33,372 nucleotides of DNA from a virus (lineage: Duplodnaviria; Caudoviricetes): positions 1-33,372 of IMG/VR virus record IMGVR_UViG_3300020045_014929. The stretch is one strand, 5' to 3'. The notes beneath the pieces were generated by a model, which searched no databases, was not told the DNA's origin, and saw only the letters and a list, made by a program, of their open reading frames with translations. The position numbers were made by a program, and so were the translations under genes. How positions within the stretch are numbered: the first letter of the stretch is position 1; the number at the start of each line of letters is the position of its first letter. Positions 1 to 33,372 of the stretch are shown in pieces.

Positions 1-7
1 GACGGCA

Positions 8-52
8 CGGGGCAGGTCTTTCTGCCCCGCCATCTGCCCGCCCCATCTGCCC
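8..52. repeat. GC-rich hairpin plus short direct repeats
   Basis: CGGGGCAG-gtcttt-CTGCCCCG perfect 8-bp inverted repeat (8-29); CCATCTGCCC at 30-39 and 43-52. Confidence 0.7.
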
Positions 53-60
53 CATTACTA

Positions 61-118
61 GAGCGCCCCACATCATACCTTATGGCTCGGACTCTTTGAG
101 CGCGATATCATACCTTAT
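61..118. repeat. Direct repeat pair
   Basis: ATCATACCTTAT at 72-83 and 107-118, each preceded by GAGCGC (61-66, 98-103). Confidence 0.7.
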
Positions 119-120
119 AG

Positions 121-129
121 TTATCCACA
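121..129 (+). promoter_or_regulatory. DnaA box
   Basis: Perfect TTATCCACA in the non-coding region upstream of the early genes. Confidence 0.6.
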
Positions 130-217
130 TTTAGCGATATTCTAAAAAATACTTTTTTTCTCGCTTTTTAAGCATTATAAAATAAAGCTCAAATAGAAAA
201 GAAAAAAAACTTGTGCG

Positions 218-258
218 CTTGACACCGACACCGACACCATGCTACCTATATATAGGTA
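218..258 (+). promoter_or_regulatory. Early promoter region with (GACACC)3 operator and 16-bp palindrome
   Basis: TTGACA at 219-224 overlapping three GACACC (221-238); perfect palindrome TACCTATATATAGGTA at 243-258; no clean -10 at 17-bp spacing. Confidence 0.6.
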
Positions 259-313
259 AAGAAATAGGTCGGGCTTTACCATATTAAAAACAAAACATAA
301 CCAAAATAAAAAT

Positions 314-595
314 ATGAATCAAAAAATCAAAGTGGAGAATATGGAAAGCTCAAAAGGCAACACTATCGCGAATCAATTTAGAATCATCACGGACGAGGGT
401 ATTTATTTCCAGAGCTATGCGAGCGTCATCGCTTTCATACCTAGAGCGAACCCTAATGCCGTGGAGCTAGACGAGCATTACTGGAATTACTCAAGGACAA
501 CGAGCAAATATCGCTCAATCTTTTTAGGTGAATCCACAGCCGAAACAAAGGCAAAAATTAACAGCGGGGATTATAAACTAACTAACTTAAATTAA
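314..595 (+). CDS. Conserved phage early hypothetical protein
   Basis: NQF..YFQSY.S.IA..W.YS.TT.KY pattern seen in small phage early proteins; first gene of a tightly packed operon. Confidence 0.8.
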   Translation: MNQKIKVENMESSKGNTIANQFRIITDEGIYFQSYASVIAFIPRANPNAVELDEHYWNYSRTTSKYRSIFLGESTAETKAKINSGDYKLTNLN

Positions 596-599
596 TTAT

Positions 600-803
600 A
601 TGAAATATTGCAAAGGGGAGAATTGTGAAGAGAGCGCAGTCAGCGCGTTTGAGGACGGCATTTGTGATAACTGCTGGGAGAAAATAGCAGAGCGTAAGCG
701 TAATTACTGGAGAGGTTTTAGAGCATGCGCCTTACTGGTCGCGGTTGTGCTAGTTGTTGGCTTTGTGGTCTGGGCTAACATTTTTATCAGCGCTAACAGC
801 TAA
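600..803 (+). CDS. Small Cys-rich protein with a C-terminal TM helix
   Basis: CxxxxC...CxxC followed by hydrophobic ALLVAVVLVVGFVVWA. Confidence 0.7.
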   Translation: MKYCKGENCEESAVSAFEDGICDNCWEKIAERKRNYWRGFRACALLVAVVLVVGFVVWANIFISANS

Positions 804-807
804 AACT

Positions 808-1062
808 ATGGCAGAAATAAAATGCGAGTGTGGTCAGAAGTTTCAGGGGCTAGAGGGTAAAGAAGACACATGCCCGAAGTGCTTAAAACAGGCAATGTGC
901 CCGCACGAAAAAATATCAGGCATTGAGAGTTATGCCGTGGATGGCTACATGGAGGATGGCACGATACACCTTAAAAGCTATGATGGCGGGCTGGATAGCT
1001 TGGAGTGCGAGAATTGTGGCAAGCAGTTTGATGTCAGCGCCGACAATATAGAATTTAATTAA
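808..1062 (+). CDS. Zn-ribbon hypothetical protein
   Basis: Likely start ATG at 808 (MAEIKCECG); CxC, CxxC and CxxC motifs. Confidence 0.75.
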   Translation: MAEIKCECGQKFQGLEGKEDTCPKCLKQAMCPHEKISGIESYAVDGYMEDGTIHLKSYDGGLDSLECENCGKQFDVSADNIEFN

Positions 1063-1066
1063 CACC

Positions 1067-1192
1067 ATGACAATCACTTACTTAAAACACATGCAGAAGT
1101 GGCTCGCGTCTTACGCGGGCAAAGCGGTCGGCGTAGGCGATACACCGGCGGACGTAATAGGGCAAGCACTAGAATTAATCACTAGAAACTAA
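1067..1192 (+). CDS. Small hypothetical protein (41 aa, not in ORF track)
   Basis: MTITYLKHMQKW...LITRN* fills the gap between neighbouring genes exactly. Confidence 0.6.
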   Translation: MTITYLKHMQKWLASYAGKAVGVGDTPADVIGQALELITRN

Positions 1193-1194
1193 AT

Positions 1195-1509
1195 ATGACA
1201 ATAAAAATAACAGTTTGGAATCAGAATCAATATACCAAGAAAGGCAAGCTAAAAAAGAATGCCAAGAGTGAGGCGGGTTTTATGTTCGCGGATGTTGAAC
1301 CGCTTACAGAGGGCGCAACGGATAAGTGGCTAAAAGAAGTGGCAGAGCGCTTGAAAGAGGATTACAGCGCTTTTGAGAGTCCGTATATCTTCACACACTT
1401 GAGCGCACGAAACAAAGCAGGTGAGAGGGTTTTAATCTTTGAAGAGGTCGGAGTCAAAGACGGGTATATATGCACAAGCCCCGTGAAATTACGAGAATTA
1501 GTGAAATAA
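1195..1509 (+). CDS. Hypothetical protein
   Basis: Operon packing, A-rich start context. Confidence 0.75.
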   Translation: MTIKITVWNQNQYTKKGKLKKNAKSEAGFMFADVEPLTEGATDKWLKEVAERLKEDYSAFESPYIFTHLSARNKAGERVLIFEEVGVKDGYICTSPVKLRELVK

Positions 1510-1513
1510 AAAC

Positions 1514-1717
1514 ATGGAAACATCACTATATGAAATTACTTTCAAAGACGGCAGAATATTTAGAGTATTTTGCGCGAACCGAAAGCAGAATCGGGACATG
1601 TTGCGGTTGCTTTTTAGAGAGCAGAGCAATATCAAGCGGGGCGGGCAGGAAGTGGTCAAGGTCGGAATCCACACAATGAAACAGTTTGAGCAAATTTTAT
1701 CAGCTAACAATAAATAA
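1514..1717 (+). CDS. Hypothetical protein
   Basis: Operon packing. Confidence 0.7.
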   Translation: METSLYEITFKDGRIFRVFCANRKQNRDMLRLLFREQSNIKRGGQEVVKVGIHTMKQFEQILSANNK

Positions 1718-1719
1718 TT

Positions 1720-1884
1720 ATGGAAAAGAAAACTTTTAGATTTGCAGTGAATCACATGGAGTATGGCTATGTTGATATTGAGGCAGAGAACGAAGAGCAA
1801 GCGCGAGAGCTTGCCGAAGAGGGAGGGTGCGCCAACATGGATGTGAACAAGTGCGACACAGAGATTGGAGAAATTATCAATTAA
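1720..1884 (+). CDS. Small acidic protein, DpnD/PcfM-like (54 aa, not in ORF track)
   Basis: MEKKTFRFAV...VDIEAENEEQARELAEEG pattern. Confidence 0.65.
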   Translation: MEKKTFRFAVNHMEYGYVDIEAENEEQARELAEEGGCANMDVNKCDTEIGEIIN

Positions 1885-1895
1885 TAAATAATTAT

Positions 1896-2504
1896 ATGGG
1901 AACAAGAAATTTAACAATGGTGATACACCAGAAGGAGACGAAGGTGGCGCAATACGGGCAGTGGGACGGGAATCCGTCAGGGCAGGGCGTGAATGTGTTG
2001 AAGTTTTTAAGGAAGTTTAATATTGAAAAATTTAAGCAGGACTTAAAAAGAGTGCATTGGATGACACCGACAGAAGAGAAAGCCCTTGAGGCATTAGCCG
2101 ACAACAACGGCGAGTGGCAGGATTATTTTCCACAGATTAGCCGTAATGTGGCGTCAGACATTTTGTTTATGATTGATGGTCGCAAGTTGGCTTTGCGAAA
2201 TGAAGAAGAGTTTGCGAGTGAGAGCTTGCACAATGAGTGGTCGTATGTGATTGATTTAGATAAAGAGCAGTTGGAGGTATACAAGGGCTTTCAGACGAAA
2301 CCCGTGCCGAAGAGCGAGCGCTTTGCTAAATACAATGAGAAAGCCGAGAAAGAGAGCATGGAGTTTACGGACTACAAAAAGGACGGAAGCCCGAAGAAGA
2401 AAAAGCACAAGTATTACCCGATCAAATTGGTGAAAATTTATAAATTAAATAATTTGCCGAGCGACAAGCAGTTTATAGCTGAATGTGAGCCGGAAGAAGA
2501 ATAA
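1896..2504 (+). CDS. Conserved phage hypothetical protein (MGTR...Y.QWDG.P family)
   Basis: Likely start at 1896 MGTRNLT; QYGQWDGNPSGQG and EWSYVIDLD motifs. Confidence 0.8.
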   Translation: MGTRNLTMVIHQKETKVAQYGQWDGNPSGQGVNVLKFLRKFNIEKFKQDLKRVHWMTPTEEKALEALADNNGEWQDYFPQISRNVASDILFMIDGRKLALRNEEEFASESLHNEWSYVIDLDKEQLEVYKGFQTKPVPKSERFAKYNEKAEKESMEFTDYKKDGSPKKKKHKYYPIKLVKIYKLNNLPSDKQFIAECEPEEE

Positions 2505-2508
2505 AAAT

Positions 2509-2673
2509 ATGGCAAAGAAAACAAAACTTGAGGACAAGGCGCCAGAGGATTTAAGCAATGAAGAGTTGCTCGCCTTACAGGACAGATACTATCAAGCCAT
2601 TGTGGATGATAGCGGGGACTTGGATAGATTATTAGAAATTGAGCGCGAGCTTACATTAAGAGAGAATCAATAA
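2509..2673 (+). CDS. Hypothetical protein
   Basis: Likely start at 2509 MAKKTKLE; operon packing. Confidence 0.7.
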   Translation: MAKKTKLEDKAPEDLSNEELLALQDRYYQAIVDDSGDLDRLLEIERELTLRENQ

Positions 2674-2674
2674 C

Positions 2675-2866
2675 ATGGCAAAAGAAAAAATATATAGCAT
2701 TGGAATTTTTGAGGAGCAGGGAGGATATTTGCAGGTGAAGGCGAAGAGCAAGAAGCAAGCCGAAGAGTTTGCACAAGAATTTGTGGACGACAACGGCTTT
2801 GACTTTTCACCGACAAAAAGATTTATTGGCTTAGAATCAACATACCGAGAGACACACTTGGTCTAA
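2675..2866 (+). CDS. Small protein, DpnD/PcfM-like
   Basis: GYLQVKAKSKKQAEEFAQE resembles 1720-1884. Confidence 0.65.
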   Translation: MAKEKIYSIGIFEEQGGYLQVKAKSKKQAEEFAQEFVDDNGFDFSPTKRFIGLESTYRETHLV

Positions 2867-2870
2867 ATAT

Positions 2871-3074
2871 ATGGATAACACACATGAGATAGTGGAGCGC
2901 CTAGCGCGCGAGAAGCAGTCAAAGGAAGTGGAGAAGGAAATGCTTGAGCTTGCGAATGCAGACATAAATACTTTCATAATGAGTTGCAGGATGAGTGGTT
3001 TCAAGTCAGGACTGAAGGTGGGGTTTTGGATTGGAATGATGGTCGCAATTATTATTTATTTTGTAGTGAATTAA
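2871..3074 (+). CDS. Hypothetical protein with C-terminal TM helix
   Basis: VGFWIGMMVAIIIYFVV hydrophobic tail. Confidence 0.7.
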   Translation: MDNTHEIVERLAREKQSKEVEKEMLELANADINTFIMSCRMSGFKSGLKVGFWIGMMVAIIIYFVVN

Positions 3075-3075
3075 A

Positions 3076-3273
3076 ATGGTGCTAAAGAATAAAATTGTGC
3101 GAGTGGTGGCGAATACTTACGGCGATCTTTTTGTGCATGTGTATGAGAACACGAAGGGGCAAGAGGTTGTCGGGACTTATAAATTTGATGGATGTATCGG
3201 AGGCGTGGATTTGGAGGTCGGAATCCCGAAAGGAAAAAGAAAAGAGTATGCTAAAATTATCAAATTAAAATAA
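3076..3273 (+). CDS. Hypothetical protein
   Basis: Operon packing. Confidence 0.7.
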   Translation: MVLKNKIVRVVANTYGDLFVHVYENTKGQEVVGTYKFDGCIGGVDLEVGIPKGKRKEYAKIIKLK

Positions 3274-3277
3274 ATAT

Positions 3278-3505
3278 ATGGCAAAAGTAAAACAGACAAT
3301 AAAGGTTTCTATACCAGTAGAAGAAATTGATCCGAAGACAATGTTTTTACACGAACATCTTGCGGACGGGGAATTAGGTGGAATGAAGTTTAGTGTTGAC
3401 CGCACTATGGGTGTTGGAAACTTAATGATTAGAGTGGATGGTCGCCTCTATTCAGTGGAGATACAGTCGGTCATCTCCGCAGTTATTCATAAGATAGTAA
3501 AATAA
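3278..3505 (+). CDS. Hypothetical protein
   Basis: Operon packing. Confidence 0.7.
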   Translation: MAKVKQTIKVSIPVEEIDPKTMFLHEHLADGELGGMKFSVDRTMGVGNLMIRVDGRLYSVEIQSVISAVIHKIVK

Positions 3506-3506
3506 A

Positions 3507-3683
3507 ATGGCAAACGAAAACATTAGAGAGGGTGTGAAGTGTGGCATGTGCGGTGAAGAGATGGAGCATATCCATCAGAGAGATACGCACATTTATGTGT
3601 GCGAAGCGTGTCCGTTTTTGGGGCTGGAGTATTTCAATCTGCCGAACCTTACGGACTTGCAAGAATTTATTAACAGAACATAA
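3507..3683 (+). CDS. Zn-ribbon small protein (58 aa, not in ORF track)
   Basis: MANENIREGVKCGMCG...YVCEACPF; two CxxC motifs; fills the gap. Confidence 0.7.
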   Translation: MANENIREGVKCGMCGEEMEHIHQRDTHIYVCEACPFLGLEYFNLPNLTDLQEFINRT

Positions 3684-3693
3684 TTAAATTACT

Positions 3694-3903
3694 ATGAAAA
3701 AATATATCATTGGTTTTGTGTTGGGAGCGGTGCTTGCGGTGAGTGGATCGGTATTTGCTAGTTTGGGTGGCGTAATTACGCCGGTGCAGAAGTTGCCAGC
3801 GATTGCCGGTGCGAAAGCTCCGGTCGTGAAGCTATCGCCGACAGAGATACGCTTTCGTGCGCTTGAATTAAGGGTCGCAAAATTAGAAGCTAAACAAAAA
3901 TAA
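3694..3903 (+). CDS. Small exported or membrane-anchored protein
   Basis: MKKYIIGFVLGAVLAVSGSVFA signal-peptide-like N-terminus; C-terminal coiled coil RALELRVAKLE. Confidence 0.75.
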   Translation: MKKYIIGFVLGAVLAVSGSVFASLGGVITPVQKLPAIAGAKAPVVKLSPTEIRFRALELRVAKLEAKQK

Positions 3904-3905
3904 AA

Positions 3906-4160
3906 ATGAAAACAGACAATAAAACAATAGGAATTACATTGCGGTTTTTTACTAACGACTTGCCGGAAAAGATCGGGAAGGGTTTGAAGCAGACACCATT
4001 TTGGAATGTCGGCACAGCTATCCTTGAAGGGAATAAAACTAAAGGAATAAAAGCTGATCAGATTGTGTTTCATTCAATGGAGGAAATACCAGCAGTAGTC
4101 AAAGAGATAATGCGAAGAGCAAAACTTACTATGGTGTGCGAGCTAAAAGGGAAAAAATAA
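3906..4160 (+). CDS. Hypothetical protein
   Basis: Operon packing. Confidence 0.75.
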   Translation: MKTDNKTIGITLRFFTNDLPEKIGKGLKQTPFWNVGTAILEGNKTKGIKADQIVFHSMEEIPAVVKEIMRRAKLTMVCELKGKK

Positions 4161-4162
4161 TT

Positions 4163-4318
4163 ATGGAAACAAATAAAGAAGGGGTAGATACGATCTACCA
4201 AGACAAAAAACTTGTGGCTATTGTGAAGCGGGACGATCACACCAAGAAGCACTTGGTCTACATGGTGCAGGAAGCCACGAGCGAGGATATTATTAACTTG
4301 ATTAACCATAAAATATAA
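4163..4318 (+). CDS. Hypothetical protein
   Basis: Likely start at 4163 METNKEG. Confidence 0.65.
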   Translation: METNKEGVDTIYQDKKLVAIVKRDDHTKKHLVYMVQEATSEDIINLINHKI

Positions 4319-4320
4319 AT

Positions 4321-4386
4321 ATGTCAACAACAATCGTAGTCATTATTGTGCTAGTGATAGTGTTTTTCATCTGGATTTCTCACTAA
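4321..4386 (+). CDS. 21-aa single-TM peptide (not in ORF track)
   Basis: MSTTIVVIIVLVIVFFIWISH*; starts 2 nt after the previous stop. Confidence 0.5.
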   Translation: MSTTIVVIIVLVIVFFIWISH

Positions 4387-4391
4387 AAAAG

Positions 4392-4420
4392 TTATCCACT
4401 TTTCCACACCCTTATCCACA
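4392..4420 (+). promoter_or_regulatory. DnaA box cluster
   Basis: TTATCCACT (4392-4400), TTTTCCACA (4400-4408), TTATCCACA (4412-4420). Confidence 0.7.
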
Positions 4421-4457
4421 TTGCGTTCGGTTCCGGTGGTGGTGTATAATTACACCA
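4421..4457 (+). promoter_or_regulatory. Sigma70-type promoter of the replication operon with inverted repeat over the -10
   Basis: TTGCGT (4421-4426), 18 bp, TATAAT (4445-4450); TGGTGTA-taat-TACACCA inverted repeat at 4440-4457. Confidence 0.7.
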
Positions 4458-4544
4458 GATTAAAAATCTCCTAGTCCGAGATCAAAATCTGGTCGGAATT
4501 ATCCGACTTACAAATTAAGATGGCGGTAGACCGCTAACATTATT

Positions 4545-5174
4545 ATGGGTTTAGAAAATCGTGAGGGTGGTAATTTTATTACCATATTGAACGGAAAGTT
4601 TTGTCAGCGTGTGCCAGAGGGAACTGCCGGTGCAGTATCTCGTGTGAATAAGTTAAATAAAACTGTTTACGAAAAGTTTTACGATCGCTTCACAGCGAAG
4701 CTAGTCGGAATCCGCACACAGGATGGTGCGTATGGAAAGAATTGGTTGTTTGATTTCCAAGACGAAGGGGAGGTTTATCATTTGCAATTAAGCTACAGCA
4801 ATTCTTTTGCGACAGCTTTCTTGAAGATGTTGCCGAACATTGATCTTACAAAGAAGATGCAAGTTTCTCCATCAGTGAAAGAAGTGGATGGAAAAAACAA
4901 ATCGTCTTTGTTCGTGAATCAAGACGGCAATCCGATCAAGCATGCGTATACTCGTGAAAATCCAAATGGCATGCCTGATCTAAAATCAGTGAAAATAAAG
5001 GGACAGGATATGTGGGACGACACAGAGCGCCTTGAATTCTTGCATGCGATGGTGGTGCGGGATATAATTCCTAAATTGCCAAAGCAAGAAGCAGTTGCTT
5101 CTACTCCGGCTCAGCAATCTGCTGAGGAGTGTCAACCAAGATTATTAGAAGTTAAAAGCAATGGTAAAAAATAA
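4545..5174 (+). CDS. Putative ssDNA-binding/replication protein
   Basis: First gene of the replication operon, directly upstream of the primase-helicase; beta-rich core and low-complexity linker; function inferred from position. Confidence 0.55.
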   Translation: MGLENREGGNFITILNGKFCQRVPEGTAGAVSRVNKLNKTVYEKFYDRFTAKLVGIRTQDGAYGKNWLFDFQDEGEVYHLQLSYSNSFATAFLKMLPNIDLTKKMQVSPSVKEVDGKNKSSLFVNQDGNPIKHAYTRENPNGMPDLKSVKIKGQDMWDDTERLEFLHAMVVRDIIPKLPKQEAVASTPAQQSAEECQPRLLEVKSNGKK

Positions 5175-7560
5175 TGTAAAAAAGTCGCAAATGTTGGAGA
5201 GTTTCCCCAACCATAAGTATAGATACATTGATCAAACCGGTGAAGGCCGGCCACCAGTGTCATCAAATACTCTCCGCCCTGATCTCAACGAGGCGGGGTA
5301 TGAAAGCTATTTCACAGTGAATGGCTTTGCTGATGCGAGCGACAATAGAAAAGACCAATGCACTAACTTGAATGCGTTTTTTGTTGACATAGACGGACGC
5401 AAAGACCCAAAAGAATTGGAAGCGATTAAAAAAATCCTTGAACCTAGTTTTATCACTGAGACAAAGAATGGATATCATTTATATTGGTTGTTGGATGAAG
5501 TGATCTACAAAGATGAAGTTTTTGGAAGTCCAACTTGGGAAGAGTATGTGGAGAGGTGGGAGCGCATAGAGCAGACAATCGTCTCCACGCTGAAAGCCGA
5601 TCCGGTAGTAAAAGATATCACTAGAATTTTGCGCGTGCCGGAAACTTTTTATTGGAAGAAGTCCGGAGACGCCTATAAAAAAGGAGTGGCCAATGCGCCA
5701 TTTAAGATCAAAGGTATACATAAAAATGTTCTCGCAGATTATTCCATGAGCCAAATGGAGGAGGCATTTCCTATTACGGCGTTGTCTCTTGATTCTACTT
5801 TGCCGAAAGTTTCACAGAATGAGAATATGAAAAAGTTTGCTGAGCAGGAGAAGGCAGAATTTTTCAAGATGGTGAATGAAGAATATCCGATTGATGAGCG
5901 TCCGAGTTTTCAGAAATTGATTAGCGCAGTGCCGGAGAGCTTGCCACCAAATAATAAGTCCCGCAATGAAGCGCTTTTGATTACAGCAACTTTGATGCGC
6001 CAAGCAGGGTGGAAAAAGAATGAGGCGATTGAACACATAAAAGAAGTGGGGTGGCACGGCATTGAAAAAGAAGGTGGCGGATGGCAAGAAATTTTGAATA
6101 CGATAAACAGTGCTTACAATTCTGGGTATGTGTATTCTCCTAAAAATGAATTGATATCTTGGAACACCAGTCCGAAGGAGCAACAGGAAATCACAAAGGC
6201 ATATACGGCCGTGGTGAAGAAGCGAAAAGAAATTGATAAAACTCGCTACACTACTTACGAGCGGGAGATCGCATCACGCCATCCGTATTTCAAAAAGAAT
6301 GAGGTGGGAATTATATTTGACTATGTGGGCGGGGTTTATAAAATGCTTTCTGATCAGGAAGTTTCAAACATTGTATTAAATGCACTGGAAGAGGATATGC
6401 TTTTGGGATATCGCACGCCGAAAAATGTGAAAGATAAAGTCGCGTGCTTGCTCGCCATCATCCCTGACTTGGAATTGTCTGACGACAAGGGAGTATATTT
6501 CAACGCACAGAATGGATTGGTGAATTTGATTACAAAAAAATTAGAACCGCACACTCCAAATTTTGTCTCGCTCGTGCAGTCGCCGGTAGCTTATGATCCG
6601 GATGCTGTGTGTCCGACTTGGGATGCTTGCATGGATGCGTGGATGGATGGGCCGGAAAAGGATCAGAAAATTGAAATTCTGCAACAGTTCGCGGGGTATC
6701 TACTCAGCTCTAGTATGTCTTACGCAAAAGCATTGTTTCTAGTGGGCGATGGTGGAAACGGAAAATCTACTTTCGCAGATACTCTCGGTATGGTGATTGG
6801 AGATGATGCCACATCCCGCATTGATCTTGAGGATTTGTATTCTATGTTCGGCTTGAAGGGATTGATTGGCAAGCGATTGAATGTGATCGAAGAGGTGAGC
6901 GGAAACTACTACCAGTCGCACAAGCTGAAAAAATTAATTTCGGGTGAAGAGCTGACGATCAACATGAAATACAAGGATCAGTTCAAGTTCAAGCCACAGG
7001 CAAAATTTATTTTTGCGGTCAACACCATGCCTCGCGTGGATGATTCATCTACTGCTACTGAGCGCCGTATCGCAGTTGTGCAGTTCAATAATAATTTCCG
7101 AGACAATCCAAATACCCAGCTCCGCTTTTCCAATGGTTTGCTTTCAAAAGAATTGCCGGGGATCTTGAATTGGATGATGAAGGGCACACATAGCTTGATG
7201 AAGCAAAAGAAATTTACCATTACGAACGAACAACAAATTGCATTACTAGAATACCGAGAAGAGAATTCATCTGTTGAAGGATTTATTGGCGAGTGCTTGA
7301 TTTTTGAGGAAGGCAGGGTTGGTTCTGCTCGTGAGCTCTATACTGAATATAAGCAGTATTGCATTAAGGATGGCCGGAAGTTCAAGGGCAACATTGCTTT
7401 TGTGAAAGAAATGAAAGCATACGGGAAACGCTACAATAAATTTCAATTTATTGAGAGGCAAAATGGAAAAGAGCCATCAAGATTTGAAGGGGTAGGAATC
7501 GATCCCGATTGGTCGAAGGATTCCGAATATTCAATGAATAAATTAAATAGAGAATTTTAG
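5161..7560 (+). CDS. Primase-polymerase (AEP/RepB-type) fused to D5/P4-family SF3 helicase
   Basis: FFVDID, TKNGYHLYW and RILRVP in the N-terminal primase; NGLVNL..LEPH (D5_N-like), Walker A GDGGNGKS, LIGKRLNVIEE, FAVN.MP, RR. Confidence 0.92.
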   Translation: MVKNNVKKSQMLESFPNHKYRYIDQTGEGRPPVSSNTLRPDLNEAGYESYFTVNGFADASDNRKDQCTNLNAFFVDIDGRKDPKELEAIKKILEPSFITETKNGYHLYWLLDEVIYKDEVFGSPTWEEYVERWERIEQTIVSTLKADPVVKDITRILRVPETFYWKKSGDAYKKGVANAPFKIKGIHKNVLADYSMSQMEEAFPITALSLDSTLPKVSQNENMKKFAEQEKAEFFKMVNEEYPIDERPSFQKLISAVPESLPPNNKSRNEALLITATLMRQAGWKKNEAIEHIKEVGWHGIEKEGGGWQEILNTINSAYNSGYVYSPKNELISWNTSPKEQQEITKAYTAVVKKRKEIDKTRYTTYEREIASRHPYFKKNEVGIIFDYVGGVYKMLSDQEVSNIVLNALEEDMLLGYRTPKNVKDKVACLLAIIPDLELSDDKGVYFNAQNGLVNLITKKLEPHTPNFVSLVQSPVAYDPDAVCPTWDACMDAWMDGPEKDQKIEILQQFAGYLLSSSMSYAKALFLVGDGGNGKSTFADTLGMVIGDDATSRIDLEDLYSMFGLKGLIGKRLNVIEEVSGNYYQSHKLKKLISGEELTINMKYKDQFKFKPQAKFIFAVNTMPRVDDSSTATERRIAVVQFNNNFRDNPNTQLRFSNGLLSKELPGILNWMMKGTHSLMKQKKFTITNEQQIALLEYREENSSVEGFIGECLIFEEGRVGSARELYTEYKQYCIKDGRKFKGNIAFVKEMKAYGKRYNKFQFIERQNGKEPSRFEGVGIDPDWSKDSEYSMNKLNREF

Positions 7561-7562
7561 CC

Positions 7563-7751
7563 ATGCCTGAAGGAGTTCCGGAAAAAGAATTTAATAAATT
7601 TTTCAAAGGGTGTTATAACAAAATCCCCTACCGGACTAGAAAGAAAGCTGAGGAGTTCGCCGACTTTCAACTCAGAAAATTTGGAAAAAAGTTGGTGCCG
7701 TATGATTGTGAGTATTGTAGAAATTATCATTTAACAACAAGAAAGAGATGA
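7563..7751 (+). CDS. Small Zn-binding phage protein
   Basis: C..K..Y...A...Y.CxxC..YHLT pattern. Confidence 0.75.
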   Translation: MPEGVPEKEFNKFFKGCYNKIPYRTRKKAEEFADFQLRKFGKKLVPYDCEYCRNYHLTTRKR

Positions 7752-7969
7752 GCCAAGAAATCACAAATTGGAAAGCGTTAGAAGATATGGAGTGTCCGAA
7801 ATGTGCGTGCGGATTATTGAAGAGCGAGATTGGATATAATTGCTGTAGCTGTAATTTCAAAATCCGAGAGAGTAAGTTTAATGACATCATCAACAGTATG
7901 AGTCGGCCAAAGAGCCGAATAGTCGAAGATGATTACGATCGAAATTTAGGGGACTTGAATAATTTATGA
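7748..7969 (+). CDS. Zn-ribbon protein
   Basis: CPKC...CCSC; ATGA overlaps with neighbours. Confidence 0.75.
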   Translation: MSQEITNWKALEDMECPKCACGLLKSEIGYNCCSCNFKIRESKFNDIINSMSRPKSRIVEDDYDRNLGDLNNL

Positions 7970-8166
7970 AAGATATAATAAAAGTAAAATTGTGGTGGTT
8001 GAGAAAAGGGGAGGAAGGATTTCTTTCCAGTAAGTTGTGGATGAATGGAGCAAACGCCAGACTGGCCGCAAAAGGTTTACATTTTGCTGATACAAAAAGC
8101 CATGAGGGGAAATCACAGTATAAAGTAATTCCTTGCGTGCTATTAATCCCAAAGAAAAAGAAATGA
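7966..8166 (+). CDS. Hypothetical protein
   Basis: ATGA overlaps at both ends. Confidence 0.65.
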   Translation: MKDIIKVKLWWLRKGEEGFLSSKLWMNGANARLAAKGLHFADTKSHEGKSQYKVIPCVLLIPKKKK

Positions 8167-9434
8167 AACTTTACGATCACCAAAAAATAATACTCGGAGA
8201 GGACAAACTGCATTGCGGGATATTTCAAGGCACCGGCTCGGGTAAAACTCGCACAGCTCTCGAGCTTGCCGAAGCTCCAATTTTGGTGATCATGCCGAAA
8301 CAACAATTTTTAGATAAAACTTGGGAGAAGAATGCTGAAAAATTTGGAATTAAAAAAGAGATGGATACTATCAGTAAAGAAACTTTCCGAAGAGATTGGG
8401 AAAAAATAATTAAGAAATATAAAACAGTGATCATTGATGAGTGCCACAATATGCTTGGAGTGATGCCGGAATACCGACAGCGAAATAAAGTGCAGATTCC
8501 AAAAACTTCTCAGATGTTCGAAGCTACACTGATGTATCTCCGAAAGACGCAACCAAAGAGAATTTATCTCTGCTCGGCTACGCCGGTATCAAAGCCGATG
8601 AATATGTGGGCGATTGCAAAGCTCCTCGGAACGAATTGGGATTTCCAAAAATTTCGAGAAACTTTCTATCACGCGGTCAATATGGGGCGCCGACAAATCT
8701 GGTTGCCTCGAAAGGACGCTCTTACAAAAGAACGACTAGCTGGGCTTGTCAAGAGGTTCGGATATACCGGCGCCCTCAATGATTTCGTGGATGTTCCGGA
8801 CCAAACTCACAAGGAGGTCCAAATTGACCTCACAGACGAGCAAAAAGACGCTATACGGCGATTACACCAAGATGAGGCAGATCCGCTCGTGCGGAGGGCT
8901 AGGGAGCGCACAGTGGCCAATGGAGTGCTATATGGCAAGAAGATTGAGGTGGTTTCAAGGGGGGTGGATAGCATGATTGATGATACTAAGATTTTCCCTT
9001 CTAAAAAGATTGATTATATACTGGAGAGAGCAATAGAATTTCCTAAATTATTGATATTTGCTAACTACACGGCACAGATAAACGAGATAGCGAGTGCTCT
9101 CCGGAAAGAGGGCTACAATGTTTCCACTCTGACTGGCGCTACAAAAGATCGCACCTTCATTCGGAAGGTAGATGAGTCAACCGAACCACATATCATCATA
9201 GCTCAGAGCGGAGTGTCTGCGGGCTATGAGTTGCCGAGTTTCCCGTGCGTGATTTACGCATCAAAGTCATGGCAGTATGTGCATTACGAGCAGAGCTTGG
9301 GTCGGGTTCTGCGAATTAATAAGTTAAAGAAAAATCTCTACATCCATTTGATAGTGAAAGGAGTGGATGAGGACTGCCATAAGTCGATAATGGCGGGGGT
9401 GGATTTTTCAGAAAAAGTAAATTTTACTTTATGA
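8163..9434 (+). CDS. SF2 (SNF2-like) DNA helicase
   Basis: Start MKLYDHQ (Q motif) at 8163; GTGSGKT, IIDECH, SATP, QSLGRVLR. Confidence 0.9.
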   Translation: MKLYDHQKIILGEDKLHCGIFQGTGSGKTRTALELAEAPILVIMPKQQFLDKTWEKNAEKFGIKKEMDTISKETFRRDWEKIIKKYKTVIIDECHNMLGVMPEYRQRNKVQIPKTSQMFEATLMYLRKTQPKRIYLCSATPVSKPMNMWAIAKLLGTNWDFQKFRETFYHAVNMGRRQIWLPRKDALTKERLAGLVKRFGYTGALNDFVDVPDQTHKEVQIDLTDEQKDAIRRLHQDEADPLVRRARERTVANGVLYGKKIEVVSRGVDSMIDDTKIFPSKKIDYILERAIEFPKLLIFANYTAQINEIASALRKEGYNVSTLTGATKDRTFIRKVDESTEPHIIIAQSGVSAGYELPSFPCVIYASKSWQYVHYEQSLGRVLRINKLKKNLYIHLIVKGVDEDCHKSIMAGVDFSEKVNFTL

Positions 9435-9703
9435 TGTGTAATTGCTGGTATTGTAAAATGTTTATAAGATACGAAACGGGCAGACATGAATTTTCTGTGC
9501 CGTTCAGAAAGATGTGGTTTGCTCTTCCGAGATATATTCTCAAAAAGAATTACGAGATGGATGAGGAAGAAAAAGAAGAAGCGCGGAGAAAAGATTTTAT
9601 CAACATGAGATTGAAGCCAGTATGGGGATTTATCCTTTGGGTTCGAGAAGGAGAAGCAATCCCTTTTGCTTGGTGGAAAAAATTGATCTGGACAAAAAAA
9701 TGA
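9431..9703 (+). CDS. Hypothetical protein
   Basis: Overlapping start and stop codons with neighbours. Confidence 0.6.
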   Translation: MMCNCWYCKMFIRYETGRHEFSVPFRKMWFALPRYILKKNYEMDEEEKEEARRKDFINMRLKPVWGFILWVREGEAIPFAWWKKLIWTKK

Positions 9704-9825
9704 GATTATTAGCAATAATTTTTATACTTTTCAATCTGAAGTGGCTCGCCATCTTCGCGCTGGTTGGGTCATTCGCTTGGGAATTATTCAAAATTAAATT
9801 AAAAAAATATGAGAAAAGAAGATAA
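9700..9825 (+). CDS. Small membrane protein
   Basis: Start at 9700 MRLLAIIFILF; hydrophobic. Confidence 0.55.
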   Translation: MRLLAIIFILFNLKWLAIFALVGSFAWELFKIKLKKYEKRR

Positions 9826-9958
9826 AAAGGTTTTGATGTATTGGGGAGTTGTAGTTGGCGCAGTGGCAGTGTTCTTGTGCATCAGGTGGTTCGATTATAA
9901 ATTACTGATTGTGATTTTTCTGGCGATGTTCGGAAATAATTTGTCGCAACAAAAATGA
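9809..9958 (+). CDS. Small two-TM membrane protein (49 aa, not in ORF track)
   Basis: MRKEDKKVLMYWGVVVGAVAVFLCIRWFDYKLLIVIFLAMFGNN... Confidence 0.6.
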   Translation: MRKEDKKVLMYWGVVVGAVAVFLCIRWFDYKLLIVIFLAMFGNNLSQQK

Positions 9959-10131
9959 AGCAGGAGGTCGGTATGCCAATTAAAAATCCCCACACTGCTC
10001 ACTGCGTAGGGTGCGGGAAGCAATTAGCTCGTGAAGGAGAGAGACCAATTTGGTGGATTCAGATGGGGAATTACGCGTATTGTAAAAAATGCTATGAAAA
10101 AAACCGAAGCAAAATCTCAAACCCTGTTTAA
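9955..10131 (+). CDS. Small Zn-finger protein (58 aa, not in ORF track)
   Basis: HCVGCGKQL...YCKKCY; ATGA overlap with the previous gene. Confidence 0.6.
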   Translation: MKQEVGMPIKNPHTAHCVGCGKQLAREGERPIWWIQMGNYAYCKKCYEKNRSKISNPV

Positions 10132-10468
10132 TCAGTATCTTCGCGAGAAGAAATTGCATGGATTTTTTGAATTAAAAGTAGCCAAAGGGGGGACATTTAA
10201 TTTCCACGACATTGAGGATCACCAGTATGAAGGTCTCCAAGCAACAGAGAAGAATGGCCTAGTGTGGAAACTTTCTGACGATGACCGGAGACAAAAGCCA
10301 TGCGATACCCTTTCGATTCCACCCCTCCCTTCCTACCTAGTAATCCAGTTCGAGAATGTGTTTTATTTAATCTGGGTTGGTATAGTGATAAAAATGAAAG
10401 AAGAGGGGAGAATCAGCATTACGAGGGATGAATGTGAGCAAGAAGCCGAAATAGTTATACACACTTGA
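10094..10468 (+). CDS. RecU-like Holliday junction resolvase / PD-(D/E)xK nuclease
   Basis: Start MKKTEAKSQ; FFELKV...FNF..IEDHQ...L resembles the RecU FEAK...F..I..HQ motif. Confidence 0.65.
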   Translation: MKKTEAKSQTLFNQYLREKKLHGFFELKVAKGGTFNFHDIEDHQYEGLQATEKNGLVWKLSDDDRRQKPCDTLSIPPLPSYLVIQFENVFYLIWVGIVIKMKEEGRISITRDECEQEAEIVIHT

Positions 10469-10493
10469 CACCGACACCGACATCACCTATAAT
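10455..10493 (+). promoter_or_regulatory. Consensus sigma70 promoter with DnaA box and GACACC repeats
   Basis: TTATACACA (10455-10463); TTGACA (10465-10470), 17 bp, TATAAT (10488-10493); GACACC-GACACC-GACATC over the -35 and spacer. Confidence 0.9.
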
Positions 10494-10499
10494 AGCTGT

Positions 10500-10682
10500 A
10501 TGGTCGAGGATTACAAATTAATTAAAAAACTTATGGAAAATAAAAATACATTAGTGCGAATATATCCGGGCGTTAGACGAGATCAGAAAAAATTCATCAA
10601 AGATGAAGCTAAAAAGCTAAAGGTCGGCGAAGGTGAAATGCACCGCATTATTATCGATTACTACATTAAGAACAAAAAATAA
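10500..10682 (+). CDS. Ribbon-helix-helix (CopG/Arc-like) transcriptional regulator
   Basis: LVRIYPGV strand, RRDQKKFIKDEAKKL helix, GEGEMHRIIIDYY helix; start is 10500 (leaderless) or 10533. Confidence 0.7.
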   Translation: MVEDYKLIKKLMENKNTLVRIYPGVRRDQKKFIKDEAKKLKVGEGEMHRIIIDYYIKNKK

Positions 10683-10683
10683 A

Positions 10684-10983
10684 ATGCCAGTATCAAATAT
10701 ATTTGAAGAATACGCGATGCTCGAAGCCGAGATTGCACAAAGAGAGGCCAAAAAGGAACAGCTACGGCCGTTTATTCTTGAATCAATGGTCACTAAAGGG
10801 ATCAGGAAACAAGATACGGCAGTTGGAAGTTTCTCAGTGAGTAAATTGAAAAAGTGGACTTATCCTGAGCGCATAAAAAAGATGGAAGAAGATTTCAAAG
10901 CAGAGAAAGCAAAGACCCAAAGCACAGGGGAAGCTACTTTTGAAGAGGCCGATTCATTACGATTCACAATGATCAAACTATAA
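10684..10983 (+). CDS. Gp157/Gam-like coiled-coil phage protein
   Basis: Start MPVSNIF at 10684; N-terminal coiled coil, then T..GSFSV...W.Y and SLRF. Confidence 0.55.
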   Translation: MPVSNIFEEYAMLEAEIAQREAKKEQLRPFILESMVTKGIRKQDTAVGSFSVSKLKKWTYPERIKKMEEDFKAEKAKTQSTGEATFEEADSLRFTMIKL

Positions 10984-10987
10984 TCGT

Positions 10988-11236
10988 ATGAAAGTCTCGG
11001 GAAAACAGTTTATGAAAATGTTAGCGAAAAAGCAGGGGATTAAGCACGAAGTCCCTGTCAGAGAAGTAAAAACATTGAAGTGTGGAACAGTCGAGTTTCA
11101 GATTCATGTGTCTCCGGGGCAAGAAATAAATGCTCGGAAGATGTGCAAAAGATTATTAAAAGATAAATATAATAGCAACAATGGCGAAGAAAAAAAATTC
11201 ATCTCCAAAGGCTACAAAGGCCAAAACAGATGGTAG
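10988..11236 (+). CDS. Hypothetical protein
   Basis: Operon packing. Confidence 0.55.
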   Translation: MKVSGKQFMKMLAKKQGIKHEVPVREVKTLKCGTVEFQIHVSPGQEINARKMCKRLLKDKYNSNNGEEKKFISKGYKGQNRW

Positions 11237-11801
11237 TAAAAAAATTGTAGTCACTCCACCAACACTGGTGATCAAGTTGGTGAGCTACACAGTCCGCGCT
11301 ACGATCCCTACAATGATGTATGGGAACATTCAGCCGGAAATCACAGTCGAAGCTCGCACTATGGAAGATGCAAAGCTCGCAGTGTTTCCTCACATTGAGG
11401 AACTTTATCAGACCTATTGCGAGGAACCTCGCGATGGACGAAAACCAGCTTTCATGTCGAGAGCAAGTGTGACGGCAACTGAAAGAATCGTGCCACAAAC
11501 ACCAGTTGCTCCCGCACAAAAAACTGCACCAGTAGAAGTGCCGGGCAAGCAGACAACTCCTCCTACTCCGCAAGCTATTGCACAAGCCCCAGAAGAACCT
11601 AAGACTGAGCTTGATGCGTTTGCTGAGGACTTGAAAAAGTCTCCTGCTTACACAAAAGCAGAAGGTGCGATCAAAGGCGCAATGAGTTTGGACGCATTAA
11701 ATTTAATTGAAAATCAAATTCAAGCGTCAGTAAAACTTACGAAAGAAGAGAAACCATCATTACTAACAGAAGTCCTCAAAAAGAGGAAGGAATTTAATTA
11801 A
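11181..11801 (+). CDS. Hypothetical protein with Pro/Thr/Ala linker
   Basis: ATIPTMMYGNIQPEITV N-domain, low-complexity linker, helical C-domain. Confidence 0.75.
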   Translation: MAKKKNSSPKATKAKTDGSKKIVVTPPTLVIKLVSYTVRATIPTMMYGNIQPEITVEARTMEDAKLAVFPHIEELYQTYCEEPRDGRKPAFMSRASVTATERIVPQTPVAPAQKTAPVEVPGKQTTPPTPQAIAQAPEEPKTELDAFAEDLKKSPAYTKAEGAIKGAMSLDALNLIENQIQASVKLTKEEKPSLLTEVLKKRKEFN

Positions 11802-12079
11802 TGAAACCTATGACACTACAATTAATTTTTCTTGCTATCATGTATCTTTTAGTGATGCTTTCTACTTTTTTCATCGGCTATGCCATCGCGATGAGAATGG
11901 TTTTGCAACACCTCCAAGACAAAGTTTTACCAAAGACGGGGGCATTACTTGAAGAGTATAAAAATATGAGAAACGACCCACAAGGAACTGACAAACTGGG
12001 GCTCATTATCAATGCTCGGATGGAGGTGACTGATCAATTAATAGAAGTTCTAAGACCACCTTTTTCAAAAAGGAAATAA
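11801..12079 (+). CDS. Membrane-anchored hypothetical protein
   Basis: N-terminal hydrophobic helix. Confidence 0.7.
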   Translation: MKPMTLQLIFLAIMYLLVMLSTFFIGYAIAMRMVLQHLQDKVLPKTGALLEEYKNMRNDPQGTDKLGLIINARMEVTDQLIEVLRPPFSKRK

Positions 12080-12081
12080 TT

Positions 12082-12258
12082 ATGAAGAAAAAACAACTAT
12101 CTGATGTTGAGAAATTAGTGTTGGGATGGGAAAAGCGAATCAAATTTCACAAAGACCAACTCGCTAAGACCAAGAAATTCCACAGAGAAGTAGAAAAGGG
12201 TATTGAAAAGAAGATTGCGCTCGAGCAACTTCAATTAAAAGCTCTAAAGAAAAAATAA
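12082..12258 (+). CDS. Basic coiled-coil protein (58 aa, not in ORF track)
   Basis: MKKKQLSDVEKLVLGWEKR...ALKKK*; fills the gap. Confidence 0.65.
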   Translation: MKKKQLSDVEKLVLGWEKRIKFHKDQLAKTKKFHREVEKGIEKKIALEQLQLKALKKK

Positions 12259-12260
12259 TT

Positions 12261-12488
12261 ATGGTAAAAGAAACACCAGAACAAAAAGCATATAGAGAAG
12301 TAGTTGAAGGTATCGCTGGGAATATTTCAGCACTTGCTAAAGCAGTGAGGGGACTTTTGAACGGCCCATTAAAAAAGAAAGCACTGACAGTGCTACTTGC
12401 TCAATCGTCTGGCTTGCCTCAAAATAAAGTAGACGCAGTTCTGAAAGCACTTGAAGATTTAGAGAGTGATTGGCTTAATAAAAAATAA
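12261..12488 (+). CDS. Hypothetical protein
   Basis: Helical; operon packing. Confidence 0.75.
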   Translation: MVKETPEQKAYREVVEGIAGNISALAKAVRGLLNGPLKKKALTVLLAQSSGLPQNKVDAVLKALEDLESDWLNKK

Positions 12489-12688
12489 TGGAACCTTCAA
12501 CAGACAAACCAAAAACAAGAGAGGAGCTGATCCAGATACACAAAGATTTACACAATAGTTTGGATATCTTAATTGCCGATTTTATTTCCCAGACACGAAA
12601 CACTCTCACGGACACCTCATTGATGGAATTAATCGAATGGTCTCATCAGCAAACAATTAATCCAAGTTGTTATAAGTCCGAAGAATAA
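12488..12688 (+). CDS. Hypothetical protein
   Basis: TAATG overlaps at both ends. Confidence 0.7.
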   Translation: MEPSTDKPKTREELIQIHKDLHNSLDILIADFISQTRNTLTDTSLMELIEWSHQQTINPSCYKSEE

Positions 12689-13287
12689 TGGAAAATTTAT
12701 CCGATAAATACCAAGACCGATATCTCAAACACCAAGCGCGGAAGGCGGATATCCTTCGAAGTCATTATGGGACTAAAGAATTCAAAAAATACAATGAAGA
12801 AGAACAAAAAACTTTTATCGAAATCCTCAAAAGCCGAAGAAGTCAACGAGCTTTTAACCGAGATCCAGTCGAAATTGAAAGAATTCTTGAGCTCGCGGAA
12901 TACCGACCCTCGTCATGTGATCGTAGAAGTATCCAAATCAAAGTCATTACCGATAGGGATGACAAAGATTTACTTGGGGGGCTACTTGTTGGAGGGACGG
13001 GCTGGGTGCACCGCAGTGATAAAGTATTACTCTTTCTCGCATGGGAAGATGCCTACAAGTCGCCGGCGGAAAGGGAATGGATGAGATATATTGATGCTGG
13101 GGTTTTGGCGCAGACTCTTTACCTTGTGTGCGAATCACTCAATGTGGGGGCTTGCTACATAAATCCGAACATCCGTGAAAATAATAAAGAATTCTTCTAT
13201 AATAGATTTATCGATGAGGGCTATCAATATGTCGGAGCGATGGCCATAGGAAATTACGATCTAAAACATACAAGACCGAATGAATAA
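12688..13287 (+). CDS. Nitroreductase-family flavoprotein
   Basis: RRSQRAF, PSSCDRR, DAG..AQ.LYL....L.VG.C and terminal A.G motifs. Confidence 0.85.
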   Translation: MENLSDKYQDRYLKHQARKADILRSHYGTKEFKKYNEEEQKTFIEILKSRRSQRAFNRDPVEIERILELAEYRPSSCDRRSIQIKVITDRDDKDLLGGLLVGGTGWVHRSDKVLLFLAWEDAYKSPAEREWMRYIDAGVLAQTLYLVCESLNVGACYINPNIRENNKEFFYNRFIDEGYQYVGAMAIGNYDLKHTRPNE

Positions 13288-13558
13288 CGACAAACCAATT
13301 CCATCACCATTTGCAGGAGAACTTGGCAAGCCGAGCTCTGAGGATGAGGAATTTATAAAACAAGTTGAAGCAATATGCCAAGAACATGGCTATAAAAATT
13401 TCTTCATTTCTTTCTCTCCGGCCGACCCAACTCATAGGACTGCCCGACAATGGAAGAGTTTTAGCAATGGCTTGTCGGAAGATATGGTACAATGTTTAGA
13501 AATAATCGTAAAAGGGATGCGTGCCACTTACGATGAAATAAAAAAGAAATTACTATGA
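13280..13558 (+). CDS. Hypothetical protein
   Basis: Operon packing. Confidence 0.7.
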   Translation: MNNDKPIPSPFAGELGKPSSEDEEFIKQVEAICQEHGYKNFFISFSPADPTHRTARQWKSFSNGLSEDMVQCLEIIVKGMRATYDEIKKKLL

Positions 13559-13689
13559 TCCCAGAAAAAGTGCAAAAAGGAAGAGAGTTATTTTTTCAGG
13601 AAAAAGAAATGAATGAGGAGGAACTCTCCTGCTTCATGGCTTTTCTTCAATACTGTTATCAGGCAGGAGATTTTAATTACAACAATTAA
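13555..13689 (+). CDS. Small hypothetical protein (44 aa, not in ORF track)
   Basis: MIPEKVQKGRELFF...YNN*; ATGA overlap. Confidence 0.55.
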   Translation: MIPEKVQKGRELFFQEKEMNEEELSCFMAFLQYCYQAGDFNYNN

Positions 13690-13691
13690 TT

Positions 13692-14573
13692 ATGAAACTA
13701 TCAATTTATAGTATTGTCAAGAATGAAGAGATAGAGATTGAAGATATGATCAAATCTGCAATGGGAGCAGATGAACACATCATTGTTGATACCGGAAGCA
13801 CTGATAAAACTATTGAATTAATAAAAAAGTACCCTCATGTCAAGCTCTACACTGATTACACTTGGAACGATGATTTCTCCGAAGCAAAGAACCACGCCGC
13901 GGCCAAATGCACGAACGAATGGGTATGCTCTTTAGATGCTGACTGTCGGTTAGATAAAGATTTTATAAAAGAAGCCCACGAAATGATTCAAGACACAAAG
14001 CACGATGCTTTGTTCGTGGATCTGATGTCGCTTCAATATCAGGGGGCGAACCATCGCCGAGCAAAAATTTACAGAAATAATGGAAAGATTTTTTATAAAG
14101 GAATGGCTCACGAAGATTTGAATGTTCTCGGACAAGTGCATGAGTCTGGAGTAATTCCGAAAATTTGGTATGGATATTCGATCAATCACATGAAAGATCC
14201 GGACCGATACATCCGAATTATGGCCAAGCAAGTTGATGCTGAGCCGACTGTGCCGAGACATCTTTTTTACTTAGCTCAATCGTATTTTTTCAAAAAGGAT
14301 TATGTCCCTGCGATTGCTATCTTTCGCGATTACTTGGATATGTCAAAATATCCAAAAGAAAGAGTGGAAGCATATCTCTACATTGCTCAAGCTCACTGGT
14401 TTATGAAGCAAGGAGGCAAAGCACGAGAAGCATGCACTCAGGCGATCTTAATGAATCCCGATCACAGAGGGGCATTGAGATTTATGGCAACAATTCACAA
14501 TGAGCCGTGGAAACACAAATGGCAGAAGATCGCCGACAGAGCTACAAATGAAGATGCAATGTTTCGAAGATAA
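13692..14573 (+). CDS. Glycosyltransferase family 2 with C-terminal TPR repeats
   Basis: IVKNEE, IVDTGSTD.T, W.DDFS.A.N, LDAD (DxD), HE, then FYLAQSY/AYLYIAQ TPR-like helices. Confidence 0.9.
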   Translation: MKLSIYSIVKNEEIEIEDMIKSAMGADEHIIVDTGSTDKTIELIKKYPHVKLYTDYTWNDDFSEAKNHAAAKCTNEWVCSLDADCRLDKDFIKEAHEMIQDTKHDALFVDLMSLQYQGANHRRAKIYRNNGKIFYKGMAHEDLNVLGQVHESGVIPKIWYGYSINHMKDPDRYIRIMAKQVDAEPTVPRHLFYLAQSYFFKKDYVPAIAIFRDYLDMSKYPKERVEAYLYIAQAHWFMKQGGKAREACTQAILMNPDHRGALRFMATIHNEPWKHKWQKIADRATNEDAMFRR

Positions 14574-14575
14574 TT

Positions 14576-15223
14576 ATGGAAGATGCAAAATATAAAACTT
14601 TAATACTACCAAAACCCCACATTTCGTGGTCTCAGCTCTCCTGCTGGTTGCAAAATAAAGATAGATACCGCACGGAATATTTTGAGAATGGCAAAAAATT
14701 AGATTCAAAATATTTGACTCTTGGTAAAAATATCGCCAAGATGATTGAGAACGGCCAGCACAAGACCCTCTTGCCAGATTTGGAATGTTATGATACTCCA
14801 GAATTCGAAATAAAATGTCTTGTGAGTGGAGTGCCGATTCTTTCCTATCTCGACAGCTACAACAAAGTGCAGACGATCGAAGTGCCGGCGAATGTGTTTA
14901 GAGAATATAAAACAGGGAAAATCCCGTGGGACCGAGCTCGCGTCCAGAAGCACGACCAGCTTGTTTTCTATGCCACTGCCCTCAAATGGGGTATGGGGCA
15001 AATGCCTGAATACTGTGATCTTGATTGGATTGAAACCAAAGAAGTCACCAGTGAGACCACCGATTTTTGGCGAGAAGGTGATAAAATGGTTCATGTGACA
15101 GGAAGGGTCGTGTCCTTTCACAGAGAGTTCGATATGCGCGAAATTGAGCGCATGGAAGAATTAATAGTTAAGGTGGCGTGGGAAATTTCCGATGCCTACC
15201 AAGATTTTTTGAAAGAGATATGA
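14576..15223 (+). CDS. PD-(D/E)xK exonuclease (AddB/Cas4-like, no Fe-S Cys set)
   Basis: HISWSQL, E..I, YLD, EYKTG, QL.FY. Confidence 0.8.
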   Translation: MEDAKYKTLILPKPHISWSQLSCWLQNKDRYRTEYFENGKKLDSKYLTLGKNIAKMIENGQHKTLLPDLECYDTPEFEIKCLVSGVPILSYLDSYNKVQTIEVPANVFREYKTGKIPWDRARVQKHDQLVFYATALKWGMGQMPEYCDLDWIETKEVTSETTDFWREGDKMVHVTGRVVSFHREFDMREIERMEELIVKVAWEISDAYQDFLKEI

Positions 15224-15336
15224 GTAAATCAAAATCACAAGCAAGGAGAGAAGCATCTATGGCGAACCCCAAGAATGCCGAGTCGAAGGCGAACTTAAAA
15301 TCAACCTTTGGAGTTCCAAAGAAACAGAAGAAATAG
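15220..15336 (+). CDS. Small basic protein (38 aa, not in ORF track)
   Basis: MSKSKSQARRE...KKQKK*; ATGA overlap. Confidence 0.5.
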   Translation: MSKSKSQARREASMANPKNAESKANLKSTFGVPKKQKK

Positions 15337-15337
15337 T

Positions 15338-15472
15338 ATGATTAAAAAAACATCTAGTGGCTACAAAGTCACAAGTGAGTCCGGAAAGAATTTATCCAAG
15401 CCAAATCTGTCAAAAGGTCAGGCAGTGAAGCGTCTACAGCAAGTAGAATATTTTAAGCACAAGAAAAAATAA
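15338..15472 (+). CDS. Small basic conserved phage protein (44 aa, not in ORF track)
   Basis: MIKK..GY.V.S.SGKNL...A.KRL.QVEYFKH pattern. Confidence 0.75.
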   Translation: MIKKTSSGYKVTSESGKNLSKPNLSKGQAVKRLQQVEYFKHKKK

Positions 15473-15475
15473 TAT

Positions 15476-15748
15476 ATGACAGAAATAGAAGCTCAAGATT
15501 TGAGCGCCGCAAAAGTTCAGCAAATTAATGACCTTGCTAAAAAATTGCAAGTTCGCATTATTGCTCAGCAAATTATAAAAGGAAATGTCATTGAAAATTC
15601 AGTATGCTTCATCGATCAAGAGCAATACGATATTGATAAACCAAAGCCAGTTCTTCGTGGTCCGAATGTCCCCAAAGACTCGGGAGCAGGGATGGGGGCA
15701 GTAATCACTGAAGTTGAAAAACAAGATGCTAAATCTACCATTGCATAG
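15476..15748 (+). CDS. Hypothetical protein
   Basis: Operon packing. Confidence 0.7.
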   Translation: MTEIEAQDLSAAKVQQINDLAKKLQVRIIAQQIIKGNVIENSVCFIDQEQYDIDKPKPVLRGPNVPKDSGAGMGAVITEVEKQDAKSTIA

Positions 15749-15944
15749 CAATAAAAAATTAATGCTTGCCTTTGAGTGGGGCATCGTCCTTGCTGATGTG
15801 GCCAAGCAACAAGGGGTAGAGCTGACTCCAGCTATCATTGAGAGAGCAGAAAAAATCATTCTTAATGAATTCAGGTCAAGAACCCCCTCGGAATTGGCAG
15901 GGCACATGGAGGTGATATTGCTCTCGATCTTTGAAACAAATTAG
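15726..15944 (+). CDS. Hypothetical protein
   Basis: Likely start MLNLPLH at 15726; last gene of the + arm. Confidence 0.65.
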   Translation: MLNLPLHSNKKLMLAFEWGIVLADVAKQQGVELTPAIIERAEKIILNEFRSRTPSELAGHMEVILLSIFETN

Positions 15945-15958
15945 AAATAAGCTAAAAT
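15931..15958 (+). promoter_or_regulatory. Putative sigma70 promoter for the downstream ncRNA
   Basis: TTGAAA (15931-15936), 16 bp, TAAAAT (15953-15958); predicted start about 15964-15965 matches the first base of the closing stem. Confidence 0.5.
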
Positions 15959-15963
15959 AGAGG

Positions 15964-16070
15964 TGCCTTACTGGTATAGGACTCGAAATGACGGCAACCG
16001 GCCTTGATCGAATAGCACAAGCTATCTGATTGAGTCACCGAAACCGCACAGACGATCCTCTGGTGAGGCA
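15964..16070 (+). ncRNA. Candidate structured non-coding RNA (rod-like, about 107 nt)
   Basis: TGCCTTACTGG pairs with CTGGTGAGGCA (11 bp, three G-U); inner helices AGGA/TCCT, CGG/CCG, ATCG/TGAT, ATAGC-acaa-GCTAT; GC-richer than flanks. Confidence 0.55.
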
Positions 16071-16080
16071 GGGAACAAAG

Positions 16081-16143
16081 AAAAAATACCCGGGCTTCGA
16101 TCGCATCTTTTAGATAGGTCGCTTAGCACTCGGGTATTTTTTT
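16081..16143. terminator. Bidirectional intrinsic terminator between the convergent arms
   Basis: AAAAAATACCCGGG...CTCGGGTATTTTTTT with inner pairing CGATC/GGTCG and ATCT/AGAT; A-tract and T-tract flanks. Confidence 0.8.
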
Positions 16144-18112
16144 ATTTAATTGGTTTTGTTTCTACGACTGGAGTTGTTCCAAAGAGAGGATTTGGAGTGA
16201 ATGGTTTGCCAGCTTGTGTCGGACCCTGAAAGATTGTCTTAGGCGCCGGCAACTGCAAGCGCATAAGGCGAGCTGTTTCTTGATCGCCGACATAACCCTG
16301 AAACGCTTTGAATATTTCTGGTTGAGATTTCTCAATACTGCGAAGATAATATCCTTTCATTGGGTTTGGAAGTCGTTCGAATGAATCAAAGAGCACACCA
16401 CCCAAGTGATATCCGGCGACTCCTCCGAGTCCTCCTCCGACACTTGCTCCTACTTTTGCTCCAAGAATTTTACCAGCGAAGTCGATTGAATTTGAAACAA
16501 AATTCGTAGGAACTTTTTTAGTATTAAGTGATTCAAGATAATCAGCGAGCTCAAATTTTTTCTGTAATTCTTTGTTGAATGATCTGATGTCTAGCTCGGC
16601 AGGAGCGGTATCTTCAAGAAGTTTCCTAAACACATCACTTTCGTATCGGCTCTGAGTTGCGTTTAGAGTTTCAGAAGCACCCACTCCAAATTTATATTTA
16701 CCATTATTGCCCTTAGCAATTTTTGTATCATGGAGATCAGTGAGAGTATAGCCATTTGGATGAGCACGAGCTTCCGCAGATGTGTTGCTGTATTCTTTTT
16801 TAATATTATTTTTCATCACTTCACGCTCTGTTGAAGTGATTTGGCTTGGAGGAATGCTGTCAATTTTTGCAAGGAGACTATCACGAACTTGACTGAGAGG
16901 AACTTTTTGCACGCCCGGTTCAGCCGCAGCCAAAGCTGGCCTCAAAAGATCGTGAGATGTTTTCATTGCATCTTGTCTGAGCATATCGCTAGTCTCAAGA
17001 GTATCGTAAGTTTTTCCATTGATCAGTGAATCGTGAGTGATGCCATTATCAACTGCCACCTTTCCAAGATCAGTGCCTTCATCTGTGCCCTTCTGATAAA
17101 TTTCAGTAGCTTTTTTGTAAGAAGCCTTGTTCTCTTTAGTAGGACGAGCAAAATTCTCTTCATCGATTTTTCTAAATCGGGCTTGAAGATTTTCTTTAGA
17201 AAGACCGGGGTATTGTTTAGTGATAACTTCTCCAGCTTTTTCTCTTGCGCCAGTGAATAATTTGCCGACACCTTCATCAATGGCGTTGGCTCCTTTTTCA
17301 AATCCTCCTACAACGGCCTTAGCCCCAGCCGGAAGAATCTCGTGCTGTGCCGCGAATTTTACAATAGCATCTGCTCCACCTTCAGCCACGCGTTTGAGAG
17401 TATCAGGTGTAATGGTGCCTATTACGCGTCCAGCGGCATTAAAGAGGGGCTTTCCTACAAGGTCGAGCACTTTACCAGCTCCCGCACCAAGAACAGTGTT
17501 GAAGGCCGTTTCTACGCTAAAGATATCATTCCCTTGCTCAACTGAACTGCCAGCGCCAAAGAGGGCGCCACCAGAAACAGGGCCAAGACCAAGAGCAACA
17601 GTTTGAGCACCGCGACCCACATCTTTTTTGACATCAGAGAAATTCTCAGGGACCGGAGCAATGACTCCGCCCGAGAATGGCCTGCGATCAAGTGTTGGTT
17701 GAATGGCATTTGTTTTATCAATAATAGACTTATTATTGGCAATGATTTGTTTGGAGATATTCGAAGTGTCTCCGCCGGCCGCCTTCACTTTCCTGAATTC
17801 AGTGAGAAGAAGATCATTCTGTTTTGTCACATCGCCAAGATCAGCAGTGAACGCATCAATCTTTGGTTTGTCTTGAAGATATTGTACGCCTCCCTGCACC
17901 GCTTGGAAAGGACGAGCTACGATTGTAGCAGGGGCAGTGATCAATCCTTTTGCAAGTTCTTTTGTGGCGTGGAAAAACCCACCTTTTTTCTCAGGAGTTT
18001 CTGGAGTAGTAGGAGCAATCGGAGCGCTTCCAAACGCTATCGTCTTTTTTGCCGGAGCCGCGATAGGCGTACTACCGAATGCTATTGTTTTTGGTTTAGT
18101 TGTTGGTTCCAT
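16142..18112 (-). CDS. Putative DNA ejection / internal virion protein
   Basis: 656 aa, helical, Gly/Ala-rich hydrophobic patches (GAKVGASVGGGLGGVAG); last gene of the structural arm as in P22/T7-like phages. Confidence 0.65.
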   Translation of the reverse strand: MEPTTKPKTIAFGSTPIAAPAKKTIAFGSAPIAPTTPETPEKKGGFFHATKELAKGLITAPATIVARPFQAVQGGVQYLQDKPKIDAFTADLGDVTKQNDLLLTEFRKVKAAGGDTSNISKQIIANNKSIIDKTNAIQPTLDRRPFSGGVIAPVPENFSDVKKDVGRGAQTVALGLGPVSGGALFGAGSSVEQGNDIFSVETAFNTVLGAGAGKVLDLVGKPLFNAAGRVIGTITPDTLKRVAEGGADAIVKFAAQHEILPAGAKAVVGGFEKGANAIDEGVGKLFTGAREKAGEVITKQYPGLSKENLQARFRKIDEENFARPTKENKASYKKATEIYQKGTDEGTDLGKVAVDNGITHDSLINGKTYDTLETSDMLRQDAMKTSHDLLRPALAAAEPGVQKVPLSQVRDSLLAKIDSIPPSQITSTEREVMKNNIKKEYSNTSAEARAHPNGYTLTDLHDTKIAKGNNGKYKFGVGASETLNATQSRYESDVFRKLLEDTAPAELDIRSFNKELQKKFELADYLESLNTKKVPTNFVSNSIDFAGKILGAKVGASVGGGLGGVAGYHLGGVLFDSFERLPNPMKGYYLRSIEKSQPEIFKAFQGYVGDQETARLMRLQLPAPKTIFQGPTQAGKPFTPNPLFGTTPVVETKPIK

Positions 18113-18113
18113 A

Positions 18114-19550
18114 TTAATTTTCTACCCACTGTGTTCCATCAGAATGGTAGCCCGGAAATCCGTAAGAAGCTCCGTCAGTCCCCGCAGGAACAGGACCGCT
18201 AGTGTCTCCGCCTCCGCTGATCGTGTCTGGATTTTCATAACCAGTGACATAATCATTGAAAGGTTCTTCAAGCCCGAAGATCGCAGCTTGAGACTTAAAT
18301 TGTTTCTGCCTTCTCTGAGAAGTTTTGACCCATTCATCCGCTAGTAGATTTGTGGCCGCGGTCAATTCTTTCAAAGCGGCTGGATTCAAGACACGGCCTT
18401 CACTTAGTTTAGCGAGACTGTCTTGGAATTTACCAAGATACGAGTTAGTTCTCTGAGCCAAATCTAGTTCACCCTCACGGACTGCTGAATTTGGATCAAG
18501 ATTTTTGACCAAAGTGTAGAGAGCGATGAGCTGATTCCCCGCTGAGCCCGGATTTGCATCAATAGACTTGGTGAGATTTTTAATCTGAATTGCACTCAAG
18601 CCCTGATTGATTGTGGCATCGTTAGAGTATTTATTTGTGATATTAAGAAGAGTTGTTTGTTGTTTCGGAGTAAGTTCGTAATTTCCATTTCCAACTGCAT
18701 TGCCGATAGATTTCAAAGCGGCATCGTGACGGAATTTAGCATCTTCAAGAGTGAGAGCATTTGCAAGATCTCGGTCACTTTTACTGATATCTCTTTTCGT
18801 CTGAGCTTCCTCAGCATCAGCTTTTTGTTTCAAATCAAGTTTTGCAAATACATCGTTGATCGCAGGGTCATAAACACCAGCGTATGCTTTTTCGATTGCT
18901 GAAAGTTCCGCAGGAGTGTATTGAATGCCGGACTTGGAAGCCACTCCGTAAGGATCAGTTTCGCCCACAGCAATGTCGTTTCTTTCGTTGTTGAGTCCGC
19001 GTCCTCTTTTAGCGAGCTCTTCAGCATTCATGTTTGGATTATCAATAGCATTTCCAGCGTAAGTTGGAACTGACCCAGCCCCCGCTTGGCTTGCAATCAA
19101 GTCGGCGTATTCTTTTGGAGAATATGGCTGGCCAGTTTTAGGATTTATGTATTTGCTGTAATTGAGAGGTTGGGGTGCCACTGGAGCTGGAGAGCCACCG
19201 CCAGCAGGAGCTCCACCAGAAAATACTCGCCCACCGCCAGAAGCGGGAGGAGTTGTTGGGGCAGGAGGAGTAGCTGCCCCCGGAGCGGCCAAGTCCGCAG
19301 TCTTGTCAGCGTTTTCACCAAAGCGAGAATAGATAGGAGAGTCAGGTGAAACATAGTCAGGAGTTCCGTATGGAGCGCCACCTTGAGTTGGAACGGGACT
19401 GTTATAGGAACCTCCGCCATTTGGAAGATTTTGGGTACGAGAAGAAAAGCCCGGACCGACAGATTTGCCCGGAGGAATAGGAGGCACAGTGAAGGCGTTG
19501 CCTATTGTTTTGAAAAAATCTTTTAATGACATTGGTTGTGTGACTGGCAT
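18114..19550 (-). CDS. Putative DNA ejection / internal virion protein
   Basis: Pro/Gly-rich N-terminus, coiled coil, KNLDPNSAVREGE motif seen in podovirus-type ejection proteins. Confidence 0.65.
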   Translation of the reverse strand: MPVTQPMSLKDFFKTIGNAFTVPPIPPGKSVGPGFSSRTQNLPNGGGSYNSPVPTQGGAPYGTPDYVSPDSPIYSRFGENADKTADLAAPGAATPPAPTTPPASGGGRVFSGGAPAGGGSPAPVAPQPLNYSKYINPKTGQPYSPKEYADLIASQAGAGSVPTYAGNAIDNPNMNAEELAKRGRGLNNERNDIAVGETDPYGVASKSGIQYTPAELSAIEKAYAGVYDPAINDVFAKLDLKQKADAEEAQTKRDISKSDRDLANALTLEDAKFRHDAALKSIGNAVGNGNYELTPKQQTTLLNITNKYSNDATINQGLSAIQIKNLTKSIDANPGSAGNQLIALYTLVKNLDPNSAVREGELDLAQRTNSYLGKFQDSLAKLSEGRVLNPAALKELTAATNLLADEWVKTSQRRQKQFKSQAAIFGLEEPFNDYVTGYENPDTISGGGDTSGPVPAGTDGASYGFPGYHSDGTQWVEN

Positions 19551-19554
19551 AAAT

Positions 19555-20637
19555 TTAGAATTGGTTGTTTAGACCAGTGGAAAGCAGTTTGTTTCCCTTA
19601 TTTTTTAATAAATTCGCGGCTCGAACCGATGCCGCTGCTTTGTTGGCATTCACTTTTGTTCCCTGAAAGTCGTAATTGTTCGCGTTGTATACAGTGGAGA
19701 GAGGAGCAGGTCCGATTCCATTTCTTGCAGTATTTGCATTAAAAGTATTTCCACCAAGCTGATAGTATTCTGAAAGTTTAGGAGATTTCACCGCATCTTT
19801 TCCGTAAGCATATTGAACATTTGTCAAAACACTTCCAATCCCAGCCCCGGTTCTTGCTCGGTTTAGTTCTTGATTCCTCGCATAGTCATCTGCGAGTCTT
19901 TTCTCTTTTTCGAATCTTCCACCAGAGAATAACACCCCCTTGTCGGCTGCGTTTTGATCTAAATTATTTTTATCATTTTGGAAATTTTCTTTTGAAGTTG
20001 CCAAGAAATCTCCGTAATTTCGTTTCTTTTCAGCGAGATCAGCTTCATAGCCAGCCATGTCGTAAGATTTTTCAGCATTGAACCCCGGAGCCAAAGCATC
20101 CTTTGCAGTTCTCATCGCTTCTTCTTGCTGAAGTCCTGAGAATGGTTTCCCTTGTGAATCTAAAAGTGAACTGAAGTCGCCAGTTTCGGCAGCATAAGTA
20201 AGAGTATCAGGATCATTATGAGCAAAAGCAGGATGAGCCGCCGCGTGGGCGTTGTAAAACTTATCCAATTCTTCTTGGGTTTTTGGTATGAATTTTTCAT
20301 TGAGTTGGCCGGTTTCGGCGTTAAACATAAAAGAAGGATCGTCCGGTGCCTTCCCGGTTCCCGGAGCGCCTGATGGGTCAGGCGAACCCCCAATAACCAA
20401 TGCTTTTTGTTGTGTAGCTGGACCCCAAACACCATCGCCTTTCAAGTCGTTGTCAAGCTGGTATTGCCTGACTGCCGCTTCCGTCACAGGGCCATAACCT
20501 CCATCGGCTTTCACATCTGAATAACCAAGAGAGATGAGATATTGTTGCAATGCTTTCACTTGATCTCCGAAAGACCCTCGGGAGAGGGTGGAGTTGATAG
20601 CATTAAGTCCTGTGAGTTTTGTGTTTTTTGGGTCCAT
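19555..20637 (-). CDS. Virion (ejection-module) protein with N-terminal peptidoglycan-binding domain
   Basis: LSRGSFGDQVKALQQYL...DGGYGPVTEAAVRQYQ...L.GDGVWGPAT (PG_binding_1), then A..KGVLFSG helical region. Confidence 0.75.
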   Translation of the reverse strand: MDPKNTKLTGLNAINSTLSRGSFGDQVKALQQYLISLGYSDVKADGGYGPVTEAAVRQYQLDNDLKGDGVWGPATQQKALVIGGSPDPSGAPGTGKAPDDPSFMFNAETGQLNEKFIPKTQEELDKFYNAHAAAHPAFAHNDPDTLTYAAETGDFSSLLDSQGKPFSGLQQEEAMRTAKDALAPGFNAEKSYDMAGYEADLAEKKRNYGDFLATSKENFQNDKNNLDQNAADKGVLFSGGRFEKEKRLADDYARNQELNRARTGAGIGSVLTNVQYAYGKDAVKSPKLSEYYQLGGNTFNANTARNGIGPAPLSTVYNANNYDFQGTKVNANKAAASVRAANLLKNKGNKLLSTGLNNQF

Positions 20638-20648
20638 CTTATTTATAA

Positions 20649-20678
20649 ATTATACTATTAAAAAAGTTATTAATGCAA
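20649..20678 (-). promoter_or_regulatory. Sigma70-type promoter for the ejection-protein operon
   Basis: On the - strand TTGCAT (20678-20673), 18 bp, TATAAT (20654-20649), 11 nt upstream of the ATG at 20637. Confidence 0.65.
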
Positions 20679-20685
20679 TTATTAA

Positions 20686-21366
20686 TCATAAAACATCGAC
20701 TGTGCAATCAAAATCACTGTTCCGTGGATTCCCCACAAGATCAAAAGTGTTGACCACAAAGCTGTTTGCTCCCTTGTCTGTGATGTAGGCCAGCGTATAT
20801 ACAGCAAGAGATCCGTTGGTAAATGGCATCACTGAGATATCGTAATTTACAGTGTGAAGATTGTGAGTGATACGATACTCTCCTGTGCCAAGTGTTGATA
20901 TCGTCCAAAGAACCTCGCTCTGACTTTGGAGAACATTCACCCCACTATTGATCAAACTTATTGATTTTGTAGCTTGCATTGAGTAGCCAAGATATGCCCC
21001 ACCAAGACCAGTCAACAAAAACCCAATTCGAAGGCCACCTGCAAGATCCTCGCGATAAGCAATAAGATAGTCAAGTCCTTTTGCTCGAGTAAAATCTAAG
21101 CTACCAAGATTGAAACTACTTAATACAGAATCTAAACTTTGCCCTATTTCGATTCGGTCAGCTTGGTCTGAAGATTTTATTAAGCAAGCAGTGATGACAG
21201 TTCCAGTGATAACCTCACGAGCATCTTTTTTATTTTTATCAGCAGTCTCTCGGGCTCCCGCTTCCTTCGTGCTGTAAACTTGAGAGGACATATACGCAGG
21301 AGTTTCATCAGGAGTGAAATTTCCTTTGTATAAATTCCTATTCATTTTTAGTAATTGAAGTTCCAT
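20686..21366 (-). CDS. Tail-associated structural protein
   Basis: C-terminal GTGEYRITHNL..NY beta domain typical of tail fibre/tip proteins; follows the nozzle module. Confidence 0.6.
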   Translation of the reverse strand: MELQLLKMNRNLYKGNFTPDETPAYMSSQVYSTKEAGARETADKNKKDAREVITGTVITACLIKSSDQADRIEIGQSLDSVLSSFNLGSLDFTRAKGLDYLIAYREDLAGGLRIGFLLTGLGGAYLGYSMQATKSISLINSGVNVLQSQSEVLWTISTLGTGEYRITHNLHTVNYDISVMPFTNGSLAVYTLAYITDKGANSFVVNTFDLVGNPRNSDFDCTVDVL

Positions 21367-24077
21367 TAGTTTTGATCGAAGCCCTTATCCTGCACTGATA
21401 ATATTTCAATACTATGAATCACAATCGGATCACCGGAAGAATATCCTGCAATGCGAATTCTGCCCGCATTGTAGTCCATCGTCTGAGCATTTGGGAAAAG
21501 AGAGTTGGAATTTTGATCAATAGTTCCTAGCGGATCTCCCCAAACATTTGGAGGAGATTTTTGGTCTTGGAAATATACTCTCGCTCCTCCAGCATTTTCA
21601 GTGTAGACATTGAAGCCACTGATGCTTTCTACTTTTGCATAAAGATCCGTGTAGCTCCTCCAGCGATCAATGAAATCAAAGTAAATTGGTCTGTCGTAAT
21701 CAAGGAAACCAGTATCAAGAGTCCCCACTCGAGCTTGGTCGCTTTGAGTAGTGAACATCACATTGTCTCCGTAGCCAGTGCCGGCGATCGTCATCGCGTA
21801 TGCTCGAACATAATACAAAGTCCCCGGAGTCAAGGCAGTAAGTGCTCCGCTATACACTCCGATGGTTCCGGCCACTATCACTTTATCGTCCGCAGTAGTA
21901 GGGCTTGGATTAATGCTCCAAACGAAACCTCTTTCAGTAATAGTTTCTCCGCCATCATCAACCACTTCTCCGTGAGCAGTTGCAGTAGTTTTTGCTATAT
22001 CTGTGACAGGATTTGTGATGACAGTAGCGAGCGGGGCAAAAGAGAAAATCCATCCAGAATTATTTCCGCCGTTCAAGTTTCCATTTGTTCCAAATGCTTC
22101 AAAGGTTGCCCCTCCGACAGCTTGAGAATATGAAATAGTTGAATTGAAAGAACTGACAGTGCCACTTGCAACAGTGATGGTCCAGTTTCCTGTGCCAGTT
22201 CCGCGAATAATTCTTTGAGCTCCAGCGGCCAAAGTGAAAGTGGTTGCTGTTTGGTTGCTTCCATCTTCAAATTCCACAGTAAGCCCATTATCTATTTTCA
22301 AATCATCGTAGGTGTTCGAGCCATTGATTGTGATGGTTCCAGCTCCAGCATTGGCGATCCAGACATCATTGTAGGTCAGACTTCCACCAGTGAAAATTTT
22401 AGCACTCGCAGAATTATTCGTGAGTTTTATGTTCGCAGTATCTTTTGTGAAAGTGATGTTGCTGTTAGAAAGCTCCCACACTGTCGCGATACTAGTGAGA
22501 GTCCAGAGACCAGATCCCATGATTAATTCACGGACATTGCTATTGTTTGAATGGAAGGAGCCGACAGTAATTGTTTTATCATTCGCATCAAAAGTTCCTT
22601 CTTCCAGAGTGACAGCTCCCGTCACAGAGAGAGCATCTTCGATTGTGAGGACTCCGCCTGAAGAATCATAAGTAAATCCTCCAGCAATAGTTTTACCATT
22701 TGAAGTTAGAGAAACGGCCGTGCCAGAAAGAACATCCACGCCAGTGCTACTCCAAGTCATTCCTGATCCCAGAGTGACAACATCTCCAGCAATAGCGATG
22801 CTACCAGTGCCCGCAAGTGTTCCAGTAAAGCCAGTAAAAACTAAATCTTTACAAGCAAGGGAACCAGTTTTGGTGACAGTGACCGCGCCAGAAGCCGCGT
22901 CAAAAGTCACATCATCAAGAGCAGTAGGGACCGGAGCACCTCCGTCTCCCCCAGAACTTAGAGCCCATTTGTCACCGGCGTCTGAATCCCAAGCGTCTGT
23001 TCCCCCTACCCAAAATCTTCCAGCAGGGATTGCTGTAAAAATCCATCCAGTTGTGTTTCCTCCGTCAGTGGAATTTCCTCCAGCGTAAAAGGTTGCACCT
23101 CCAGAGGCATGCACATTCGTGATGCTTAAGTAGTCACAGCCGACAATTCCGCCCGGCACTGAAATAGTTGCCGCGCTTCCACCAGAGTCCTTGTTCATTG
23201 TGATCAAATGACCGGCATTTCCAGAAACATGGAAACCAGAAGTAGAACTTTGAGCGGCGAAAGTGTAGGTATTGGAATTTTTCCACTGAATTGTGTGAGT
23301 GCCAGTTCCGTCATCGATATAATTATTGCATTGGAATCTTGTAGTGTGAGTTATTTTTCCAGTAGAAGAAGCTCTTGAGAACCAAATATCGTAAAAAGTA
23401 TCATCATTCCAAGTGACGACAATATCCGTGTTGCTGGTGTCGATGAATTTAATCGTAGAGGTTCCTTCCGTGATTGTTGGAGGGGAAGCGCCGTCAATAA
23501 AGAATACTGCAACCCCACCAGAACCCACAGTTCCAGTGATGGTCCAAAGCCCGCTTCCCATATTGAGGGCGGTAGTTTTTCCAAGAGATCTTCCGATTGC
23601 AAAAGATAATGTTGTGACATCAAAATTATTTGCCACAAAAGTTCCATCCGTCACAACCAATCCTTGATCCGTTATGAGGTCGTCTTGCAAAGTGAATGTG
23701 GCGGCCGCGCCATTAAGTGTGACGATAGGCAGAGTGAGGCCACCCGAAGTTATTGAGGCCGTGGCAATAATATTTAGCTGAGAATCCGTGTGAGAAAGAA
23801 CCATCCCCGGAACAAATAAAACATCACCCGACACATTGAGCGTATTAGCACTATTTCCCATCGCGAATGTTCCAGTAAATCCTGTGCAGTTCAAGCTCTT
23901 AGCAGAGCGAGAGCCAGAGAGAGTGATAGTTCCGGAGCCAGAGCTTGCATCAAAGAAAACATCATCAGAAGAAGTAGGCACAGCTTGTCCGCCCGCACCT
24001 CCAGCAGTCAAAGCCCACTTTGATCCAGCGGTTCCATTCCATGTATCAGTTCCTCCCACCCAATGTCTTTGTGCCAT
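21366..24077 (-). CDS. Large virion adhesin: two tandem beta-solenoid-like domains, FN3-like domain, C-terminal nozzle-like segment
   Basis: Repeat 1 starts AQRHWVGG (aa 2), repeat 2 starts GRFWVGG (aa 353), both end G.N..GWIF; FN3-like T.LTPGTLYYVRAYA...G..YG...FTT; final ~126 aa differ in composition. Confidence 0.8.
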   Translation of the reverse strand: MAQRHWVGGTDTWNGTAGSKWALTAGGAGGQAVPTSSDDVFFDASSGSGTITLSGSRSAKSLNCTGFTGTFAMGNSANTLNVSGDVLFVPGMVLSHTDSQLNIIATASITSGGLTLPIVTLNGAAATFTLQDDLITDQGLVVTDGTFVANNFDVTTLSFAIGRSLGKTTALNMGSGLWTITGTVGSGGVAVFFIDGASPPTITEGTSTIKFIDTSNTDIVVTWNDDTFYDIWFSRASSTGKITHTTRFQCNNYIDDGTGTHTIQWKNSNTYTFAAQSSTSGFHVSGNAGHLITMNKDSGGSAATISVPGGIVGCDYLSITNVHASGGATFYAGGNSTDGGNTTGWIFTAIPAGRFWVGGTDAWDSDAGDKWALSSGGDGGAPVPTALDDVTFDAASGAVTVTKTGSLACKDLVFTGFTGTLAGTGSIAIAGDVVTLGSGMTWSSTGVDVLSGTAVSLTSNGKTIAGGFTYDSSGGVLTIEDALSVTGAVTLEEGTFDANDKTITVGSFHSNNSNVRELIMGSGLWTLTSIATVWELSNSNITFTKDTANIKLTNNSASAKIFTGGSLTYNDVWIANAGAGTITINGSNTYDDLKIDNGLTVEFEDGSNQTATTFTLAAGAQRIIRGTGTGNWTITVASGTVSSFNSTISYSQAVGGATFEAFGTNGNLNGGNNSGWIFSFAPLATVITNPVTDIAKTTATAHGEVVDDGGETITERGFVWSINPSPTTADDKVIVAGTIGVYSGALTALTPGTLYYVRAYAMTIAGTGYGDNVMFTTQSDQARVGTLDTGFLDYDRPIYFDFIDRWRSYTDLYAKVESISGFNVYTENAGGARVYFQDQKSPPNVWGDPLGTIDQNSNSLFPNAQTMDYNAGRIRIAGYSSGDPIVIHSIEILSVQDKGFDQN

Positions 24078-24080
24078 AAA

Positions 24081-26300
24081 TTATGTTTGTGTTGCCCCAA
24101 CTATCATGTTGATGCGACTTCCATCATCATATAAAATTAATGCCGTAATTTCATTCCCCGGATAATCATAAATCGTCCAGACCTGTGTTGAAATAGTGTA
24201 GCGCATTACGCAACTTTCGTAAAAAACTCCTTCAACTGTGAGTGGACCCACATGCCATTCAACCGCATCCAAATTATTATAAATTCCTTTCACTTCAGGA
24301 TAGTAATCTCTTGGAATTGCTTGAATGAAATCAATGACTCGGCGTGAAATTTCTACCGGCTGACTATCGTAAGCAAACTGGTAAAAACCAGAGGAGTGAT
24401 GGAAGTAGAGACCATTCTTCGTCTGCACAATAGATTCTTGAGAGTAAGTCCCCACATTGTAAGCAGGATATGAGTCAACAGAAAATGCTCCGTAGATTCG
24501 GTAAATAGTGTCTTGCTTGAAAAGAAGCAACGCGCGTGGTGTAGTAAACATGCCAGTTATTTTCTGGCCATTCTGAGGAGAGAAATTTTTAATGAAATTT
24601 GTGTCAGGATCGTAAGTAAGAGTGTATAGATCTGGTGGAGTAAATTGAACGATATCAGTGAAATAAACGACATCGTAGAGCTTGTCAGCTACCCACACAC
24701 GACCTTCAAATCCAGCTTGAATATAATCGCCCGGAGGGAAACCAGCAGGGACTAAATCAGTTCCAAAATTTCCACCACTCGAAGTCATCACAGGATCCCC
24801 GACAGTAGCATTTCCATTTACCATCCAAATATAATTTAAGTATTGAGTGAAACGAGCCTTTTCGATATTCTGGAGACCCGATCTTCGAACAGTCCAGCTT
24901 GAACCATTCCAGTTTTCAATATCTCCATTGCCTTCCTGAGCATACAAATAATTTCCTACAACAATATCTCCTCTCAAAATAAAGGTAGCTCCTACCCCAT
25001 GATTTGAAGTCAATTTCCAAAAATCCACAACTCTGTAAGTGCTGATTAATACGGGAGCGTTATACATGATTCCGGAAACAGTCCCTAGACTCTGCTTAAA
25101 TCCAAGCTGAGTAATATCAAAAGTCCCCGGATCAACTTCGAAAACTTGAGTATATCCAGTAGAAGCAGGTCCCTCCCAGAAGTTCGCAAAGTGCTCTCCA
25201 TCTCCGAGAGAAATCGCGGCATTCGCAAAACCAGTCGTATCAAAAGTCAGAGGGCTTCCAACGGCAACCACCGCGAAGGTTCCAAGATCGACAGCTACCA
25301 CTTGGCATTTGCCAGCAGCCGCCGTTCCTCTCCAGAAATTTATGAAATGTTCTCCGTCTCCGATTGCAACGGCAGAATTGTAAGAAGCATCCGCAGTATC
25401 AAATTCCAATGGAGAGCCGAGTGCAGTGACAGCCCAAGTTCCCGTATTCACTTCCAATACTTGAGCAAAGCCATCTCCAGCAGCCCCCTGCCAAAAATTT
25501 ATAAAATGGTCTCCATCGCCTAACGCAACAAGAGAATTGTAGCCGTTGGCTACAGCGTCAAAAGTAAGAGGAGAGTTGGGTTGAGTGACCGCCCAAGTTC
25601 CAAGATTCACTTCAAGGATTTCAGCAATGCCGATATTTCCCGGACCAGTGTAAGTGATTAAAAAGTGATTCGCATCAGATTGTGCCACAGAAATATATAC
25701 TGCAAAGCTAGTATTGAATTCAAGAGCGCTTCCTTCAGCAGTTACAGCGAAAGTCACCAAATTCACAGTGAAAATTTGAGCAAAGCCATCAGTCCCCGGA
25801 CCCGCCCATAAATTTAAGAAGTGGCTTGAATCAACTGCGATGCAAGCATTGTAAGAGTTATCGGCAACATCAAATTCGAGTGGCGTTCCGATTGGTGTAA
25901 TTGTCCCCACAACTGGATCAACTAGCATAACTTGAGCAAAGCCATCGTCATCAGTTCCTTGCCAGAAAACAAGAACATGGGTGTCATCTACTCTCACTGC
26001 TGACATAAAACTGGCAGTGTCATCATCAAAAGTGCTAGTAGGAGCGAGCTTCGTGATATTGGTGAACCCCGGACCAGCAATCGCATTATTCAAAGTTCCA
26101 AAATTTCGAATTGGATCAATAAGAGTGTCCGCGTAAGTCTCAATACCCTTGCGAGTTTGCACCGCACCGACACGATCAAAATTCATATTCACCGCGTTTT
26201 GAACTGAGTCCGAAGGCGCAACTGTATCATCAAGAGCTGCCGTGCGGACGACTCCTTCAGTTGGATATGGAATTTTAATGTCTTGTAAAGGTGTTGGCAT
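24081..26300 (-). CDS. Putative tail nozzle / tail tubular protein B-like (P22 gp10/T7 gp12-type) with inserted beta-propeller
   Basis: N-terminal N.NFD..G.VQTRKG and later RVWV, LLLFKQD.IYRI, GTYSQESIV, LYF...GFY, ISRRV; follows the adaptor-like gene. Confidence 0.7.
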   Translation of the reverse strand: MPTPLQDIKIPYPTEGVVRTAALDDTVAPSDSVQNAVNMNFDRVGAVQTRKGIETYADTLIDPIRNFGTLNNAIAGPGFTNITKLAPTSTFDDDTASFMSAVRVDDTHVLVFWQGTDDDGFAQVMLVDPVVGTITPIGTPLEFDVADNSYNACIAVDSSHFLNLWAGPGTDGFAQIFTVNLVTFAVTAEGSALEFNTSFAVYISVAQSDANHFLITYTGPGNIGIAEILEVNLGTWAVTQPNSPLTFDAVANGYNSLVALGDGDHFINFWQGAAGDGFAQVLEVNTGTWAVTALGSPLEFDTADASYNSAVAIGDGEHFINFWRGTAAAGKCQVVAVDLGTFAVVAVGSPLTFDTTGFANAAISLGDGEHFANFWEGPASTGYTQVFEVDPGTFDITQLGFKQSLGTVSGIMYNAPVLISTYRVVDFWKLTSNHGVGATFILRGDIVVGNYLYAQEGNGDIENWNGSSWTVRRSGLQNIEKARFTQYLNYIWMVNGNATVGDPVMTSSGGNFGTDLVPAGFPPGDYIQAGFEGRVWVADKLYDVVYFTDIVQFTPPDLYTLTYDPDTNFIKNFSPQNGQKITGMFTTPRALLLFKQDTIYRIYGAFSVDSYPAYNVGTYSQESIVQTKNGLYFHHSSGFYQFAYDSQPVEISRRVIDFIQAIPRDYYPEVKGIYNNLDAVEWHVGPLTVEGVFYESCVMRYTISTQVWTIYDYPGNEITALILYDDGSRINMIVGATQT
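24966..26060 (-). repeat. Seven ~52-aa protein repeats (beta-propeller blades)
   Basis: Consensus YNS.VA.GDG.HF.NFW.G...G.AQV..V..GT..VT..G.PL.FD; six clear copies and one degenerate. Confidence 0.8.
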
Positions 26301-26308
26301 AAATTTAA

Positions 26309-26352
26309 TCTACCCATCCTTGCCCCCGATAAATGTCTAGGGGCAAAGTAGA
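26309..26352 (-). terminator. Intergenic stem-loop (terminator or processing site)
   Basis: On the - strand TCTAC-TTTGCCCC...GGGGCAAG-gatgg-GTAGA just after the stop of 26357-26710; U-tract weak. Confidence 0.5.
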
Positions 26353-26356
26353 AAGA

Positions 26357-26710
26357 CTAAGCTGTAGGGCCAGTAGGACCAGTGTCTCCTGTAGGACCTG
26401 TAGGGCCAGTAGGACCTGTTGGACCCGTAGGGCCAGTAGGACCAGTGTCTCCTGTAGGGCCGGTAGGACCTTCCGTACCGACTACTGAAGCAGTCCAAGT
26501 TGGAGATGCAGTCGTTCCAGTGTTGACATAGTTTCCTATGGCAGTACCAGCTTGGATTTGGAGCATCGCTCGTGGCGCGAAGATCCCTGCGTAAGTTGCT
26601 CCATCAGGAACAGCCGCCGCAGTATCGAGAGAAGCGAACAAAACCAGTTGCGTAACTGGATCTGCATCAATAATGTTCATTCTCGAAAGTCTAGGTTGTG
26701 TGTAACCCAT
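26357..26710 (-). CDS. Small virion protein with C-terminal collagen-like (GPT)n tail
   Basis: 13 consecutive Gly-X-Y triplets, mostly GPT; N-domain YVNTGT...PTW motif typical of head-fibre/decoration proteins. Confidence 0.8.
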
Positions 26711-26739
26711 AAATTTTAACGCAGTAGGATGCGAGCCAT

Positions 26740-28134
26740 TTAATCTGTTGTAATAATTGTTTGCTGACCTGTATATAAATTCTCAAAGAGGGCATCGAGC
26801 AAGTCATCAAACTTTTTCAAGTCTGCATCATCGTCCGGCAATGTAATATCTTTACGATATTTAATTGCATACCTCAAATAAAATTTATAATTTTCTCTGT
26901 AATATTCTGGCAATTCTTGATACAGATCAGTCACCTCTTCCAATAACTTGTAGTAATCCAAATAGCAGTTGTTGCCCTGCATTGAATCCGGAATTATGCG
27001 ATCGAAAAATAGCTTTCCCTCGTACACAGTGTAAAACGCTGGTTGCGCGATTGATGGGTTCGACCATACCCGCGTCCCCGCAGGGATAGCTCTCGTAATT
27101 CCGGTTACTCCGGTTAATTGGTTGGTGGCTTGGTTGACTCCGGTGTATGCAATCTGCATGATGGTCTGGTTGTAAGCTGTGGTTGCTACATACGCTACAC
27201 CGCCGTTTGTAGTCCAGAAATCTCCCGCACTATCTAAGTCCAAAGTAGCTGCTCCGATGCTTGCATCTACTGTACTATATCCTCCTTGCACTTGAAACGA
27301 AACTTGGTTCCATGATCTCTTGTCGATATATCGAAGATTAAATGGAGCCAAAACATTTCCAAGAAGAAATCTCACAGCAAGGACTGACCTATCTGTATCA
27401 CTAAAATCAATATTGGAAGGAAGATCAATGAAATTATTTCCAGCAAGAACTTTTACAGGAAATTCAAACTCTTCCCTCCAAGAAAAACGAATCCCCGAGA
27501 GGCGAGCTTGTGTGAATTTTCTGGCATCATTGACAGCTTCAATACAAAATTCTGTAGTAATTTTTGGGTCATTCAACGAAACTCCCATTGCTTTCAGAAC
27601 AGGAAAGATGATGCTTGCAACTGAGTTGGTAGGATAAGCAAGCACACTGATTGGATCTGAGAAATCAGAGAGAGCTCCCGTCTGAGAATTTTTCCACTGG
27701 ACTTTATAATAATCTGTGACAAGACCATTTGGATCAAAAATTATAGTTTGTTGCTGAGTAATTTGAAGTGTCTGAGTAGCCAAAGTCGTATATGACCCAT
27801 TGATGGTGGCCGATTTAGCAATAACGATTTGATCATATCGAACTTGCTGAACCAAATCCCCGCGATTGTGAAGTTGTTTTGTCGCCGCAATCGTGAAGGC
27901 TTGGTCTATGTGTGAAGAAGAAACCACGAATTCGCAATTTTCCGCACCCATAGAAGAAAGCAGAAGCACTATTGCCCCTGAATCGAAGTCGGAGGCGTTA
28001 TCCACAGGGAGGGTAGTAGAACCTATCGGAAGATTTGTCCCAAAATAAGTGAATGCTCTAACATCGAGTTGGTTTGGAACTGAAATCGTGTTCCCTATAT
28101 TATGTTTTACTACGATCTGTGGAAATTTTGACAT
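26740..28134 (-). CDS. Putative head-tail adaptor / tail tubular protein A-like with extra beta domains
   Basis: Helical core (EAVNDARK...LPSNIDF...P..Y...LP..Y) upstream of the nozzle-like gene; function inferred from pattern and synteny. Confidence 0.55.
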
Positions 28135-28156
28135 ATATTAATTGTTATTATTGATA

Positions 28157-28216
28157 ATTCCCCCCAAGAAAGAAAATTCATTCGAATTCTCTTTTCTAGG
28201 GGGAATCCCCTAGAAA
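28157..28216 (-). promoter_or_regulatory. Two overlapping, mutually exclusive RNA hairpins
   Basis: 23-bp stem (28157-28179 with 28184-28206, one mismatch, three G-U on the - strand) and perfect 10-bp stem (28193-28202 with 28207-28216). Confidence 0.7.
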
Positions 28217-28223
28217 CAGTATA

Positions 28224-28472
28224 CTACGAATTCGTAAAAGTTTTCTTTCCACCGGCATACAATCCACAAGCGGTAAGCCCTAACACTACTCCTTGTAGTA
28301 TGATCGCACCAGAGATAACGAAGTCACTGGCAAGATACACCGCGACCACTCCTGAAAGAAGTGACACAAGCGGAGCAAATCTTGTAGAGAGTTTCAATGC
28401 TCTCTTCAACACCTCAACGAAACCTACTACCACTGGAACCAAAACTAGAAATGTGACTGATAGTTCTAACAT
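28224..28472 (-). CDS. Holin
   Basis: 82 aa, three hydrophobic segments, VEVLKR...RFAPL...GL.ACGLY.GGK; adjacent to the endolysin. Confidence 0.85.
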   Translation of the reverse strand: MLELSVTFLVLVPVVVGFVEVLKRALKLSTRFAPLVSLLSGVVAVYLASDFVISGAIILQGVVLGLTACGLYAGGKKTFTNS

Positions 28473-28488
28473 ACGATTATAATATTAC

Positions 28489-29547
28489 TTATAATGAATT
28501 CAATTTCCCTCTTGTGGCGGGTCCGACAACCCCGTCACTCACCAAATTATTGGCTGTTTGGAAATTCATAACTCCGTTGCGTGTGACATTCCCGAAGTTT
28601 TCAGTGGTCCCCACATTGGAAGGAAAGAATCCTTTTGCCTTCAAACGCTCTTGAAGAATCTTAACCTCTGGATCCACCATCCCAAATTTCAGAGTCTTTG
28701 TCAGTTGAGGTATTGCAGGAGGGAGTTCTCCTTCTTCGTAATTAAAACTCATTGGATATTTGATTAAGAAATTTCTTGCATTGAAAAATTCTCGTGTCAC
28801 ATACCTCACCGCCCTACCTCCGAAATGAGCAGAATCCTCAATTTTCAAAACTTGCTCACCATTGACAATAGAAATATCTGTGGCAAGCCCAAAATCTACA
28901 CTCGCAACACTATGCCTCGATGATCTTGGGTCATACGGACCAGCAAGATCATCAATTATTTTCGGAACTTCCAACCCCCATTCTCGAGAAGTGAAATAAA
29001 ACCAAGTCATCACTCCTTTTCCTGTTGTTTGAATAGTGGAAGCTACGCGATCAAAATCTCCATTAGGAATTGTGATATGTTTCCCCAACTTAAATCCTTT
29101 CGCCACCTCCTTCGCAAAAAGAGAAATTTCAAATGAGTCAGCTTCTCGAATCTGATTACTTTTGCACACGGCTTCAAGAGTAATACCTCTAGTCTGCCAT
29201 ATTTCAAAAGCATCATTCCCCACCATCCCGCCATCTGGTTTATTTACTCGGTAATCGTAAATAGAGTTGGGGCTAAAAAGAATAAATTCTTTTGTCTTAA
29301 GCCAAAAATTAATCAGAGCTAGTTTTGCAATAGTGAAAGCCACGCATTTGAAGGTAAAAAATTGATTCAATTCTGGGAAAGCCCGAAACTCATCTTTCTT
29401 TTTCTTCAACCAAACTACTTCATTAGCAGATGCCACAAATTCAGTTTGAGAAATATCTTTGGACTTCTCCTCTTCTGTGCGAAGATCGGCCGCTCCCTGA
29501 TACCCTTCATAAAATTTGTCTATTCCATTGTCTAAATTTTCATCCAT
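28489..29547 (-). CDS. Endolysin: papain-like cysteine peptidase with C-terminal peptidoglycan-binding domain
   Basis: NQ...KCVAF (Gln/Cys), SP..IY, RHSVA (His), IEDS; C-terminal LKFG...VK.LQ..L...FG..T...V..FQ...L..DGVVGPATR. Confidence 0.8.
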   Translation of the reverse strand: MDENLDNGIDKFYEGYQGAADLRTEEEKSKDISQTEFVASANEVVWLKKKKDEFRAFPELNQFFTFKCVAFTIAKLALINFWLKTKEFILFSPNSIYDYRVNKPDGGMVGNDAFEIWQTRGITLEAVCKSNQIREADSFEISLFAKEVAKGFKLGKHITIPNGDFDRVASTIQTTGKGVMTWFYFTSREWGLEVPKIIDDLAGPYDPRSSRHSVASVDFGLATDISIVNGEQVLKIEDSAHFGGRAVRYVTREFFNARNFLIKYPMSFNYEEGELPPAIPQLTKTLKFGMVDPEVKILQERLKAKGFFPSNVGTTENFGNVTRNGVMNFQTANNLVSDGVVGPATRGKLNSL

Positions 29548-29548
29548 A

Positions 29549-29830
29549 TTATTTTTTGCTTGAAGAAATTACGATTATTAATTGTTTTTGCAACTCAATA
29601 ATTTGTTGTTTTTGCTCCTTCTGGTCTTGCATAATATCTTGGATATGTTGTTCGTGGTTGCTGTTTATTTGAGTAATATTTTGCTGAATCAGTGCAATAT
29701 CTTGTTTCATTCCATAGAACGGCCCGGCAACACCAAACACAAAAACAATAATTCCCAGCACAAATTTCACCTCAGAGGTGAGGACTTTTTTTATCAGATT
29801 TTCTTCTTGTGCTTTTTTGTTTTCGTCCAT
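29549..29830 (-). CDS. Single-TM coiled-coil protein, lysis-cassette associated
   Basis: FVLGIIVFVFGVAG TM helix followed by Gln-rich heptads; directly upstream of the endolysin. Confidence 0.7.
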   Translation of the reverse strand: MDENKKAQEENLIKKVLTSEVKFVLGIIVFVFGVAGPFYGMKQDIALIQQNITQINSNHEQHIQDIMQDQKEQKQQIIELQKQLIIVISSSKK

Positions 29831-29834
29831 AATT

Positions 29835-31394
29835 TCATGTTAACTCATTAATATCTTTGACTGCGGTTCCAATCGAAGCCCCTCTAAGAATATTGATACC
29901 AGTTTTTATTGCAAGCCCATTAATATCCGTAATGCTCGCCAACTGGAATATCCATCCCGATCCACCTCCTGTTGAATGCGCCCCTGCGTAGAAAGTGGCA
30001 CCTCCAGTAGTGGAACAACTGGTGACAGTTAGATAATCACACGACACGATTCCACTCGCGATAGAGAGAGTCGGCGCCGTTCCTCCGGCATCTTTCGTCA
30101 AAGTGACTGGATGACCATTATTCCCTGCTACATGAAAACCAGTGGTTGATGTTTGAGCGGCAAAGGTATAAGTATTGGAGTTTTTCCACTGAATTGTATG
30201 GGTGCCAGTACCATCATCAAGATAATTATTACAAAGAAATCTAGTCGTGTGAATTACTTTTCCAGTGCTTGTCCCTCGGGCGTACCAGATATTGTAAAAA
30301 GTATCATCATTCCAAGTGCAAGTGATATCTGTGTTGCTCGTATCTGTAAATTTAATTGTAGAGGTAGATTCATTAATTGTTGGAGGAGAAGCGCCGTCAA
30401 TAAAGAATACTGCAACACCTCCAGAACCCGCAGTTCCAGTAATCGTCCAAGTTCCCGTCCCAAAATTCACTACTACAGTTTTTCCAAGAGACCTTCCTGC
30501 TGCGAAATTTGGAGTCGTTATGTTGAAATTGTTTGCAGTGAATGTTCCATCCGTCACAGTTATTCCTTGATCGGAAACAAAGGTGCTTTGAATTGTCAGA
30601 GTAATTCCCGATCCCGCACAAGTGACAATAGGTAAAGTTTTCCCTCCTGAAGTCAGAGAAGCAGTAGCAATAAAGTTCAGCTGAGAATCTGTGTGAGAAA
30701 GAGTCATGCCTGAGACGAATACCACACTTCCCGACATGTTGAGAGTGTTTGCATTATTCCCCATATCAAATGTTCCAGCAAAACTGGTACAAGTGAGAGT
30801 TTTGGCACTTCTTGAACCGGACAAAGTTATTGTATTTGTTCCAGAATTCCCATCAAAAAATACATCGTCTGAAGCTGTTGGCACGGCTGAGCCAGCTCCT
30901 CCTCCAGAAGTCGTTGACCATTTTCCGGTAGCTGTAGCATTCCAAGTACCTCCTGCGGTCAGAACCCAGAAGCGGTTGGCATTGTGGACTAGAATTTCAT
31001 TGATGTAGTAAGTGTGGTCTCCAGAAACTTCCAAGCGGTGAAAATAATAATCACCTTTTATTTTTTTGATGCTAGTGATTCTCTCACGAGTACCATCTTT
31101 TCGGTCAAGCATATCGCCCTTTTTTACTTCAAAAGCGTGGATAGCATTCCCATCAATCATTAAGCTCTGGTCTTTGTAAACGAAAAGGTCTTTATTAATG
31201 AGATAAAAATAATCGTTCTTTTTTACATTTTTTTCCACCTTATTCACCACATTAATTTTTCCACCTTCACCAATGATTCGATTGCCCTTTTTTAATTTCT
31301 CTATGCTGATAATACCCTTGTCAGTGATAACAAGTTGTGGTATCGCAAAGATTCGAGCTTTCTCCTCTTTAGTTGTGAAAAAATTTTTGAACAT
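29835..31394 (-). CDS. Virion adhesin with N-terminal Hint (intein-like) autoprocessing domain
   Basis: Likely start ATG at 31394 (MFKNFF); Hint blocks V.T..G...IE.L..G, VKKGD.L, RLEVSGDHTYYINEILVHN; then a domain closely paralogous to the N-terminus of 21366-24077. Confidence 0.88.
   Translation of the reverse strand: MFKNFFTTKEEKARIFAIPQLVITDKGIISIEKLKKGNRIIGEGGKINVVNKVEKNVKKNDYFYLINKDLFVYKDQSLMIDGNAIHAFEVKKGDMLDRKDGTRERITSIKKIKGDYYFHRLEVSGDHTYYINEILVHNANRFWVLTAGGTWNATATGKWSTTSGGGAGSAVPTASDDVFFDGNSGTNTITLSGSRSAKTLTCTSFAGTFDMGNNANTLNMSGSVVFVSGMTLSHTDSQLNFIATASLTSGGKTLPIVTCAGSGITLTIQSTFVSDQGITVTDGTFTANNFNITTPNFAAGRSLGKTVVVNFGTGTWTITGTAGSGGVAVFFIDGASPPTINESTSTIKFTDTSNTDITCTWNDDTFYNIWYARGTSTGKVIHTTRFLCNNYLDDGTGTHTIQWKNSNTYTFAAQTSTTGFHVAGNNGHPVTLTKDAGGTAPTLSIASGIVSCDYLTVTSCSTTGGATFYAGAHSTGGGSGWIFQLASITDINGLAIKTGINILRGASIGTAVKDINELT
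30981..31352 (-). other. Hint domain without homing endonuclease, predicted C-terminal cleavage only
   Basis: Ends ...LVHN followed by Ala; position 1 is Ile not Cys/Ser; block B reads YKDQ instead of TxxH. Confidence 0.85.
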
Positions 31395-31396
31395 AA

Positions 31397-33372
<1,976 letters not shown>

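What the first reader, a model, noticed from the sequence alone, without database searches (positions are those of the whole stretch)
29835..31394. Cleavage-only Hint domain acting as a removable N-terminal cap on a phage adhesin
Seen: after a 14-aa leader the protein has a ~124-aa Hint domain ending HTYYINEILVHN, followed directly by ANRFWV. The N-side catalytic residues are both altered (position 1 is Ile in IFAIPQLVIT against canonical CFxxGTxVxT; block B TxxH reads YKDQ), and the +1 residue is Ala. The C-side residues (block F His, penultimate His, terminal Asn) are intact. Established: Hint domains with this residue set cannot splice but can cleave C-terminally by Asn cyclisation, as in A-type bacterial intein-like domains. 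Seen: the predicted product starts ANRFWV, in register with AQRHWV, the expected Met-removed N-terminus of the Hint-less paralog at 24077. Inference: the Hint domain is a domesticated pro-domain (folding chaperone, assembly timer or pH-triggered switch) that exposes the adhesin's native N-terminus. That would be an N-terminal counterpart of the known C-terminal S74 self-cleaving tail chaperones.
Basis: partly seen in the sequence, partly recalled or inferred. Interest (0 to 1): 0.88.

Follow-up and report, generated by a model that had tools for sequence, protein, structure and literature searches.

The report
Self-removing Hint cap on phage β-helix
A predicted phage virion protein begins with an intein-type domain that has lost its splicing residues but keeps the cutting ones; it likely clips itself off to leave the same start that cap-less relatives have, and it defines a family of over 100 such caps that I did not find described.

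Summary
Observation confirmed. Residues 15-138 fold as a Hint domain (Z 16), with Ile15 at position 1. It belongs to one clade of at least 112 Hints that always precede the same predicted β-helix. In these, Cys1 is present in 2/112, block-B His in 0/112 (Gln in 110), block-F Asp/Asn in 2/112, block-F His in 107/112 and terminal His-Asn in 112/112; 44 lack the first strand altogether. In the 87 nearest canonical Hints Cys1 is 85/87 and block-B His 87/87. The terminal Asn sits where cap-less relatives have their start Met: of 119 viral matches to the β-helix start, 92 are gene starts, 26 internal and 1 Hint-capped. Best reading: an optional pro-domain that cleaves only at its C-terminus. Cleavage is untested, and Lys at the block-F site (Arg here) inhibited cleavage in gp41-1. 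An obligatory S74-like chaperone is unlikely, since most relatives lack the cap. 'Adhesin' is inferred. It is not an A-type BIL proper. Ten literature searches and the scan's notes showed no description. New variant of a known kind.

The parts
29835..31394 (-). 519-aa gene: leader + Hint cap + predicted beta-helix + short C-terminal tail
   Evidence: model pLDDT 91.8, pTM 0.87
31353..31394 (-). 14-aa hydrophilic leader (predicted helix 9-16), conserved in the closest subclade, not a signal peptide
30981..31352 (-). Hint domain, residues 15-138
31350..31352 (-). Ile15 at position 1 (Cys in 85 of 87 canonical Hints)
31167..31178 (-). Block B YKDQ replacing TxxH; Gln76 in 110 of 112 family members
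31137..31139 (-). His86, family-specific conserved residue (109 of 112 vs 5 of 87 canonical), role unknown
31035..31037 (-). Arg120 at block F position 4 (Arg/Lys in 98 of 112; Asp/Asn in canonical Hints)
31014..31016 (-). His127, block F His (107 of 112)
30978..30986 (-). His137-Asn138 | Ala139, predicted cleavage junction
   Evidence: cleavage inferred
29943..30980 (-). Passenger: predicted beta-helix, residues 139 to about 484, common in tailed phages
29835..29942 (-). Low-confidence C-terminal tail, variable among homologs; possible virion anchor (inference)
21366..24077 (-). Hint-less paralog (903 aa) with two beta-helix repeats; the first starts M-A-Q-R-H-W-V and is the closest passenger relative (70%)
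31397..33232 (-). Upstream collagen-like gene matching tail-fibre PHROGs (context)

Best explanation
The first 138 residues are a Hint domain from a distinct clade that has lost the N-side splicing residues and kept the C-side ones; it likely cuts itself off after Asn138 and leaves a predicted virion β-helix starting at Ala139, the start that cap-less relatives would get by Met removal. Shown: fold, residue pattern, register, single clade, optional presence. From known intein chemistry: His127 and His137 would assist Asn138 cyclisation; with no Cys1, block-B Thr/His or +1 nucleophile there is no thioester, no splicing and no N-side cut. Inferred: the cap is a kept accessory pro-domain, not an essential chaperone. 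It would mask or delay the tip of the β-helix until it folds and cuts, with the clade-specific residues (Asn48, Gln76, Ser77, His86, Arg/Lys120) setting rate or trigger. In members with a signal-like or long N-terminal part the same cut would shed the β-helix. The cap is gained, lost or swapped at the conserved A-x-R-[YF]-W junction.
For: His137 and Asn138 are the only invariant columns (112/112) in a family of about 33% mean identity; block F His 107/112. N-side residues: Cys1 2/112, Thr B7 1/112, His B10 0/112, against 85, 87 and 87 of 87 in canonical neighbours. 44 of 112 begin inside block A; in loci L008, L009, L010, L012 and L018 that start follows the upstream stop within 4 nt, so it is not a mis-called start. 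Check independent of HN: a block F DNA pattern gave 7 viral loci, 7 of 7 continue to HN-A-S-R; 66 family hits scored about 10 bits or more above the list cut-off, so HN-less variants should have shown. Register: 82 of 84 Met-started cap-less genes have Met exactly at the Asn position; Ala follows in 91 of 95. One clade against 87 canonical Hints, support 99, with four diagnostic columns and the termini removed. Engineered C1A inteins cleave C-terminally and removing the F4 Asp speeds this (gp41-1 D107G, PMC12245125; Mtu RecA D422G, PMC9033041). The Hint is better conserved than the passenger between close homologs (86% vs 45%, 76% vs 45%).
Against: No cleavage was observed or testable here. 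In gp41-1, the closest solved intein, Lys at the F4 site inhibited C-cleavage (PMC12245125; the data are in a supplementary figure I did not see); this family has Arg 70 or Lys 28 of 112 there. Two members have Pro at +1, a residue poorly tolerated by gp41-1. Five lack the block F His. The HN-independent check is small (7 loci, all on contigs already found). The masking or timing role has no direct support: 118 of 119 sampled viral β-helix starts have no cap, and 26 are internal, so a free N-terminus is not needed. The phmmer query included HN and 16 passenger residues, and only 150 of 436 hits were seen.
Confidence: 0.62

Rival explanations
1. Non-cleaving structural domain: the Hint fold was kept as a permanent N-terminal module (assembly, anchoring or ligand binding), with the old active site rebuilt as a binding site and His-Asn kept for that role.
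For: New invariant residues Gln76, His86, Asn48 and Arg/Lys120; the F4 Lys precedent blocks cleavage; Hint more conserved than passenger in the closest homologs, as anchoring domains of fibres usually are (general knowledge); full-length model pTM 0.87 fits a fixed domain arrangement; two Pro+1 members.
Against: The three residues needed for Asn cyclisation are among the best conserved while all N-side catalytic residues are gone; the terminal Asn sits exactly at the Met position of cap-less genes with no linker variation except 1 of 101 junctions printed (P0016).
Confidence: 0.18
2. Self-removing hitchhiker: a Hint lodged between Met1 and Ala2 needs only C-cleavage to be harmless, so N-side residues decayed and His-Asn is kept just to get rid of it. 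It cuts but gives no benefit.
For: Exact Met-position register and about 1% prevalence; patchy on the passenger tree, 14 changes with at least 4 forced; cap-less paralogs nested among capped genes in this window and in L009; two members still carry Cys-Phe at positions 1-2.
Against: No homing endonuclease in the 124-aa domain; precise loss evidently happens, yet the cap persists over more than 100 clusters at under 50% identity; N-side sites were replaced by new invariant residues, not randomised; 86% identity kept where the passenger drifted to 45%.
Confidence: 0.13
3. Obligatory intramolecular chaperone, an N-terminal counterpart of S74/ICA domains, needed to fold or trimerise the β-helix before leaving.
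For: Always directly before the same β-helix; self-cleaving chaperones exist on phage β-helical spikes (PMC8326128 passages).
Against: A 70%-identical paralog in the same genome, 92 of 93 sampled first-repeat viral genes and a cultured phage gene (P19250A_0021) lack it. The domain also occurs as internal repeats.
Confidence: 0.05
4. Dead intein remnant with no activity and no selection.
For: Sub-threshold Pfam scores; one lone clade member, P0111, has no passenger and an altered end.
Against: HN 112/112, intact frames in all 13 viral loci read, confident fold.
Confidence: 0.02

Closest known systems
A-type bacterial intein-like (BIL) domains / Pfam PT-HINT (PF07591), e.g. C. thermocellum BIL (PDB 2lwy)
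   Same: Hint fold (Z 15.7), terminal His-Asn, no +1 nucleophile, placed before a C-terminal cargo thought to be released by autoproteolysis (PMC3482391 passages); nearest sequence neighbours are of this type.
   Different: A-type BILs form an N-terminal thioester and can splice somewhat; this clade lacks Cys1, Thr/His of block B and often the first strand, has Arg/Lys at F4, is mostly N-terminal, and is tied to one passenger.
Engineered C-cleaving inteins (gp41-1 C1A/D107G, Mtu RecA ΔI-CM D422G, Ssp DnaB pTWIN)
   Same: No position-1 nucleophile, F4 Asp removed, His-Asn kept, N-terminal tag on a cargo. Closest functional analogue.
   Different: Artificial; keep block B His; F4 is Gly, whereas Lys inhibited gp41-1 and this natural clade has Arg/Lys.
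[quoted passage not shown]
   Same: Self-removing domain on a phage β-helical protein.
   Different: C-terminal, Ser-Lys dyad, needed for triple-β-helix folding; different fold and chemistry; here the cap is N-terminal and absent from most relatives.
Hedgehog Hint and B-type BIL domains
   Same: Hint domesticated for one-sided autoprocessing.
   Different: They keep the N-side chemistry and differ in block G; this family is the mirror image.

Membership tests
Hint superfamily | Hint horseshoe β-fold | tested here: met
A-type BIL / PT-HINT | C-terminal His-Asn | tested here: met
   H137-N138; 112/112
A-type BIL / PT-HINT | No Cys/Ser/Thr at +1 | tested here: met
   Ala139; C/S/T in 1 of 112
A-type BIL / PT-HINT | N-terminal nucleophile and block B TxxH for the thioester step | tested here: not met
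   Ile15, YKDQ; Cys1 2/112, His B10 0/112; feature from PMC4031507
A-type BIL / PT-HINT | Pfam PF07591 gathering score 27.7 | tested here: inconclusive
   query 23.5 bits; 3 of 25 scanned clade members pass
A-type BIL / PT-HINT | C-terminal autocleavage activity | not testable with these tools
   needs expression
Class 1 intein | Cys/Ser1 and Cys/Ser/Thr+1 | tested here: not met
   Ile15, Ala139
Class 2 intein (KlbA) | Ala1, Cys+1, Thr B7, His B10, Asp F4 | tested here: not met
Class 3 intein | Cys at F4 and Cys+1 | tested here: not met
   Arg120; no Cys at F4 in 112
Hedgehog Hint / B-type BIL | Intact N-side Cys1 chemistry, no intein-type block G | tested here: not met
S74/ICA tail chaperone | C-terminal position and ICA fold with Ser-Lys dyad | tested here: not met
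   N-terminal Hint fold; feature
S74/ICA tail chaperone | Required for folding of the cargo | not testable with these tools
   cap-less relatives argue against it
Phage receptor-binding adhesin | Virion location and receptor binding | not testable with these tools
   β-helix model and structural-gene context only

The most novel reading that the evidence does not exclude
A natural, dedicated family of cysteine-free, traceless, C-cleavage-only Hint caps that stand in for the initiator Met of a widespread phage and bacterial β-helix. A rebuilt active site (Gln76, His86, Arg/Lys120) holds cleavage back until a cue such as assembly, pH or host contact, so the cap acts as an arming switch on virion fibres and a shedding switch on secreted surface proteins: a one-sided Hint class mirroring Hedgehog.
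Probability: 0.3. Interest if true: 0.82.

Novelty: new variant of a known kind. Interest (0 to 1): 0.66.

Why it matters
One-sided natural Hints in the reviews I read cut on the N side (Hedgehog, B-type BIL); pure C-side cutters there are engineered mutants. This family looks like a natural version, with over 100 diverged sequences that show which residues C-cleavage can do without. It makes a cheap test possible (wild type vs Asn-to-Ala). If active, it is a maturation step for virion proteins of uncultured phages and a pool of small, mostly cysteine-free candidate self-cleaving tags. If inactive, it is a Hint fold turned into a binding module, also unusual.

Tried and rejected
NCBIfam and PHROGs give no family for the protein or its Hint. 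First viral scans with close-homolog patterns found 2 weak loci with no confirmed Hint, or nothing. Genome-contig scans gave nothing, then one family locus and one canonical Hint. No GenBank phage matches the capped N-terminus by tblastn; a second family member as query found 2 records, of which P19250A_0021 is cap-less and the DC31 match was not resolved. No sequencing run was listed, so expression and deletion variants were not examined. The GTG start at 31436 was rejected: it overlaps the upstream gene and homologs begin at the ATG. Ser at +2 (94/112 capped vs 9/95 cap-less) was considered as a second nucleophile and set aside: the query has Asn, and the bias may be lineage. The scan's own notes gave no earlier record of this family; the two notes returned concern C-terminal, N-cleaving Hints.

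Full report
Observation. The window is a whole 33,372-base virus record, linear, estimated 75% complete. The gene 29835-31394 (-) encodes 519 aa and starts 2 nt after the stop of a collagen-like gene that matches tail-fibre PHROGs; lysis-type genes follow. Sequence evidence for a Hint in residues 1-138 is weak but consistent: Pfam Intein_splicing E 2.2e-5 and PT-HINT E 7.1e-5, both under cut-off, and gp41-1 intein E 2e-4 in the PDB. Structure is clear: Atlas TM 0.84 to a PT-HINT protein; AlphaFold pLDDT 86.7; Foldseek E 1.5e-8; VIA Z 16.0-15.7 to BIL2, gp41-1 and C. thermocellum BIL, residue 18 on intein residue 4 and 138 on the terminal Asn. Ile15 is therefore position 1. The paralog at 24077 is 70% identical over 349 aa starting at its residue 2.

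The family. Word-based searches gave 5, 10 and 19 proteins. phmmer over 1.84 billion representatives gave 436 hits, of which the best 150 were listed and 105 belong to this family. I dropped six redundant rows (P0006-P0010, near-identical cluster members; P0013, a short call of the L006 gene) and added three locus translations; 164 proteins then gave 212 Hint hits. A passenger profile, not the HN motif, sorted them into 112 linked to the β-helix and 100 others. Ninety of the others were long enough to align; three carry the family signature (two with cut-off passengers, one lone Hint, P0111), leaving 87 canonical. Family vs canonical: Cys1 2/112 vs 85/87; block B Thr 1 vs 87; block B His 0 vs 87 (Gln in 110); F4 Asp/Asn 2 vs 81 (Arg 70, Lys 28); block F His 107 vs 66; penultimate His and terminal Asn 112 vs 85; +1 Ala 108. 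About half of the family rows have no aligned residue at position 1: 44 of 112 start inside block A, 21 have a hydrophobic signal-like N-terminus, 44 a short hydrophilic leader or other start, 3 a long extension (a rough rule-based sort). Two members keep Cys-Phe at positions 1-2 but still have the Gln, which confirms the register. New clade-specific residues are Asn48, Gln76, Ser77 and His86. The clade is one side of a branch with support 99 when four diagnostic columns and the termini are removed (FastTree, 124 columns). Mean pairwise Hint identity is 33% over 1500 sampled pairs.

Bias checks. The phmmer query held HN and 16 passenger residues. Against this: 66 of the 82 hits at 56 bits or more are family, roughly 10 bits above the list's end, so HN-less members should have appeared (the 10-bit margin is my estimate); and a block F DNA pattern without HN found 7 viral loci, all 7 continuing to HN-A-S-R, though all lie on contigs already found. 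The 13 loci were found with an HN pattern and do not count as a test; they show the gene among virion-like genes in varied phages (my reading of ORF sequences, not a family scan).

Register and optionality. A scan for the β-helix start motif alone (8 of 64 parts of IMG/VR, 127 loci) gave 119 distinct matches: 84 with Met close upstream (82 exactly three codons before the Arg, where the Hint's Asn stands), 8 with an alternative start, 26 internal, 1 Hint-capped. Ala follows the start codon in 91 of 95 (looser de-duplication). Removal of Met before Ala is textbook knowledge, recalled. A cultured phage, P19250A, has a cap-less member in its tail module. On a tree of 113 capped and 54 cap-less passengers the cap needs 14 changes (at least 4 forced; shuffled mean 46), and the cap-less paralogs of this window and of L009 nest among capped genes. 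An AU test rejects one capped clade (p 3e-53), but on 33 rows I chose after seeing the tree, so it is biased. Close homologs keep the Hint (86%, 76%) better than the passenger (45%), which points to selection on the cap or to swapping at the junction.

Passenger. Full model pLDDT 91.8, pTM 0.87. Nearest Atlas clusters are unnamed viral proteins (TM up to 0.80); TPS, autotransporter and lyase β-helices follow at 0.55-0.60. No binding or virion location is shown, so 'adhesin' is inference. Some members appear to be secreted bacterial proteins (TPS, PG-binding, FG-GAP, Calx-beta domains), where the same cut would shed the β-helix.

Mechanism. Step 3 of splicing, Asn cyclisation helped by the block F and penultimate His, can run alone (PMC4031507 passages). 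C1A gp41-1 cleaves without native exteins and D107G speeds it tenfold (PMC12245125 passages); D422G does likewise in Mtu RecA and adds pH dependence (PMC9033041 passages). The family has lost what those mutants remove. Against: D107K inhibited gp41-1 cleavage (supplementary figure not seen), and Arg120 aligns to D107; Pro at +1 is poorly tolerated there and occurs in 2 of 112; five members lack the block F His. I put Asn-dependent cleavage at about 0.8 overall, split between an accessory cap (0.62), a neutral hitchhiker (0.13) and an obligatory chaperone (0.05); a non-cleaving module gets 0.18. What the cap does for the phage is the weakest step.

Comparison and novelty. It works like an engineered C-cleaving intein tag and descends from A-type BIL/PT-HINT-like domains, but fails the A-type N-side test and all three intein classes. 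It is not an S74/ICA domain (PMC8326128 passages). Ten full-text searches returned no description of such a family; several were aimed at background, and the library lacks most subscription papers. I read passages only, of PMC4031507, PMC7765530, PMC12245125, PMC9033041, PMC3482391, PMC8326128 and three phage papers that proved irrelevant. Amitai 2003 and Dassa 2004 were seen only as references, and an N-side-dead A-type subgroup could be noted there. Verdict: real, conserved, a new variant of a known kind; interest 0.66.

Noticed in passing
window 21366-24077 (-): Hint-less paralog has two β-helix repeats (residues 2 and 352) and a C-terminal region with a weak NCBIfam hit at 685-801; it nests among capped genes, suggesting loss of the cap or gene conversion.
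   Followed up: partly
protein P0111 (136 aa): Lone Hint of this clade with no passenger, Gln at block B, His86 replaced and an altered end (HDN); possible decayed or stand-alone member.
   Followed up: partly
proteins P0035, P0036: Keep Cys-Phe at Hint positions 1-2 although block B His is already Gln.
   Followed up: partly
L009:7827-11508: Capped gene directly followed by a cap-less paralog, the same pairing as in the window.
   Followed up: partly
proteins P0025, P0050, P0079, P0097, P0143, P0162: Tandem arrays of 3-5 canonical Hints joined by a few residues, some behind a signal-like N-terminus; odd architecture.
   Followed up: no
L018:11097-12314: A separate Hint ending HN-T in a terminase-like gene, probably an ordinary intein.
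   Followed up: no
window 19555-20637 and 28489-29547 (-): Two peptidoglycan-binding-domain proteins, one among probable internal virion proteins and one beside the holin-like gene; catalytic parts got no Pfam hit.
   Followed up: no
window 12688-14573 (+): Nitroreductase and GT2-TPR glycosyltransferase genes; L015 has a similar-looking glycosyltransferase right after its capped gene.
   Followed up: no
family +2 position: Ser in 94 of 112 capped vs 9 of 95 cap-less starts; may be a Hint preference or lineage.
   Followed up: partly
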